This document shows, piece by piece, positions 1 through 64,000 of a stretch of DNA of 64,000 bases. The notes beneath the pieces were generated by a model that saw nothing but the letters and a program-made list of their open reading frames with translations, did no database searches and was not told where the DNA came from. This stretch comes from Promethearchaeota archaeon. Its GTDB lineage: Archaea > Asgardarchaeota > Lokiarchaeia > Sigyniarchaeales > SOKP01. The position numbers and the translations under genes were made by a program. The stretch is from contig SHMW01000009.1 of NCBI GenBank assembly GCA_008080735.1, positions 6,883 to 70,882 of the forward strand. The letters run 5' to 3'. The first letter of the stretch is position 1; the number at the start of each line of letters is the position of its first letter.

Positions 1-175
1 AAATATTTCTTACTATCGAAATTGAAATGGCGATATTTTCAAATTGAAAAATTCAAAAAAACTCTTAAAAGCTCTTAGTTATATTTGAAAATGCAATATT
101 CAAAAAAGCAAATTAATATATAAGGAAAAAAGAAATAAAATATACATATAACTGTAAAATATTACGTGATAGGAA

Positions 176-1345
176 ATGGTAAAAAAACCAAAAGCGATTA
201 AAACGCCTCCCTCTGAAGAAGAATTAGCAAATCGGTTGAAGAATGTCAGAAATAAAATGATTATAGAGGAATTAGATTATTTTGTATGTTTTGATCCCGT
301 TAATATCTATTATCTAACAAATTTTGCCTTCTATGTACATGAACGTCCTTTTCTTTTAATTATAGGAAGACAAGGTCCTATGAAATTTCTTATTCCTCTG
401 CTAGAAGAGGCTCATGTAAAAGATAGAGCAATTGGAGATCTCGCAACTGTGAATTATTATGAATTTCCATCACCACCGGGGTTAAATTGGTATGAAAAAT
501 ATGAAGAATTAATTGAAAATGATTCTAATGTCGGAATAGAGCCTGCTATGACTATGGAGATTTATCAAAAGACCCCTGGAAATAAGAAGGTTAGCGATAT
601 TTTAGATGAAGTACGGATTATTAAAAGTGACTATGAAATTGGGAGGATTGTGCACGCATGTAAAATTGTTAGTAAAGGACATAAAAAATTATTGAAAATG
701 TGTAAACCAGGAATGGCAGAATTTGGAATTTTTCAAGAAGCAACCTCAGCGATGACATCAAAAATAATCCAAGATATTCCAAAAGCAAATTTTAAAGCAA
801 CTGAAACCACGGCAGCTGTGTGGCCACCAGATATCTCTCATGAACCACATTTGGTTCCAGATATCTTTGCTAAAATGCAAGAAGGTGGTCCACATGTATC
901 AATAGTACAAGCTCAAGTGGATGGCTATGGAGTAGAAGTAGAAAGAACATTCTTTTTGGGTCATATTCCAGAGAAAGCGAAAAAACCGTTCGAGATTATG
1001 TTTAATGCTCGAAAAATAGCTTATGATATGCTAAAACCAGGAGAGATTATGAGTGAAATTGATAAAAAAGTAAGAGAATACATATCTAAGAATGGGTATG
1101 GAGATTATATAATCCACCGAACGGGGCACGGTTTTGGAATTACGGGACATGAAGCCCCTTATGTTGCAGAAGGATATGACCGTGAGCTCGAAGCGAATAT
1201 GGTCATAAGCATAGAACCAGGAATATATATTCCGGATATTGGCGGATTCCGACACTCTGACACCATCTTAATAACAGAAGATAGTTATATAAAATTAACG
1301 AAAGCTCCTGAAACTTTAGAAGATGTTATTATAAAAAACAATTAG
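176..1345 (+). CDS. M24 family (Xaa-Pro peptidase/creatinase-like) hydrolase
   Basis: N-terminal creatinase-like domain (NIYYLTNF); pita-bread motifs HRTGHGFG, HEAP, IEPGIY, GGFRHSDT. Confidence 0.85.
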   Translation: MVKKPKAIKTPPSEEELANRLKNVRNKMIIEELDYFVCFDPVNIYYLTNFAFYVHERPFLLIIGRQGPMKFLIPLLEEAHVKDRAIGDLATVNYYEFPSPPGLNWYEKYEELIENDSNVGIEPAMTMEIYQKTPGNKKVSDILDEVRIIKSDYEIGRIVHACKIVSKGHKKLLKMCKPGMAEFGIFQEATSAMTSKIIQDIPKANFKATETTAAVWPPDISHEPHLVPDIFAKMQEGGPHVSIVQAQVDGYGVEVERTFFLGHIPEKAKKPFEIMFNARKIAYDMLKPGEIMSEIDKKVREYISKNGYGDYIIHRTGHGFGITGHEAPYVAEGYDRELEANMVISIEPGIYIPDIGGFRHSDTILITEDSYIKLTKAPETLEDVIIKNN

Positions 1346-1417
1346 AATTAGAGCAATAGGTGAAATTATTATCTGGTTTTATAGTTAAAACCAAATTCTG
1401 AAATTTTATATCAATCT

Positions 1418-1939
1418 TTATTTGATATATTCCGTGATTTCATCTAAATCTTTTCGCGGTGGTGGTTTGGGCTCATCCCTTCTTAAATATCCAAACGGTA
1501 ATATTGTTAGAAGAAAATTATCCTTTTCAATCCCTATTATCTGCTTTGCTTTTTCTCTATCCATACTTCCAAGCCAGCAAGTACCTATTCCTAAGCTCCA
1601 CGCCTCAAGCATCATATTCATAGAAGCTAAGGTTGTATCTTGAATATACCAGTTAGGATTTTCATGAACTTCCCCGACTATCGCGATAGCAACCGGAGCT
1701 TCCCGAACAAATTTACCATAGATCGCTATTTTTGATAACTCCTCAATCATTTCCTTATTTTTTATAACTATAAATTTCCATGCTTGTCTATTGGATGCTG
1801 AAGGTGCCCATTGTCCTGCTTCCAAAATCATCTCTATTTCTTCTTCGGGGATCATCTCATCCTTAAAACATCGTATCGTTCTCCTATCCTTGATAAATTT
1901 CAATAATTCTTCTGGTTTAATCATTTTCTCAAAACCCAT
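1418..1939 (-). CDS. Nitroreductase family protein
   Basis: RRTIRCF, APSASNRQAW, LGIGTCWLG FMN-binding motifs. Confidence 0.92.
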   Translation of the reverse strand: MGFEKMIKPEELLKFIKDRRTIRCFKDEMIPEEEIEMILEAGQWAPSASNRQAWKFIVIKNKEMIEELSKIAIYGKFVREAPVAIAIVGEVHENPNWYIQDTTLASMNMMLEAWSLGIGTCWLGSMDREKAKQIIGIEKDNFLLTILPFGYLRRDEPKPPPRKDLDEITEYIK

Positions 1940-2002
1940 ATTTTATCTAAGAACTAATTAGAAATCCTAATAAATTCTTTTTCAATATTTTATAAAATTG
2001 CT

Positions 2003-3247
2003 CTAAAAGTTCTGATCCTCACCATTTATATAATATTCCGCTTCGAGATTTGGATATAACTTCTTTTTTCTTCCAGACTTTTCAGATTCAATTAACTGCA
2101 AATCCTTCAATTTATTGATATGGTACGATACCGTCTTATGATCAACATTTAATATTTTAGCGATTTCATTATTATAGGTTCCAGGATTTTCCTCAATCAT
2201 TTCTAATATTTTCAACGTCAATTCACTTTTTTGGAGTTTTAGATCAATATTTGAGATTGGGTTTTTTTGATAATAAGGAAAATATACTAGATATCTCCCT
2301 ACTCTCTTCTTTCCTATTACTTTATAGGTTTCTAATATATCCAAATGCCAGGCTAGATTTCCGGCAGAAAGATCTGTCTCCCGTAATAATTCATTGAAAT
2401 GAATTCCCGGGTCTGCTAATACGAGGTCGATTAACATGCTCCTATTTTCATTTTCCAAGACATCTTCCATTGATAATTGATGAGCACCCTTATCTATCGG
2501 AACTGTACGGGTTTTTAAAAATTGAATATAATCTTTCTTAGATAAGGTAATAACTAATGCCGCAATCCCAATTATGCTTATTATTGCAATTATCCAAATC
2601 CATTCATAAGTGATCGGATTTACTTGGAATAAAGTAATATAGTAATCGGTTTCTGATTCGATGTCAAGTATTTGGGTTTCTAAATAACTTTCACTAGACG
2701 ATTTATTAAATTTTTCTTCGGTTGGTAATATTTCCCAAGAATCACCACCTTCATAAAATTGTGCTATTTTATAATTTCTATGAGGATCTAATCCAAATTT
2801 TTGAACTTTTAGGTATTGGATTGTTAGGTTTTGTACCGTTGAATTCGCTCGAATTTGTAAAACATAGTTATATTGATATTGATATTGAGAATTACCACTC
2901 GAAGGTCCTTTTGGTTTTCTTTGATAACCAAAGCCTCCCAAATCAGTTTCTGATGAAAAATTCAGAATAAGGGGATTATTATTTGCAACTTTTATAAAGG
3001 TTTCTCGGTTGGTAATTTGTTTATCATATTCAATAGAACCATTTAAAGAAACATTAGTAGAGAGTCCAAATTGAATGGAATTATTAAAATAATACCTAAT
3101 AGATTTGTTTTTATTCAAATTATAGTCTTTTTGGTATCCAGGTACTACCTCTCCTATGGAATAATAAATTAAGGAATTAAATTCAAACACGATTAAAATT
3201 AAGAAAAATACAAAAATTAATGCTTTTCTTTTTTTTAAATATTTCAA
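2003..3247 (-). CDS. Membrane-anchored transcription regulator: signal/TM, beta-rich ectodomain, TM, tandem winged-helix (HVO_0163/ArsR-like)
   Basis: N-terminal hydrophobic segment; second TM WIWIIAIISIIGIAALVI; C-terminal NENRSMLI..PGIHFNEL..LAWHLDIL and NPGTYNNEIA..TVSYHINKL wHTH pair. Confidence 0.8.
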   Translation of the reverse strand: MKYLKKRKALIFVFFLILIVFEFNSLIYYSIGEVVPGYQKDYNLNKNKSIRYYFNNSIQFGLSTNVSLNGSIEYDKQITNRETFIKVANNNPLILNFSSETDLGGFGYQRKPKGPSSGNSQYQYQYNYVLQIRANSTVQNLTIQYLKVQKFGLDPHRNYKIAQFYEGGDSWEILPTEEKFNKSSSESYLETQILDIESETDYYITLFQVNPITYEWIWIIAIISIIGIAALVITLSKKDYIQFLKTRTVPIDKGAHQLSMEDVLENENRSMLIDLVLADPGIHFNELLRETDLSAGNLAWHLDILETYKVIGKKRVGRYLVYFPYYQKNPISNIDLKLQKSELTLKILEMIEENPGTYNNEIAKILNVDHKTVSYHINKLKDLQLIESEKSGRKKKLYPNLEAEYYINGEDQNF

Positions 3248-3344
3248 GGTTTCCTTTAGATCGTTTTGATATTTATTTTGATGAAATATATATAAAAAAA
3301 CAAAAAAAAGTTAATTGGGTATTTTAGATAAGGTCTTTAGATAA

Positions 3345-4016
3345 TTATCTCTTTTTTTTATAGTATAAGTAACCGACAACACCTATTAATGCAACTGCCC
3401 CAACTGAGGCGACTATTATTATTAATGTATAATCCGTTTCTGGTATCAAAACCGTCCACACTGAAAAGTGATCTGTAGTAGCTGTTAGGTACCCTTCTGA
3501 ATCGACTTGAGTCGGTACTGTTTCCCATTCTCCATTATCTCCGTTGTAATATGCCCATTCTCCGTTTCGATTTTGATTATTGGCCTTAATTCTCAATCTT
3601 GCTTGTATCTCAGAACAGTTACAACTGAGATTTACAGCAAAACCTTCTTGATATTGGAAACGATTTCGATTTCTAACTGTATATCTGTTGCCCAAAAGTA
3701 ATCCCAATTCTTCTTGCTGCTCTGTGCATGTCATATTCATCTCCATATCTCCAGAAGCATCTGTAACTTCAATAATAAAGTCTTTAACTCCGATTTTCCC
3801 TTCCCATTGAAACAGTCCTGAAATATTAAATTGATTAAGCTGATTTCTCACTCTTATTCGGGTCGTAGCTCCATTTTCCTCAGTTTCACCAGGAGCAGCT
3901 TCGTAATTCCGAGAAGTTAGTGGCTCTTGTGCTGCTACTATGAATGGAGAACTGATCCATGCAAAAATCAAAAAAGTTGCGAATGTCGCTAATAAAATTT
4001 TGTTTGTTTTTCTCAT
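3345..4016 (-). CDS. Secreted single-pass surface protein with GPS/GAIN-like HFS motif just before the TM
   Basis: Start moved to ATG 4016 (MRKTNKILL.. signal peptide); WAYYN..WETVPT..LTATTDHFSVWTVL followed by a TM and KKKR stop-transfer tail. Confidence 0.75.
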   Translation of the reverse strand: MRKTNKILLATFATFLIFAWISSPFIVAAQEPLTSRNYEAAPGETEENGATTRIRVRNQLNQFNISGLFQWEGKIGVKDFIIEVTDASGDMEMNMTCTEQQEELGLLLGNRYTVRNRNRFQYQEGFAVNLSCNCSEIQARLRIKANNQNRNGEWAYYNGDNGEWETVPTQVDSEGYLTATTDHFSVWTVLIPETDYTLIIIVASVGAVALIGVVGYLYYKKKR

Positions 4017-4074
4017 TTTTTTAACCTTAATTTGTTCTATTAAACAAAAGTATAATCTTCCTTTTAAGAAATGA

Positions 4075-4089
4075 GGGATAACTCTTCCC
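4075..4089. promoter_or_regulatory. Candidate operator palindrome GGGA-N7-TCCC
   Basis: gggataactcttccc lies just upstream of a TATA-like TTAAAA on the minus strand, ahead of the 4016 start. Confidence 0.3.
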
Positions 4090-4145
4090 ATAAATGACAT
4101 TTAAAATTTATCAGACTTTAATACATTAAATCATTTATATTTCAC

Positions 4146-6056
4146 ATGGTTGGAGACCAAACTATTCCAAGATCAGAATATCCTCGACCGCAATTTATTC
4201 GGAAAGATAATTGGATTAATCTAAATGGAACATGGAGATTTCGATTTGACGATGGAAATAAAGGATTAAAAGAGAGATGGTATAACAGATCATCTGAATT
4301 TTTTGAAAAGGATATTTTAGTTCCATTTTGTTTTCAGAGTAAACTAAGTGGCATTCATGATGAGTCTTTTCATAATACAATGTGGTATTATAAAAAATTC
4401 AAAATCCCTAGTAAAGGCCTTGATAAACGTATTCTCTTACATTTTGGTGCGGTTGATTATAATGCAAGAATTTATCTAAATGCTAATTTTGTAGGATCTC
4501 ATGAAGGAGGATATACTCCATTCACAATTGATATTTCTGATTTTGCTCAAGAAGAAAATGAAATTATTGTCAGAGTTGAGGATCCAAGTAAAGATAATGA
4601 AATTCCACGAGGAAAACAATTCTGGCAAAAGGATCCGGGGTGGATTTTTTATCCTCGAGTCTCGGGAATTTGGCAAACCGTCTGGATAGAATTTGTAAGT
4701 AAAGAACATTACATTCAAGAAATAAAAATTACACCGAATATAGACGAGCCTTCGATAACCATTGAGTGTTATGTGAGCGGTAAAGGGTATAAAGATCTCA
4801 GAATTAAGGCCTTAGTAAATAAAGATGCCAGAGAAATAGCTGAATACCAAACTAAACTAGATTTCCTAGGAGACATTGAAAAGAAGCGAAAGCGAAGAAA
4901 CTTGCTAGAAAAACAATTTGGGATTGTGGAAAAGCTATTTAAAATTCATCCTGCGAATAAATTCGAATTTAAGATGAGCATCCCCAAAGAAGATTTGGAA
5001 TTATGGGATATAGAACACCCGTTTCTCTATGACCTATCTCTCCACATTTATGACAAGAACACACAAAAAATCTATGATCAAGTTGAATCCTATTTTGGTA
5101 TGAGAGAGATATCCCTCTCAGAAGGTCAAATAGAAATAAAGACAGAATGTGACACTATTACTACGCAAAACAAGGTAATCCTTCTTAATAAAAAGCCAGT
5201 TTATCAAAAACTGTTTTTAGTCCAAGGATATTGGGCAGATGGGTTATATACTGCACCAACTGATGCTGCAATGAAGAAGGATATCGATTTAATCAAGCAA
5301 TTTGGTTTTAATGGTTTAAGAACCCATCAAAAAGCATTTGATCCGAGATATTTATACTGGTGCGATAAGTTAGGCGTTTTAGTATGGGGAGAGATGGGCA
5401 GTCCGTATGCCTTTTCGACAGAAGCACAAAAAAGATTTATTAATGAGTATATTAATATGATTGAAAGAGATTATAATCATCCCTCGATTATCGCGTGGAC
5501 TCTATTAAATGAAGGATGGGGCGTTCCGGGCGCTGAATTTGATGCTTGCAAGGCACATTATACACTTTCCTTATATCATCTCGTTAAGTCGATAGATTCC
5601 ACCCGCTTAGTAATTGACGATGATGGATGGTATCATACCAAAACGGATTTGTGTACTAAACATTTTTATACCAATTTAAACCTATTACCAGATACTTTTG
5701 AAGAGGAAAAAACAATGAATTACCCCGAAGATTATGAACCGTCCATCTATTTACATGGGTTCGGCTACGAGAACGAACCGATCGTTTATAGCGAAGTGGG
5801 AGGGTATACTTTAGATTATAATAACAATATTGAGAATCCCGTTGGATATGGAAAGGTAAATACTAGTGAGGAGCTTTTTAGTCGCGTAATCGAATTGCTC
5901 AAGGTTTTCGATAAGAAAAAAACATGGATCAGCGGATTTTGCTATACTGAGTTATATGACCAATTTCAGGAAATTAATGGATTCCTAACGATCGAAAGAG
6001 AGCCTAAATTCCCTCCAGGAAAATTAAAAGAAGAAGTTGAAAAGCTTTTCTATTGA
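4146..6056 (+). CDS. Glycoside hydrolase family 2 (beta-galactosidase/beta-glucuronidase-like)
   Basis: EYPRPQ, LNGTW, LHFGAVDY, SGIWQTVW, RDYNHPSII..NEGWG (acid/base), YSEVGG (nucleophile). Confidence 0.92.
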   Translation: MVGDQTIPRSEYPRPQFIRKDNWINLNGTWRFRFDDGNKGLKERWYNRSSEFFEKDILVPFCFQSKLSGIHDESFHNTMWYYKKFKIPSKGLDKRILLHFGAVDYNARIYLNANFVGSHEGGYTPFTIDISDFAQEENEIIVRVEDPSKDNEIPRGKQFWQKDPGWIFYPRVSGIWQTVWIEFVSKEHYIQEIKITPNIDEPSITIECYVSGKGYKDLRIKALVNKDAREIAEYQTKLDFLGDIEKKRKRRNLLEKQFGIVEKLFKIHPANKFEFKMSIPKEDLELWDIEHPFLYDLSLHIYDKNTQKIYDQVESYFGMREISLSEGQIEIKTECDTITTQNKVILLNKKPVYQKLFLVQGYWADGLYTAPTDAAMKKDIDLIKQFGFNGLRTHQKAFDPRYLYWCDKLGVLVWGEMGSPYAFSTEAQKRFINEYINMIERDYNHPSIIAWTLLNEGWGVPGAEFDACKAHYTLSLYHLVKSIDSTRLVIDDDGWYHTKTDLCTKHFYTNLNLLPDTFEEEKTMNYPEDYEPSIYLHGFGYENEPIVYSEVGGYTLDYNNNIENPVGYGKVNTSEELFSRVIELLKVFDKKKTWISGFCYTELYDQFQEINGFLTIEREPKFPPGKLKEEVEKLFY

Positions 6057-6145
6057 TTTATAATAGAAGAGAAATAGATTAATAACTAATGATCTTTTGG
6101 AATCAATTAATCTTATTTATATAGCTATTGATTTATGAGTGTATT

Positions 6146-7420
6146 ATGGAAAATAATAAAAAACAAATTATACTTGTTTTTATACTTATTTTGCTAATAA
6201 CGAGCAATATATTTGTTCTTATTCCTTTCGATTTTAATAATAGAGATTTAGATAAAGATAGATACAACCCAAAAGGAATAAGAATAACTACTTTCCAAAA
6301 TCTCAATGGAACGATATTGGTTTCATGGTTTACAGAAGACATTTCTCAAAATCCTATTTTCCAATATTCTTCAGATCTGAGTTTTTCCGATAATAATGCC
6401 ATTAGCGCTAGTTATGTCAATATCGATGGGACATTTACTTATAGGGTAATATTAAACGATCTCATCCCAAATTCAACTTATTATTATAGAATTAAATCTG
6501 ATAACCAAAATTATGGCGAACCAAGAATGTTTAAATCACTTCCAGTTGTAGATTCAGCAAATTTTAGTTTTATTGTTTATGGAGATTCTAGGACACTTAG
6601 AGCACCACGTTCAGAGCTAACCAATAGAATTTTAGAATTTAGCTTAATTAGAAATTTAGATTTTTCTATTCATTCGGGTGATATCGTCGAGGATGGGAGA
6701 ATTCAATCTCAATGGGATAATTATTTCATAGATACTGAAATTTTATATTCTAAAATACCTGGTATTTTTGTCGAAGGGAATCATGAAGGGGGATCAAGTA
6801 CACTCATGTACGAAAATCTTTTCCCGGGAATCATAAATTCTCAAAGGTATTATTCGTTCATATTTGGAAATTGTGGTTTTATTATCTTAAATTCAAACGG
6901 ATATTATGAAAGTTCTATAGAAGAAGAGCAAAAAACTTGGTTGAATAAAACTCTCTATGAGTATTCTCAAGAAAATGAACATACTTTTGTATTCTTACAT
7001 CACCCACTCCTACATAATCGAACAAAATCATATCTCAGAGAAGATTGGCCTCCATTATTCGAACGATATAATGTGACTTGTGTGTTTTGTGGACATAATC
7101 ATAATTATGAACGTTCCTATCCAATAATAAACCAAACAGTCATCGATGAGAAAACCTCTCTTATTGAATATAATGCTACCGAAAAATATAATTACAGAAG
7201 TCTTTCTAATCCTATTTATATTGTATCTGGAGGTGCGGGTGCCCCACTTTACGATCCTTATGAATATGATTTTATAGCGTATACCAATAGCACCTATCAT
7301 TTCTGCTTGATTGATCTTGAACGGCGTAATGCAGACACATCTATCTCTATAGAGGTTTGGGCTATGCTTGAATTAGGAGCTAATCTCACGCTTATAGACA
7401 ATTTCACAATTATTAATTAA
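6146..7420 (+). CDS. Secreted/membrane-anchored purple acid phosphatase-like metallophosphoesterase (FN3 + MPP)
   Basis: N-terminal TM; FN3-like LIPNSTYYYRI; YGDSR, HSGDIV, GNHE, HHP, GHNHNYER metal motifs. Confidence 0.88.
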   Translation: MENNKKQIILVFILILLITSNIFVLIPFDFNNRDLDKDRYNPKGIRITTFQNLNGTILVSWFTEDISQNPIFQYSSDLSFSDNNAISASYVNIDGTFTYRVILNDLIPNSTYYYRIKSDNQNYGEPRMFKSLPVVDSANFSFIVYGDSRTLRAPRSELTNRILEFSLIRNLDFSIHSGDIVEDGRIQSQWDNYFIDTEILYSKIPGIFVEGNHEGGSSTLMYENLFPGIINSQRYYSFIFGNCGFIILNSNGYYESSIEEEQKTWLNKTLYEYSQENEHTFVFLHHPLLHNRTKSYLREDWPPLFERYNVTCVFCGHNHNYERSYPIINQTVIDEKTSLIEYNATEKYNYRSLSNPIYIVSGGAGAPLYDPYEYDFIAYTNSTYHFCLIDLERRNADTSISIEVWAMLELGANLTLIDNFTIIN

Positions 7421-7661
7421 TTAGTCATGTGTTTTCAGAATCAATAAAAAGAAATTAATAACTTTTTCATGATTTTAGATCTTTTTTGGAATGAAGAATA
7501 AAATCTTTTTTATTGGAATTTAGCGATTTTACGTGAGAACTTAAATTTTTATATCATAATTAAGAAAATATTATTAAATAAATAAATAAAAACAAGGCAG
7601 TATTTATAATATTCAAGGTTTATTTATTTATACCTTAATTATAGAAGGACGGAGAATTTCT

Positions 7662-9926
7662 ATGTTAAAAGAATTTACAGAAGAAATCTTTACTAGATAT
7701 GGTTTAACTAAAGAAGATATTGAAGTTTACCTCGTTTACTTAAAGGTGCCGAGAGCGACGGTTTCTGAGGTCTATTTCTCCTTTGATGAGGAGGAAGATG
7801 AGATAGAATACCAGAAGGTTATCGACATCACTAATAAATTGGTAGAAAAAGGATTTTTAAAAGAAGTTGAGGGAATCGTAACAAGATATATACCTCTTGA
7901 GCCCTATTTTGAGTTATTTTATAAAGAATCCGAAACATTCAGAGATGAAATCGCAGACATTAAGGACAGAGTACTTACAGATCAATCAAATCGTTTCGAA
8001 AAATTAGAGGGAATTCAAAATCGCAGTATCGAAAAAGTTGAAAATGCAGTCAGTGAACAAATCAAATACTTTTTTGAAGATTCAGACGTAAAAAACAAGA
8101 ACAAAGAAAACAGAATTAACAACGCAAAGAATAAATTTACAGATACCGAAAAGAATCTCGAAACTAATCTCCACTCAATAATGGACTCATTAAATTCTGA
8201 CTTGAAAAATATTTCAAGTTCATTTGTCAAAAACAATGAGAATGAGATCAATCAAACAAAAGATGATCTTCAAGGATTAATTTCTGAGTTATTAGAGGAT
8301 TTTTCAAGCAGAATTAATGGACTTGAAACGGAAGTTAAGAAAGATTTGGATGAACATGTCGACCGCCATAAAACCATCGCAGGTGAACTCAAACCGAAGA
8401 TGGAGCTTATTTTGGAAAAATATCTTGATAGAATGGACAAGATTATCAAAGAATTGAAGGAAAAAATAGATACCTTGCTTGGTCGTCATATCGAACATCT
8501 CAGAAACACTACAGAAGTAATGCAAGAGGATTTGAAAAAAACCTTTGATAATAAGCATAGTGAAGTAAGAAAGCAAACGACAGAATTTAAAGATAGAACT
8601 GTTCAACTTATTGATAATTTATTGGAAATATCCGATCGCTTTACAGACTTATCTGATGATTTAGCAAGCAGGGGAACCGCATTTAAAGCGTTATTATTTG
8701 GGCAACATAAAAAATACAAAGCCCGATACGCTCAGGTAAAAGAAGATATTCTTACCTATTCAAAACCACTAAAAGAAGACTTTATTAGTGAAAGTGAAGG
8801 ATTTATAGAAACTGACGATTCAACAACCGAAGAAGTTAAATCAGAACTCACGGAAATAATTTCTAAAGAGAATACTAAATTGTCTGGAGAAACTACCGAA
8901 CTAAACCAAGAGGCACAACAAAAAGTTGATGCTCAACTTGAGAATTTAGCCACGGATTTGAATACTGAAATTGATGAGACGCTTCAGTCTGGAATTGATG
9001 ACTGTGCTGATACCACAGTGAAATTGAAAGATTCAGTAGAGAAATCATTTAAAGAACATAATGATAAATATGATGAATCAATTACACGGCATAAGGATGA
9101 GTCGTTACGACATTATACCGAATTTGACACAGAGATTAAGCGCAAAAATGAGAATTGGGTTAAAGATGTCGATTACAAATTCAATGATTCGAAGCGAAAT
9201 GTTTCTGATAAAATTAATGGACATATTACTGAATGGGATAATGAATCTGCAGAATTAAACAGCAATTTAAGTAATATGCTTGAAGACCACAAAACAAAAT
9301 ATAAAGAAAATGCCACAGAGCTACAAAATAGTCTTTCCAATACTACTAAGGAGAATACACAGAATACAAAGGACGCAATTGCCGATTTTACCTTAGAATT
9401 TATGAATTCCATTGATGATGCCACCGAAAAGGCGGAAACAAATGAAGAAAAGTTAATGGATATTTTTCAAGCGTCAAAAGCTATCCCAGAGATAGCGAAA
9501 ATAACCACTTGGCATACTGTGGGGAGAGAAGCATTGGTCTCCGCAATAAAAGATGCGGTCTATCGTACCAAATCCTCCATTATCATAGTCACACCAATCC
9601 CTGTACCGGAAGTATTACAAGTTATATCAGAATATGCATTCCAGAAAAAAGCTGCGCGTTTCATGCTTACAAGTAATTTTGATATGGACCAATACGGTAA
9701 TATTATTGGAAAAATGAAGCAATTAGGAAATATTCAATTCCGACAATTGGCTCAAGCAGGAGATTATTACGCCGTCACACGAGATGCCGAGGAAGTTATT
9801 ATTTGCCCGAACACAGATAAAGAGACCGAGATGATTAGCATCATTAGTAATCAAGATCAGTATGCGAAGCTCTACTCTCAGTTCATAGGACCAATATTCC
9901 AGGCAAATTCTCGCCCGATTAAATAA
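7662..9926 (+). CDS. TrmB-like HTH protein with very long helical/coiled-coil insert and C-terminal TrmB effector (PLD-like) domain
   Basis: N-term YGLTKEDIEVYLVYL..LVEKGFL..RYIPLEP; ~500 aa acidic amphipathic helix; C-term TWHTVGREAL..KSSIIIVTP..RDAEEVII. Confidence 0.7.
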   Translation: MLKEFTEEIFTRYGLTKEDIEVYLVYLKVPRATVSEVYFSFDEEEDEIEYQKVIDITNKLVEKGFLKEVEGIVTRYIPLEPYFELFYKESETFRDEIADIKDRVLTDQSNRFEKLEGIQNRSIEKVENAVSEQIKYFFEDSDVKNKNKENRINNAKNKFTDTEKNLETNLHSIMDSLNSDLKNISSSFVKNNENEINQTKDDLQGLISELLEDFSSRINGLETEVKKDLDEHVDRHKTIAGELKPKMELILEKYLDRMDKIIKELKEKIDTLLGRHIEHLRNTTEVMQEDLKKTFDNKHSEVRKQTTEFKDRTVQLIDNLLEISDRFTDLSDDLASRGTAFKALLFGQHKKYKARYAQVKEDILTYSKPLKEDFISESEGFIETDDSTTEEVKSELTEIISKENTKLSGETTELNQEAQQKVDAQLENLATDLNTEIDETLQSGIDDCADTTVKLKDSVEKSFKEHNDKYDESITRHKDESLRHYTEFDTEIKRKNENWVKDVDYKFNDSKRNVSDKINGHITEWDNESAELNSNLSNMLEDHKTKYKENATELQNSLSNTTKENTQNTKDAIADFTLEFMNSIDDATEKAETNEEKLMDIFQASKAIPEIAKITTWHTVGREALVSAIKDAVYRTKSSIIIVTPIPVPEVLQVISEYAFQKKAARFMLTSNFDMDQYGNIIGKMKQLGNIQFRQLAQAGDYYAVTRDAEEVIICPNTDKETEMISIISNQDQYAKLYSQFIGPIFQANSRPIK

Positions 9927-10089
9927 TAATAAGCATCTTATTTCTTTATTTTTAATTTTCTTATATACTTAAAACTAGTTGTTCAAATTTATATTTTAAT
10001 TAGACAATTCAATTAAATGGTATAAGGAAAAAGAAATAATTAAAAATATTGAGAAATAGATGCCTCAAAAAGATAAATAAAATGAAATA

Positions 10090-11394
10090 TTAAGGTTTCG
10101 TAGTTTCATTCTCTTTCAATTGTTTTTGTAAAGCCTCTTCGTCATCATCTTCCGAATGTATCCTCTTAAGATCAACATCTGAATAGCCTGGAAGTTTGTT
10201 TATGATTCTCCTGGTGGAGTTCTTAATATCTTTGCTCGATGTGATGAATCGACCTACAATTAAAATATCGGCACCCATAGATAAGGCATCGTCCGCGGTT
10301 TCTGGGGTGATTCCCCCCGCAACTGCCACTAAGACTCGGTCTCTCCCGCTTGCGAGCTTATTTCCCGCATAGAGTTCTTTTATCTTGGGTACGAATCCCC
10401 ATTTTTTCTTTTGGGCCTCATCGCTCCCCGAAGTCGCTGTTGATTGTTCTGCATCGATACCTCGATGGAGGATCACTACGCGAGGTATTTGTTTCAACGA
10501 TTTTAACTTTTGAACAGGATCGGGAACTTCCATCATATCAATAATCCCGTCGATCCCCAATCTCTCCGCCTCTAAAAGAAATTTATCAATGGACGCACTG
10601 GAGGCTAAACCACTACACACTACACCATCAGCTCCCGCGTTGAATGCGTCATCGACTTCAAGTTTCCCTACATCTAATGTTTTAAGATCTGCTACGATAT
10701 ATTTATTAGGTTCTAACTCTCGAATGGTTGTAATAGCATCCATACCGTACTTCTTCAAAAAGGGGGTACCAGCTTCCAATATTATCCGGTCGCTTTTCGG
10801 TAAACGTTGGATTACTTTTGTTTGGTGTTCTATTGAAGGATGATCGAGTGCAACTTGAAGATAAGGCGGTCTCCACAATTTTGGCGCCTTGATCCCCGCA
10901 ACGGGGTGTTTTGCTCTATCTTTATCATAAAATATCTTTTCGATTGGAGGATAATTCTTAAGCGCTCTTCTAAGGGCCAATTTAACCGCACCATAATTAT
11001 ATTGATAGATTTTTCTATAATCATCCCCTTCTGGATGGATGAAGACGTTTACAATTATTACCCAGTCATCCAATTTATCCATCGGGATGATACTCTCTTC
11101 TACCGCGTCAGCAACTGCCTTTGCCACTGCAGACTGGGCGGGTCCGAAAATCTTATTCGCCTCTTCCATTTTTTTTATGGTAACCTTTGGAATAATTAGA
11201 GTTTGAGGCTTGGGAACTAAATTTGGACGGATAACCGCGAGTAGACTCCCATGGCCCACTGAAGGTTGGCTAAGACTCTGCGAAAATGCATACCCTACAG
11301 GTCCATCCTTAGAACCCACCATAACATCTACATGAGCCAGGTTTGGTGCGTCTCCAATTAAAGCTTCGCCAATGTAAAATTCAGTTTTTGGCAT
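10090..11394 (-). CDS. fae-hps: Bifunctional formaldehyde-activating enzyme / 3-hexulose-6-phosphate synthase
   Basis: GEALIG..AHVD..FGPAQSAVAKAVAD (Fae); LQVALD, EAGTP, DLKTLD, VAVAGGI (Hps). Confidence 0.95.
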   Translation of the reverse strand: MPKTEFYIGEALIGDAPNLAHVDVMVGSKDGPVGYAFSQSLSQPSVGHGSLLAVIRPNLVPKPQTLIIPKVTIKKMEEANKIFGPAQSAVAKAVADAVEESIIPMDKLDDWVIIVNVFIHPEGDDYRKIYQYNYGAVKLALRRALKNYPPIEKIFYDKDRAKHPVAGIKAPKLWRPPYLQVALDHPSIEHQTKVIQRLPKSDRIILEAGTPFLKKYGMDAITTIRELEPNKYIVADLKTLDVGKLEVDDAFNAGADGVVCSGLASSASIDKFLLEAERLGIDGIIDMMEVPDPVQKLKSLKQIPRVVILHRGIDAEQSTATSGSDEAQKKKWGFVPKIKELYAGNKLASGRDRVLVAVAGGITPETADDALSMGADILIVGRFITSSKDIKNSTRRIINKLPGYSDVDLKRIHSEDDDEEALQKQLKENETTKP

Positions 11395-11516
11395 AATTAA
11401 TTACAAATTACTTTGGTTATTTTAATTTATTAATAATGTAAGCTCTATTTTAATAAAAATGTATATCGTTCTCGTATTACAATTAATCTAAGGTAATATT
11501 ATCTATTAAATTAATG

Positions 11517-12857
11517 TTAATCCATGAAGGAGGTTTCGATGTCTTTAGCTTCTTGGAGCATCTCTTTTAGTTGAGAATAAGAGAGATCTTTAGTTTCAAA
11601 GATGATGTGCTCACAATCATACTTGGTGAAATCGTGTTCTATTATGTTTATCCCGAATTCCTCCCTCTCAGTCCATAATCGTGATCCAGGATAAGGGGTG
11701 GCAACGAAATAATTTATTGTATCTTCTTCAGTTAAAGGCAACTGTTTAATATAGTCTAAGGTTTTCCGAAAGGTTTGTTCGGTCTCTCCCGGTAATCCAA
11801 GCACGAAATAGGCTTGTACGGGAATATCATATTTCTTTAGGTGTTCCAATCCTTTTTTAACCTTATGGGGATCTTGGTACTTGAAATTCTTCCTTAACAC
11901 CTCTTTGCTGGCGGATTCTATCCCAGTGGCAATAACCTGACAGCCAGATTTTTGTAGTAATCGGACGTGCTTCGGAGATAGATTATCCACTCGTAGTTCA
12001 CAACCCCAAGGAATTTGAAGATAAGTGTTTTGAAGTAGAGTGCATAATTTCTCGAAAAAGGTGAGATTGAGGTTTATATTATCATAAAAATTGATAAACT
12101 CATAGGTCTGCATCGATTTAATATCGCGAATCTCAGCATCGATCGACTGAAGGCTGCGTAAGCGGGTAGACTTAAATAATTGCTGACGAGAACAAAAAGA
12201 GCATTGATTCGGACATCCTCGATTGATGATAATGTTCGCGACGGTATAATAAAAATTGACAGGCCGAAGCTTATAGCGGGCTGGAAGCGGTAAAGTATTA
12301 AGATCAATTATTTCAGATTGATTTCCTGTATATTCATATTTTCCTCTCGAATTTATATACGCGAGATTAGGAATTTTCCGTATTTTCTGTTCAATATTCA
12401 TCAAATCTTGATGAGTAATATTATTTGATTTAATGAGTTGCATCAACTTAGGCAGCGAGATCTCTGCTTCTCCGACAACTATTAAATCAATTATTTTATC
12501 TTTTTCGTAATCACGTTTTAAGATTTGTTTGGAAAGAAAGGATACGTGTGCTCCGCCAAATATAATTATTTTTTTGGGAGATTTTCGTCTAATAATTCGA
12601 GCATAATCCATTGCTTTTTGAAAATTATTCGTTAGGGATGTGATTCCAATAATATGATGGGAAGATGAATAATCTATAAGCGCGCTTTTGACGGCAGCTT
12701 TACTCACATGGAGGTATTGTTCTAAATCAAGCAATTCTACCTCAAAATCATATTCATGAAGAATTGCTGCTAAGTAAAGAAGTCCACTATTTGGCTCTCG
12801 AAAAAAATGAGTATCTTGTTCAGTAGGTTTAGTCGTTTTTGGATTTATGAAAAGCAT
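11517..12857 (-). CDS. B12-binding radical SAM protein
   Basis: GLLYLAA, GGAHVS, RGCPNQCSFC, GIES, GLPGET, PYPGS. Confidence 0.9.
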   Translation of the reverse strand: MLFINPKTTKPTEQDTHFFREPNSGLLYLAAILHEYDFEVELLDLEQYLHVSKAAVKSALIDYSSSHHIIGITSLTNNFQKAMDYARIIRRKSPKKIIIFGGAHVSFLSKQILKRDYEKDKIIDLIVVGEAEISLPKLMQLIKSNNITHQDLMNIEQKIRKIPNLAYINSRGKYEYTGNQSEIIDLNTLPLPARYKLRPVNFYYTVANIIINRGCPNQCSFCSRQQLFKSTRLRSLQSIDAEIRDIKSMQTYEFINFYDNINLNLTFFEKLCTLLQNTYLQIPWGCELRVDNLSPKHVRLLQKSGCQVIATGIESASKEVLRKNFKYQDPHKVKKGLEHLKKYDIPVQAYFVLGLPGETEQTFRKTLDYIKQLPLTEEDTINYFVATPYPGSRLWTEREEFGINIIEHDFTKYDCEHIIFETKDLSYSQLKEMLQEAKDIETSFMD

Positions 12858-12870
12858 GTTTTTTTATCGT

Positions 12871-13671
12871 CTATTCTTTTGGGGGATTATCCGGAATCTC
12901 AAACGCATTTTCCAGTTCACTGATTTCTCTCGATTGGTTTAAGCGTTCATCGGGAAGGACGGGAATATCTAGGTGTATTGGCTCTCTCTGATCATCTCTG
13001 TGAATAAACAACTCTATTCCTTGTAGCTGCCTTCGATTAATAAGTATTCTTGTGGAGTATGATCTATCATCAAAAAAAGTAAATCCATCATTTAATCGAC
13101 CCAATTTAACGGTCTTTTTGGTAGTTTCTTGCTTGGGAATCATATTTTTAATTTTCTTCTCGTCTGTATATATATTTACCCCAGAGATTAGAAACTTTCT
13201 AATGAAGTTCTCTGGTTTTGGAATCTGGTCAATATTTTCAATAGCATTCTTAATTTTTAGCCCAGGATGAACTGATAACTCTTGTGGTTCAAACCTCCCC
13301 ATTGATTCTTCCGAAAAGTCCTCTTCTGTTATTTCTTTTGCCCTTCCGGGACCGATAGATTTCGCTAATACTCCTTTAAATGTCTTATTATCTTTCGTAT
13401 ACTGATTTAAAGAAAAAATCCGATAGAATAATCGTAATTGTTTTCTTAATTCTCCCGCGAGAATTCCGCCAAATATTTGTAATTTAAAGGAGCTTTTAGT
13501 GCCATTATAGACCCAAATCCGTTTTTCATCGTGGTCAACTAAGAGAAAGACACGGTCCGAAGAATCTTCATTAATTATATCTGAAACTCTTTCTATTCCT
13601 TGTTGATTCGTCAATTCTCTCGTTTTCATATAGGGAAATTTTTTTAGCTCAATCGCTTCAAATATTTGCAT
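12871..13671 (-). CDS. Asgard single-domain gelsolin-like protein with C-terminal domain X (1DGelX-type)
   Basis: SSDRVFLLVD..RIWVYNGTKSS resembles the gelsolin core; ~120-aa C-terminal beta domain. Confidence 0.6.
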   Translation of the reverse strand: MQIFEAIELKKFPYMKTRELTNQQGIERVSDIINEDSSDRVFLLVDHDEKRIWVYNGTKSSFKLQIFGGILAGELRKQLRLFYRIFSLNQYTKDNKTFKGVLAKSIGPGRAKEITEEDFSEESMGRFEPQELSVHPGLKIKNAIENIDQIPKPENFIRKFLISGVNIYTDEKKIKNMIPKQETTKKTVKLGRLNDGFTFFDDRSYSTRILINRRQLQGIELFIHRDDQREPIHLDIPVLPDERLNQSREISELENAFEIPDNPPKE

Positions 13672-13925
13672 AGGATATCAAATTCTTCTTTCTATAGATT
13701 TAGTAATTTTTTCAATTTAAAAGTTTTTTTCCATTACAAAATTTTCCAATCGATTTTCATCGTATAATTAGAAATATGTTCTAAACCCAATACCTTAGTA
13801 TTTTTTTCTAAAATACCTTCCAGAGAATATAGATGAAACACACTCTCAGTTGCCAGATTAATAAAATATTTATATTTTCATACATTTTTAAAGATAGTTT
13901 AATATTTACCAGATTGGTAATATCA

Positions 13926-14330
13926 ATGTCAGAGAAAACAGTCTACAAGCTAAATATATCTGCTCCCGATGGCGAGTTTAAGTCGCAATCGAGAAAAATA
14001 ACGTTGGATGAGAACCGATTCAGTCGATTGGAAGGGCTCAAAATTGGTGAAACTGTGCGCGGAGGGCTTATTGGGTTTGCGAATTATGAATTTGTGATTA
14101 CAGGAGGGTCTGATTCCAGCGGATTCCCAATGCGAAAAGACATCCATGGACCGGTAAAAAGAAAAATTTTAGTATCGAAAAGATCTACGGGTTATCATCC
14201 AGAGCGGAAAGGGCAAAAGCGGAGAAAAACAGTGAGAGGGGATGAAATCACAGCCGATATGACGCTGGTAAACCTTAAAGTCACAAAATTTGGAGAAGCT
14301 GAATTATTTAACCCAAGCGAAGAGGAATAA
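13926..14330 (+). CDS. rps6e: 30S ribosomal protein S6e
   Basis: ITGGSDSSGFPMRKDIHG, GQKRRKTVRG; start placed at ATG 13926 (MSEK). Confidence 0.95.
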   Translation: MSEKTVYKLNISAPDGEFKSQSRKITLDENRFSRLEGLKIGETVRGGLIGFANYEFVITGGSDSSGFPMRKDIHGPVKRKILVSKRSTGYHPERKGQKRRKTVRGDEITADMTLVNLKVTKFGEAELFNPSEEE

Positions 14331-14372
14331 ATACGAATAATTCATTAGAAAAAACATAAAAAGTGATTAGAC

Positions 14373-14555
14373 ATGCCAAAAACGCAAAATTGTTCTTTTT
14401 GCCAATATCAGATTCCCATCGGACGAGGATTAATGTACGTAAAGCGAGATGGTACAATATTGCATTTCTGTTCGAATAAATGCCGAAAAGCAATGTTAAA
14501 TCAGAAAAAAAATCCAAGAAAGACGAGATGGACTAAGGTCTATGGCCAAGAATAA
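14373..14555 (+). CDS. rpl24e: 50S ribosomal protein L24e
   Basis: CSFC..GRGLMYVKRDG..FCSNKC..NPRKTRWT. Confidence 0.96.
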   Translation: MPKTQNCSFCQYQIPIGRGLMYVKRDGTILHFCSNKCRKAMLNQKKNPRKTRWTKVYGQE

Positions 14556-14755
14556 AATTTCTCGTTTAGTCCATTATTATATTAAAAACTTCTTGGAATT
14601 TGATTTAAATTCGAGACCTTCTCTTCATTACTTTTAGTAATCTAAATAAAACTATATATCTTAATCACACAATTCAATAAAATATTTTAGGAATAGATCA
14701 TTTCTAAACTTAGAATATTATATATTTTGCATCATTATTTTTGAGAATACTCACC

Positions 14756-14956
14756 ATGATAATACCTATTAGATGCTTTTCTTGTGGAAAACTAATTGCT
14801 GACGCATATAAACCGTATAAGGAATATTTAGAAAAAGGAGAAAGTTCCGAGAAAGCATTTGAGGAGTTAGGAATTAAACGATTTTGTTGTAAACGCTGCA
14901 TTATCTCACATGTAGATTTGATTGACGATTTACTCAAATTTCCTCGCTTACAATAA
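14756..14956 (+). CDS. rpoN: RNA polymerase subunit N (Rpo10)
   Basis: MIIPIRCFSCGK..LGIKRFCCKR. Confidence 0.96.
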   Translation: MIIPIRCFSCGKLIADAYKPYKEYLEKGESSEKAFEELGIKRFCCKRCIISHVDLIDDLLKFPRLQ

Positions 14957-14996
14957 ACTCATTTATATTTGTAATTTTCAGCTGATTTTTCAAAGT

Positions 14997-15176
14997 TTAG
15001 GTTTTCTCAGACCTATTTATTTTCAATGAGCAATCATCATCCCCCTCACATCCCGTATTAAATCCTGTATTGAATTTCTCAGATTGACATTGAGGGCAGA
15101 TGGGTTTACCATGATATTCTCCTTCACCTTGAAAGATAAAAGAAGTAGATTTTCCACAAAAAATACAGTTTTTCAT
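14997..15176 (-). CDS. Small zinc-finger protein, 59 aa (not in ORF track)
   Basis: Hand translation MKNCIFCGKSTSFIFQGEGEYHGKPICPQCQSEKFNTGFNTGCEGDDDCSLKINRSEKT; two CxxC pairs. Confidence 0.7.
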   Translation of the reverse strand: MKNCIFCGKSTSFIFQGEGEYHGKPICPQCQSEKFNTGFNTGCEGDDDCSLKINRSEKT

Positions 15177-15238
15177 AATCTATGAAATAATAGGTTCATA
15201 TTTATTCTTTTGAGTTTTAAGAGATAAAAAAAAAGACA

Positions 15239-15728
15239 ATGAACTACCAGCCCCTAAAGGAGCAGGATTCTTGCTTTCTTGACCACCGCTCCTAAAGGGT
15301 GTCTTACAAGATCTCCACAAGCGTAACTTCCCGTAGTCCCTATGGTAGGTCATGAAATGGTGGTGATACCTCTTTCCTCTAAGAGGCGTATTCCTTTTTT
15401 CTCAATCTTGGTAGAAGGATTCTTATCTCGGTGATGATACGTGCCACATTCGATTTCCACCACCTCTGCCTCAAAATTATCTGCTAGTTTAACAACTCTT
15501 GTTTTTAGAGCTTCACTCCTCCCGATCTCTTTTATACACACGGACTGACGGTATTTTCTATAAGGATTAGGTGATAGATGAGAGAATAGACTCTATAGGG
15601 CTCTTTTCGATATTCCATTATGGAATTATTACCTTAGATTGGATAAAAAGGAAATCACTGCTTGAGTTTGTCATTTTTACACGCATTTATTCATGCCCTA
15701 AAGGACATGGCTTTCTGCGAAAAAAATG
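15239..15728 (-). mobile_element. Non-autonomous, internally deleted IS200/IS605 element (tnpA 5' remnant fused to tnpB 3' remnant)
   Basis: Left-end hairpin catgtcctttagggcatg; frameshifted TnpA (YRVYSLIYHLIL/KYRQSV..LK..EVVEIE); TnpB tail (CGTYHHRDKN, TIGTTGSYACGD); right-end hairpin cctgctcctttaggggctgg then gttcat. End positions approximate. Confidence 0.85.
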
Positions 15729-15824
15729 GTAAAAAATTTTATTTATTATAAGTCATTATACTCTCTATCTAAACTCGATGATTAATGAGAATATTTTATA
15801 CAATATTTGAATGAGATGATATAA

Positions 15825-16190
15825 ATGAGTTATGTAAAATTTAAAACACCGGAAAAATTACAAGATCAAGTAAAACAAGGGTTAAATCAAATCGCCCAAG
15901 CAAGAGATTCGAAGATCAGAAAAGGAATGAACGAAACAACTAAAAGTATTGAACGTGGGACTGCGAAATTGGTAATAATGGCAGAAGATGTCACACCACC
16001 CGAAATTTTGTTTCATATTCCCATCCTTTGCGATGAGAAGGGTGTGCCCTATGGATATGTATCCAGCCAGCAAGATTTAGGAAACGCGGTTAGAATTAAT
16101 GTGAGCTCTTCTGCTGTGGCTGTTGAGGATGCTGGATCTGAGAATAATGTATTATCTGATTTAGTTGATAAACTGAAGAATTTAAAATAA
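15825..16190 (+). CDS. rpl7ae: 50S ribosomal protein L7Ae
   Basis: KIRKGMNETTKSIERG, AEDVTPPEI. Confidence 0.96.
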   Translation: MSYVKFKTPEKLQDQVKQGLNQIAQARDSKIRKGMNETTKSIERGTAKLVIMAEDVTPPEILFHIPILCDEKGVPYGYVSSQQDLGNAVRINVSSSAVAVEDAGSENNVLSDLVDKLKNLK

Positions 16191-16222
16191 TAATCTAAAT
16201 TGCTAAGGAGCCGTGTGGTAAA

Positions 16223-16462
16223 ATGTCAAGCAAAGATAAAAGCCAATTTACAGAGGATGATTCCATCCCAGCTCAAGTTATCCAAGTTGTTGGACGAACG
16301 GGGTTGACAGGAGAAATCAATCAAATTAAAGTACGGATTTTAGAAGGTCCAGATAAAAATAGAATTCTGACGCGAAACGTGAAAGGTCCTGTTCGGGAGG
16401 ATGACGTAGTACTCCTAAGAGAAGTTGAGAGAGAAGCACGAAAAATAAGAAAAAGACGATAA
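16223..16462 (+). CDS. rps28e: 30S ribosomal protein S28e
   Basis: [21 protein letters not shown]. Confidence 0.96.
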
Positions 16463-16487
16463 AATTAATTGCCACGCATCATAGATT

Positions 16488-16709
16488 TCAATCTTCTTTT
16501 TCATCTTTAAAAAACTCTAACAGTTCTAAATTTACACTATATTCTTTTTGTAAATATTCGCGTATGGCAGTTCTAATCGCTTCTGATCTGCTAGATACTA
16601 ATCCCATTCCGATTAGTTTTTGGATGTTGTCATCATAGCACTCAGGTATGTTAATAGTGATATTTTGCATTGGAGATTTTTTTTTCTCTATCTTATTATT
16701 TTTAGTCAT
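16488..16709 (-). CDS. Ribbon-helix-helix (CopG/Arc/MetJ) regulator
   Basis: ITINIP beta strand, SRSEAIRTAIREYL. Confidence 0.85.
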   Translation of the reverse strand: MTKNNKIEKKKSPMQNITINIPECYDDNIQKLIGMGLVSSRSEAIRTAIREYLQKEYSVNLELLEFFKDEKED

Positions 16710-16820
16710 AAAAATCGTCCTCTAAATTAAGATTATCAAAAGGGAGCTTGAAATAGGCAAAACAACCAATTAGATTTGCGTATTTATATAAAACCCTTAA
16801 TCAATTTCACTTATCCGAAA

Positions 16821-16851
16821 TATATATAACTTAAAGTTAAAGTTGTATATA
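16821..16851. promoter_or_regulatory. Imperfect inverted repeat upstream of RHH gene (candidate operator)
   Basis: tatatataactt-aaagtta-aagttgtatata: 12-bp arms with 1 mismatch, AT-rich. Confidence 0.35.
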
Positions 16852-17038
16852 AAAATTTCGTTCTCCCTAATCTTCTTATATAGTTCTCCTAATCATTATG
16901 GAGATCTTGAACAATGCAAATACACTACTTTAATATTACTGAAAAAATTTTAAACAGACTTTCCTATTAATTAATAAAGGTGAGAGAAACGTATATTGAT
17001 TACTACTATAAGAGAAGAGAATAAGATTAAAAAAATGG

Positions 17039-17713
17039 TTAGAGTCGATCATGTTTTTCAATATATCGACCACGAGTTTCGATAATTTTAATATTTTTGA
17101 TTATAGATTTACTTAAACTTCTTTTTTCCTTCACGTATGCATTTTTATAGCCTTCAAGAAACATTTTAAAACAAAACTTATAATCGTCTCCATGAGATGC
17201 TATTAAAACACGTTTAAAGAGATGAAGATCCACGCTTTTATCTTCAATAGAATCAGAATATTCATGTAAACCAAAATCAATCAAATAGATTTTTTCTTTC
17301 TTATTCAATATTATGTTACTTGTTGTTATATCTCCATGAATCTGTCCATTTTGATGGAGTTTTGAAATAAATTCTCCTAGCTTTCGAAAAATCCATTTCT
17401 TTTGAAAATTTGAAAGATCATTCATAATATCCTTCAATTTTTCCCCTTTAACATACCCCATAATTATTATTGCGTTCGAATAATCAATTTCATAGACTTG
17501 GGGGACATTTATGCCATATTTCTTAATTTTAATTAGAGCCCGAGCCTCATTTATGGTTCTTTGGGAACGGATTTGCTGATCTAATTCTTCTATTCTATAC
17601 TTTTTGGGAATTCTGTGTTTAAAAATTACATCGTGTCCGAACCAATGTCCCATATAAAGTACCGCTTCTGCTCCTTTCTTTATAATCTCCTTTTTCATGA
17701 TTGAATTATTCAT
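17039..17713 (-). CDS. bud32: KEOPS kinase Bud32
   Basis: KGAEA, KHRIPKKYR, HGDITTSN, IDFGL, VDLHLF. Confidence 0.95.
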   Translation of the reverse strand: MNNSIMKKEIIKKGAEAVLYMGHWFGHDVIFKHRIPKKYRIEELDQQIRSQRTINEARALIKIKKYGINVPQVYEIDYSNAIIIMGYVKGEKLKDIMNDLSNFQKKWIFRKLGEFISKLHQNGQIHGDITTSNIILNKKEKIYLIDFGLHEYSDSIEDKSVDLHLFKRVLIASHGDDYKFCFKMFLEGYKNAYVKEKRSLSKSIIKNIKIIETRGRYIEKHDRL

Positions 17714-17716
17714 GTT

Positions 17717-18721
17717 TTATTTTCTCCATGGTATTGGAATCTTATCCATTCTCTCTTTTGGCTTAATAATGGTATCATTTATAAGATCGCCTCCTTGAGA
17801 CAGATATTTTAAGATTCCAGTCCAAGCGATCATAGCACCATTATCTCCAGCAAAACGTAAGGGAACTGCTTCAAATCGGGCATTATGCTCTTCACTAATA
17901 TATTTTATCATGTTTTGAAGTCGCTTATTAGCTGCAACTCCTCCTGTAAGGAGTAATTCCTTTTTTTCAGTATGTGCTAATGCTCTCTCAGTCACTTCAG
18001 TAAGCATGGCAAAAGCAGTCTCTTGTAATGAATTGGATACATCCTTTAAATCATATGAATTCCCATATTCCGGTGATTCAATCAGCTTTTTCGCTGCGGT
18101 AAATATTCCGGAGAAGGATAAATCCATTCCTTTTACAACATAAGGCAACTTAATATATTTTTGAGATTTTTCTGCCAATTTTTCGATTTTTGGGCCTCCA
18201 GGGTGAGCTAATCCAACTTCGCGCGCAAAGGAATCGATCATGTTTCCAATCGCTAGGTCTAGGGTCTCCCCAAAGATCTGATATCGTGAAGATTCATAAG
18301 CACTGACGATTGTGTTCCCCCCCGATACATATAGGGTGAGGGGGTCTTCAATTTGACACATCAATCTCCCAATCTCAATATGAGCTATGCAATGATTTAC
18401 TCCGACTATCGGGATTCTAAGCTTTTGACTTAATAAACGAGAAACAATCGCACCAATCTTAAGAATGGGACCGAGACCAGGACTTTGGCTAAATGCGATG
18501 AGATCAATATCGTGAACAGTTATATTGGCCTCTTCAATAGCTTTCTTAATGACAATATCAAAGTTATTAAGATGTTGTTCTTTTACCAGAGCTGGATGTA
18601 AGCCACCTTCTTCGGGTTTAAAAATGTCATTTACTATACTTAAAGTGCCACCATTAAAGTCTACAATTCCTACACCAAATGTGTGAGCAGTAGATTCAAT
18701 GCCGAGAGCAATATTTGTCAT
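17717..18721 (-). CDS. kae1: tRNA N6-threonylcarbamoyltransferase Kae1
   Basis: GIESTAH, VNHCIAHIE, SGGNT, HPGGP, DNGAMIA. Confidence 0.97.
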   Translation of the reverse strand: MTNIALGIESTAHTFGVGIVDFNGGTLSIVNDIFKPEEGGLHPALVKEQHLNNFDIVIKKAIEEANITVHDIDLIAFSQSPGLGPILKIGAIVSRLLSQKLRIPIVGVNHCIAHIEIGRLMCQIEDPLTLYVSGGNTIVSAYESSRYQIFGETLDLAIGNMIDSFAREVGLAHPGGPKIEKLAEKSQKYIKLPYVVKGMDLSFSGIFTAAKKLIESPEYGNSYDLKDVSNSLQETAFAMLTEVTERALAHTEKKELLLTGGVAANKRLQNMIKYISEEHNARFEAVPLRFAGDNGAMIAWTGILKYLSQGGDLINDTIIKPKERMDKIPIPWRK

Positions 18722-18830
18722 TATTTAATTAGATAATAATAGAATAGTAAATGGATTATTTATAGTTTGAATACAACAATATAAAAAGATTCCTAAAAGC
18801 AGAGGCAAAAGAGAATAAATAATATTAAGA

Positions 18831-19046
18831 TTATGTAGATTTTGAGCGTTTTCGTGGAGATCTTCGTCTTGTGCGTCCAGAAGTCTTCTTTCCTTTTCTC
18901 TTAAATACTGTATATCCACAACGTCCACACACCGATCGATCATAATGATCCCCCATAAATACTGCTGGGCCACATTTTGGGCACGTTCTATTTGTTCTTG
19001 TAAGTTTATCTCCCTCAACTTTATAATATTTTGAAGTGTCTGTCAT
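18831..19046 (-). CDS. rps27ae: 30S ribosomal protein S27ae (eS31)
   Basis: CPKCGPAVFMGDHYDRSVCGRCGYT. Confidence 0.95.
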   Translation of the reverse strand: MTDTSKYYKVEGDKLTRTNRTCPKCGPAVFMGDHYDRSVCGRCGYTVFKRKGKKTSGRTRRRSPRKRSKST

Positions 19047-19066
19047 ATTTTATCTCACCTGTAATA

Positions 19067-19420
19067 TTAATAACCAAATAATTGTTGATATGGTTCTCCT
19101 TTTCTTTTTAATTTATAAATTTCGGAACGGGTGTCGGGATCTAAATTACGCACTTGAATATGGAATGGTTCGTAATACTTCAATTCATCAGCATTTTCAT
19201 ACACCATCCCCCGACCCATAGAATAGGAGCCTCCGAAATGTGATTTGATATTTCTAATAATTGTAAATTCTAGTTTTGCGCCTTGCATCGCGGCAAGTTT
19301 TTTCTTAACCTCAAGTCGATTAGGTACGCTTTCGCCGAAATGATCTATTCTAAACTTAATTTCTGTCCTATCCACAAGCGGGTTCTTTTTTTCTTCGAGA
19401 ATTTCTATTTCAAATGTCAT
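19067..19420 (-). CDS. rps24e: 30S ribosomal protein S24e
   Basis: NPLVDRTEI..PNRLEV..HFGG..VYE. Confidence 0.93.
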   Translation of the reverse strand: MTFEIEILEEKKNPLVDRTEIKFRIDHFGESVPNRLEVKKKLAAMQGAKLEFTIIRNIKSHFGGSYSMGRGMVYENADELKYYEPFHIQVRNLDPDTRSEIYKLKRKGEPYQQLFGY

Positions 19421-19532
19421 CTTACATCTATTTTCTGTTAATTGACCAATCTCTTAATTTAAAGATGATTATATGTTATATACAATAATTGCATGATATC
19501 AAATAAAATTTTTGATTTTAAAGCTTAGAAGG

Positions 19533-19742
19533 ATGTCAGAAACACAAAAATTACACCATAAAGCCAAAGTCATGTTTATATTAGAATTATTGATCTTTTT
19601 TGGGATATTTCTTATATATTTTTGGTTACATTCTGTTATCGTGGGTCTTTATTATTTAATTTTTATCTTCAGTTTATTCATTTGGATTATTGCTATTGTC
19701 CTAACTTTGGCAATTTATAATAAGACTCGTGAAAAGATTTAA
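19533..19742 (+). CDS. Small two-TM membrane protein
   Basis: Two hydrophobic segments after MSETQKL. Confidence 0.55.
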   Translation: MSETQKLHHKAKVMFILELLIFFGIFLIYFWLHSVIVGLYYLIFIFSLFIWIIAIVLTLAIYNKTREKI

Positions 19743-19782
19743 ATTGATTGAAAATGGGATCCTTTCCTGTTCTTAGAATTAA

Positions 19783-20370
19783 TCACATCCGATCCATAAA
19801 TTTAAGAAATTTGTTGACGGTCTTCTTTATTTTTTTAGTAATATTAACCACTACTATCCCTTCAGGTATTTCATAGACTGAATCCGTTATAGGAGGTTGC
19901 CCATAAAATACGAAATTAGGAATCTGCTCATCTAAAGGAAGAAGCGAAATAAGTGGAAGCACTAATAGATCTTCTTCACCTTCAGTAATTTTTAACAATA
20001 CACGTTTTTTCAGGCTTATAATTTGTTCTAATACATCCCAACTATGCTTAGAAATTGTTCCCTTAGGATTTTTAAGTGTTCTGATCTCTTCAAAAAAACC
20101 AATCCCATTGATTTGTACATTTTTTCTCTGCGTTTTTTCATCAATAATACAAAGTCTGATATAAGAGCGCAAGAAATCGTTTGCAAGAAAATCTTGGGCT
20201 ACAATATCCCCTACTATATAAAAATTAAAATTGTTTCCTTCAATTTTAAGCTTCCTAAATTTATCCACTACTTTGGGGATAGTTTCTTCTCTTGTTCCCG
20301 AAATAAGGGTGTCCAAGGGTTGAGCAAATAGATGGCGTTTATCCTCTGGGATTTTTAATTTTTCATTCAT
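19783..20370 (-). CDS. DUF359 GTP-dependent dephospho-CoA kinase
   Basis: VGD, IIDEKTQR, NPKG, GEEDLL, YGQP; conserved position between spt4 and rps24e. Confidence 0.9.
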   Translation of the reverse strand: MNEKLKIPEDKRHLFAQPLDTLISGTREETIPKVVDKFRKLKIEGNNFNFYIVGDIVAQDFLANDFLRSYIRLCIIDEKTQRKNVQINGIGFFEEIRTLKNPKGTISKHSWDVLEQIISLKKRVLLKITEGEEDLLVLPLISLLPLDEQIPNFVFYGQPPITDSVYEIPEGIVVVNITKKIKKTVNKFLKFMDRM

Positions 20371-20443
20371 ATTATAGGTAAGAAGTTACATCTATAAAAA
20401 ATTGACAAAACTTCCTGTAAGTGTCTTGGAGAAAGAGTGAGTT

Positions 20444-20632
20444 CTATCTTACTCGCAGTGCATATTTACCAGGAATATGGATTTTTAAATATTCCGCGAC
20501 CTTCGACTCTTCGGGCTTAACAATTATAACTTCTCCAGTATAGTCCTCACTAAGAGTGTGAGTTTTACATTTTGGACAAACTTGTTCATTTTTAGTAATA
20601 AGATGGCAATTTTTACACGCTTTTTCTTTCAT
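20444..20632 (-). CDS. spt4: Transcription elongation factor Spt4 (RpoE2)
   Basis: KACKNCH..CPKC..PGKYALRVR. Confidence 0.95.
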   Translation of the reverse strand: MKEKACKNCHLITKNEQVCPKCKTHTLSEDYTGEVIIVKPEESKVAEYLKIHIPGKYALRVR

Positions 20633-20803
20633 CTTGGAAACCTGAGTATATTATTTATAAATGAAGTATATAAAATCTATTTCTAAGGGTTATAGAGAGG
20701 CAAAAAAATTAAATTTTACTATTATCGCAAATGATAATATGATTTGAAAAAATATTAGATTATTCAAATTAATGAAATCGATGAGATTTTGCTGATTATT
20801 AGT

Positions 20804-21409
20804 CTAAGGAAGAATTTCTTCTTCTTCTATTTCTTTTTTGGCTTTCTGGGTTTTCTTTTCAGAGTAATAATTCTCTATGTCTTGCTCAATCCATTCATCC
20901 TTACCCAGATAGGGTGAGCGCATCGAAAGTCCAAGTTTTCCACTTCTCCCACCACCTAATGATACTGCAATTACCTTAGCTCGGATACCATCACCTACTT
21001 CAAGAATTTTACCCGTTTCCTTTCCAATAAATCTATTCCCAACTTGTTCATATGAAATATAATCGTCTGTAATCTGTGATACATGAACTAATCCATCTAA
21101 TGGTCCTAAGCGGATAAAAGCTCCAAAATCGACGATTTCCACTACTTCTCCTTCAACAATTTCTGATACGGTTGGTCGAAAGGTTAAGATAGTAAATTCA
21201 ACTTCATGGAATGTATTCGCATTGCCAGGGATGATTTGCCCAGTAGAAACAGAAAGCACATCTACCACAGCAATGATAAATCCATATTGTTTGGTAATTA
21301 TTCCTTCATAGTCTTCGCTGAGAATTAATCGCGCGCTGACTTCTTTGGGCTGACTAAATAAGAATGGAGGAATTTCCACTTTCGCCTCCAAAGTTATGAG
21401 TTTAAACAA
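20804..21409 (-). CDS. rpoE1: RNA polymerase subunit E' (Rpo7)
   Basis: FGAFIRLGPLDGLVHVSQI, MRSPYLGK. Confidence 0.96.
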   Translation of the reverse strand: MFKLITLEAKVEIPPFLFSQPKEVSARLILSEDYEGIITKQYGFIIAVVDVLSVSTGQIIPGNANTFHEVEFTILTFRPTVSEIVEGEVVEIVDFGAFIRLGPLDGLVHVSQITDDYISYEQVGNRFIGKETGKILEVGDGIRAKVIAVSLGGGRSGKLGLSMRSPYLGKDEWIEQDIENYYSEKKTQKAKKEIEEEEILP

Positions 21410-21550
21410 CTGTTTGACACCGATAAAGAGGATAAAATTTAGTTAAATGTCAAAATGAACTATAACATTAATATTTTGTGGTTGAAGAATTTCGCCTGTA
21501 GTCTTGCTCATTCTACTCATTAAACAAGCCTTATTTTTGGAAAATAAAAA

Positions 21551-21886
21551 TTACCACTCATTACCTTCATTATTGGTAATTTGGCGGAGTTTATATTTTA
21601 AATATTCTATTTCTTGTTCTAGTGTATGTATTTGAGAATTTAAAGTCATGATAATTTCATTCCCAAGTGATTTTACATCCTCATTCATAATTTCGTTATT
21701 ACCAATTTCCTTTAGTATTGATTTGTCCACTTTATCAAAAATATAGGTTAATTGATAATTTTGTTCAATTTCTAATAATATTTTAAATCCCGTTGCTCCA
21801 CGCAAAATCAATTGCTTTAAATATAGCAATTGTTCTAATTTTGAGGATCTCTGTTCAAACTCCTCTTCAATCTTCTCTCTATTCAT
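21551..21886 (-). CDS. Hypothetical helical protein
   Basis: 111-aa ORF with coiled-coil-like C-terminus. Confidence 0.5.
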   Translation of the reverse strand: MNREKIEEEFEQRSSKLEQLLYLKQLILRGATGFKILLEIEQNYQLTYIFDKVDKSILKEIGNNEIMNEDVKSLGNEIIMTLNSQIHTLEQEIEYLKYKLRQITNNEGNEW

Positions 21887-22120
21887 TTATTTCTATAAAT
21901 CCCAAGATCTTATTGTTTTTCTATTTCAATTTTTATTACGTTTTAAGCAGAATACTAAAGTTCAGTATAGTTTAGAATATAATCTTAATAATTATTTTAA
22001 ATCTTATCGGATTCCATAGAAAAATCCTTTGGTGAATATCCTATTTAAGGTTAAACCCTTTTTTAAGCGGTTCTAAAGGCATAAGGTTTAAATTTAGTGT
22101 AGGTAATTGATATATAGGAT

Positions 22121-22708
22121 ATGAAAATTGCGGTGGATGTGGATGGTGTTCTTCTTGATTTAATGGATACATATTGTGAAGTTTATAATGAACAATTTGA
22201 AACAAATTATAAAAAAAGTGATGTTACTCGATGGGATTTTTTCGAGGAATGGGAAATAAGGGAAAGAGATGCGTTTGAGATCTTTCATAAAATATACGAA
22301 AATAGCTCAGATATTCCTTTTATTGATGAATATGCGTTATTTGTGTTAAAAGAAATAAATGAAATCCATCATGTTGATATAGTGTCAGCACGTAGCGAAC
22401 AATATAGCGTACAATTAGGCGACACCTTGAAGTCTCATGGAATTATTGATGGGATCCATTATCAGCACCTCATTCTGGTCAATGAAAAGCCTTATGATAT
22501 CAAACTGAGGTTAAATTATGATCTCTACATTGATGATAATCCGCATCTAGCGTGGGCAATTAAAGAGAGAACAGAAATTGTTCTTTTTCTTTATGATCAA
22601 CCATGGAATCGTAATATTAATGAAAAAAATAAAAAGAATATTTTTAGAGTAAAGAATTGGATCGATATTAATCGAGAAATAAAAGGTTTAGAATTACTTC
22701 TTGAGTAA
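22121..22708 (+). CDS. HAD 5'(3')-deoxyribonucleotidase (NT5C) family
   Basis: DVDGVL, VSAR, IDDNP, QPWN. Confidence 0.88.
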   Translation: MKIAVDVDGVLLDLMDTYCEVYNEQFETNYKKSDVTRWDFFEEWEIRERDAFEIFHKIYENSSDIPFIDEYALFVLKEINEIHHVDIVSARSEQYSVQLGDTLKSHGIIDGIHYQHLILVNEKPYDIKLRLNYDLYIDDNPHLAWAIKERTEIVLFLYDQPWNRNINEKNKKNIFRVKNWIDINREIKGLELLLE

Positions 22709-23172
22709 CATAGATGGTAAGAAATGGGAGAATCAAGGATATGGTTATTAAACTCTGGTATTTTTTTTTGAAAACATTGAACTTACCCTCTGTTTCTTAA
22801 TCTAATTGAAACGATTAACAATATCAAAATTTGTTATTTAAATCTATAAGGACCAAGATTTAACATCCAAATAGGGGCATCCCATGGGAATTCTATCCTT
22901 AAAATATCCTTAATAATAAAAGGCTTAGCAAAATAGATATGAAAAATTAACGTATAATTCACTTCCTCTAAACGAATGTTGTTCCGAGCAATCTTTTTAT
23001 TTTTAATTTATAAAGTGTGGCAGTCCAAATAGAAAAATAAAGATTACAGTACTAAGAACACTGAAAATGAAGAGTCTCGTAAATCTTAATTTTTTAATGG
23101 ATCGCTTTAAATAGGACGAGTTTGTTGTATAGATCGATTACATTTCGCAATTGAAACAGGGTGTTAGAGTAA

Positions 23173-23418
23173 ATGAGTAAGAGTGATCTCGAGATAATCA
23201 TCATTGAAAACGTGCGAATTGATGGTGAATACTATCCGTACTATCCCCTCATTAACTTAGAATATGCTGAAGAAACTTTAGGCTCAAGAATTTCAAGAAA
23301 AATAAAAGAATTGGCAAAAAGCATATTTAGAGCGTTTAGTTATTATAATAAGACGAGCGTGAGGGCAAAATACGGATCTACAGACGAAAAAGATGAAAAA
23401 GAGGATGGAGAAAAATAG
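23173..23418 (+). CDS. Hypothetical protein
   Basis: 81-aa ORF, ATG start, no recognisable motif. Confidence 0.45.
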   Translation: MSKSDLEIIIIENVRIDGEYYPYYPLINLEYAEETLGSRISRKIKELAKSIFRAFSYYNKTSVRAKYGSTDEKDEKEDGEK

Positions 23419-23623
23419 CATCCCAGTGGCCTATCGTCCCGTAGTCTGATGGTTTAATTTTATTTATCAATTATTAACCAAAGAGCTAATTTTTCTCCTG
23501 GGATGATATATGATATATTCCAGATTGTATTTAAAACTCATCAGGCAAATTTAGTCTCGGGATTCAGAAAAGACTTTCCTAAATTTGCTAGTGCTCCTCT
23601 CCCTATCTCCAAACCCAAGATAA

Positions 23624-24229
23624 CTTAGGAATTTTTGGGGGAATCCGAGTGTTTATCCATATTCATTTGGAGATTTTCAAGCTGTTGTTGACCTTACTAT
23701 GTTTGGGTTAATCGGAGCGCTTTTTTTCATGATTATTTCAGATCTTATTCGGGTTTTATGGGGTCCGGAATATTCGATGTTTAATTTTTTAACAAAATCC
23801 ATTCTTAGAAACAAGGAATATAATGCTGTTGGTCCACAGATATATTTGGTAATAGGTGCAGTCTTTTCCTATTTACTTTATGCGGTTGGTTGGGTAGATA
23901 TTATGATTGTATATTCTGGGTTATTAATAGCTTGTTTTTCAGATGCTATTGCTGTTTTAATAGGTCGAAGATTTGGAAATCATAAAGTTGAATGTATCGG
24001 TGGAGAAACTAAAACAATCGAAGGATTTATTGCAGGAATTGCTTGTTCATATATAATAGGATTACTTACGGTTGGTCCCTTTTATTCAATCATAGCAACG
24101 CTCATATTCTTTTTATTAGATTATTTTCCTTTACGTGTAGCTGATAATATCCTTAATCCAATAGTCATAACTATTGTTTTAGGCCTTTTATCTTATTTTA
24201 TTGGATTCCCTATTGGAATTTATAATTAG
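23624..24229 (+). pseudogene. 5'-truncated CTP-dependent lipid kinase (dolichol/phytol kinase-like), paralogue of 27742..28893
   Basis: In-frame homology extends upstream of ATG 23699 (FWGNPSVYPY vs LWGEVSNYPY) to a TAA at 23621-23623; the N-terminal half including RKSFH is missing. Confidence 0.75.
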
Positions 24230-24350
24230 AATTGGTATTTGACGAATAAATTTTACATAATAGTCCAAAAGATAAGAAAAAGAATTTAAGTTATTAATTT
24301 GATTAATTTAATAGATGAATTCTTAGTTAATTATTCTAAATCATATAATT

Positions 24351-25058
24351 ATGACTGCTTTGGATCCTAACCGATTTTATATGTTATATATTTATCAAGG
24401 AGCCTTACTTGTGTTTTGTTTATTTATAATATATAAAATCTTGACACGTAGTAAGAAAAGACTAAATATCGTCTTTAGTATGGTGTATATTTGGAGTGCC
24501 GTTGGTTTAGTTTTGAATATGGTATTTGCTTTTATTATTATTGAGGAGATTGTTCTTATTTTGGATTTTCTTACCAATTTTAGTGTCGCATTTGCTCCAA
24601 TCTTCCTTTTGATTTTTAATATGATTTTATTGAAATCAGAAAAATACATGAATACTCCAAAACAGCTTGGTATAATTGGAGTGTATGCATTAGTTTTGTT
24701 TTTAAAAATATTCTTTTTTGTAGATGATGGTGTGATAGTAAATGAATCAACCGATTGGTTTCCCATATTTAGTCTTGCTTATTTATTATATGTAATTGTG
24801 ATTAGTACTCTATTCACGACTATTCCTATATTATATACCAGTTATAGGATTTATAAGAGATTTGATGACCTTGATATTAAGAAAAGATGGAAATTTTTTA
24901 TAGTTGGAGTAATTGGATTGATTTTATATATGGACTTTGTGTTTATAGCTAATTATACTTCGAATATTATTGTATCAATAGGATTAAGTATTTCGCTGTT
25001 GGGCATCTTTTTCTATATATATGCTATGTATTATGGAGTGGGGAGACAATTAAAGTAA
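24351..25058 (+). CDS. Stand-alone seven-TM membrane protein (HisKA_7TM-like)
   Basis: Seven hydrophobic segments; paralogous to 29098..29835; ends YGVGRQLK. Confidence 0.7.
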   Translation: MTALDPNRFYMLYIYQGALLVFCLFIIYKILTRSKKRLNIVFSMVYIWSAVGLVLNMVFAFIIIEEIVLILDFLTNFSVAFAPIFLLIFNMILLKSEKYMNTPKQLGIIGVYALVLFLKIFFFVDDGVIVNESTDWFPIFSLAYLLYVIVISTLFTTIPILYTSYRIYKRFDDLDIKKRWKFFIVGVIGLILYMDFVFIANYTSNIIVSIGLSISLLGIFFYIYAMYYGVGRQLK

Positions 25059-25163
25059 TGATATGAGTATGTTTAAATAATATAATATTTCTATTAACTA
25101 TCTTACTAAGATGATTAAAGAATTAGTTATTTACTAATTCTATCAGTATAATATTTCTAATAC

Positions 25164-25340
25164 ATGGTTTTTAAAATGATAATGCAACTAGACCTTACAC
25201 GTTTTATACAAGTCTACATAATCCAAGGATTAGTAATTGCGTTATACTTTTTTCTTGCTATTCGTACTATACAAAGAAATAAGAAGAGATTAAATTTAAT
25301 ATTTAGCGGATTCTATTTTTCTATCGGTATTGGGTTTCCT
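25164..25340 (+). pseudogene. 3'-truncated third copy of the 7TM family
   Basis: LDLTRFIQVYIIQG..RNKKRLNLIFSGFYFSIGIG matches 29098 ORF, then homology stops abruptly at ~25335. Confidence 0.75.
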
Positions 25341-25771
25341 AACTTTTTCTCAATAGCACTCAAATCCATATTCTTACCGTAAAATCTATTGAAAATAGCC
25401 GCGATTCTGGAAATAATGCTGAACTCCGTCTTCTCCAAATCTTTCCCATACATCTTATAATGTAAGCCCGATTTCTCGGAAACATATGGCGTTGTGTATG
25501 GATTACTAAGAACCCATCCATCAAACATTTCTGTGATATCTTCTCTAAACTGTTCGTACTGGGAGGAGGTAAGCATCGAACGTATCTCATTCTGATGGGT
25601 ATTTGGAAAGAGGTTTATAAATTTATTATAGGAGCGTGTACTTAATACATCTCGGACCCAAAATATTGTCCTAGGTTGAGGTCTCTCCCTATCTAAAAAT
25701 ACCTTCTTTAAATAGTTGGAATCGTCAAACATAAATTCTGAGAATCGATGCGTCTCGATCAGAAGATTCAT
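25313..25771 (-). CDS. Hypothetical protein, probably 3'-truncated at the ~25340 junction
   Basis: Protein-like composition; runs head-on into the truncated 7TM gene. Confidence 0.4.
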   Translation of the reverse strand: MNLLIETHRFSEFMFDDSNYLKKVFLDRERPQPRTIFWVRDVLSTRSYNKFINLFPNTHQNEIRSMLTSSQYEQFREDITEMFDGWVLSNPYTTPYVSEKSGLHYKMYGKDLEKTEFSIISRIAAIFNRFYGKNMDLSAIEKKLGNPIPIEK

Positions 25772-25892
25772 GATATCGCCCTCTCATTGGATCCCCCAAA
25801 AAGATCCTCATTCTCAAACTCAAGGTTGGGAGATGCGATCCTTTTCAGACCTTAACGATGAGATGAAATTCCTTCTCATCTTTAGGAATTAT

Positions 25893-26264
25893 CTAAATTA
25901 GTTTTGCAATTTTCTCGGTCGTCCGTTTACAATCCAGAAAAATGAGCCCGAGTCGGACATCGGGAGTAGTGGAGACTACAAGCACCGCATTTGGACCTGC
26001 TGCGAGGACGAGTAGGTAACCATCCGAGCCTTTGACCATAATCTGTTCGAGCTCACCTTTGCCCATTTCATGGGCGGCTCTTTCCCCTAGGGACAAGATA
26101 GCTGCGGTCATCGCAGCGATACGCGTCTCATCAACCCCTTGCGGTAATGCAGACGCAATTGGAAGTCCTTCGACAGATACGATAGCTGTCGATTTGACTT
26201 CGGGAATAGCAGCAAGAAGTTGCTTCAGGATTCCATCGAGAGTTTCACCAGTAGATTCTTCCAT
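25893..26264 (-). CDS. Roadblock/LC7 (MglB-like) protein
   Basis: IVSVEGLPIASALP..RIAAMTAAILSLGER..LGLIFLD. Confidence 0.93.
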   Translation of the reverse strand: MEESTGETLDGILKQLLAAIPEVKSTAIVSVEGLPIASALPQGVDETRIAAMTAAILSLGERAAHEMGKGELEQIMVKGSDGYLLVLAAGPNAVLVVSTTPDVRLGLIFLDCKRTTEKIAKLI

Positions 26265-26556
26265 AAGTTAAGTCTCCAAAAATGTGTTATTTTATGTAAT
26301 GATTGGATGATATATTATTGTAACCTAGTAAGTTATATTTAAACTTAGATTGATATTATTTAATTTTTATTATATTTTAAAACTTTTTTTGTTTTTTCAA
26401 ATAGAACATATTACCAGATTATTAAGATTTAAAACTCTTGCTAATAAATAAAAATTTCGAAAACGATATAATCGGATGGTTAAGCAAATGATGAGTAGAT
26501 TCTGAGTGGAATCTGAGAGCAAATGTTGTTCATTCCATCGTGATATCGTGAAAAAC

Positions 26557-27633
26557 TTACATCCCTAAAGATTTATTATATGTCTGAACCGATTTAATCA
26601 TAGCATATACATTTTCTGGTTTTAAAATTTCATTTATTTGTTGAGTAGGAGAAATAACTAAGCGAGAGTGAGATTCTTCGGCTGAATGTAATAGGTGTTG
26701 TACATAAGAGCGAACTTCTGAGGATTTTGCATAGGTGAGCATCGCGCCATTATCTATATTTCCGATGAAGCAGATCTCATCCCCGTAGGTTTCAAAAAGG
26801 GTAAAAATGTCGTTACCTGCATTTGGTTCGATACTTTGGACAGCATCGAACCCCATTTCAATGAATAAGTCAATTATATTGTCAATGTAGCCATCAGAAT
26901 GGAGGATGAGGTGATTTCCGTGTGAATGAATTGAGTTTGCTATTATTCGGTATTTCTCTAAAAAGAACTCTTTTATATAGGATTTCGGAATGAAATTCCG
27001 CTGATTGTATCCCATATCGTCTGCCACAAGAAAGATTTTCGCACCAGCTGCTTGTAAAATTCCCACCAAATCAAGTATATAGTCAAAAAAAAAGTTGATA
27101 ACAGTCCGTATAAGTGCTGGATTTTGGCGAAATGCTTTTGAAAATGTAAGAAATCCCATGGACTGCCATGTTTTTTCAAATAAACCGGGTAAAGATAACA
27201 CAAATTCAATGCCGTAGGTTTGTGCTAAGAAATGCGCTAATATGTCGATTTCATTTTGCTCGGGAGGTTGAAGCTTCGACCAGTCCTTAACGATCCTTTC
27301 ACTCTTAAAGACTCCATCCCATGAATACCATCCATTCTTAATAATTCTTCCCCACGCATCGACTTTCTCATCTGATTTGGGAGGGGTATACTCAGAGTAA
27401 GTTTTTCCCCGTCTAAAATCCCAAAGAGACACTGCATCGAAGCCCATATTTTTAATCAGAGAAAAGTCCTTTCCATTTAATACAAAGTTATCATTTTCAT
27501 CGGATTTAATGCCATATTGTTCGAGATAATTTTCCATAAATGCGTGTTCTGGATATCCCGTGCAATAGAGGGGAATATAGGTCCTTTCAGACTTCTTAAG
27601 AACTTCTGTGAACTGAATGATACTCTTCTCCAA
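26557..27633 (-). CDS. Uroporphyrinogen decarboxylase / MtaA-CmuA family protein
   Basis: DAWG, ADDMG, LHSDG, CFIGNID, PENVYAM. Confidence 0.85.
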   Translation of the reverse strand: MEKSIIQFTEVLKKSERTYIPLYCTGYPEHAFMENYLEQYGIKSDENDNFVLNGKDFSLIKNMGFDAVSLWDFRRGKTYSEYTPPKSDEKVDAWGRIIKNGWYSWDGVFKSERIVKDWSKLQPPEQNEIDILAHFLAQTYGIEFVLSLPGLFEKTWQSMGFLTFSKAFRQNPALIRTVINFFFDYILDLVGILQAAGAKIFLVADDMGYNQRNFIPKSYIKEFFLEKYRIIANSIHSHGNHLILHSDGYIDNIIDLFIEMGFDAVQSIEPNAGNDIFTLFETYGDEICFIGNIDNGAMLTYAKSSEVRSYVQHLLHSAEESHSRLVISPTQQINEILKPENVYAMIKSVQTYNKSLGM

Positions 27634-27741
27634 TTTAAAATTTTAATTTGAATGGTTTTATTCTACATATTTAGGCAATTTAATTAGAAATTTATTTGAT
27701 TAATTATTCTCAAATATAATTGAATTTTTTGTTTAGCCATT

Positions 27742-28893
27742 ATGAATTTTGTTATTTTGAATTATTGGGATATTGTTGGCAAGGCATATAATACGACATT
27801 AACTTTTATATTATTGGCAATCGTGTTTTTGATGGTGTATATCGGTAAAACGGGGCGCAAGAAGAATCCCTATGGGGGACTATCAACCTTTGTATGTGCT
27901 TCCTTGCTCCTTTTTGTAGCCTATTATAACTCGATTATTGGGCTCTTCCAATACCCGCTCACCGGATTTATGATATGGTGGATTGGAATACTGATGGTAC
28001 TTTTTGGAGGATTCGGATATTTAGTAAAAAAAACAGACCGCAAAATGACCGAGGAGGATTTTAATACCTCAAACGGCGACTTACCGCGAATTAAACGGTA
28101 CATCAAAAAGATGAAAAAACAAAATCCGTACAGAGAACAGATCCCGATAAAGATGGAAATCATTCGGAAAAGTTTCCATCTTACTGGATTATTATTCATT
28201 TTTGGCTATTTTGGATGTATTATACTCCCACCTATTGCAGATTTGGCAAATTTAGGGATATTTATTTTGATTAATTCTACGGAGCCATTGTATAATGTAC
28301 TATGGGGGGAGGTATCTAATTATCCTTACGTTTTAGGGAGTTTAGAAGGCATCATTGACATCACTTTATTCGGTCTTATTGGAGCATTTATGTTTATGGT
28401 CATTTCCGATTTGATCAGGGTTCTGTGGGGGGCAAAATATTCAATGTTTAATTTTCTGACCCGTTCAGTGCTGCGCAATCAAGAGCATAATGCTGTAGGG
28501 CCGCACATATATTTAATTGTTGGAGCAATGTTTACATATCTCTTATATGTTTTAGGAGTTGTTCATATTTTAGCGTATACAGCAGGATTAATGATAGCCT
28601 GTTTTTCTGACGCGTTAGCTGCCTTAGTTGGAAGAATTTTTGGAAATAAAAAAGTCATTTGTATTGGAGGGCAAGAAAAAACCATTGAGGGCTTCATCGC
28701 GGGTGTTGCTAGTGCCTATTTATTCGGATTGGTTATCGTAGGTCCTATCTATGCGATCATTGGAGCATTGATATTTTTCATTTTCGATTATTTTCCCATG
28801 GTTATCGCAGATAATATTTTAAACCCCATTTTTATCACGTTAGGTATTCAATTATTCCAAGTTATCCTCGGATTTCCCTTAGGATTATTTTAG
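27742..28893 (+). CDS. CTP-dependent lipid kinase (dolichol/phytol/DAG kinase, cytidylyltransferase superfamily)
   Basis: EIIRKSFH, SDALAALVGRIFG, KTIEGFIAG, ADNILNP; multi-TM. Confidence 0.8.
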   Translation: MNFVILNYWDIVGKAYNTTLTFILLAIVFLMVYIGKTGRKKNPYGGLSTFVCASLLLFVAYYNSIIGLFQYPLTGFMIWWIGILMVLFGGFGYLVKKTDRKMTEEDFNTSNGDLPRIKRYIKKMKKQNPYREQIPIKMEIIRKSFHLTGLLFIFGYFGCIILPPIADLANLGIFILINSTEPLYNVLWGEVSNYPYVLGSLEGIIDITLFGLIGAFMFMVISDLIRVLWGAKYSMFNFLTRSVLRNQEHNAVGPHIYLIVGAMFTYLLYVLGVVHILAYTAGLMIACFSDALAALVGRIFGNKKVICIGGQEKTIEGFIAGVASAYLFGLVIVGPIYAIIGALIFFIFDYFPMVIADNILNPIFITLGIQLFQVILGFPLGLF

Positions 28894-29097
28894 ATGAGAA
28901 GCATCGGGTAATTGTTTTTTAAATTTTTGGCAATTTTTTCATGGTCAAATTAGCAACTAATCATGGATAGGTCACTACAAGATGATATTATAGAATATAG
29001 TTTTTGATAATAGAGATAATGGAAATCATAGAGATAAAATTAAATAGGTATTCAGTTAATAATTTATTATTATTGAATATAAGAATATTATTGGAAT

Positions 29098-29835
29098 GTG
29101 GTCATAATTACAGCTTTAGATTTAGATCCGATTCGATTCTTTCAAATCTATGTCATCCAAGGGCTAATCTTTATTGTATGTATTTTTCTAGGATATCGCA
29201 CCTTAAAACGCAATAATAAACGAATAAACCAGATATTTTCAGGATTTTATTTTTCTGTAGGACTGGGATTGTTTCTCAATTTTATTTATGCACCCCTCCA
29301 GATTGAAGGTTTAGAGGCGGTCGTTCTGATTCTGAACTTTTTTACTAATTACTTTATTAGTTTAGGACCTATCTTTTTCGTAGTATTTGTACTTTTAATC
29401 TATAAATCGGGAAAAGTCATAGATAGTTATAAACAGCTCAGCATCATTATTATCTACGGTGCGCTGCTTTTTTTGATGCTCCTTTTCCTTCCATTTGAGG
29501 GTGTATCGATAAATCCTGATACTAATTGGAAACCTGTTTACACTCTGGGCTTTTTTATATATCTTATGCTCGTGCTCTTTCTTGGGGCAACAATTCCTTC
29601 CTACTATTATGCTATAAGGATATATACCAATTTCACCACAAAAGATCTCAAGGATAGATGGAAATACTTTATTCTTGGAATCACGTTTCTGTTTTTATTC
29701 ATGTATGGAACCTTTTTTGCTAATTATTTAAATATAGACCTTTTTAGGACGATATGGTCCATTATTGGATTATTTTTAGTTATTGCGGGAATCCTATTGA
29801 TTTATTTCGGGGTCGGGCGACAAATTGAAAAATGA
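29098..29835 (+). CDS. Stand-alone seven-TM membrane protein (HisKA_7TM-like)
   Basis: Seven TM segments; paralogue of 24351..25058; ends YFGVGRQIEK. Confidence 0.7.
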   Translation: MVIITALDLDPIRFFQIYVIQGLIFIVCIFLGYRTLKRNNKRINQIFSGFYFSVGLGLFLNFIYAPLQIEGLEAVVLILNFFTNYFISLGPIFFVVFVLLIYKSGKVIDSYKQLSIIIIYGALLFLMLLFLPFEGVSINPDTNWKPVYTLGFFIYLMLVLFLGATIPSYYYAIRIYTNFTTKDLKDRWKYFILGITFLFLFMYGTFFANYLNIDLFRTIWSIIGLFLVIAGILLIYFGVGRQIEK

Positions 29836-29950
29836 ATCTTCAAAATGAATTTTAAATCATAGCCCTTTTCTTTTTTTATTATTAGCTCTTCTGGTATTAA
29901 GAATTTTGCTAAAGATAAAAAAAAATAGCACATTATGTAAGGTAATTATC

Positions 29951-30796
29951 ATGATTGAATTAATTCCAGAATTAGCAGAGTTAGAGTTAGCTATTTTTGA
30001 CCTAGACGGTGTTGTATATCGTGGAAGTCAATTAATTCCAAATGTGGATTCGATTATTCAAACCCTAAAGGATAATTCCATTGATGTGGTATTTAATTCA
30101 AATAACTCCACCGCAACCAGAAAAGCGTATGTGAAGAGATTAACTAATATGAATATCCAATGCAAGAGAGAGGACTTTTACACAAGTGCATCGATTACAG
30201 CATCCGAGATAACCAAGTTAAACCAGAATGCGAAAATATTCGTAATTGGAGAGATTGGATTAAAAGAAGAACTCAAAGCAAAAGGTCATTATATAATTAA
30301 GCATAAAAAAGAATTCAAGCTCGTAGATTATGTAATTGTAGGGTTAGATAGAGATTTTCACTATAAAAACTTGGCAATTGCCCAAAAATGTATTTTAGAA
30401 GGAAATGCGATTTTCTATGCTACAAATGCAGACTCTACACTACCAAGCGAAGATGGTCTAATGCCAGGGGCAGGAGTTATGGTAAACGCCGTCCAAGTTT
30501 GTACTGGTCATCCACCCAAGAAAATTTTTGGAAAACCTAATCCCTTTGGAATTCTATCAATTTTAGAAGATAGGCAATTAAGTGCTGAAAAAACCTGCAT
30601 TTTTGGAGATAGATTAAATACTGATATTATGGCAGGGAATAGGGCAGGAATTAAAACAATCGCAGTTATGACGGGAGTCACGAACAAGAAGGAAATTAAT
30701 GAACTAAGGAAGAAATCACAAAATTCCGATAAAATTGATAAAGATTTACTACCAGATCTAGTATTAGAAAATCTTAATGATCTTTTTGTGCGTTAG
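29951..30796 (+). CDS. HAD-IIA hydrolase (NagD-like)
   Basis: DLDGV, SNNS, TNAD, GKPNP, GDRLNTDI. Confidence 0.92.
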   Translation: MIELIPELAELELAIFDLDGVVYRGSQLIPNVDSIIQTLKDNSIDVVFNSNNSTATRKAYVKRLTNMNIQCKREDFYTSASITASEITKLNQNAKIFVIGEIGLKEELKAKGHYIIKHKKEFKLVDYVIVGLDRDFHYKNLAIAQKCILEGNAIFYATNADSTLPSEDGLMPGAGVMVNAVQVCTGHPPKKIFGKPNPFGILSILEDRQLSAEKTCIFGDRLNTDIMAGNRAGIKTIAVMTGVTNKKEINELRKKSQNSDKIDKDLLPDLVLENLNDLFVR

Positions 30797-30797
30797 G

Positions 30798-31163
30798 TTA
30801 GGCTAATTCTAATTCTCTGAGCGCCGCAATAGGAAGATATCCATTTTCCTGTCCGCTATCGAGATTATTAAGAACTTTTTGAGCAATTACCTCTATCTCT
30901 TTTTCGAAATCTTCTGGATCTTCAAGAATGTTCAATATCAATACGACAAAATAATTAGAGGACGGACCAGAATAATAGGAAATAAAATTTATCGATTCTA
31001 AATTAAGCCACGCCGTTCCTTCTTGCCTGGAGTATTGGTGCATGTTATATACTTGAAGTAAGGTTTTTTTAGATATACGAGATGCGATCTCCTTCGGATG
31101 TTTATCTAAAATTTCTATTCCACTTCTATTATTAAAATGGAGTAACAAGAGCCCTTCTGGCAT
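30798..31163 (-). CDS. Stand-alone longin/uDENN-like domain protein
   Basis: GLLLLHFNNRSGIEILDKHP start and beta-hairpin/helix pattern typical of longin folds. Confidence 0.55.
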   Translation of the reverse strand: MPEGLLLLHFNNRSGIEILDKHPKEIASRISKKTLLQVYNMHQYSRQEGTAWLNLESINFISYYSGPSSNYFVVLILNILEDPEDFEKEIEVIAQKVLNNLDSGQENGYLPIAALRELELA

Positions 31164-31498
31164 TTTTCCCTAACCACTGTTAATCTTATTCTTATCATAA
31201 TAATACAAATGCGAATTTATAAAATTTGATTAATTTGATTAAGATTCCCTCAATATCAAATATTTAAAAAATCGCCTCTACTTATCAAATATAGCATTAA
31301 ATGACGCAATTTATTATATAAAAGAATTTCAATCAAATGCAGCTAATTCTGGCGGAGAAAAAAGTGTTTAAATATTAGCATGATATGTTCCTTTTAGAGG
31401 CCTAAGATATTAATTAAATTATAGAAAACTTGCAGAGACTTTATATTTAAAATACTTAATAATTTATAATCTATAATCCTTAAGAAAGAGGGAGAGAA

Positions 31499-31696
31499 TT
31501 GGATAATAGAATTGAGCAGAGGATAATGGAATTACAGCGTGCCATCGAGATTTTGGAAGATCATCTCAATAAATTTGGCTCAAACATAAATTCAGACCAA
31601 GTATCGTTCATTCGAGATAAGCTTGAATTATATAAGCGTGAAATAAAAATTCGGAAAGATTTTCCAGTCCATTTGGCAAGATATTCGAAAATATGA
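31499..31696 (+). CDS. Small helical-hairpin hypothetical protein
   Basis: GAGGGAG SD-like sequence before TTG; two amphipathic helices. Confidence 0.55.
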   Translation: MDNRIEQRIMELQRAIEILEDHLNKFGSNINSDQVSFIRDKLELYKREIKIRKDFPVHLARYSKI

Positions 31697-32452
31697 ATCT
31701 GTTTTATTTGTAAATAATAAAAATCAAGTTAACTGATATTCTAACGAATTAGTTTACATGAGTGTATTTTGTTTTATTTTTTTATCATCCAATTAATATA
31801 AAGGATTTATATTGAACTTTAACTAGATAGTTAAAATAGAAATAGACAATCACATACATTCGAAATTGCGTGAGGTAGAAATATTATAATTTAGTAATTG
31901 TTGGAATTTGAGAATTATTTTAGACAAATGTATTCTTAAGTTGATATGCAAAAATAATTTCTTCCTTTCATAGGCAGCCTTGATAGCTTTTATTTCTGGA
32001 TGCTATGGAAAAATAGAGAAAAAAATATGCTACCTTATATATTCAAATTGTTTTTGCCAAATACAATTTAAGCAAAATACAATATTACACTTAAAGATTG
32101 AATATACTTTGAAAATTTTTATGGGATGGCCATTTTTATTCCATAGTATTGCATAGAGTCCCCGACAAATTATGTCTACGGACATCTTTAAAAATGTCTT
32201 CGCAAATAGTCAAGAAAATTGACTCTGATTTATATATCAATTTTAAAATAAACTAAGCAGAAATAAGATAAGTTGGAATCTCTAAGACGAATATTCAAAG
32301 AATAAATTACGTAAGCTACTTAGAAATGGAAATAAAACATTTCATTAGTCATAGGGTTTACAATTATTATTATTAAGGTGTTAATAAGGATATTAACTCA
32401 TTAATAACTGCCTAATAATTCAATATGACCGAATAGAACAAGTTTTGAGGTA

Positions 32453-33016
32453 TTAGATGTGCTTGGTCTCTTGAGTTGCTATACCAGATCTCTGCAATAA
32501 TAATCGTGTAATCGTCTCGAATATTTTTTCGACATTTTTTCCCGTCTTCGCAGAGCATTCCATATATTCATACAGATTCTGGCTTCTTACTACCGCCTCC
32601 GCTTGTTCACGAGACACAGACCGTTTATACTCAAGATCTAATTTTCCTCCCACCATTAGGACTGGTAACGTATTACCAGATTGTTTCAAATGATAACCAT
32701 CCCTGAAAATATTAAGCCAATCTTCGAAATTTTTCAGACTTGTGTATCGAGTGATGTCAAACATAAAGATTCCTCCAGATGAACCCGCAACATAGCTTGG
32801 AAGTAAGAACCGAAATCTATCTTCACCAGCAAAATCCCAGATTTGCAGTGAAACTTTTTTCCCGTACATTGTTAGTTTCTTTACATAAAAATCTACCCCG
32901 ATTGTCATCGTTGTGGAAGTATCAAAAATACCAGTGAGAAATCTCTTCACTAGAGTTGTCTTTCCTACTCCTCCATCTCCAAAGATTACAATTTTGAAAA
33001 GCGCATCGCTAGGAAT
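32453..33016 (-). CDS. Rab-like small GTPase (probable ATT start)
   Basis: Frame extends upstream of the track start to include FKIVIFGDGGVGKTT; TIGVDF, WDFAGE, GGKLD, CSAK. Confidence 0.9.
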   Translation of the reverse strand: MPSDALFKIVIFGDGGVGKTTLVKRFLTGIFDTSTTMTIGVDFYVKKLTMYGKKVSLQIWDFAGEDRFRFLLPSYVAGSSGGIFMFDITRYTSLKNFEDWLNIFRDGYHLKQSGNTLPVLMVGGKLDLEYKRSVSREQAEAVVRSQNLYEYMECSAKTGKNVEKIFETITRLLLQRSGIATQETKHI

Positions 33017-33498
33017 GATATATTCCTCCTTTTTGAAATTCTAATTGAGAGTTGAATACCCATGAATCGAAAACCCAAGTTTGAAAATATGACATTACAA
33101 ATTTCTCTTACTATTTCAATTTTTTCATAGATAAAGCTTTGAAAGGTAAACTATATTCTTAATCAAATCTACCCAACTTTACAATATTATAAATATAATA
33201 AAACAAGCTGTTAAAAAAAATTTGTATTTTCACAAAAACCCTATGAAAACTGGAATTTTTTTCTTAGAAATACCTAATTTTTTAAAAAAAATAAGATATA
33301 TTACTAATATAGTTTTACATTTTTGTTTGGAATATTGATTCAAGTTGTTAGAGCAGATTAATTAGAGATAGATTTATACATTTTGATTAGGGAATACATA
33401 ATTTTAAAATCTCTATACTTACATATTGAGAATCAAAAAATAGAAAAAGTTGAACAAGGAATTATATATACTAAATAAAACCTCAAAGACTGAAGAAA

Positions 33499-34668
33499 AT
33501 GAGCAAAAATAAAACAATAGTATCTATTGTTAATATTGAAGGTTTCCCCACAACTGAGGAAGCAATAATCCATGCTATAGAGCTTATCGAATCTGACTTT
33601 CATTTTAATCTAAATAGCGCAAAGCAGATTCTATTAAAACCAAATCTTTTGATAGGAAAAAAGGACGCATGCACGCAGCCTAGATTTGTTAAAGGAGTAA
33701 TTAAATATTTGCAAAAGAAAGAGGTCCAGATCAAAAATATTTTTATAGGGGATAGCCCAGGACAATTCAAAAAAAATGCTATTGATATCGCGAAAAAAGT
33801 AGGAATTTACGAAATCTGTAATAACTCCGGGGTAGTTTTCAAGGAATTCGAAAATGAAATCCCTTATCATGAAAAAATAGAAGACGGAGAGAAATTGACA
33901 GATTATTATGTATCAAAACCGATCAAAGATTCTGATATTATTATCAATTTACCCAAACTAAAGACGCATGGAGAAGCTACTATGACAGGTGCGATAAAGA
34001 ATTATTGGGGAATAATTCCAGGTGGTCTAAAGGCAAAATACCATCTCTTGGGAAAAACACCATATGAGTTTGGGAAATGTATCGCAGATAATTTTTCTTG
34101 GGTTTATCATAACAAACTCAATCGCATCATCGTATATGATCTCCAAAAAATAATGCAAGGAACTATGGGACCTGTATCAGGCAAAATGGTAGAATGGAAT
34201 TTGGTAATGGCGGGTACAGACGAATTAGCATTAGATACAATCGCCTTAGAGCTCGGCGAAGTTGATCCAGACTTGATTCCTCATTTAAAGGAGGCAAAAA
34301 AAAGAGAGTTGGGAGTTAGTGAGCTTGAAAAAATCGAGATAGTGGGAATGTCACTCAAAGAGGCTAAAAAAAAGACTCCAAAATTTAAAATTCCTGGAAA
34401 GCGCATGCTAAAGATAGGTTCCTATATAACAAGTAGGATTGTGTATAAAGTTACTAAGAAGATTCCGATCTTAAACAAGAATAAATGCGTAGGCTGTCAA
34501 GAGTGCGCCCAAATTTGCCCCGCAGATGCGATTGAATTCAATAATTCAAGATATCCCGAATTTCAGAGAGAAAAATGTATCTCATGTTTATGTTGTTCAG
34601 AATTATGTAGTCAACAAGCAATCGAGACAAAAAGGCGAGGAATTAAGGGATTATTCAAGGGATATTAA
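33499..34668 (+). CDS. DUF362 protein with C-terminal 2x[4Fe-4S] ferredoxin
   Basis: LLKPNL, INLPKLKTH, GAIKN; CVGCQECAQICP and CISCLCCSELC. Confidence 0.9.
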   Translation: MSKNKTIVSIVNIEGFPTTEEAIIHAIELIESDFHFNLNSAKQILLKPNLLIGKKDACTQPRFVKGVIKYLQKKEVQIKNIFIGDSPGQFKKNAIDIAKKVGIYEICNNSGVVFKEFENEIPYHEKIEDGEKLTDYYVSKPIKDSDIIINLPKLKTHGEATMTGAIKNYWGIIPGGLKAKYHLLGKTPYEFGKCIADNFSWVYHNKLNRIIVYDLQKIMQGTMGPVSGKMVEWNLVMAGTDELALDTIALELGEVDPDLIPHLKEAKKRELGVSELEKIEIVGMSLKEAKKKTPKFKIPGKRMLKIGSYITSRIVYKVTKKIPILNKNKCVGCQECAQICPADAIEFNNSRYPEFQREKCISCLCCSELCSQQAIETKRRGIKGLFKGY

Positions 34669-34677
34669 TTCCCCATT

Positions 34678-36087
34678 TCAAACTGAATCAATCTTATTTA
34701 TACGGTTTTTATACGCGTTCAAAAAGAAATGATAACCTAACCGCGCATTCAAAATAGAATTTAATTTTACAAATTCATTCGCAGCGTGAGCATTTCCTCC
34801 AATTCCGAGTCCCCCCGTGATATAATTCATACCGAATTGATTTTGCATTATATTTAACGGAGAAGCTGCCGCACTAATAGGCCAAATTTCTGTAGATATA
34901 TTTAATTTTGTGAATGCTTCCTCAAGACTCTGTACTAAGGTTGATTTTTTCGGGACTTTTGAACTTCCATACCCCATATTTTTAGTGATTCTGACATTTG
35001 AGTGTAGTTTATTTTTATATTTCTTTACTTTTTCTTGCAGTTGATGAAATAATGTATCAATAGAAATGTTGTGAGCAAATCTGATATCGATATTACATGA
35101 AGATCTATTAGGAACAGAATTTTTAAATCCTGAGTTTAAATAACCCGATTTAAGTGTTGATATATTGAAAGTGGGTTCAAATAGATATTGATTAAAAAAT
35201 TCATCCGGTTCAGTGTTAATTGAATTTATTATTCCCGCTTTTTTTTCAATATTTTTAATAGATTGTTTATAGGTAAGATCTTTAAGAAGTTGTCTATCTT
35301 CTGTTGATACCTCGTATTTTTTTGAAAGAATTGGGAGCGAGATTACATCATCTGGAAGGAGATAATTAATCAATCGTATAAGATCGTAAGCAGGATTCGG
35401 GACATTATTTGCATATGAAGAATGCACCTCTTCATTATCACTGAATATCTCTATCGTGAACGATAGAATCCCTTTATAGCCCAACTTGAGAACGGCATCT
35501 CCATTGAGATTTTGTTTTAGCGCTGGATAATATGCATCCTTACACTTTCGTATATGAGTTAAATTGTTTTGAATGAATTTAGCAAACGAAGGAGAACCCA
35601 TTTCTTCCTCTCCATCGAATATTAGATAAAGCGATAGAGGTAATTGATTCATTGATTTTAAAATTTTTACTACATTTAAAAAGGCGATTAACGGAGTTTT
35701 AGAATTATAGGCCCCTCGGGCAAAAATACATTCACCTAACTCTGACAAAGAAGGATTTATTTTTATTTTCGCTTTAGAAGGAGGTGAAATCCATTTATTT
35801 CCATTTTTTATTGGTTGGGTATCATACATCATGTATATTAATAGATACTTTTCCGAGTCCCCTCTTACGTGTGAGAGAATTATGGGATTAATCTCACCTT
35901 GGAATTCTATTATTTCCTCTGAAATATCTTCGATGTATGATTTGATATAGGTTATAGCTTCATTTATTCCCTTTTTATTGGCTGTATTACTTTGAATTCG
36001 TAAGAAAGGAATCAATTCATTTCGAATGAATTCATTGTCTGTTCGATTAATTTGTTTCACAATATCATCTTGCATATCAAAAATCAC
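34678..36087 (-). CDS. M20 family peptidase/amidohydrolase (dipeptidase-like)
   Basis: YDTQP, ARGA, GEEEMGS, LGYKG, NAHAANE. Confidence 0.85.
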   Translation of the reverse strand: MIFDMQDDIVKQINRTDNEFIRNELIPFLRIQSNTANKKGINEAITYIKSYIEDISEEIIEFQGEINPIILSHVRGDSEKYLLIYMMYDTQPIKNGNKWISPPSKAKIKINPSLSELGECIFARGAYNSKTPLIAFLNVVKILKSMNQLPLSLYLIFDGEEEMGSPSFAKFIQNNLTHIRKCKDAYYPALKQNLNGDAVLKLGYKGILSFTIEIFSDNEEVHSSYANNVPNPAYDLIRLINYLLPDDVISLPILSKKYEVSTEDRQLLKDLTYKQSIKNIEKKAGIINSINTEPDEFFNQYLFEPTFNISTLKSGYLNSGFKNSVPNRSSCNIDIRFAHNISIDTLFHQLQEKVKKYKNKLHSNVRITKNMGYGSSKVPKKSTLVQSLEEAFTKLNISTEIWPISAAASPLNIMQNQFGMNYITGGLGIGGNAHAANEFVKLNSILNARLGYHFFLNAYKNRINKIDSV

Positions 36088-36135
36088 TTAAATTATTATA
36101 AAATTAAATTGATATTAATTCTTCTAGTTAATTAT

Positions 36136-36525
36136 ATGGATAATCCAAACCCTACAGATATTCCGAAAATTAGCAAATTGAATGAAATAATTGATGATAT
36201 AAAGGTGCAAGGGGATCTCTCGGGGGTGATCCTTGCTTATAAAGATGGAAGATTGATTGTCGAAAATACAGAAGGAACATATAATTTTGATGAGTTTATT
36301 CCTCTTATCGCTTCAGCATTACGTAGTGCAGAAGATATTGGTGATTGTGTGAGCGGTAGGAAGGTTAAGAAGATAATTGCCCAATTAGAAGATATTTCTA
36401 TAATGATCTTAAAGACTAAAATTAAAAGTGCTTTCTTAGCGCTTATTATTAATGAGGAATCTTGTGTAGGCTCTGTGTTGGAGAATTTTGATACTTTATC
36501 AAAGCAAATAGAAGAAAATATATAG
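36136..36525 (+). CDS. Roadblock/LC7 domain protein
   Basis: GVILAYKDGRLI, roadblock secondary-structure pattern. Confidence 0.75.
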   Translation: MDNPNPTDIPKISKLNEIIDDIKVQGDLSGVILAYKDGRLIVENTEGTYNFDEFIPLIASALRSAEDIGDCVSGRKVKKIIAQLEDISIMILKTKIKSAFLALIINEESCVGSVLENFDTLSKQIEENI

Positions 36526-36609
36526 AATTCAACCATTGTATTCTATAAAACGATTTAGCTAGATAAATCTATAAATATATTTAGTAATTTCAAACTCAAG
36601 GTAATTTAG

Positions 36610-37488
36610 ATGAATAGAGCATATATGAAGAATGAAACTTTTGATGGAACTTATCCATTCAAACCGCATTTTGAGAAAATTAATGGATTTAATATGCATT
36701 ATGCAGATGAGGGAACGGGGGAGCCTATAGTATGTTTACATGGTGAGCCTACTTGGTCTTATTTATACAGAAATTTTATCAAAGAGCTTTCAAAAGCAAA
36801 TCGAGTAATCGCTCCTGATCAAATGGGTTTCGGAAAGAGCGATGTACCACAAGATAAAGAATATTTAATGAAAGAACATGTTGAAAATTTCACGCAATTA
36901 CTACTTAGATTGGATCTAGAGAATATCACATTAGTAATACAAGATTGGGGAGGTCCAATTGGGTTAGGATTCGCAGTCGATCATGCGGAGCGAATTAAAC
37001 GCTTAGTGATTATGAATACCTCAGTTGGGATAATGAATGAGGATAGGAAACCGTGGTACGCAATATTGGAAGAGAAAGGGATTTATAAACAATTTATCAT
37101 GAATATCGAAGGTTTAATTAAGGGAGGAATTTATCAGAAGGATAATATTACCGAATCAATGATTAATGCATACACAGCACCCTTTCCGAGTGAAGAATAT
37201 TATATCGGGGCATTCGCCTGGCCTAAAGATATTCCCGTGGGTGATTCTCATCCAAGCGCACCAATTATGTCACATGTAAGAAATAATTTGGATAAGCTTT
37301 TGGAAAAGGATAAGATTTTAATATGGGGCATGAAGGACCCTATATTTCCTGAGAAAACGATTGAATGGTGGCATAAGATTTATCCAGAAATAAAAACCTT
37401 TCAAATTCAATATGCCTCACATTTTCTTCAAGAGGATGCTCCTCTTGAGATTATCAGAATAATTAAAAAATTTTTAGGGGAAACTTAG
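36610..37488 (+). CDS. Haloalkane dehalogenase-like alpha/beta hydrolase
   Basis: HGEPTWSYLYR, GFGKSD, QDWGG, WGMKD, HFLQED. Confidence 0.88.
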   Translation: MNRAYMKNETFDGTYPFKPHFEKINGFNMHYADEGTGEPIVCLHGEPTWSYLYRNFIKELSKANRVIAPDQMGFGKSDVPQDKEYLMKEHVENFTQLLLRLDLENITLVIQDWGGPIGLGFAVDHAERIKRLVIMNTSVGIMNEDRKPWYAILEEKGIYKQFIMNIEGLIKGGIYQKDNITESMINAYTAPFPSEEYYIGAFAWPKDIPVGDSHPSAPIMSHVRNNLDKLLEKDKILIWGMKDPIFPEKTIEWWHKIYPEIKTFQIQYASHFLQEDAPLEIIRIIKKFLGET

Positions 37489-37492
37489 TAAA

Positions 37493-38437
37493 TTAGATAA
37501 TGATCAGAATAACGCCGATAATAGTTAACATTACACCGATAAAACCTTTTTTCGAAATTTTTTCTTTATTTAACATATAACTTATTGGAAGCGCAAAGAG
37601 AGGATTAGCCGAAGCTATTAATGACATTACGGAAGCTCCTGCTATTCGTGCTGCTTCTGTAAAAAAATAAACTCCCATAGAGGTGCCGATTATCGAAGCG
37701 GAAATTAGCCATAACCATGTACTTTTCTTCTCTAAATTATTATCAGTTTTTTCTTTCTTTACCATAATTGACAAAAGAGCAAGCGCAAATGGAAACCTAA
37801 TAACATTTCCAACTACTGAACTTAAATTTTCATTAAAAAGGATACGATTGATTTCATTTGTAGCATAATCAATCATAATTAGTCCTAATGCCCATCCAAG
37901 AGAAGCAAATATAGCGAATAGTGAAGGAATTATTTTGAAGTTTTTTGAATCGTGTTTGAAATTCTTAATTTTTTTTTTCACTCTTAATTCCTTTTCATTT
38001 ATATTTAAATCAATTTTGTATTTCGAAATGATAAGTATTCCTATAGAAATTAATATGGCTGATGGAATCAAGAAGATTTCAAAAGGTCTCTCTAAGAAAA
38101 GGAGATCTAGAATAAACGTGAAAAAGGGAAAGGTCATGGAAATTGCCAGAGCTTTAGTGGTACCCAACTGTTTTTGAGATTTAAAATAAAAAGTGTCACC
38201 AATAACTTGACCGAATACAAAGCTTATGATTAATATTATCCATAAAGTCCAAGGAAGTGAAAAAATCGTATTAAAAATACCAAGAATCAAAGAAAATATA
38301 ATAAATGTTATTAATCCGACTCCAGTTCTGAACATATTAATAAAAATAGGTGAAACATCATCCTCAACTTTGCGAAACATAGCGTTAGATGAAACGAATG
38401 CTAAGTTTGCTAAGACGGCAATTATAACTCCGATCAT
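37493..38437 (-). CDS. DMT/EamA family transporter
   Basis: Two EamA repeats, ~10 TM, LFLER / LNKEK loops. Confidence 0.88.
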   Translation of the reverse strand: MIGVIIAVLANLAFVSSNAMFRKVEDDVSPIFINMFRTGVGLITFIIFSLILGIFNTIFSLPWTLWIILIISFVFGQVIGDTFYFKSQKQLGTTKALAISMTFPFFTFILDLLFLERPFEIFLIPSAILISIGILIISKYKIDLNINEKELRVKKKIKNFKHDSKNFKIIPSLFAIFASLGWALGLIMIDYATNEINRILFNENLSSVVGNVIRFPFALALLSIMVKKEKTDNNLEKKSTWLWLISASIIGTSMGVYFFTEAARIAGASVMSLIASANPLFALPISYMLNKEKISKKGFIGVMLTIIGVILIII

Positions 38438-38554
38438 CTATTTTAATAAAAACATAATTGCTTATAATTTAAATGATCCTAATAAATTCTGACGGGAATA
38501 TATAATATATAGAAAGATTATCAGAAACTCTACATCGAAGAATTAATTAATTCA

Positions 38555-38722
38555 ATGAGGTTGAGGGACGGTCAAGGTTGGGATATAGAAAGTGGAGGCA
38601 CCGGACTTGGTCTTTATATTGCAAAAATGATTGTCGAATTACATGGTGGGCAAATATGGGTTAAATCTGAAGGAAGAGATAAGGGTTCAAGATTCTATTT
38701 TACACTTCCTATAAAAAGTTAG
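38555..38722 (+). pseudogene. Orphan C-terminal fragment of a histidine kinase HATPase domain
   Basis: Hand translation [55 protein letters not shown] (G2 box only). Confidence 0.85.
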
Positions 38723-38862
38723 ATATGATGTTTTTAATTAATAAAAAATCTCTTGAAAACATATTAGGATTGTTTTAAGTAATACCCATAATGCTGGAAC
38801 ACCACATTTATAAAAATGAACTATCTGAAGAGAGAGATCACGAGAGAGTTTTTTATTTTGTC

Positions 38863-39027
38863 TCAGAATACTTCTACAGTCATATCTTTTTCTTCTTCCA
38901 TTATAGAAGACGCTACCTTTTCATCTAGCAAGCTATTAATGACTTCGGTAAAGGTTTTTGATACACCTTTGAACTCTCTCAATCTATTGAACGTTTCTTC
39001 ATCCACATAAATATTTCGTAATGCCAT
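38863..39027 (-). CDS. VapB/DUF217-like RHH antitoxin-type protein, 54 aa (not in ORF track)
   Basis: Hand translation MALRNIYVDEETFNRLREFKGVSKTFTEVINSLLDEK.. Confidence 0.7.
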   Translation of the reverse strand: MALRNIYVDEETFNRLREFKGVSKTFTEVINSLLDEKVASSIMEEEKDMTVEVF

Positions 39028-39038
39028 TTATAGGACAC

Positions 39039-39062
39039 CTATATAGACTATATATACTATAT
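39039..39062. repeat. Three CTATAT direct repeats at 9-bp period
   Basis: ctatat at 39039, 39048 and 39057, immediately upstream of the RHH gene start. Confidence 0.5.
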
Positions 39063-39227
39063 CTTTCTATTGTTGGTATATTTTATATATATTTGGAAGT
39101 ATTTAAACATTAAGGTTTAAATTCACAAAACCAAGATAGGATAAATAAAAATATTTAGTAATGTAAAAGGAAATTACCAGAAATAAATAAAAAGAAATGA
39201 TATAAGAGAAAGTTAAAAAAAGTGGAC

Positions 39228-41213
39228 CTATTTTGGAACTTCAACGTCCATTTTTTCGCGTTCTTCTAAGAGATCATCGACAACTGAAGGATCTGCCAAT
39301 GTGGTGACGTTTCCGATATCCGTTCCAGCTGCGATTGCTTTCAGCACGCGTCTCATGATTTTCCCACTCCTTGTCTTAGGAAGTGCATCCGCAAATTGAA
39401 CAACATCTGGTTGGAACACGGGACCGATTTCCTTTCGAACATGCATCGTAATCTCTTTCCTGAGATCTTCTGTTTTTTCCACACCTTCCATTAAGGTAAC
39501 ATATGCCCAGATTGCGTTTCCCTTTATTTTATGTGGAAATGGTGCGACAGCAGCTTCAGCAACTTTAGGATGACTTACGATTGCTGACTCCACTTCCATC
39601 GTTCCAATTCTATGGCCCGAGACCTTAATAACATCGTCTAAACGCCCTAAAATCCAATAATATCCATCTTCATCCCGTCGTGCGCCATCACCAGTGTAGT
39701 AATAACCATCATACCTACTTAAGTAAGTGGATTTGAAACGATCGGTATCTCCCCACACATCTCGAAGCATTCCAGGCCAAGGTTGCGCCATACAGAAGTA
39801 TCCACCCTCATCCGGTTCCGTCACCTCGTTTCCTTCCACATCAAAAATTACGGGTTTAATTCCTAAGAAGGGTAAGCAACAGGATCCTGGTTTGGTCGGG
39901 GTTGCGGTTGCAATAGGAGTCATAATAAAGCCCCCAGTCTCAGTTTGCCAATATGTATCGACAATGGGGCAGCGTTCCTTTCCAATAACTCGATGATACC
40001 AAGTCCATGCTTCGGGATTTATAGGCTCTCCCACAGTTCCCAAGACTCGTAAGGAACTTAAATCGTGTTTATTTACAGGATCTTCACCGAACCGCATTAA
40101 AGCCCGAATTGCGGTTGGAGCGGTATAAAATTGGGTCACTTTATGTCGTTCTACTATATCCCAGAATCTGTCTACGTCAGGATACGTAGGTACGCTCTCA
40201 AACATCAAGCTTGTAGCACCATTTGCCAAAGGACCATATACAATGTAGCTATGCCCCGTAATCCAGCCTATATCCGCAGTGCAATACCATATATCACCTT
40301 CTTTATAGTTGAAGACAATTTTTTGTGTGAATGATGTATATAATATATATCCGGCAGTCGTATGTTTTACACCTTTAGGCTTACCAGTAGTTCCGCTCGT
40401 ATAAAGGATAAAAAGCGTATCTTCAGAATCCATCTCTTCGCATTTACACTCAGTATCCATACCATTAATGAACTCTCGATACCAAATATCTTTATCTGTG
40501 TGTGGAACCTCATTGCCAGTTCGTTCGACCACGATTACATGCTCTATAGTCGGTACATCATCAATAATTTGGACGACATCACTCATTTTCGGGTACGTTT
40601 TCCCTGCGCGTAAGGTTTGATCGCATGTAAACAATAATTTTGAATCAGAATCATCGATTCTGTCCTTCACTGCTTCTTTTGAGAATCCGCCAAAGACTAT
40701 AGAATGAATCACTCCAATTCTGGAGCACGCAAGCATAATAATAGCTAACTCTGGGATCATTGGTAGCCAGATTGTGACTCTGTCTCCTTTTTCGAGTCCG
40801 AGATTTTTCATTCCATTCGCAACCTTACAGACTTCTTCTTTAAGTTGAGTATAGGTGAATTTTCGCACTTCGCCGGGTTCATCAGCCTCCCAAATGATCG
40901 CGACTTTATCACCTTTTCCCGCTTCAATATGCCTATCTATACAATTATAGCATACATTTAATTTTCCTCCGACAAACCACTTTCCAGGGAAAAGGTCGGT
41001 TTTTTCCCACACCTTATCGTATGGTTTAAACCAATCAAGTGATTTGGCTTGTTCATCCCAAAATCCTTCCATATCTTCGATGGATTTCTTATAAAGGTCT
41101 TTATACTCATCAAAAGACATACCGGTTTTTGCATATTCTGGATTTAATTTAACCGGATCGAAGACTCTCTTCTCGGAAAGGATGCTTTCCATTTTTTCTT
41201 CTTTTTCAGACAT
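39228..41213 (-). CDS. acs: Acetyl-CoA synthetase (AMP-forming)
   Basis: YTSGTTGKPKG, DIGWITGHSY, VDTYWQTETG, PKTRSGKIMRR. Confidence 0.97.
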   Translation of the reverse strand: MSEKEEKMESILSEKRVFDPVKLNPEYAKTGMSFDEYKDLYKKSIEDMEGFWDEQAKSLDWFKPYDKVWEKTDLFPGKWFVGGKLNVCYNCIDRHIEAGKGDKVAIIWEADEPGEVRKFTYTQLKEEVCKVANGMKNLGLEKGDRVTIWLPMIPELAIIMLACSRIGVIHSIVFGGFSKEAVKDRIDDSDSKLLFTCDQTLRAGKTYPKMSDVVQIIDDVPTIEHVIVVERTGNEVPHTDKDIWYREFINGMDTECKCEEMDSEDTLFILYTSGTTGKPKGVKHTTAGYILYTSFTQKIVFNYKEGDIWYCTADIGWITGHSYIVYGPLANGATSLMFESVPTYPDVDRFWDIVERHKVTQFYTAPTAIRALMRFGEDPVNKHDLSSLRVLGTVGEPINPEAWTWYHRVIGKERCPIVDTYWQTETGGFIMTPIATATPTKPGSCCLPFLGIKPVIFDVEGNEVTEPDEGGYFCMAQPWPGMLRDVWGDTDRFKSTYLSRYDGYYYTGDGARRDEDGYYWILGRLDDVIKVSGHRIGTMEVESAIVSHPKVAEAAVAPFPHKIKGNAIWAYVTLMEGVEKTEDLRKEITMHVRKEIGPVFQPDVVQFADALPKTRSGKIMRRVLKAIAAGTDIGNVTTLADPSVVDDLLEEREKMDVEVPK

Positions 41214-41499
41214 TTTCTTTACAACATTATAGTAAAATTATAATTGGGTTTAATGAAAAACAAAATATTCTGACAAATAATAAATTTGTCAAGGAAAGTT
41301 TTTATGAAATCATTAGTTTATATTATAGGATCCGAACATCATCTTGATAGAATCGTAAATTGGGATTTGATTTCACTTCATAAAAAATTAAGAGTTTAAA
41401 TTCTCTACAAGAAAACTCTGATTTTAAAGAGGATCTCTAGATAAAATATATTAAAGCAACAGAAGATAATATACTCATTAATCATATTAATCATAAACT

Positions 41500-43398
41500 A
41501 TGGAAAATATAGAGCATCTAACTTCAAATTGGAGAGATAAATGGAGAGATAAAGAGATAAGCGTGGAAAATGCTATAAAGAAGATTATACCAGGAAATCG
41601 GGTATTTATTGATTCAGGCTGTTCTGAACCCCAATCACTCACCAAAGAGTTAATGAGACAATCAGAAAGATTAGTCGATACCGAAATCATCCATTTTCTA
41701 ACCATTGGTCCCGAAAAATATTTTCCAAAACATAAACGAGAAGATGCTTTTAGACACAACGCACTCTTTATCGGCGACACACTACGAGAGGAAGTAAATA
41801 GTGGACAAGCCGATTATACACCGATACACGTGAGTGAAATCCCAAAGTTAATTAAATCAGGACGGAGATATATTGATGTGGCTTTAATCCAAGTATCTCC
41901 CCCAGATCAATACGGTTTTTGCTCCTTAGGGATAAATGTAGATATTGCTAAGCCAATTGCCCAAACCGCATATCTTACGATTGCAGAAATAAACCCGCAA
42001 ATGCCCAGAACATTAGGTAGTAGCTTTATTCATTTAAAAGAGATAGATAATTTTATCTATCACGACCACCCTTTATTAGAATTTAAATTTGATGAGCCTA
42101 CTGAAATTGTGGATAAGCTAGGTCAGAATTTATCCAATTTGGTTCAAAATAAGTCCACTATTCATATAGGATTTGGAGATTTACCCAATAATATTTTGGA
42201 ATACCTTTCAAATAAGAAAGATTTAGGTATGCATTCACATTATATAACCGATGCGATTATTCCATTGATAGAAGACGGTATTTTGACATGTCGCAAGAAA
42301 AACTTCCATCCCGAAAAAATCATCACGAGTTTCGCTTTGGGTTCACAGAAGCTATATGATTTTGTTGATAATAATCCCTATATAGAATTTTATCCATCAG
42401 ATTATGTGTGTAATCCAAAATATATAAGTAAAAACAAAAATATGGTCTCAATTAATTCTGCCCGACAGATCGACTTAACTGGACAAGTAAATGCGGCAAC
42501 CGAGGGCTATTCATTTTATTCGGGATTCGGAGAGACAGTGGATTTTATTCGAGGAGCCGCCTTTTCAAAGGGTGGAAAGCCCATCATCATTATGCCTTCT
42601 GTTACAAGAGACGGAAAACATTCGAGAGTTGTTTCGCATTTAGATGAGGGTGCGGGAATTTTATTATCACGAGGAGATGTGCATTATGTGGTGACAGAAT
42701 GGGGTGTTGCATATTTACATGGTAAATCAATTCGAGAACGTGTAATTGAACTAATAAGCATTGCCCACCCTAATTTTAGAGAGCAATTATTAAAAGAGGC
42801 AAAGACTCTGAATTATATTTATTCAGATCAAATGCTCCCTGTAGACACGGAGGGAAATATTGTACGATATCCCAGAGAATATGAAACGATATATAAGACT
42901 AAAGAAGGAGAGGAAATCTCAATCCGTCCTTTAAAAACAACGGACGAGGATTTACTTAAAGATTTATACTATTCTCTTGATGAAAGGGATAGATATTTAC
43001 GATTTTTCGAAGTTCGAAATGAATTTGCTCATAAAAAGACTCAAAATGAGGTTAATATCGATTATAATAATGTGTTTTCGATAGGGGCTTTTGTTGGTGA
43101 GATAGGGAATGAAAAAATGATTGGGAACGCAACCTATTATTATAATCCGAATCAAAATTCTGCCGAGTTTAGTTTTGTGGTCCATAAAGATTGGAGAGGA
43201 ATCGGATTAGGCTCATATCTCTATAACTATATGATAATTATTGCGAAAGAGAAAGGAATTCAATCATTCTATGGTAATATCCATATCGAAAATAAAAAGA
43301 CGGTACATGTTATTAAGAAAGCAGGAAAAGTTAAGATTACGCCCCCCGAACTTGGTGGTAAGGAATTATTTTATGAAGTCGATTTCGAGGAGGTATAG
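41500..43398 (+). CDS. Acetyl-CoA hydrolase/CoA-transferase-like domain fused to a Pat-type GNAT acetyltransferase
   Basis: DVALIQVSPPD..CSLG, VVTEWGVAYL..IAHP; GNAT IRPL..YLRFF..AEFSFVV..WRGIGLG. Confidence 0.88.
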   Translation: MENIEHLTSNWRDKWRDKEISVENAIKKIIPGNRVFIDSGCSEPQSLTKELMRQSERLVDTEIIHFLTIGPEKYFPKHKREDAFRHNALFIGDTLREEVNSGQADYTPIHVSEIPKLIKSGRRYIDVALIQVSPPDQYGFCSLGINVDIAKPIAQTAYLTIAEINPQMPRTLGSSFIHLKEIDNFIYHDHPLLEFKFDEPTEIVDKLGQNLSNLVQNKSTIHIGFGDLPNNILEYLSNKKDLGMHSHYITDAIIPLIEDGILTCRKKNFHPEKIITSFALGSQKLYDFVDNNPYIEFYPSDYVCNPKYISKNKNMVSINSARQIDLTGQVNAATEGYSFYSGFGETVDFIRGAAFSKGGKPIIIMPSVTRDGKHSRVVSHLDEGAGILLSRGDVHYVVTEWGVAYLHGKSIRERVIELISIAHPNFREQLLKEAKTLNYIYSDQMLPVDTEGNIVRYPREYETIYKTKEGEEISIRPLKTTDEDLLKDLYYSLDERDRYLRFFEVRNEFAHKKTQNEVNIDYNNVFSIGAFVGEIGNEKMIGNATYYYNPNQNSAEFSFVVHKDWRGIGLGSYLYNYMIIIAKEKGIQSFYGNIHIENKKTVHVIKKAGKVKITPPELGGKELFYEVDFEEV

Positions 43399-43517
43399 AA
43401 AGATAAGAATTAAAAGGGCCTCAAAAAGACAAAATTGACTGTGTCGGTTTTATTAAAGTGAGAATTCGGTTATAGTACCACAGAAGATTATTTCAGCTAC
43501 GTTTAATTGTTATTATT

Positions 43518-44219
43518 ATGAATTCACAAGAGAAACTGAAGAATTTAGAGAGTTGGGATCAAAAGCAAATTTTAAAATATAATGGATATGGGGGGAGATT
43601 TTTCACTTATATACTACGAGTTGTTTCTTTTGTGGGAAGAGAAACTATCTGGTTATTTTTAATTGTGTATTTTTCTTTTATTTGGTTTGATCCGAGATCT
43701 TTCTCATATATTGGAATTGGGTATCTATTGGGAATTATAATAATTGTTCCAATTAAGCAAATTATAAGGAGAAAAAGACCTTCCAGTGTACTTGAAGATA
43801 TTGTGCTTTACGAACGTAAATCAACCTCGGGTAGTTTTCCATCTTGGCATTCTTATAACGCTGCGTCTCAAGCCATTATTATAGGATATATCATATCATC
43901 CCCAATTATGTTATTCCTCTTATTAGGAGGCGCGGGAGTGATAGCATTTTCCCGAGTCCAATTGGGAAGTCATTATCCTTCAGACGCAATAGTAGGATAT
44001 ATAATTGGAATTATCGGTGCAATTATAACGATTCTTTTTCTTGGCCCTCTCCTATTTAATCTAATACTTCAATTAAATAATCTTAGTACCATCCAGTTCG
44101 AGTTTTATACATTTAATTCACTTCTCTATACAAATATTCTATATTTGATAATGTGTGTTATGATTTTTGGTAGTATAATCTTATTGTCTAGCCTTCGATA
44201 TATAAAGGGGCTTTTATAA
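43518..44219 (+). CDS. PAP2 family membrane phosphatase
   Basis: KQIIRRKRP, SFPSWH, SRVQLGSHYPSD. Confidence 0.88.
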   Translation: MNSQEKLKNLESWDQKQILKYNGYGGRFFTYILRVVSFVGRETIWLFLIVYFSFIWFDPRSFSYIGIGYLLGIIIIVPIKQIIRRKRPSSVLEDIVLYERKSTSGSFPSWHSYNAASQAIIIGYIISSPIMLFLLLGGAGVIAFSRVQLGSHYPSDAIVGYIIGIIGAIITILFLGPLLFNLILQLNNLSTIQFEFYTFNSLLYTNILYLIMCVMIFGSIILLSSLRYIKGLL

Positions 44220-44259
44220 ATAAATTAACCCGATTAAAAAATGAAATATGCATGAAAAA

Positions 44260-45450
44260 TTAGCGTTCCAATTGCTTTTTCTTATTAAATAAGTCTTTAA
44301 GCTCATTTAGAACTTGACCTCTCACATTTTGTTCGCTTGTCTCTTTAATCTGATCAGATGTCCTAATCTCGAGAGGGACTCCAGACTGAGCTATATGAAA
44401 TGCTCCACTTTCAATGGCATTTAAACGAGCATCTATCTCATTCAATTGTTCAGATATACTTTCTGAGAGGCGGATAACACCATTCATAACTTCTTCTAAG
44501 GTCTGAGCTAAACCTTCCACTTTCCTAACAGTAGGATCTGTGAGGGAAAAATTCGCATTGAGCACATCTTTCAAGTACTTAGAAAATTCAGGTTCGCGAG
44601 CGAATTTTGAATATATAGAGCTTAGATAAGTCTCATAATCAAAATCGAAATTGTGCTCTTTAAAAAGGTCTTTTATTTTTTGTTTAAGAAGTTCGACATT
44701 TAATTTAATTTTTGGATCGTTTTTTATGTCGGGATCGTGTTTATGGATTAAAATCAAAATATAAGGGGCTTCCTCTAATAATTCCAAATAATTTAAAATG
44801 TCGTCAAAATAATCGAATGATTCATCAAATCGTTCTGGATCTTGTACATCTATTACATAAATGAGCAAGTCAGTTTGGAGAAAATATTTTTCTGGATCTT
44901 GAAGATATTTATCCCGATAGGATTTCTGACCACCAAAATCCCAAATGAATAAATCCAAATTTGGTCTGTTAAGAGTTTGACGATTTACTCCTTTAGTGGG
45001 TTCTAAATTAGATAATTTTTCAATTCCTTTTTCGAGCCCAACTTTCGATATTATAGCAGTCTTACCTGCGTTATCTAATCCAATAATTATGATTTTCTGC
45101 GTTTCTTTGTCTAAAATTTCTCCTTCTCCTTCAATTTCCAATAATAAGGAAGAAAGAGTAATGGCTTTTTGTAGATTCGTTTCAAGATTTTCATACTTTT
45201 TTTTATATATCTCAATTTTAATTTCAACATCTTGAGAGAGATTTTCTTTCTTGGTTTTAGTTTGTTCCTCGATATACGTTTTTAAGGGTTCTTTTTTATC
45301 TAATTTACCTAATTCTTCTATATATGAGGCTTTTAATATTTCTGTAATAATTCTCGCTTCATTTTTTTCTAAAAATTTATAAGCAGAGATGGGAAGCTTC
45401 AATATTTCTTCTATTGATTCAAACTCACTATTTTGGTGCTCCTCACTCAA
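44260..45450 (-). CDS. Arf/Rag-like small GTPase with N-terminal domain and C-terminal coiled coil
   Basis: GLDNAGKT, EPTKG, WDFGGQ, YVIDVQD, HKHD; true start may lie ~50 nt upstream. Confidence 0.88.
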   Translation of the reverse strand: MSEEHQNSEFESIEEILKLPISAYKFLEKNEARIITEILKASYIEELGKLDKKEPLKTYIEEQTKTKKENLSQDVEIKIEIYKKKYENLETNLQKAITLSSLLLEIEGEGEILDKETQKIIIIGLDNAGKTAIISKVGLEKGIEKLSNLEPTKGVNRQTLNRPNLDLFIWDFGGQKSYRDKYLQDPEKYFLQTDLLIYVIDVQDPERFDESFDYFDDILNYLELLEEAPYILILIHKHDPDIKNDPKIKLNVELLKQKIKDLFKEHNFDFDYETYLSSIYSKFAREPEFSKYLKDVLNANFSLTDPTVRKVEGLAQTLEEVMNGVIRLSESISEQLNEIDARLNAIESGAFHIAQSGVPLEIRTSDQIKETSEQNVRGQVLNELKDLFNKKKQLER

Positions 45451-45940
45451 AAATCTTTTAAAGACTTCTATGACTGCTGAAGGTTTTGCTTCTGAAGAAA
45501 TTTCGATTCACGACCTCTTTATTAACTAATTATAGCAATTAAACCATCTAACCTAAAAAAATTTTAGATTTTTTAGGATAAATCAAGCTTATGACTTTAT
45601 ATAAATTTTTGAATATATAAATTTATTAGAATTCTGAAAATTGTTGGACTAATACCAGCAAATATTATAATACGATTAAATTTTGGAAATATTAGTAATT
45701 TCTTTTTCTCATATTATTAAAAATTTCAATTATGGTGTAGTAGATCATCTGCTCACTCTATATATTAAATTATTAGAAAGACAAAACAGAATGCTCTAGT
45801 TGATTTAAATATTGTATCCGTCTTTTTTGAGAATATGTAAAAAAAATATCGATAGAGAATTACATTTATATATATAACAATATAAATAGTATATATTGTG
45901 CGATTTTGATTTCCAATATTGGTCATTATTCTAAGAAGAC

Positions 45941-46855
45941 ATGCCATCTAAAAATGATAACGAGGATTTCTTGGAATTAGATGAAAAAATTCCATGTTGT
46001 GATTCTCCCAAAATATCGGAAGAGGATGGATATTATGTCTGTTTAAATTGTGGGCTTGTGTTTTCAAGGATATTGGATGACTCTCCTCGTAGAGCATTCA
46101 CTGCTGAAGAGATAGAAAAGCGGAAAAGTAATGAAAGAGTATATAGTCCGATTGGTCCTCGAACAATTATACGTGGAAATCGGGATGCTCGAGGCTCCTT
46201 ATTGAGTCCGAAATTTAAGTCAAAATTCAATAGACTAGCCAAAATTCATAGATCTTTGACCACGAGTTTTGAACGAAATTTGTGGATTGCTTTACCTAAT
46301 TTACAGAGATTACAGAAGAAATTAAGCATCCCGGATCAAGTGGCAGAAGATGCCTTACGAATTTATACCCAGACAGTTAAAAAGAAATTGACTATGGGGC
46401 GCTCAATTGATACACTATTGTCAGCATCCATTTTTTGTGCTTTGAGAGTTCATGGAATCCCAAGAACCCTAGAAGAAATTACAAATGCTGCCCAAATTAC
46501 CAAAAAAAAAGTGATAAAAAGTTATCGCCTTATTCTGATGGAAATTTTACCAAAACTTAAGCTTAAAGTCCAACATTTTACCTCAGATCGTTATGTTGAT
46601 AAATTTAATGATGAGCTGAATCTGTCTATGAAATGTAGAAATATTGCTGTTAAAATGATAAAAAAAGCCAAGAAAAATGGGTTTAATTCCGCTGGGAAAG
46701 ACCCTAAGGGGATAGCGGCGGCATCGCTTTATATTGCGTCTAAATTGTGTGATGAAAACAAAACTCAAAAAGAAATCTCTGATTTAGCCCAGATCACAGA
46801 AGTTACTTTAAGAATGCGAGTTAAGGATCTTAATAAATACAATAAAATTGATTGA
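45941..46855 (+). CDS. tfb: Transcription initiation factor IIB
   Basis: Zn ribbon CC..CLNCG; cyclin repeats GRS..PRTLEEI, GKDPKGIAAA..TQKEI..TEVTLR. Confidence 0.95.
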   Translation: MPSKNDNEDFLELDEKIPCCDSPKISEEDGYYVCLNCGLVFSRILDDSPRRAFTAEEIEKRKSNERVYSPIGPRTIIRGNRDARGSLLSPKFKSKFNRLAKIHRSLTTSFERNLWIALPNLQRLQKKLSIPDQVAEDALRIYTQTVKKKLTMGRSIDTLLSASIFCALRVHGIPRTLEEITNAAQITKKKVIKSYRLILMEILPKLKLKVQHFTSDRYVDKFNDELNLSMKCRNIAVKMIKKAKKNGFNSAGKDPKGIAAASLYIASKLCDENKTQKEISDLAQITEVTLRMRVKDLNKYNKID

Positions 46856-46884
46856 AAGATAGGAAAAGTTTTAAAAATCTTCGA

Positions 46885-49800
46885 TTATAATTCTATCGGC
46901 AACAAACTTTCTTCTTCTTCAAAAAGTGGGAGATTACGAAGCATTTGATTTATGGTGGATAAGAATTTGTTGATATCATATTCTATTAGGTCAATGATGA
47001 ATTGTATCATCATAAGGGTAAATAATTCACTTACTATACCACGCGATATACCCAATGAATTCAGAAAAGATTCAACATTTTTTTTTACATCGCTTAGCGC
47101 AATATTGGTTTTTTTAGAGCATATTACATACAATAATAACATTAATGATCCCATTTTATAATCTTTCCGTCCAGCAAATTTCTTTGCTAAATCTAAATAC
47201 TCTGTTGATGCCTCTTCTAACGCTCCCTTTGATAAATGCTCCAATATAATATCGTAATATCGTTTCCTCATAGCGCTTCTCTTTTTAAACATCTCCTTAA
47301 ATTCAGAGCGATTATCTTTTAGTTTCTGATTTATTATATCTATTTTTTGATTAAGTTCGCGTAATTTTTTAGACTTTTCTTCTTTCTCTTCTTTTGATAA
47401 AAGTTTTTTAGGGGATTTAAATTCAAGATCTTGTTCTAAATACGACTTTATAAGGTTTTTTTCCATTTCGAATAATATAAGATTATCCTTGAAAAAATTA
47501 AGCGAAAGTTGTATCAAATCATCAATTTTAGCTTGCCACGCTTTCAAAAATTCTTTTAAAAGCCTAATTTCTGGAAGTGTTGAAAGTCGTGTATGTTCAC
47601 CCAATAATTTTTCCAGATTAGTATATGCTATCTCCTCATGTTCGTTAAATATAAAAATTAACGTAGAAAGTATCAAACACACAGCCGCATGTTTTTCAAA
47701 ATCTTTATCAATAAGTTCCTGAATGAGATCATTATAAGTTGATGCTGCTTTTATATATTCATCTTTATTTATGTTTTCCAAAATACCCTCATAATATCTC
47801 TTTTTCATTAGCTTCCGTTTTGCTATATCTTGCTTATCCCTTTGTATATTTTCAGATATGTTAATAATATTCTTTTTTACCGTGTCTTTATCTAGTTCGG
47901 TAGATTCTTCTGGTTTAGATGTGGGTTCTCCAACATATTCGACACCTAAGATATCATATAGGAGTTTTTTCTCCTCCTCAAATAGAGGCAGATTTTCAAT
48001 AAAAGACAATGCTTCTTCTAATTTATTCTGATCCTTTGCTTTATGGAGATCAATAATATATTCAACTAATAATACAGGAAATGTATCCAAAAAGAGTTGA
48101 TTTGAAGAAGTGAGAGATTTAATATACTTAGCAAAGGCTTTTATCTTATCTTGTTTTATTCGAATCAGTGAAAGAATTGCGAGTGATACTGCCGCAAGAT
48201 AATATTTTCGAAGATCATTCATTTTTTCTACAGTATTTTTATAAATTTCTGCTGCTTTCTCATATTCTTCATTTTCTAATAGTTTAAGACCTTCGTTAAA
48301 ATATGCTCGTTTTAATCCTTTTCGCTGCCTTAATTCAAATTCTTTATCCAACCGGGCATCTTGTGATTTTTTTTTTATAATTGATAATCTTTCTTGTAAT
48401 GATTTCTTTTTCAGCGCCGCTTCAACTTCTTTAGCCCGAGAGGCGATCATTTCCTCTTCTGAGCTTGATAATTTATTGTAAACTTCTTTTTTATAGAATT
48501 TATCTTCAATTTTATCCAGATAACTTAAAGCGGAAGATAAATCTCCTAATTCAATGAATTGTTCGGAAATAACTTTATATATTTCGTCAAAGTCAGGTTC
48601 GTAATTTTCCAAATATGCATTTGAAATATTTTGTGCTCTCTTTATTAATTCAATTGCATAATTTATGCTTGATCGACTCTCCTCTCGCTTAATACTATTT
48701 AAAGCTTCTTTATTTATGATTGTGATGAATAGTTTGCTTAGTTCTTGAGATTGTTCATAAAGCATTTGATCTCGATATATTGAATTGGCTTTCTCTAGCA
48801 AGTCTTCAATTTTTTCATAACTGGATATCTCACTTAATTGCTTTATACTTTCTATTAAAAATGGAAATGCTTGTTTAAGATATTCCTTTTTAATTGTTTT
48901 AGTTTTTATCATCAGATAGGTATCAAAAAATTTTTCTATTTGATTTCCTTCTAATAAAATGTTCAAAGATTCACATAAGAGATCATCAGCTATCTTTTGC
49001 TCTCCAATATTTATAAGTTCTCTTGCATGAGATTCTAAGTAAGCTGCCGCTCTTATATAATGGTTTTTTTCTACGAGCGTATTAGCGTTTTTCAGTTTTT
49101 CTTTATTTAGAGATTCAATTAGTTCATTTTCTGATTTCATAAAGGAATTGATAATCTCAATTCCCTCTTTTAAATCTCTTTGTAGAGCTTCTCTTCGTAA
49201 TTTTTTATTCTCATCTTCTACTTCAGAAGTATATTCTGTTAATTCCTTTTTAAGAGCTAAAGAATCAATTTCATTTAGTAGGTACGTTGCCATTCCAAAG
49301 TCTTGTTTATGTAGGAATTGTTTTATGATTTCTTCTAAATGTTCATCTAGATTAATTTTTTCCACATCAAATGCTTCCCACATATTTTCGATCTCATCAT
49401 AAGTTTTCTTCGCTTCATAGGTTTCCTTATTGTTGATATTTTTTTCCAATATCTTAATTAATATTTCAACGAGTTTATCAGTGAATTTTTCCATTGATTC
49501 AAAAAGGCCTTCCCTCTGATAGGTGTGGATGCTAATATATAATTGTTCCCTTGCTGCTCTCAAATTACCAATCGAAACGAGATAATCTGCCGCTGATAAT
49601 ACTTTTTCTGTTAAATCTTCCAGAGTCTGTTTTATTTCTTGATGAGGTAATCTCTCTAATATAGTAAATGCATTTTCTACTCGACACGCAGATATCCAAG
49701 AATTTATCGCCAATTTAAATGATTTTATAATTAAATCTTTATTTTTAAGTTCGATTAAAGACCATTGGGCAGCACTTTCATATTGACGTGCGGCAAACTC

Positions 49801-50592
49801 ATAATCGCCCTTTGTAAATAATTTATTCCCTTCACGTATCATTGTCTCAGCATATAAGCGTTTATATTCTTTAGCTTTTCGCTTGTTTACATCTTCTATG
49901 ATTTGAGCAGCTTCTAAAAAAAGATTCATTTGAGAATATAAATATGCCGCTTGTTCGCTGATAATATAATAATCTTCTCGTTCAAATATATTACTAATAA
50001 AAGCTGCTTTTTTAATTGACTTTGCGGCCTCATAAAAATTACGGTTTTCGTAATAATAATTCGCCTGCATTATTAGGATGGGAAATCGAAGCCATGCGTT
50101 TTCAAGATCTAAAGGATTATCACCCGAAATCATTGCAGAACACAGACAATGAAGTGCTTGACGGAAGTCTTTCGGGTGGAGATTGACAAATGTTTCATAA
50201 TCAGGATATCTTATCCATGATTCTTCCAACAATTCTGTGATTGAGATGGAAAGGATACCATCTTCATTATAATACATTAAAATGGTTGGAATATCTCTTT
50301 TAATTTTTTTGAAAATGTCAAGAATAATTTGAAATAATTCTCTTTCTTGGTTATCTAAAGGATTCATAAAGTATAATATACCATCCACACTAGGTATAAT
50401 CTCATCAAAGTTAGCAGTTTCGCTGGTAACCACATCTATTTCTAAATCACATATATTTTCTAAAACATGAAGTTCTCGGTTCCATTTCACGAAAGTTTCT
50501 TTATCTTTTCCCATCTCATTTAGGGCTGTTGAAACATAAGGTAAAGATAGATCAGAATTACCCAACACTAAGATTCTAAAAATATATCTCAT
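46885..50592 (-). CDS. Large protein: degenerate small-GTPase-like N-terminus plus TPR/SNAP-like alpha-solenoid with three C-terminal repeats
   Basis: YIFRILVLGN, LEIDV, VDGILYF, IPTILM; AARQYESAAQ-type repeats; three modules ending (N)L(P/I)LFExE. Confidence 0.6.
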   Translation of the reverse strand: MRYIFRILVLGNSDLSLPYVSTALNEMGKDKETFVKWNRELHVLENICDLEIDVVTSETANFDEIIPSVDGILYFMNPLDNQERELFQIILDIFKKIKRDIPTILMYYNEDGILSISITELLEESWIRYPDYETFVNLHPKDFRQALHCLCSAMISGDNPLDLENAWLRFPILIMQANYYYENRNFYEAAKSIKKAAFISNIFEREDYYIISEQAAYLYSQMNLFLEAAQIIEDVNKRKAKEYKRLYAETMIREGNKLFTKGDYEFAARQYESAAQWSLIELKNKDLIIKSFKLAINSWISACRVENAFTILERLPHQEIKQTLEDLTEKVLSAADYLVSIGNLRAAREQLYISIHTYQREGLFESMEKFTDKLVEILIKILEKNINNKETYEAKKTYDEIENMWEAFDVEKINLDEHLEEIIKQFLHKQDFGMATYLLNEIDSLALKKELTEYTSEVEDENKKLRREALQRDLKEGIEIINSFMKSENELIESLNKEKLKNANTLVEKNHYIRAAAYLESHARELINIGEQKIADDLLCESLNILLEGNQIEKFFDTYLMIKTKTIKKEYLKQAFPFLIESIKQLSEISSYEKIEDLLEKANSIYRDQMLYEQSQELSKLFITIINKEALNSIKREESRSSINYAIELIKRAQNISNAYLENYEPDFDEIYKVISEQFIELGDLSSALSYLDKIEDKFYKKEVYNKLSSSEEEMIASRAKEVEAALKKKSLQERLSIIKKKSQDARLDKEFELRQRKGLKRAYFNEGLKLLENEEYEKAAEIYKNTVEKMNDLRKYYLAAVSLAILSLIRIKQDKIKAFAKYIKSLTSSNQLFLDTFPVLLVEYIIDLHKAKDQNKLEEALSFIENLPLFEEEKKLLYDILGVEYVGEPTSKPEESTELDKDTVKKNIINISENIQRDKQDIAKRKLMKKRYYEGILENINKDEYIKAASTYNDLIQELIDKDFEKHAAVCLILSTLIFIFNEHEEIAYTNLEKLLGEHTRLSTLPEIRLLKEFLKAWQAKIDDLIQLSLNFFKDNLILFEMEKNLIKSYLEQDLEFKSPKKLLSKEEKEEKSKKLRELNQKIDIINQKLKDNRSEFKEMFKKRSAMRKRYYDIILEHLSKGALEEASTEYLDLAKKFAGRKDYKMGSLMLLLYVICSKKTNIALSDVKKNVESFLNSLGISRGIVSELFTLMMIQFIIDLIEYDINKFLSTINQMLRNLPLFEEEESLLPIEL

Positions 50593-50721
50593 ATCAATTA
50601 TTTAAAAATGTTTTTCCTTTATGATTTCTTTACTACTATAAGATATAGTATGAAATATTAAAGAATATTTTTATTTCAAGAACAACTTTTAAATACATAA
50701 TATTGTGAGGAATAGACAGTA

Positions 50722-51375
50722 ATGGACTACGTGGAAAGAAATTATGAGATTTTAGAGCAAAAAATGATTGAGAGTATGGAAAATGCTCTGGAATTTGGAC
50801 GGGAACTAATAGATTCCGAACTCGATGCGGGGTTTTTTAACGCTCTTGTTAAACCTGTATTAAAAACCTTTTATGATTATTGGTGTGATAAGGACGCGCG
50901 GACGGGAACCAAAAAACAGATAAAAGTTACATTGGACATTGCCAAAAAAATGGTTGAGAATGGCTCAGATGAAAAATTTGAAAACTTAATTGAGGATAAT
51001 TTTCAAGAATATCTTAGTGGGGATCAAACCTATATTTATTGTAGTAAGAATCATAAGAATTTTGAAAGGTTAAAAAAAATTACTAAAAAGTGTTTTGTCT
51101 CGCAAGTAAAAGATGCAGTACGATTTCTAAAAGTTCAAGATAATGTAAGTTCTTATAATGAATTAACTCGTACTGTGTTTGAAACGAAAGATGAGGCATA
51201 CGATTCCCTGTCCCGACAATTGGATTTTAATGATGAGGGAATACGAATTGTTGAAGAAGATCCTTCCATCTTGACTGTTCCTACAGGAAAAAAAATAATC
51301 CTAAAAATTCTACGAAAAGGATTTGAAGAAACTAAGAGAGAATTGATTAATCGTTTGGACGAGATCTATTGCTAA
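50722..51375 (+). CDS. Hypothetical all-alpha protein
   Basis: 217-aa ORF with SD-like GAGG, no motif recognised. Confidence 0.65.
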   Translation: MDYVERNYEILEQKMIESMENALEFGRELIDSELDAGFFNALVKPVLKTFYDYWCDKDARTGTKKQIKVTLDIAKKMVENGSDEKFENLIEDNFQEYLSGDQTYIYCSKNHKNFERLKKITKKCFVSQVKDAVRFLKVQDNVSSYNELTRTVFETKDEAYDSLSRQLDFNDEGIRIVEEDPSILTVPTGKKIILKILRKGFEETKRELINRLDEIYC

Positions 51376-51415
51376 ATTCATTGAATTGAATTACTATATA
51401 TAGTCTTACTGAATT

Positions 51416-52513
51416 ATGAGTGTTGATCATAATCGAGAAGATAATATTGAAGGGGGAAAACCTTCCAGTACTCCAGAAAATAGCTTAACTAAGAAAATTT
51501 TTCTGAATCTTCTCATAGGAATGTTCTTTCTCATGGTTTACTTCTATTTTTCTCAAAGTTTTGGATCCATCTCCACATCGTTCATTAAAAATCCCGAATT
51601 ATCAATTCAATTCGGAGCTACTTTATTAATATTCACATTTCTTTCAGTGTTAGCAGGGCCTATACGTGCGACGATTTTGGGATTTTTGGGGGAATTAATC
51701 TATCAGCTTTCCTTTTATGAAAGTCTTAAAATAGAATGGAGTATAATTGTGGCATTAATAGGATTAACTGTTAGTATCTATAAATACAAGCCCTTGAAAT
51801 ATAAAGATGGGATAAAAGTATATTATACGTTTCTGACATTGATGATTTCGTCGGTGTTGATAAGTGTTTTAATTGGAGCGGTACAATTTATCATATCTCC
51901 ATCAATGAGCTTGGAAACAATTATTGGAGATTATGGATTCAATTATTTTATGCAAGCACTTCTTTCCATCGTGTTTATTGTACCCTTTCTTCTATTATTG
52001 TATGATCGATTTTTAGCAAAAAAAGAACGTCATATATATCATTTATTTCTCACTCATCATCCAATATATCAAAGCGACCATACCTTTTTTCTAAAATTCG
52101 GCAGAACCTATATATATTTTTGTTCACGTTGTTCTGGGGCAATACTCGGAGGAATTTTTACAGCATTCTTAATAGATATTCTCCGCAAAGCAATTGGATT
52201 TAGTATCAGTCCCGAATTAGCAGTGTGGTTATGTATTTTTTTACCCATCCCGGGAATAATAGATTGGGGCACACAGCGATTATTATACCGTAAGAGTACC
52301 ACGGAATCCAGATTATTTACGGGTTTTATAATTGGAGTCGCTCTCTATTTTCTAGCCTTCACTGATCAATATTATTTCTTCATGCTTTTTCTTGTGATTT
52401 TTTATTTTTCATTAGTGGGTATTCTTATGTGGTTGGGTCAAAAAAGAGCACTGAAACAAGAACAAGAGGCAGAGAATAATATTCCTTCTTTCGAAGAGGA
52501 TCAATATGAGTAA
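51416..52513 (+). CDS. ECF S-component-like domain fused to DUF2085 membrane domain
   Basis: LAGPIRATILGFLGELI (S component); YFCSRCSG, IDWGTQ, SRLFTG (DUF2085). Confidence 0.65.
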   Translation: MSVDHNREDNIEGGKPSSTPENSLTKKIFLNLLIGMFFLMVYFYFSQSFGSISTSFIKNPELSIQFGATLLIFTFLSVLAGPIRATILGFLGELIYQLSFYESLKIEWSIIVALIGLTVSIYKYKPLKYKDGIKVYYTFLTLMISSVLISVLIGAVQFIISPSMSLETIIGDYGFNYFMQALLSIVFIVPFLLLLYDRFLAKKERHIYHLFLTHHPIYQSDHTFFLKFGRTYIYFCSRCSGAILGGIFTAFLIDILRKAIGFSISPELAVWLCIFLPIPGIIDWGTQRLLYRKSTTESRLFTGFIIGVALYFLAFTDQYYFFMLFLVIFYFSLVGILMWLGQKRALKQEQEAENNIPSFEEDQYE

Positions 52514-53018
52514 TGTAATATTTGTTCATGGATTAGAAAGTTCCGGACACGGATTTAAAGGGAATTTATTTCGAGAAAGGATTCCCGGATGTTTCACGCC
52601 TGATTTAAAAGAATACTCTCCCCAAATTCCTTATCAGGAATTATTAAAAGAGAGGATGAGACAATTATCAGAGATTCTTGAAAGGAAAAATAAGTGGAAA
52701 ATTATTGGATCTTCTTTTGGGGGGTTAATGAGTTCTTTATACACATTAAAGCATTCTAAAAAAGTCCAGAAACTTATTTTATTAGCACCGCTTTTAGCTG
52801 TTCCAGAATTGAATCCATCAAAATTCGAAAAGGTTGATATTCCAGTTATTGTTTACCACGGTAAGAATGATGAGGTAATTTCTATAAAGCCTACCAAGAA
52901 ACGGGCAAACATGTTATTTAAAAATCTTTCCTACAATCTCGTGGATGATGATCACATGCTTCATCCCACTGTAGAGAACTTGAATTGGAAGGAATTACTG
53001 AATATAGAGAACGATTGA
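52506..53018 (+). CDS. Small alpha/beta hydrolase (YqiA-like esterase)
   Basis: HGLES, GSSFGG, HGKNDEV, DDHML. Confidence 0.88.
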   Translation: MSNVIFVHGLESSGHGFKGNLFRERIPGCFTPDLKEYSPQIPYQELLKERMRQLSEILERKNKWKIIGSSFGGLMSSLYTLKHSKKVQKLILLAPLLAVPELNPSKFEKVDIPVIVYHGKNDEVISIKPTKKRANMLFKNLSYNLVDDDHMLHPTVENLNWKELLNIEND

Positions 53019-53064
53019 ACCATTTATTAGAAATTTCCTCAAAGAGGTATTTTGTTGGGCAAAT

Positions 53065-53949
53065 TCATAATCCTTTTAGCAGTTCGGAAAAATTTGGCTC
53101 TTTAAATATGGAATTATATTGCTTTAGCAGGTCAATATTAGCGATGTGAATTTTCTTTCCTTCATTATTTTTAGATGATTTAATTAAATCCATCTTTTTC
53201 ATTTTGTTAAGATGATAATTAATGGTTCCGGGGTATACATCTAATTTCTCTGCAATAGTAGAAATGGCAATTGACTCATCTCTAAATAACTCTTCAATAA
53301 TTTGCGGAATGAGAGGATTTAAGAATAGGGCTTTAAATTTATCATAATCTTCTGGCACATCTTTTAGAAAGTAATGAAGAGTTTTTCCAATTTTTTTAGA
53401 CCTAATTAGTTCGAAGTTTTCAAGGGTCATGATATGTTTCAAGAATGGCGTTCTAGTAATTCCTAGTTCCTCTTCGATTTTTTCATCCCTAGCATGGATA
53501 CCAGGGTTCTCCCCAATAAAATCTAATATCGCTGAGAGTTTATCATTCGATAAAATCTCTAGTTTCGTTCTCCGCTCGTTCGTGACAATCCAATTTTTTT
53601 CTTCTAAACTTCTAATTGCCAAGAAAAGATCTTCTTTGCTGTATCCCTTATTATAGGCAAGTTTTGCGATGCAGGTTGCGTATAATTTTTCGATGATTGG
53701 ATATTTTTGAATTTTAGCTTGGGATTCAACTTCAAATTCCGTATCATATCGCTTTAACTTGAGAATGTCCTCAGCTACTTCCAGAACCTCTTTTTCTATC
53801 TCAGAGAGTTCCCCTATAAGTATTTTCTCTTCTTTAGAGACCAAAGGAGTGAAATCTGTTTCTCGGAAAGAACTTTCCTCCAGTACAGTTCCATTCTTTT
53901 GTTCTTTAGTATCTCTCCTTCTCTCAAGCGACATTTTTTTTAGGATCAC
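53065..53949 (-). CDS. Multi winged-helix regulator (HVO_0163-like)
   Basis: ILDFIGENPGIH..HIMTLENFELI..; IAEKLDVYPGTINYHLNKM. Confidence 0.75.
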   Translation of the reverse strand: MILKKMSLERRRDTKEQKNGTVLEESSFRETDFTPLVSKEEKILIGELSEIEKEVLEVAEDILKLKRYDTEFEVESQAKIQKYPIIEKLYATCIAKLAYNKGYSKEDLFLAIRSLEEKNWIVTNERRTKLEILSNDKLSAILDFIGENPGIHARDEKIEEELGITRTPFLKHIMTLENFELIRSKKIGKTLHYFLKDVPEDYDKFKALFLNPLIPQIIEELFRDESIAISTIAEKLDVYPGTINYHLNKMKKMDLIKSSKNNEGKKIHIANIDLLKQYNSIFKEPNFSELLKGL

Positions 53950-55556
53950 GCATATTTTTCTAAAAATTGGATAAATTCAATCTGTTCTTCAGAGTCCATA
54001 TATTTAAGCTGTTTAGCGATTTTTTCATAGTTTTCTGGTTTTACATTAGGAAGTTTTCTAATTTTGTCAATTAATTTTTGTGGAATCCTTTCTTGATAAA
54101 GAGTGATAATGGCTTCTATATATTTTATTTGTTGCTCTTTTGTTAAAAAGGCCAGTTCTCTGAGTAATTCTTGCTTTTCCTTTTTGGGAATCTTTAAATC
54201 AATAATTCTCTCTCGAATATCTTTTGAAAGTACTGCAAATATTTTTGCAAAATATTCTTTCACAAGTTTTTTATCTTTCTCATTTTTTACGGGCAGAAGT
54301 GATTCATGTAATTTGGTCTCAATTTCCTCTTCCTTATATTTTGAAATCTCTTGTTCTCTACTTTTTTTCTCTTCCAACTCTTCCTTTTTTATTTTTGTGA
54401 TTTCCTTTTTAACTTGTTCCTTTTTTTCTTCGGTTATTTCGATTTTTTCGGGTTCTTTAACCGAATCTATTTCTTGGAGGTCTGGTTTTGGTAATTTCTC
54501 TTCCCTTTCTTGGGGGACGGGTTTTGCTGGTTCCTTTTCTTGAGATTTTTCTCTTTTCAATTGGATCTCTTCTTTTTTATATCCTTCAGGCTTAGCAAGA
54601 TATAAAATGAATAAGAGAATTCCTTTTAGCAAGATAAATATCCCAGCGGAAAAAAACATCACGCTAAGAACTCCTAAAATAAAGGTTCTCACGCCGTCTT
54701 TGACTTTAAAGGATTGTTTATATTTTATTTTATTTTTTAAATGATAATCTATAATTAAGGGAATAATAGCTAAAAGTAGAAACACACCATATACGATGAG
54801 ATAAGGAAAAATCTTCATAATATTGGAGGGGGAGATATACAGTAAATATAAGCCGAATGGCTCACCTTGGATCTCAATACCACCACCAAATAAAGCAGTG
54901 AATACAAAAATTATTATGATAAAACCGGCTTTAGAAGAGAAATGGTTCAGTGAATTTTTCGCCAGCAGACCTATATCGTATGCATTTTCCCCTGTGTTTT
55001 TTCTATTCAAGATTACAAATAATATTAATAATATTCCTTTGAGTAATAGGAATGCTCCAGAGCCGTAAATTATGCATCCTAATATACCAAAACAAAATCC
55101 ATCAAGAAGAATATCTCCATACTTACCTTCTTGGATATGTTTTGAAATATATCGTTTATCTATGGCAGTAATAATAATACCTATGATTCCGAGGAGTGAT
55201 TGACGAATGACTATTAGCATCCAATCATCGAGATTCCAGATTATTTCCAATATCATCGCGAAAGCTACAAGTGCTCCGATTAAGCTGATAATATAAGTAA
55301 ATTTATTGAGATTCTGAATTGCCTTATTTAAGGAGGAGTAGGTTTTGGGTTTATGAAGAGATTTCGTAAAACTTCTTGGATAAGATCTTCTTTCAGGAGC
55401 CTCAAATTGTCTCTGAGTAAATCTTTTCCCCTCTAAACTAAACGGTTTACCACAATGTTCACAATAAACTTGAGTTCCCTCTTCAATTAACTGCGATAGT
55501 TCATCTGGAAAAAGATACCCGCACTCTGAGCACACAAACACTTTTTTCTTAGACAT
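53946..55556 (-). CDS. Zn-ribbon, multi-TM, charged linker and helical C-terminal domain protein
   Basis: CSECG..CEHCG; duplicated TM unit (FGILGCIIYGSGAFLLLKG / LGVLSVMFFSAGIFILLKG); EK-rich linker. Confidence 0.7.
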   Translation of the reverse strand: MSKKKVFVCSECGYLFPDELSQLIEEGTQVYCEHCGKPFSLEGKRFTQRQFEAPERRSYPRSFTKSLHKPKTYSSLNKAIQNLNKFTYIISLIGALVAFAMILEIIWNLDDWMLIVIRQSLLGIIGIIITAIDKRYISKHIQEGKYGDILLDGFCFGILGCIIYGSGAFLLLKGILLILFVILNRKNTGENAYDIGLLAKNSLNHFSSKAGFIIIIFVFTALFGGGIEIQGEPFGLYLLYISPSNIMKIFPYLIVYGVFLLLAIIPLIIDYHLKNKIKYKQSFKVKDGVRTFILGVLSVMFFSAGIFILLKGILLFILYLAKPEGYKKEEIQLKREKSQEKEPAKPVPQEREEKLPKPDLQEIDSVKEPEKIEITEEKKEQVKKEITKIKKEELEEKKSREQEISKYKEEEIETKLHESLLPVKNEKDKKLVKEYFAKIFAVLSKDIRERIIDLKIPKKEKQELLRELAFLTKEQQIKYIEAIITLYQERIPQKLIDKIRKLPNVKPENYEKIAKQLKYMDSEEQIEFIQFLEKYA

Positions 55557-55820
55557 ATATCACACTGACTTATATGTGTTATTTGTTTTTTATAGTTTAT
55601 TTTTTTTGTTATTTTCGCAAATTTGCTACTCTTAGATTTATTATTCTATATAATTCTTATTCAACTCTTTTTTCTAATTTGATATACAAATCAGTTCAGC
55701 AATTTAAAAATAACATTCTCTATGAAAAATGTTGTTTTAATAATAAAAAATAAAATGGAGTCCAATTTTTTCATATCGGATCTATTAAAATTAGCTAAAG
55801 GTCAAATCTCGATTTCTTTT

Positions 55821-56693
55821 TCACATTAAATTCTTGATTTGTGGAAGTGATTTTACCAGTGTTTGAATTGCCCTGTCTATTCCATTTTCCATATCTGGGT
55901 GGATTTCATTCGTTTCTAAGAGGTCATATTCGGTTCCCGGAAGATCGGAAACGGCTAAAATCGCGCTTGTTTCGAGATTATATTGTTTTCCCAATAAAAA
56001 CATGACACTTGACTCCATATCAATCGCCTCAACGTTTATGGCTCTCATTGCGTTGAGAAAATCGGTAGTCTCACAGAAAAGGGCATCGGTCGTCCATAGA
56101 TCAACTTTTTTAAGATTTTTTGGATATAATTTTCTACCCTCCTTGAATAAAGTATTTGTTAAATCTTCATGAGGGGTGGTAATAAATATCTCAGGACAAC
56201 CTGCGATTAAACTTTGAAATCTGCTTATGGGATTTGAAACAGAGCCAAAACGCGTTGAAAGTCCGGGAAATTTCAAGATATATTGAGGAGAAGTTCCATC
56301 ACCGCAATAGGTAGCATTTGGAATGATAACATCTCCGATATTAATATTTGAACTTAACCCTGAAACGCCACCACAAAAATCTACACGAATTATCTTCTTT
56401 GCTTTAGTTCTTCTGAGACTCTCAATCATGATGGCCATATTTGGAGCTCCTACATGACATTGAATAATACTCACTCTTATCCCATTAATAATCCCATTAT
56501 AGACTTTTCCTTGTTTATTTTTACCATCTAATTTATTTACCAACTTTTTCATTACAGCTTTTACTGTTGGAAGAATGACGATATCATTTACATGATCTGG
56601 TTTTGTTTCTAGAAACATTCGGACAATTTTTTCATCAACATCGATAAATTTCAATCCTAAATTCAAAAGCTCAGATTTAATTCTGTTTATCAT
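55821..56693 (-). CDS. Nucleoside phosphorylase family (PNP/UDP-like)
   Basis: VGAPN, IIRVDFCGG, GDGTS, TTDALF, IDMESS, VSD. Confidence 0.8.
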   Translation of the reverse strand: MINRIKSELLNLGLKFIDVDEKIVRMFLETKPDHVNDIVILPTVKAVMKKLVNKLDGKNKQGKVYNGIINGIRVSIIQCHVGAPNMAIMIESLRRTKAKKIIRVDFCGGVSGLSSNINIGDVIIPNATYCGDGTSPQYILKFPGLSTRFGSVSNPISRFQSLIAGCPEIFITTPHEDLTNTLFKEGRKLYPKNLKKVDLWTTDALFCETTDFLNAMRAINVEAIDMESSVMFLLGKQYNLETSAILAVSDLPGTEYDLLETNEIHPDMENGIDRAIQTLVKSLPQIKNLM

Positions 56694-56826
56694 ATTAAAC
56701 CAATTTGTTATTTTTTATAAGTTAGATTCTATTTATATCTACACTTATAATTCTAAATTGAAATCCTTATTATTTTTAGTTTTTTATTGTTAATAAGGAT
56801 AAATGAGATTTATGTGATTTGGTTAT

Positions 56827-58113
56827 ATGAAAAATCGGTATATCAAGGATAATACTATTACAAATGAGTTTGTTGAAACCTATACAAAATCGACTTACAG
56901 AATAATTGGCGACCATAAGCATACTGCGATTAAGCCATGCCATTGGTTAGAACAAAAATTAATGACTGGCAGATCAAATCGTAATTGTTATAAAGAAGTT
57001 TTTGGCGTTGAGAGTCATAGATGTCTTCAAAATACTCCATCACTGCCCTTTTGCAATCATCAGTGCGTCTTTTGTTGGAGAGATATCGAGCAAGGATCAA
57101 TAGGAAGTGAATTTTTAGTTGAGCCCGATAATCCCGAAGATTTGGTAGAGGAAATGTTTCGTCATCAACAAGATATAATTAAAAATCATTTACCCCTCAA
57201 AAGATATCTCGATAACTATGAGATTATGATTGATCTTGTTTATTATATGCTTCTCCATGATGGATTACATAGTATTGATTCCCTTGCCACCCATATCCAT
57301 GTAAGTAAGAATAAAATCACACGAGCATTGAATCTCCTTAAAAATCAAGGCTTCATCACCCCAATTGGTACAGATATGAAGCATTATGAGTTGAATTATG
57401 AAATAAAAAATTCATTAGAAACGAAAGACGAAGCAGAGCTTTTAATAAAAAGAGAATTAACCAGTCCAGATGACATCATGCGAGCACATTCAGAAGCTTT
57501 ATATCCCAATCATGCGGCAATATCATTAGATGGAGAACCACTTTTATACCCTCGAATTTCAGAGTTAATTCATGAATTTAAAAAACGGAACATGACTACT
57601 TTTGTCGTGACCAATGGAACTCTTCCGCAAAGAATCGAAAAATTATCTCCCCTTCCTTCTCAATTATACATCACCCTACCCGCACCCAATGAAAAAGTCT
57701 ACAAAAAAACCTGTAGACCTATGATTAAAAATGGGTGGGAAAATATTATGGAGAGCATAAATTTAGTTGATTCACTTTCCACTAGAACTTTAATACGGTT
57801 AACTGCGGTTCAAAACCTTAATATTGATGGTTATTTGGATGAATATATCAGTCTAATTGAAAAAGCCAATCCAAATTTCTTTGAAATAAAAGGATTTACC
57901 TTACAAGCAAAAGCATTAGACATCAATAAAAGACTAAAGAGCGACCAACCAGTTCAAGACTTTTTTCCGGATTATCAAAATCTCAAACAATTAGCAATAG
58001 AATTCGAGAAAAAGAGCGGTTTTCCTATAATATATACAAATGAGACCAGTCGAGACATTTTATTCGCTGTGGATTGGAACAAAAATAAAGACCCTATAAT
58101 CAAGAAGCCTTAA
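56827..58113 (+). CDS. taw1: 4-demethylwyosine synthase Taw1/TYW1 with internal insertion
   Basis: HTAIKPCHW, CYK, SHRCLQNTP, CNHQCVFCWR, HAAISLDGEP, VTNG. Confidence 0.92.
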   Translation: MKNRYIKDNTITNEFVETYTKSTYRIIGDHKHTAIKPCHWLEQKLMTGRSNRNCYKEVFGVESHRCLQNTPSLPFCNHQCVFCWRDIEQGSIGSEFLVEPDNPEDLVEEMFRHQQDIIKNHLPLKRYLDNYEIMIDLVYYMLLHDGLHSIDSLATHIHVSKNKITRALNLLKNQGFITPIGTDMKHYELNYEIKNSLETKDEAELLIKRELTSPDDIMRAHSEALYPNHAAISLDGEPLLYPRISELIHEFKKRNMTTFVVTNGTLPQRIEKLSPLPSQLYITLPAPNEKVYKKTCRPMIKNGWENIMESINLVDSLSTRTLIRLTAVQNLNIDGYLDEYISLIEKANPNFFEIKGFTLQAKALDINKRLKSDQPVQDFFPDYQNLKQLAIEFEKKSGFPIIYTNETSRDILFAVDWNKNKDPIIKKP

Positions 58114-58120
58114 TTCGATA

Positions 58121-59344
58121 TCATGGATTCAGAAATATTTTCATAAAACGTTCTCCATTCTCAATTAATTTATACTCCCCATATTTTCCGCTTAATTCTG
58201 AAAATGGTCTTTTAGTATTATGTTTATAATCCGGATTAAAAATAGCAAATGGAACGGGTTCGGCTGAATGGGTTCGTATCTCACATGGAGTAGGATGATC
58301 TGGTAAAACACCAATAATCAATTCATTGCTAAAATCTTTTTCTGCTCGAAGTAGTGGACCCATAACTTTCTCATCAAAATCTTTTAAGGCATCTATTTTC
58401 TTTTTCGGATCACCAGTATGCCCCATCTCATCAATAGCTTCAATATGCAAATAGACGAAGTCTCTTTGCTTCAGTTCATTTATAGCGGCCTCTACTTTTC
58501 CCGCATAATTCGTATCTGGGAGTCCTGTTGCTCCTTCCACATGTATGGGTTTTAGTCCCGCTGCGATTCCTAACCCAAAAATCAAATCGACCGCAGAAAT
58601 TACCGAACCATTAAGGCCATATTTCTTATAAAAAGGCTGGATTTTTGGTTTTTTGCCTCCACTCCATGGCCAAATATTCGTTGCGATGTTCTTTCCGATT
58701 TCTTTTCTATTTTGATTTATAGTATGAGGGACTAATAATGTATTACTTTTTTCTATCAATTCGATTATTTTTTCTGCAGTTTTTTGGGCTCTCTTATCCT
58801 CATAATTGGAAGGTTTTGGAAGATATTCTTTATAGGATTCATCCAGAACATCATGAGGGGGAGTAGTGATGATATTTTCTGAAAATACAGTCCCATTTAG
58901 TTTTAATATGTGTCTGTATTGTACACCAGGATAAAAATCAATACCATCTTCTGCTAAATGTTTTTGAAGAAATTGTATTAACTCTTGACTTTCAGGGGTG
59001 GAGATATGCCCCGAAGAATAATCTTTAATTAAATCATTCTTAATAGTTATTAAATTGCATCTAAAAGCTATATCAGTATCATTCAAGGGAACATTAGCAC
59101 TCAATGCTTCCAATGGGCCCCTTCCTGTGAGATCCTTTTCTGGATTATATCCCATTATTGTCATATTGGCACATTCACTCCCAGGCTTCATACCTTTTGG
59201 GATTGTCCTAAGTAATCCCATTTTCCCATGGGAGGCGATCCAATCCAAATTAGGAGTTTGAGTTGCTTCAAAGATTGTTTTATTACCCAGAGTTTCGATA
59301 GGCCAATCTGCTGCTCCGTCACATATTATAATTAAAAATTTCAT
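58121..59344 (-). CDS. apgM: Cofactor-independent phosphoglycerate mutase (ApgM family)
   Basis: DGAAD, PGSECAN, GRGPLEA, AFRCN, DEMGH, PDHPTP, THS. Confidence 0.9.
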   Translation of the reverse strand: MKFLIIICDGAADWPIETLGNKTIFEATQTPNLDWIASHGKMGLLRTIPKGMKPGSECANMTIMGYNPEKDLTGRGPLEALSANVPLNDTDIAFRCNLITIKNDLIKDYSSGHISTPESQELIQFLQKHLAEDGIDFYPGVQYRHILKLNGTVFSENIITTPPHDVLDESYKEYLPKPSNYEDKRAQKTAEKIIELIEKSNTLLVPHTINQNRKEIGKNIATNIWPWSGGKKPKIQPFYKKYGLNGSVISAVDLIFGLGIAAGLKPIHVEGATGLPDTNYAGKVEAAINELKQRDFVYLHIEAIDEMGHTGDPKKKIDALKDFDEKVMGPLLRAEKDFSNELIIGVLPDHPTPCEIRTHSAEPVPFAIFNPDYKHNTKRPFSELSGKYGEYKLIENGERFMKIFLNP

Positions 59345-59441
59345 TGATTAGTTCCAATTAATGATTATTTAGAATTTTAACTATATTTCCAGAATATTGC
59401 CTTTTTTATGAAATCTCTTTCGAAAATAGATTTTTTAATAT

Positions 59442-60098
59442 TTATTTATCCTGAGCTTCTTGATAATTTCTTAATACATAATAGAGCGCTTGCTTTAAAT
59501 CTCCTAAATTTGTTTTTTTTAATGCGGAAAACTCTAAATAGGGTAGCGCTTGCGCATAGTCATACCCGAAATCGTCCAAATGCACAAGATTCAACCCATA
59601 TTGTCTTGCTGTGTTAACAAAATAAGTTATAATTCTTCTTTTATCAAAAACAGATACTTTGTCAACTTTATTGATTAAAATTATGAGTGGGATAGCGAAT
59701 TCCAGCAAAAATGTAATCAATTCAAAGCTCAAGGGAATTGTCTGCTTCTTTTTATAAAAATATTTCTCAAGCTCGTCCTCAATCCTTAAGATATTAATGA
59801 CCACTAATCCTAAAAAATATCTCCTGTGGTGTTTTTCGATATGCGAGATAGTCTGTTTCTTAATATGTTCCTCTCGTCGATGACTGCTTTTTTTGGCAAA
59901 TCCAAATCCTGGCAGATCTACTATTTCGTACTGCATATCTTCCTGGTGGATCGGTTTGATCAGTAAGGTACTTCCAGGAGTCTTTCCAATTTTACCTTTA
60001 TATCCGCTGGGGTTTGACAAAAGGAGTTTTGTGATAGTACTTTTACCCGTATTAGCATTCCCGATGATTAATAATCGAGGGTGTAAAACGTGCGCCAT
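59442..60098 (-). CDS. engB: EngB/YihA-like GTPase
   Basis: GNANTGKS, PGST, DLPGFG, NKVD, FSA. Confidence 0.8.
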   Translation of the reverse strand: MAHVLHPRLLIIGNANTGKSTITKLLLSNPSGYKGKIGKTPGSTLLIKPIHQEDMQYEIVDLPGFGFAKKSSHRREEHIKKQTISHIEKHHRRYFLGLVVINILRIEDELEKYFYKKKQTIPLSFELITFLLEFAIPLIILINKVDKVSVFDKRRIITYFVNTARQYGLNLVHLDDFGYDYAQALPYLEFSALKKTNLGDLKQALYYVLRNYQEAQDK

Positions 60099-60178
60099 AA
60101 TTGGAAAATCTTATTTTATAAGTTAAGGTAGATAATCAATAAAATGAAATAAAATTTAGGACTTTAAAATTTTTTTAT

Positions 60179-60205
60179 TTCCTTCAGTCCTTAACACTGA
60201 AGGAA
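60179..60205. terminator. 10-bp stem hairpin between small Zn-finger gene and engB
   Basis: ttccttcagt-ccttaac-actgaaggaa. Confidence 0.35.
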
Positions 60206-60347
60206 TACTTTTTACATCAGGATGATGATATCGTTTATTATAAGCCACAATTTCTCCGTAAATTACCTGATTAGGTATATGTCAGTCCTCTACTCAAAAA
60301 TGAAATATCGGCAATAATGGTAATAATAAAAATAAAGAAAAATAATG

Positions 60348-60524
60348 CTACTTTTCAAGTTGGTCTCTTAAATACATATTAACTGTCTCGTATTCGGACA
60401 GAATACCGTGTTGAAACTTATTCTTCGCTTTTTCCAGGCATTCCGGACAAATTGCTAAGTTTAAGTCATTTTTGAATTCTTTTTCACAGTCTAAACAAAG
60501 GTGATACTTGTCTAATGTTAACAT
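60348..60524 (-). CDS. Small zinc-finger protein, 58 aa (not in ORF track)
   Basis: Hand translation MLTLDKYHLCLDCEKEFKNDLNLAICPECLEKAKNKFQHGILSEYETVNMYLRDQLEK. Confidence 0.7.
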   Translation of the reverse strand: MLTLDKYHLCLDCEKEFKNDLNLAICPECLEKAKNKFQHGILSEYETVNMYLRDQLEK

Positions 60525-60650
60525 TTTAAAATTCCTATTACTAAAAATTATGTTACAAAAAGTAGTAAAAAGCTGCTTAAATAAAGGGAGGGAGCATAAA
60601 TTTTCTAAATAATTCGTGAAACTGAATAAGCAAATAATAATGAGTAGACC

Positions 60651-61511
60651 TTAGAATTCGGAAAAATCTTCTTCTAAAAATTCTCGGAACATTCGTTTTT
60701 TTTTCTCCTCTTCAATCTGCGGTTTTGTAATTATGGGATCACCTGCTTTTTCCAGTATTTCTTGAATGGTGGTGATATCATAATTGATCTTAAATGATCC
60801 TCCAGTAACGTAGCGAACGACTTGCTCTTGATTTATCTTGAGGCGAAGGATATATCCTAATCCAAAATAAAATTGGTGCTCTGGGATCGGATTTATTGCG
60901 CTCTTACTTGTATCATCTTTAAGCATTTCGTAAAGAATATTTTTACTTGCGGTATGATCTTCGACTTCGAACGCAAGGTAATAGAGCGCATGATACCAAA
61001 TTTTATCTCGTTTGTCTTGAATATAATCCAGAAAATCATCCTCAGTAGTAGCCTCCCGCTGCTCCTCTTCTTTCTTTTTTTCGCGAAGTTCTTCTTGTAT
61101 GCGTTTTTCAATATCGTCAGAAAGAGAAGAGGTGGGTTTTTGAGAGTCTGATTTTCCCTGGGATAAGGTTTCTTCCTGTTTTACCGTATCAACGGCTTGT
61201 TTCATCTGCATCAACTCCTCCAAATCCATTTTTCCAAGATCAGAGAAGTCTACCAGCATCTCTTCTTTCGATTCTAAAGTGTCTTGAACCTCGTCCATAG
61301 GTTCCTCTTCTTCTAAAACTTCAAGGGCTTCTCCACTCTGCTCCACTTCTTTAACTTGAGAGATTGCTTTTTTCATATCTTCAATTTCTTCCATATCTAA
61401 CTCTTCTAAATCAGAATAATCAGACTGGAGCTCCGCAATCTCATTCAAATACACTTGATAATCTTCATTTTCTTCCTTTGCGATTTTATTGTTTTTCTCC
61501 TCTTCGGCCAT
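60651..61511 (-). CDS. Hypothetical protein: acidic repeat N-terminus plus globular C-terminal domain
   Basis: Duplicated D(Y/F)SDL..D(M/L)EE..MK.A(I/V) motif; compact C-terminal domain. Confidence 0.7.
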   Translation of the reverse strand: MAEEEKNNKIAKEENEDYQVYLNEIAELQSDYSDLEELDMEEIEDMKKAISQVKEVEQSGEALEVLEEEEPMDEVQDTLESKEEMLVDFSDLGKMDLEELMQMKQAVDTVKQEETLSQGKSDSQKPTSSLSDDIEKRIQEELREKKKEEEQREATTEDDFLDYIQDKRDKIWYHALYYLAFEVEDHTASKNILYEMLKDDTSKSAINPIPEHQFYFGLGYILRLKINQEQVVRYVTGGSFKINYDITTIQEILEKAGDPIITKPQIEEEKKKRMFREFLEEDFSEF

Positions 61512-61625
61512 AACAATCCACCTTACATTAAAGATTCCTTCACATTTAGATTATTTATCTACACATCAATATTATTATGAAAATATAATAATTAAAATTA
61601 TTTTGACCATTTATCATGATAAGCT

Positions 61626-62336
61626 ATGGAAAAAATTGCCTTAGAAAAGTATAAAGGAATTATTTGGGATTTAGATGGAGTTATTTTTGATATAACAGAA
61701 GCTATCAAAAAAGCAGTGGAGGATGGAGTTGAAAAATATAATTTAGATGTCCACGTCGACAGTGTATTACAAGAAGTAGCACATTTAATCGAAGAGATTC
61801 AACATTATCCTGTACCTAAAATTATTCTTAACTCATACAATCTTCTTCAGGTCGATTTTCTAGAAGATATGAGTTATATGAAAAAGCTCAGAATAGCTGT
61901 ATTTCTTTTTAATCAATTTAATGAATACAGGGAAGATTGTACTATTTTTAAGAGAATTGATCAGATCATTGAAAAATTACACGAAAAGAACGTCAAATTG
62001 GCCATCTTAACGAATAATAAAAGTCAATATGCGGAGGAAATTCTTGCGAAATTCAATCTAAGTGTGTATTTCCCGACGATTATCGGATTTAATGATGTGT
62101 CAGAAGTCAAACCCAGTCCAGAGGGAATTCTTAAAATCATTGAAAAGTGGAATATGAAGCCTGAAGAGGTAATATTTATTGGAGATATGACGACAGACGT
62201 AGATGCAGGAAAGGCAGCTGGTGTAAAAATGGTTTGTGTTGCAAGTGGTTTAGCAGAGAAAAATGCCCTTTTAGAGCATGATCCAGACTTTTTAGTGGAA
62301 AATACCACTGAATTAGAGGAAATATTCAATTTTTGA
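61626..62336 (+). CDS. HAD-IA hydrolase (phosphoglycolate phosphatase-like)
   Basis: WDLDGV, LTNN, KPSPEG, IGDMTTD. Confidence 0.9.
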   Translation: MEKIALEKYKGIIWDLDGVIFDITEAIKKAVEDGVEKYNLDVHVDSVLQEVAHLIEEIQHYPVPKIILNSYNLLQVDFLEDMSYMKKLRIAVFLFNQFNEYREDCTIFKRIDQIIEKLHEKNVKLAILTNNKSQYAEEILAKFNLSVYFPTIIGFNDVSEVKPSPEGILKIIEKWNMKPEEVIFIGDMTTDVDAGKAAGVKMVCVASGLAEKNALLEHDPDFLVENTTELEEIFNF

Positions 62337-62356
62337 ATCTTTACTTTTATAATTAT

Positions 62357-63469
62357 TTATAGGAGCTCCTCAATATCTTCGAATTTATAATTGAACTCGT
62401 CTGCTATGGGTTTTGAAGTTACCTTTCCTTGAAAAATATTAACCGCTTCCCTTAAGGATTTTTCTTTTCTGAGTGAACTATGTATATCCTCATTTGCTAC
62501 TAACTTTACTAAAAAAGGATACATATTTACTGATAATGCTTCAGTTGAAGTTCGTGGATAGGCACCAGGCATATTAGTAACGCCATAATGGATAATATCT
62601 TCTTGAATAAATATTGGGTCTTCATGAGATGTTGGTTTACTTGTTTCAATACAACCACCTTGATCAATCGCAATATCAACAATAACAGATCCTTTATCCA
62701 TTTGCTGAATCATATCTCTGGAAATTATTCGTGGCGCTTTAGAATCAGGAATATAAACGGAGCCTATTAAGATATTTGCATTTCCTATATAGTCCCTAAG
62801 ATTATGTAAATTGGACATTAAAACAGATATGCCGTTAGGTAAAATCTGATTTAAATAACGAATACGATCCATATTCTTTTCTAAAATAATTACATGAGCA
62901 CCCAAACCATAAGCAGACATAGCAGCACTATATCCTGCTGTGCCTCCTCCAAGTATTACTACGTTTCCACGGTATACCCCCGATGATCCACCCAATAATA
63001 CTCCAGAACCTCCATTATGGGTTGATAATAAATTCGATGCAACAATAATAGACATTTTTCCTGCTATTTCTGACATGGGTTCAAGAATTGGAGCTTCTTT
63101 GTCAATTCTAACTGATTCAAATGCAATAGCTGTAGAATTTCCATCTATAAAAATTTTAGTTAAATTATGATTTGCTGCTAAATGAAGAAACGAAAAAATT
63201 ACAGGTCCGGGTTCAAAAAAATTTAGTTCTTCTTTAACTGGTTCTTTAACTTTAACTATTATATCGGATATGGCATAAGTATCTTTCTTTGAATTAATAA
63301 TCTTTGCTCCAACAGATTCATAATCATTATTAGAAAAACCCGCAATTTTACCAGCATCAGTTTCAACGAAGATTTCATGCCCTTTATTAACTAGGTCTTC
63401 AATATTTGCTGGTATTAACGCAACCCTTCCTTCTCCCTTCTTAATTTCTTTCGGAATACCAATTTTCAA
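62357..63469 (-). CDS. ald: Alanine dehydrogenase (bacterial AlaDH/PNT type)
   Basis: [45 protein letters not shown]. Confidence 0.95.
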
Positions 63470-63729
63470 ATTTATTAAACCTCTATAATTAGCTTATATT
63501 TTATATATTCTTTACTTTATTTTTAATTTTTATATATATATGCGTTTTATCTAAGTTAGTTAATCTTTTGAATGGGAATATTGGGGAATCTACTTTACAA
63601 AACATTATTGAAACTTAAAAATATAAAAACTTATCAGACTTAAATCCCTCTTTAGATGAAAAATTAGCAAATAGGAATATAAGAAAATTTTAAAAAAAAC
63701 TTATAAAAGAAATGGAAAATAAGAAAATT

Positions 63730-64000
63730 TTAGCTTCTCCTATAGAGAAATCGTTCCCATGAGCTTACATTAGGAAGCTCTACTTTTGCACCCTTTCGCT
63801 TTCGAATGTCTAAAATGAGTTCATCCTCTAAACTTCGGGGGACTTGCTCAAAACCATAGAACTCATATCCGAAAAAGGCACGTCCTTGTGTGGAACTGCG
63901 AATCTCGTCCGCGATGCCAATCGTCTCACTGGCAGGTAGTAAGCCGTCGATCACCACATATTCACCTTGCGGTTGTACATTATTCACGCGACCTCGATGC
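63730..64000 (-). CDS. Elongation factor 2 (or Asgard EF-2 paralogue), C-terminal domain V; gene runs off the window
   Basis: HRGRV.. IRSSTQGRAF..FEQVP..IRKRKG. Confidence 0.85.
   Translation of the reverse strand, partial: HRGRVNNVQPQGEYVVIDGLLPASETIGIADEIRSSTQGRAFFGYEFYGFEQVPRSLEDELILDIRKRKGAKVELPNVSSWERFLYRRS

Follow-up and report, generated by a model that had tools for sequence, protein, structure and literature searches.

A GAIN-like surface protein with a predicted self-cleavage site and a membrane-tethered regulator with a paralogous ectodomain in an Asgard archaeon

Two neighbouring genes in a 64,000-nucleotide stretch of an Asgard archaeal genome (the window, in its entirety) were found to encode a small membrane-anchored surface protein with a predicted self-cleaving, GAIN-like domain (protein A) and a membrane-tethered transcription factor whose ectodomain is a paralogous copy of that domain (protein B). 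We propose that they form a two-gene surface-to-DNA module comprising a cleavable A and a regulator B that would bind a conserved box in front of gene A, with shedding driving the switch, and we assign this reading a probability of about 0.5.

GAIN-like domains of bacteria and archaea were recently described as MAIN (Microbial Autoproteolysis INducing) domains (Brogan and Rudner, May 2026, bioRxiv 10.64898/2026.05.12.724683). The features of gene A were as follows.

Gene A, 3345..4016, minus strand: 223-aa type-I membrane protein with a single MAIN/GAIN_B-like domain (ORF and translation).
Signal peptide of A, 3930..4016, minus strand: about residues 1-29 (...FIVAA↓QE), from sequence reading, with a putative cleavage point.
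Ectodomain of A, 3435..3902, minus strand: about residues 39-194, a GAIN_B/ZU5-like beta-sandwich according to structure comparisons of the model.
Predicted N-O acyl-shift self-cleavage site, 3462..3470, minus strand: His183-Phe184-Ser185, cut between F184 and S185, from conservation and structure alignment.
TM helix of A, 3360..3431, minus strand: about residues 196-219 (196-222 in the model), then KKKR and the stop codon.

The ATG at 4016 was taken as the start of gene A because the relatives begin there and the longer ORF (from 4100) would cross the conserved promoter box. The signal peptide region formed a helix (3-21) in the model, and its K-rich n-region and hydrophobic core were conserved in the alignment, as was, in all relatives, a hydrophobic stretch followed by basic residues at the C-terminal end. 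Translation confirmed the layout read by the initial annotation, namely a 223-aa protein with a signal peptide, a beta-rich ectodomain ending in TTDHF↓SVWTVLIPE, a TM helix and the four-residue tail KKKR. The anchor begins 3 residues past the last strand, and the mature ectodomain consists entirely of the MAIN-like domain, adhesion or enzyme cargo being absent. The 70 homologues of A (about 226 aa) were all labelled as Asgard or metagenome. Pfam and NCBIfam searches assigned A to no family, DUF5803 and LPXTG_anchor scoring far under threshold.

The fold of A was examined on a structure model with a pLDDT of 70.9 overall and of 82-93 across residues 130-190, in which HFS occupies the turn between strands 176-181 and 186-192, the latter being the last strand. 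In VIA-align comparisons, this model matched the GAIN domains of BAI3 (Z 10.8-11.2; 142 aligned, rmsd 3.8 at Z 11.2), CD97 (10.3) and CELSR1 (10.0), followed by FIIND structures (Z 8-9.8, with NLRP1 FIIND at 9.8) and ankyrin ZU5 (7.5-7.8). An unbiased VIA search of 48,161 PDB representatives returned the same ranking with GAIN_B best, 12 of the 14 chains at Z of at least 8 being GAIN, FIIND or axonemal look-alikes. Foldseek, which had been proposed for checking the ectodomain against GAIN/ZU5, likewise placed GAIN domains at the top. Furthermore, the alignments with cleaved GAIN chains (GPR56, GPR110, GPR97, latrophilin-1 and -3, GPR126) stopped at model residue 184, the Phe of HFS; in particular, the GPR56 chain 5kvm_A ends at residue 382, which aligned with F184 (P1 position), and GPR56 is cleaved between residues 382 and 383 (PMC10607210). 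At the sequence level, H183, F184, S185 and W187 were invariant among 36 aligned A sequences, and HFS was retained in nearly all complete sequences among 150 distant representatives.

Meanwhile, neither Pfam GPS (PF01825) nor GAIN (PF16489) matched A or 32 family members, even at E-values up to 10, and the A profile gave only chance-level matches (E of at least 0.1) against the sequences of PDB chains. A Nucleoporin2 match in one of 32 A-family members, at E 0.3, was no real sequence match. The GAIN_A helical subdomain is absent from A, and the protein has a single TM helix with its four-residue tail, no 7TM or 11TM receptor body. The earlier assignment of A as GAIN-like was therefore upheld in so far as GAIN_B and FIIND/ZU5 were its best-matching folds and HFS lies at the GAIN cleavage turn; it did not extend to GAIN_A, to a Pfam GPS/GAIN match or to a 7TM body. 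Taken on its model, A is supported as a GAIN-like (MAIN) domain in fold and motif position and not as a full GAIN domain.

Whether such a domain would cut itself can be judged by analogy. Bacterial MAIN domains were shown by Edman sequencing to be cut at HF↓S, Ser-to-Ala substitution abolished the cleavage, and nearly all bacterial members tested were cleaved; the fragments stay associated after autoproteolysis, as shown for bacterial members only (bioRxiv 10.64898/2026.05.12.724683). By analogy with these tested domains, A would be expected to cleave itself between F184 and S185.

Downstream of gene A and in the same orientation lies gene B, with the following features.

Gene B, 2003..3247, minus strand: 414-aa membrane-tethered transcription factor with a TTG start (ORF).
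Ectodomain of B, 2609..3148, minus strand: about residues 34-213, a paralogue of the A domain from profile comparison.
TM helix of B, 2540..2608, minus strand: about residues 214-236 (model helix 215-236), with basic residues (SKKDY...) C-terminal to it.
Cytoplasmic juxtamembrane segment of B, 2450..2539, minus strand: residues 237-266, ...RTRTVPI(D/E)KGAHxLS..., from conservation.
Two winged-helix DNA-binding domains of B, 2051..2449, minus strand: PF24266 at 267-324, and HTH_24 at 342-387 plus wing (Pfam).

The N-terminus of B carries a signal peptide, and the ORF, the model (pLDDT 81) and Pfam together bore out the earlier reading of this gene as an ectodomain, a TM helix and a cytoplasmic tandem winged helix. 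Both Pfam matches were well above their cut-offs: PF24266 (HTH_HVO_0163_N) at E 7e-16 and 58.5 bits (cut-off 31), and PF13412 (HTH_24) at E 1.4e-15 and 57 bits (cut-off 21.9). ArsR/MarR-type structures matched the winged helices at Z 10-12, and the recognition helices were invariant within the family. There were 510 homologues of about 417 aa. In the juxtamembrane segment, which is common also to paralogues with other ectodomains, L244, R247, K253, G254, H256 and L258 were invariant and model confidence was low at 247-255.

The two ectodomains had been aligned by eye in the initial annotation, and profile methods showed this alignment to be real. While pairwise BLASTP of A against B within this genome was weak (E 0.021), profile-profile comparison by hhalign gave 94% probability (E 3e-8 to 6.5e-8), collinear across 160 columns, and an HMM of the A ectodomain matched B at E 1.3e-12; BLASTP with B in turn recovered the A orthologues of further genomes (E 1e-6 to 3e-9). 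The order of strands and the single short helix agreed between the two models. Because winged-helix structures took up the hit lists when the entire B model was searched by fold, the fold of the B ectodomain was deduced from its homology to A and the shared strand order. Where A has ...TDHFSVWTVL, B has ...TDYYITLFQ, and the lack of HFS in the regulator, first remarked on for this one protein, held family-wide: within the 90 residues ahead of the cytoplasmic linker, none of 119 B-family members had an HxS motif. These sequence comparisons support the B ectodomain as a paralogous copy of the A domain that would be unable to cut. A complex prediction for the A (38-195) and B (34-213) ectodomains, run without controls, scored 0.00 and speaks neither for nor against their contact.

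Synteny across Asgard genomes had been proposed as a check on the pair, and the A–B adjacency was kept in every locus examined, in three families of one order: gene A was directly followed by gene B on the same strand in all 18 loci fetched from two families, and the arrangement recurred in 4 other loci, some of them from a third family belonging to that Asgard order. The conserved neighbours of the pair, on the opposite strand, were a nitroreductase and an M24 peptidase; no conserved protease gene was found beside it. An A–B pair was also present at a GC-rich locus of a distant lineage (L022), where the A-like protein matched the A-family profile only at E 1e-23 and the regulator itself keeps HFS. 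This regulator (P0245), and likewise P0202 of locus L021, is a single chain that runs from an HFS-bearing A-type ectodomain through a TM helix to a B-type tandem winged helix. Searched for homologues, the P0245 ectodomain returned P0245 itself only, and its best identity among the 400 Asgard genomes searched was 34%.

The elements preceding the two genes were as follows.

Candidate operator, 4072..4091, minus strand: conserved 20-bp box, family consensus TTGGGAAAAATTATTCCTCA, containing GGGA-N7-TCCC (4075-4089).
TATA-like stretch of the putative gene A promoter, 4058..4071, minus strand: directly past the box, aligning with TTTTTATAT.
A–B spacer, 3248..3344, minus strand: 97 nt, with an oligo-T run (3294-3309) and a TATA-like stretch (3284-3293), the box being absent.

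The GGGA-N7-TCCC palindrome noticed earlier upstream of the TATA-like box of gene A proved to be a genuine element, part of a 20-bp box conserved in both sequence and position. In 16 of 17 family loci, the box stood 69-76 nt upstream of the ATG; its information content was 1.48 bits per position, compared with 0.29 for the flank, TTTTTATAT lying 4-5 nt past it in the relatives; the same layout was seen upstream of the A-like gene at L022. With a matrix that excluded the window's own site, the box scored 28.6 bits and was the only match of at least 24 bits in the 4.1-Mb genome. A 4+4 palindrome is trivial when taken alone. A regulon search in this genome found none, in that loose patterns were no commoner than in reversed sequence and the matrix found the A promoter alone. 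Since the recognition helices of B-type proteins are nearly identical, yet there is one strong box in this genome, the data fit poorly with a picture of one box per regulator. In relatives, the A–B spacers were 55-146 nt long with the same layout of T-run and TATA, and gene B probably has a promoter of its own, separate from that of gene A, judging from the oligo-T and TATA-like stretches. A bacterial promoter and terminator scan and an inverted-repeat finder were uninformative for an archaeal promoter.

On the proposed mechanism, protein A would be exported and anchored via its C-terminal helix, and its MAIN domain would cut itself between Phe184 and Ser185, leaving a 155-residue outer fragment bound non-covalently to the last beta-strand (SVWTVLIPE), itself continuous with the membrane helix. 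Protein B would be a type-I membrane protein whose outer domain is a non-cutting copy of the A fold and whose cytoplasmic tandem winged helix would bind the GGGAA...TTCCC box abutting the TATA box of gene A. Contact between both ectodomains would take place at the cell surface, and loss of the outer fragment of A by shear, envelope damage or unfolding would change the state of B and reset transcription of gene A. The A–B contact, B as the box binder, the direction of regulation and the stimulus are what we infer in this scheme. As A is apparently the sole target in this genome, the role of the pair would be that of a shed-and-replace or surface-integrity loop, and the HFS-bearing single-chain regulators together with the conserved box on gene A suggest a link of this domain to signalling into a microbial cell. 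Several observations count against the module. Even among genuine GAIN domains, some that carry an HL(S/T) motif stay uncleaved, BAI3 being one; A and B are probably on separate promoters, and this genome contains a second B paralogue that has no A neighbour. A lacks cargo, unlike nearly all described MAIN proteins, which leaves no evident source of pull on it.

The same data can be read differently, A and B being tandem duplicates that are adjacent by descent and work independently, with A a small self-cleaving surface protein serving a role of its own, B an ordinary one-component membrane regulator whose ectodomain senses something else, and the box ahead of gene A bound by a different factor. 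This reading, which we consider unlikely, draws on the promoter-like signals and T-run between the genes and on the wider distribution of the regulator: the second B paralogue in this genome has no A beside it, from which it follows that B-type regulators can be functional with no A alongside, and in related genomes the cytoplasmic B-type module also stands behind other ectodomains, for example a beta-propeller, B-type modules with unrelated ectodomains occurring without an A-like partner. In addition, the genomes with canonical pairs all fall within one order, so the conserved adjacency partly reflects shared ancestry. Independence is nevertheless hard to reconcile with the recurrence of both pair and box architecture in the GC-rich lineage, whose A-like protein is as distant as E 1e-23 to the profile, with the single chains that join an HFS domain to a B-type output, and with a box that is unique to the A promoter while B is the only regulator travelling with A.

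Less probable again is that A serves as a stable, uncleaved accessory subunit of B, as ToxS does for ToxR, in which HFS would be structural and A would bind the B ectodomain and stabilise it or tune its ligand response without ever being shed. The invariance of His, Phe and Ser in the A family and its distant relatives, set against the loss of all three from B with the same fold, speaks against a purely structural role, since a structural turn should tolerate change as it has in B; nearly all tested bacterial MAIN domains were moreover cleaved. An accessory role would suit the paralogy of the ectodomains, the strict adjacency and the lack of cargo on A for force to act on, and some GAIN domains do stay uncleaved despite keeping an HL(S/T)-type motif, the one in BAI3 being described as non-cleavable (PMC10607210). 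Least probable of all is a Notch- or RsgI-like route in which B, or a fused form, becomes open to a membrane protease once the outer fragment of A is lost, and the winged helices, freed at the juxtamembrane segment, act as a soluble factor. Residues 247-255, strongly conserved and poorly modelled where the TM helix leads into the first winged helix, and the precedent of the RsgI SEAL domains would agree with it, but no protease gene is conserved beside the pair and, as there is no nuclear envelope, DNA would be within reach of an unreleased regulator tethered about 25 residues from the membrane.

The shedding-driven module was then set against known systems. MAIN domains such as those of B. 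subtilis YfkN and the S. agalactiae IgA-Fc receptor share with A a GAIN_B-like beta-sandwich, HFS before the last strand, secretion and an anchor directly after the domain, and the A profile extended to bacterial adhesins that are SLH-anchored and contain HF(T/S)KFAV motifs, a Pfam GPS match being present in one of these. In contrast, nearly all described MAIN proteins (mean 158 kDa) carry adhesion or enzyme cargo, and their anchoring is by sortase or SLH, whereas A is cargo-less at 223 aa, is anchored by a TM helix and is paired with a regulator bearing a dead copy of the domain, P0245 and P0202 having the domain fused to the regulator. The GAIN domains of adhesion GPCRs and polycystin-1 resemble A most closely in structure (Z 10-11), F184 falling on their P1 Leu and the last strand being likewise tethered just outside the membrane; they differ in GAIN_A, the GPS cysteine pattern and 7 or 11 TM helices versus one, and adhesion GPCR output runs via a G protein, that of A, if any, via a separate DNA-binding protein. 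ZU5/FIIND proteins (NLRP1, CARD8, PIDD) and Nup98 share the HF↓S or SF↓S chemistry, and FIIND/ZU5 structures match the A model, but they are cytosolic eukaryotic proteins with a UPA domain after the cut and score under GAIN_B.

Among signalling systems, the RsgI/SigI SEAL domains of Clostridia, as proposed here for A and B, link a self-cut but assembled extracytoplasmic domain across the membrane to transcription control; unlike A/B, they have a SEA-like fold, belong to a bacterial single-chain anti-sigma factor and act through its release by intramembrane proteolysis, which their autoproteolysis is thought to trigger (discussion of bioRxiv 10.64898/2026.05.12.724683). Notch resembles the proposal in having a cleaved, non-covalently held ectodomain whose disturbance leads to transcriptional output, whereas it is cut by furin and then ADAM/gamma-secretase, has an LNR/HD fold and acts through an intracellular co-activator, A being of the self-cutting type and B a DNA-binding winged-helix protein. 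ToxR/ToxS likewise combine a single-pass membrane protein that has an inside winged helix with a small membrane protein from next door, a possible binder of the outer domain, and ToxR-type regulators reach DNA without release from the membrane. The ToxR DNA-binding domain is N-terminal and OmpR-type, whereas B has the reverse order (ectodomain, TM, winged helices) and tandem ArsR/MarR-like domains; the ToxR/ToxS partners are non-paralogous and lack a self-cleavage motif, whereas A and B are paralogous and A has HFS. By architecture B is not a ToxR-like member, although it may work similarly.

The framing of the system as unprecedented in the initial annotation had to be given up, as self-cleaving GAIN-like (MAIN) domains with HF↓S have already been described in bacteria and archaea; with their publication in 2026, the A domain itself is already known. 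According to that preprint, no signalling has so far been tied to the anchored fragment (bioRxiv 10.64898/2026.05.12.724683). Literature searches found no paper linking MAIN/GAIN-like domains to a prokaryotic transcription factor, and a cargo-less MAIN form and its pairing with a regulator were absent from these searches and from the preprint. We tentatively suggest, as a possibility somewhat short of even odds, that this is the first prokaryotic GAIN-like self-cleaving domain wired to transmembrane signalling, split over A and B in one order and single-chain in rarer relatives.

Animal adhesion GPCRs are recognised by their GAIN domains. It was not until 2026 that microbial equivalents were published, and these were presented solely as a means of releasing surface cargo. 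Should A and B prove not to be coupled, the locus would still offer a MAIN-domain protein reduced to its minimum and a family of membrane-tethered archaeal regulators specific to one lineage. If the coupling is true, archaea would share with adhesion GPCRs the principle of shedding a non-covalent ectodomain to signal inward, with transcription as the direct output, and A, B and the 20-bp site would constitute a small testable system for prokaryotic ectodomain signalling in the archaeal group closest to eukaryotes.

Genes A and B, encoding a small GAIN_B-like membrane protein and a membrane-tethered transcription factor, were found in the same orientation, both on the minus strand.

4072-4091: 20-bp box, consensus TTGGGAAAAATTATTCCTCA
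3345-4016, minus strand: gene A, start codon ATG at 4016, 223 residues; signal peptide (about residues 1-29), beta-rich ectodomain with the C-terminal end ...TTDHF/SVWTVLIPE, TM helix (about residues 196-219), then a KKKR tail
2003-3247, minus strand: gene B, TTG start, 414 residues; N-terminal hydrophobic signal, ectodomain (about residues 34-213), TM helix (about residues 214-236) with a strongly conserved juxtamembrane segment after it, winged helices PF24266 (267-324) and HTH_24 (342-387)
1418-1939, minus strand: nitroreductase gene downstream of B

A 251-aa reading of A from an ATG at 4100 (window 4017-4100, minus strand), the one used for the JGI homologue P0003, was rejected. It would carry translation across the conserved promoter box and a TATA-like stretch, and, given this overlap and the MRK/MKK methionine at which the relatives of A begin, matching the start at 4016, the longer ORF is unlikely to be real. 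The N-x-T sequon N94-M95-T96 was invariant in A (window 3735-3743, minus strand; residues 92-94 region, MNMTCTEEQ), and more sequons were conserved in both ectodomains, such as N140-L-T142 in B; judged by sequence, this suggests N-glycosylated surface proteins.

The AlphaFold model of A showed a pLDDT of 70.9 overall and of 82-93 across the C-terminal half. Its top Foldseek matches were GAIN domains (BAI3, CD97, BAI2, GPR110, CELSR1) and the NLRP1 FIIND, and a second look by VIA-align gave Z 11.2 for BAI3 (142 residues, rmsd 3.8), 10.3 for CD97, 10.0 for CELSR1, 9.8 for the NLRP1 FIIND and 8.9 for CARD8. This ranking was unchanged in an unbiased VIA search of 48,161 PDB representatives, in which 14 chains had a Z of at least 8: 12 were GAIN, FIIND or axonemal look-alikes, and the remaining two were a GH98 beta-sandwich (Z 8.0-8.3) with fewer residues aligned. 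The axonemal doublet-microtubule chains 9y6s_9f, 8glv_AE and 9fqr_Hn (Leishmania, Chlamydomonas, bull sperm) ranked between the GAIN and the FIIND matches, at Z 8.8-9.6.

In cleaved GAIN structures, the first chain ends at the P1 residue. The alignments with such chains of GPR56 (224-382), GPR110 (421-566), GPR97 (84-249), latrophilin-1 (670-837), latrophilin-3 (end 854) and GPR126 (end 827) all stopped at residue 184 of the A model, and the cleavage site of GPR56 lies between 382 and 383 (PMC10607210). These end points thus make Phe184 the counterpart of P1 and Ser185 that of the nucleophile, in what the model predicts to be the turn joining the last two strands. H183, F184, S185 and W187 were invariant in all 36 aligned A sequences. 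The GAIN-like fold proposed in the initial annotation was therefore borne out, with HFS at the cleavage turn.

GAIN_B-like MAIN (Microbial Autoproteolysis INducing) domains are common across bacteria and archaea (Brogan and Rudner, May 2026 preprint, 10.64898/2026.05.12.724683). According to this preprint, cleavage between F and S of the conserved HFS was established by Edman sequencing and lost upon S-to-A substitution, the fragments remain associated after cleavage, and the usual protein, of 158 kDa mean size, runs from a signal peptide through a large adhesion or enzyme cargo and the MAIN domain to a wall anchor, with no signalling mechanism associated with the anchored fragment. Our exhaustive profile search with the A ectodomain yielded 169 representatives in all, and (D/N/T)HFSxW was retained in nearly all complete ones. 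The weakest matches were SLH-anchored bacterial adhesins of 900-1500 residues with Big_2, Flg_new, Cadherin-like and SLH domains and motifs HF(T/S)K(F/Y)AV, one of which matched Pfam GPS. Since the profile reaches these adhesins, A can be recognised from sequence as a MAIN-type protein, and its predicted layout, in which a TM anchor carries nothing but the domain, makes it a minimal one. Unlike nearly all described MAIN proteins, A carries no cargo, and it is anchored by a TM helix; unlike a full GAIN domain, which A is not, it lacks the GAIN_A helices and has a single TM helix, and no Pfam GPS/GAIN match was found in it.

Eight proteins (P0192, P0193, P0195, P0196, P0249, P0253, P0262 and P0267) had two or three A-type domains in tandem, every one of them with an HFS, ahead of a single C-terminal TM helix; were every site cleaved, these proteins would form fragment chains held without covalent bonds.

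Pairwise BLASTP of A against B within the genome was marginal (E 0.021), whereas profile-profile comparison gave 94% probability (E 3e-8 to 6.5e-8, 160 collinear columns) and an A-ectodomain HMM matched B at E 1.3e-12. B also matched A orthologues of other genomes (E 1e-6 to 3e-9), in nine genomes the A profile recovered the adjacent B gene (E 1e-9 to 2e-12), and both AlphaFold models showed the same strand order and one short central helix. The two families are clearly related, as the initial annotation had supposed by eye; its observation that the regulator lacks HFS likewise held, B reading ...TDYYITLF... at that position and none of the 119 B-family members having an HxS motif at the matching place.

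In 150 Asgard genomes, full-length copies of A and B were confined to the window's family (23 and 24 of its 25 genomes) and its sister family (both genomes). In 400 genomes, the B-type regulator was found in 119/134, 14/14 and 4/4 genomes of three families, all of the same order, and in none of the remaining sampled families. In each of the 18 fetched loci B came directly after A in the same orientation, and so it did in four further loci, third family included; the spacers were 55-146 nt. The synteny check proposed in the initial annotation thus supports conservation of the pair in relatives. In 12 of 19 loci, B was followed by a co-oriented nitroreductase gene, with an M24 peptidase gene beyond; no box copy was found at the nitroreductase gene, and both neighbours look like ordinary synteny. 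A purple-acid-phosphatase-like metallophosphoesterase gene lies 2-3 kb or less from the pair at window 6128-7420 (plus strand) and L022:977-2509 (plus strand), the latter a distant GC-rich locus. Metallophos is a common MAIN cargo in tables of the preprint (10.64898/2026.05.12.724683), and the proximity may be coincidence.

Both modules were also found in single chains. In P0245 (481 aa, found in two samples), a signal peptide and a linker lead into an A-type domain (...NTSHFSTFTLL...), after which come a TM helix and a B-type tandem winged helix; the ectodomain of P0245 scored 87 bits with the A model against 20 with the B model, and an A-type protein with HFS, P0237, directly precedes it on the GC-rich contig. 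P0202, on a 2.5-kb contig, likewise joins an A-type HFS domain through a TM helix to a B-type output, with its ORF open at the contig end, an upstream signal-peptide core visible, and, as in the window, a nitroreductase gene next.

L021:1318-1824: nitroreductase gene downstream of the fused form P0202

The cleavable-type domain thus occurs on the B-type output module, and the P0237-P0245 arrangement indicates that the A-then-regulator order predates HFS loss in Loki-type B.

The GGGA-N7-TCCC palindrome noticed upstream of A proved to be part of the 20-bp box, a phylogenetic footprint that 16 of 17 family loci carry 69-76 nt upstream of the ATG, with TTTTTATAT 4-5 nt after it. Information content per position was 1.48 bits in the box and 0.29 in the flank upstream of it. 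With a matrix built without its own site, the window box scored 28.6 bits and the second-best genome match 23.2 bits; the reversed-sequence control gave no match of at least 24 bits. At the GC-rich locus, GGGAGAGGTGTACCCCAATCC then CTTTTATAC lay upstream of the A-like gene in the same layout. The A-B spacer, in which no box was found, holds a T-run along with a TATA-like stretch of its own, and A and B are probably under separate promoters.

Basic residues after the TM helix of B indicate that its DNA-binding part is cytoplasmic. This module, present in up to 8 copies in some genomes, also stood behind other ectodomains in membrane proteins of 236-257 and 480-808 aa, one with SBBP beta-propeller repeats.

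PF24266 + HTH_24 proteins with unrelated ectodomains, others being found as well:
L023:457-2724, minus strand
L030:889-2982, plus strand
L031:921-3347, plus strand
L037:688-1461, plus strand

B thus belongs to an order-specific class with a variable outer domain as its input, which looks like a family of membrane-tethered archaeal transcription factors. A second B-type regulator of the window's genome (contig C49, L020:2809-4068, plus strand, 419 aa, without HFS) scored 93 bits with the B-ectodomain model, and no A-type gene was found beside it. Upstream of this second regulator are two short beta-rich ORFs of 185 and 117 aa, unannotated and without a Pfam match.

The architectures, the fold, the motif position, the paralogy, the adjacency, the box and the fused forms were established by the analysis itself. 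In the most likely mechanism, inferred down to the stimulus, the sign of regulation and the identity of the box-binding protein, A would mature by self-cleavage at F184|S185, with its 155-residue outer fragment remaining on the tethered last strand; the uncleavable fold copy in B would touch A at the cell surface, and loss of the outer fragment would alter B, whose winged helices would act on the box beside the TATA of A. Since the box is unique in the window's genome, the simplest circuit would be a shed-and-replace or surface-integrity loop. Against this mechanism, A has no cargo for force to act on, and the C49 paralogue lacks an A neighbour; moreover, the recognition helices of the B paralogues are nearly identical, yet there is a single strong box. 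Alternatively, B could be released by a membrane protease at its conserved juxtamembrane segment, in a Notch- or RsgI-like manner, or A could be an uncleaved, ToxS-like accessory. The probable separate promoters also speak against the proposed mechanism, and the two genes could be independent tandem duplicates. The observation of the initial annotation is confirmed and its interpretation partly supported, in that the GAIN-like fold, the paralogy and the synteny hold, while the heterodimer and its switching are putative. While this kind of self-cleaving domain has already been described, what is new is a cargo-less MAIN domain that appears, from the predicted proteins, to be coupled to a DNA-binding output, either across two genes or within a single chain.
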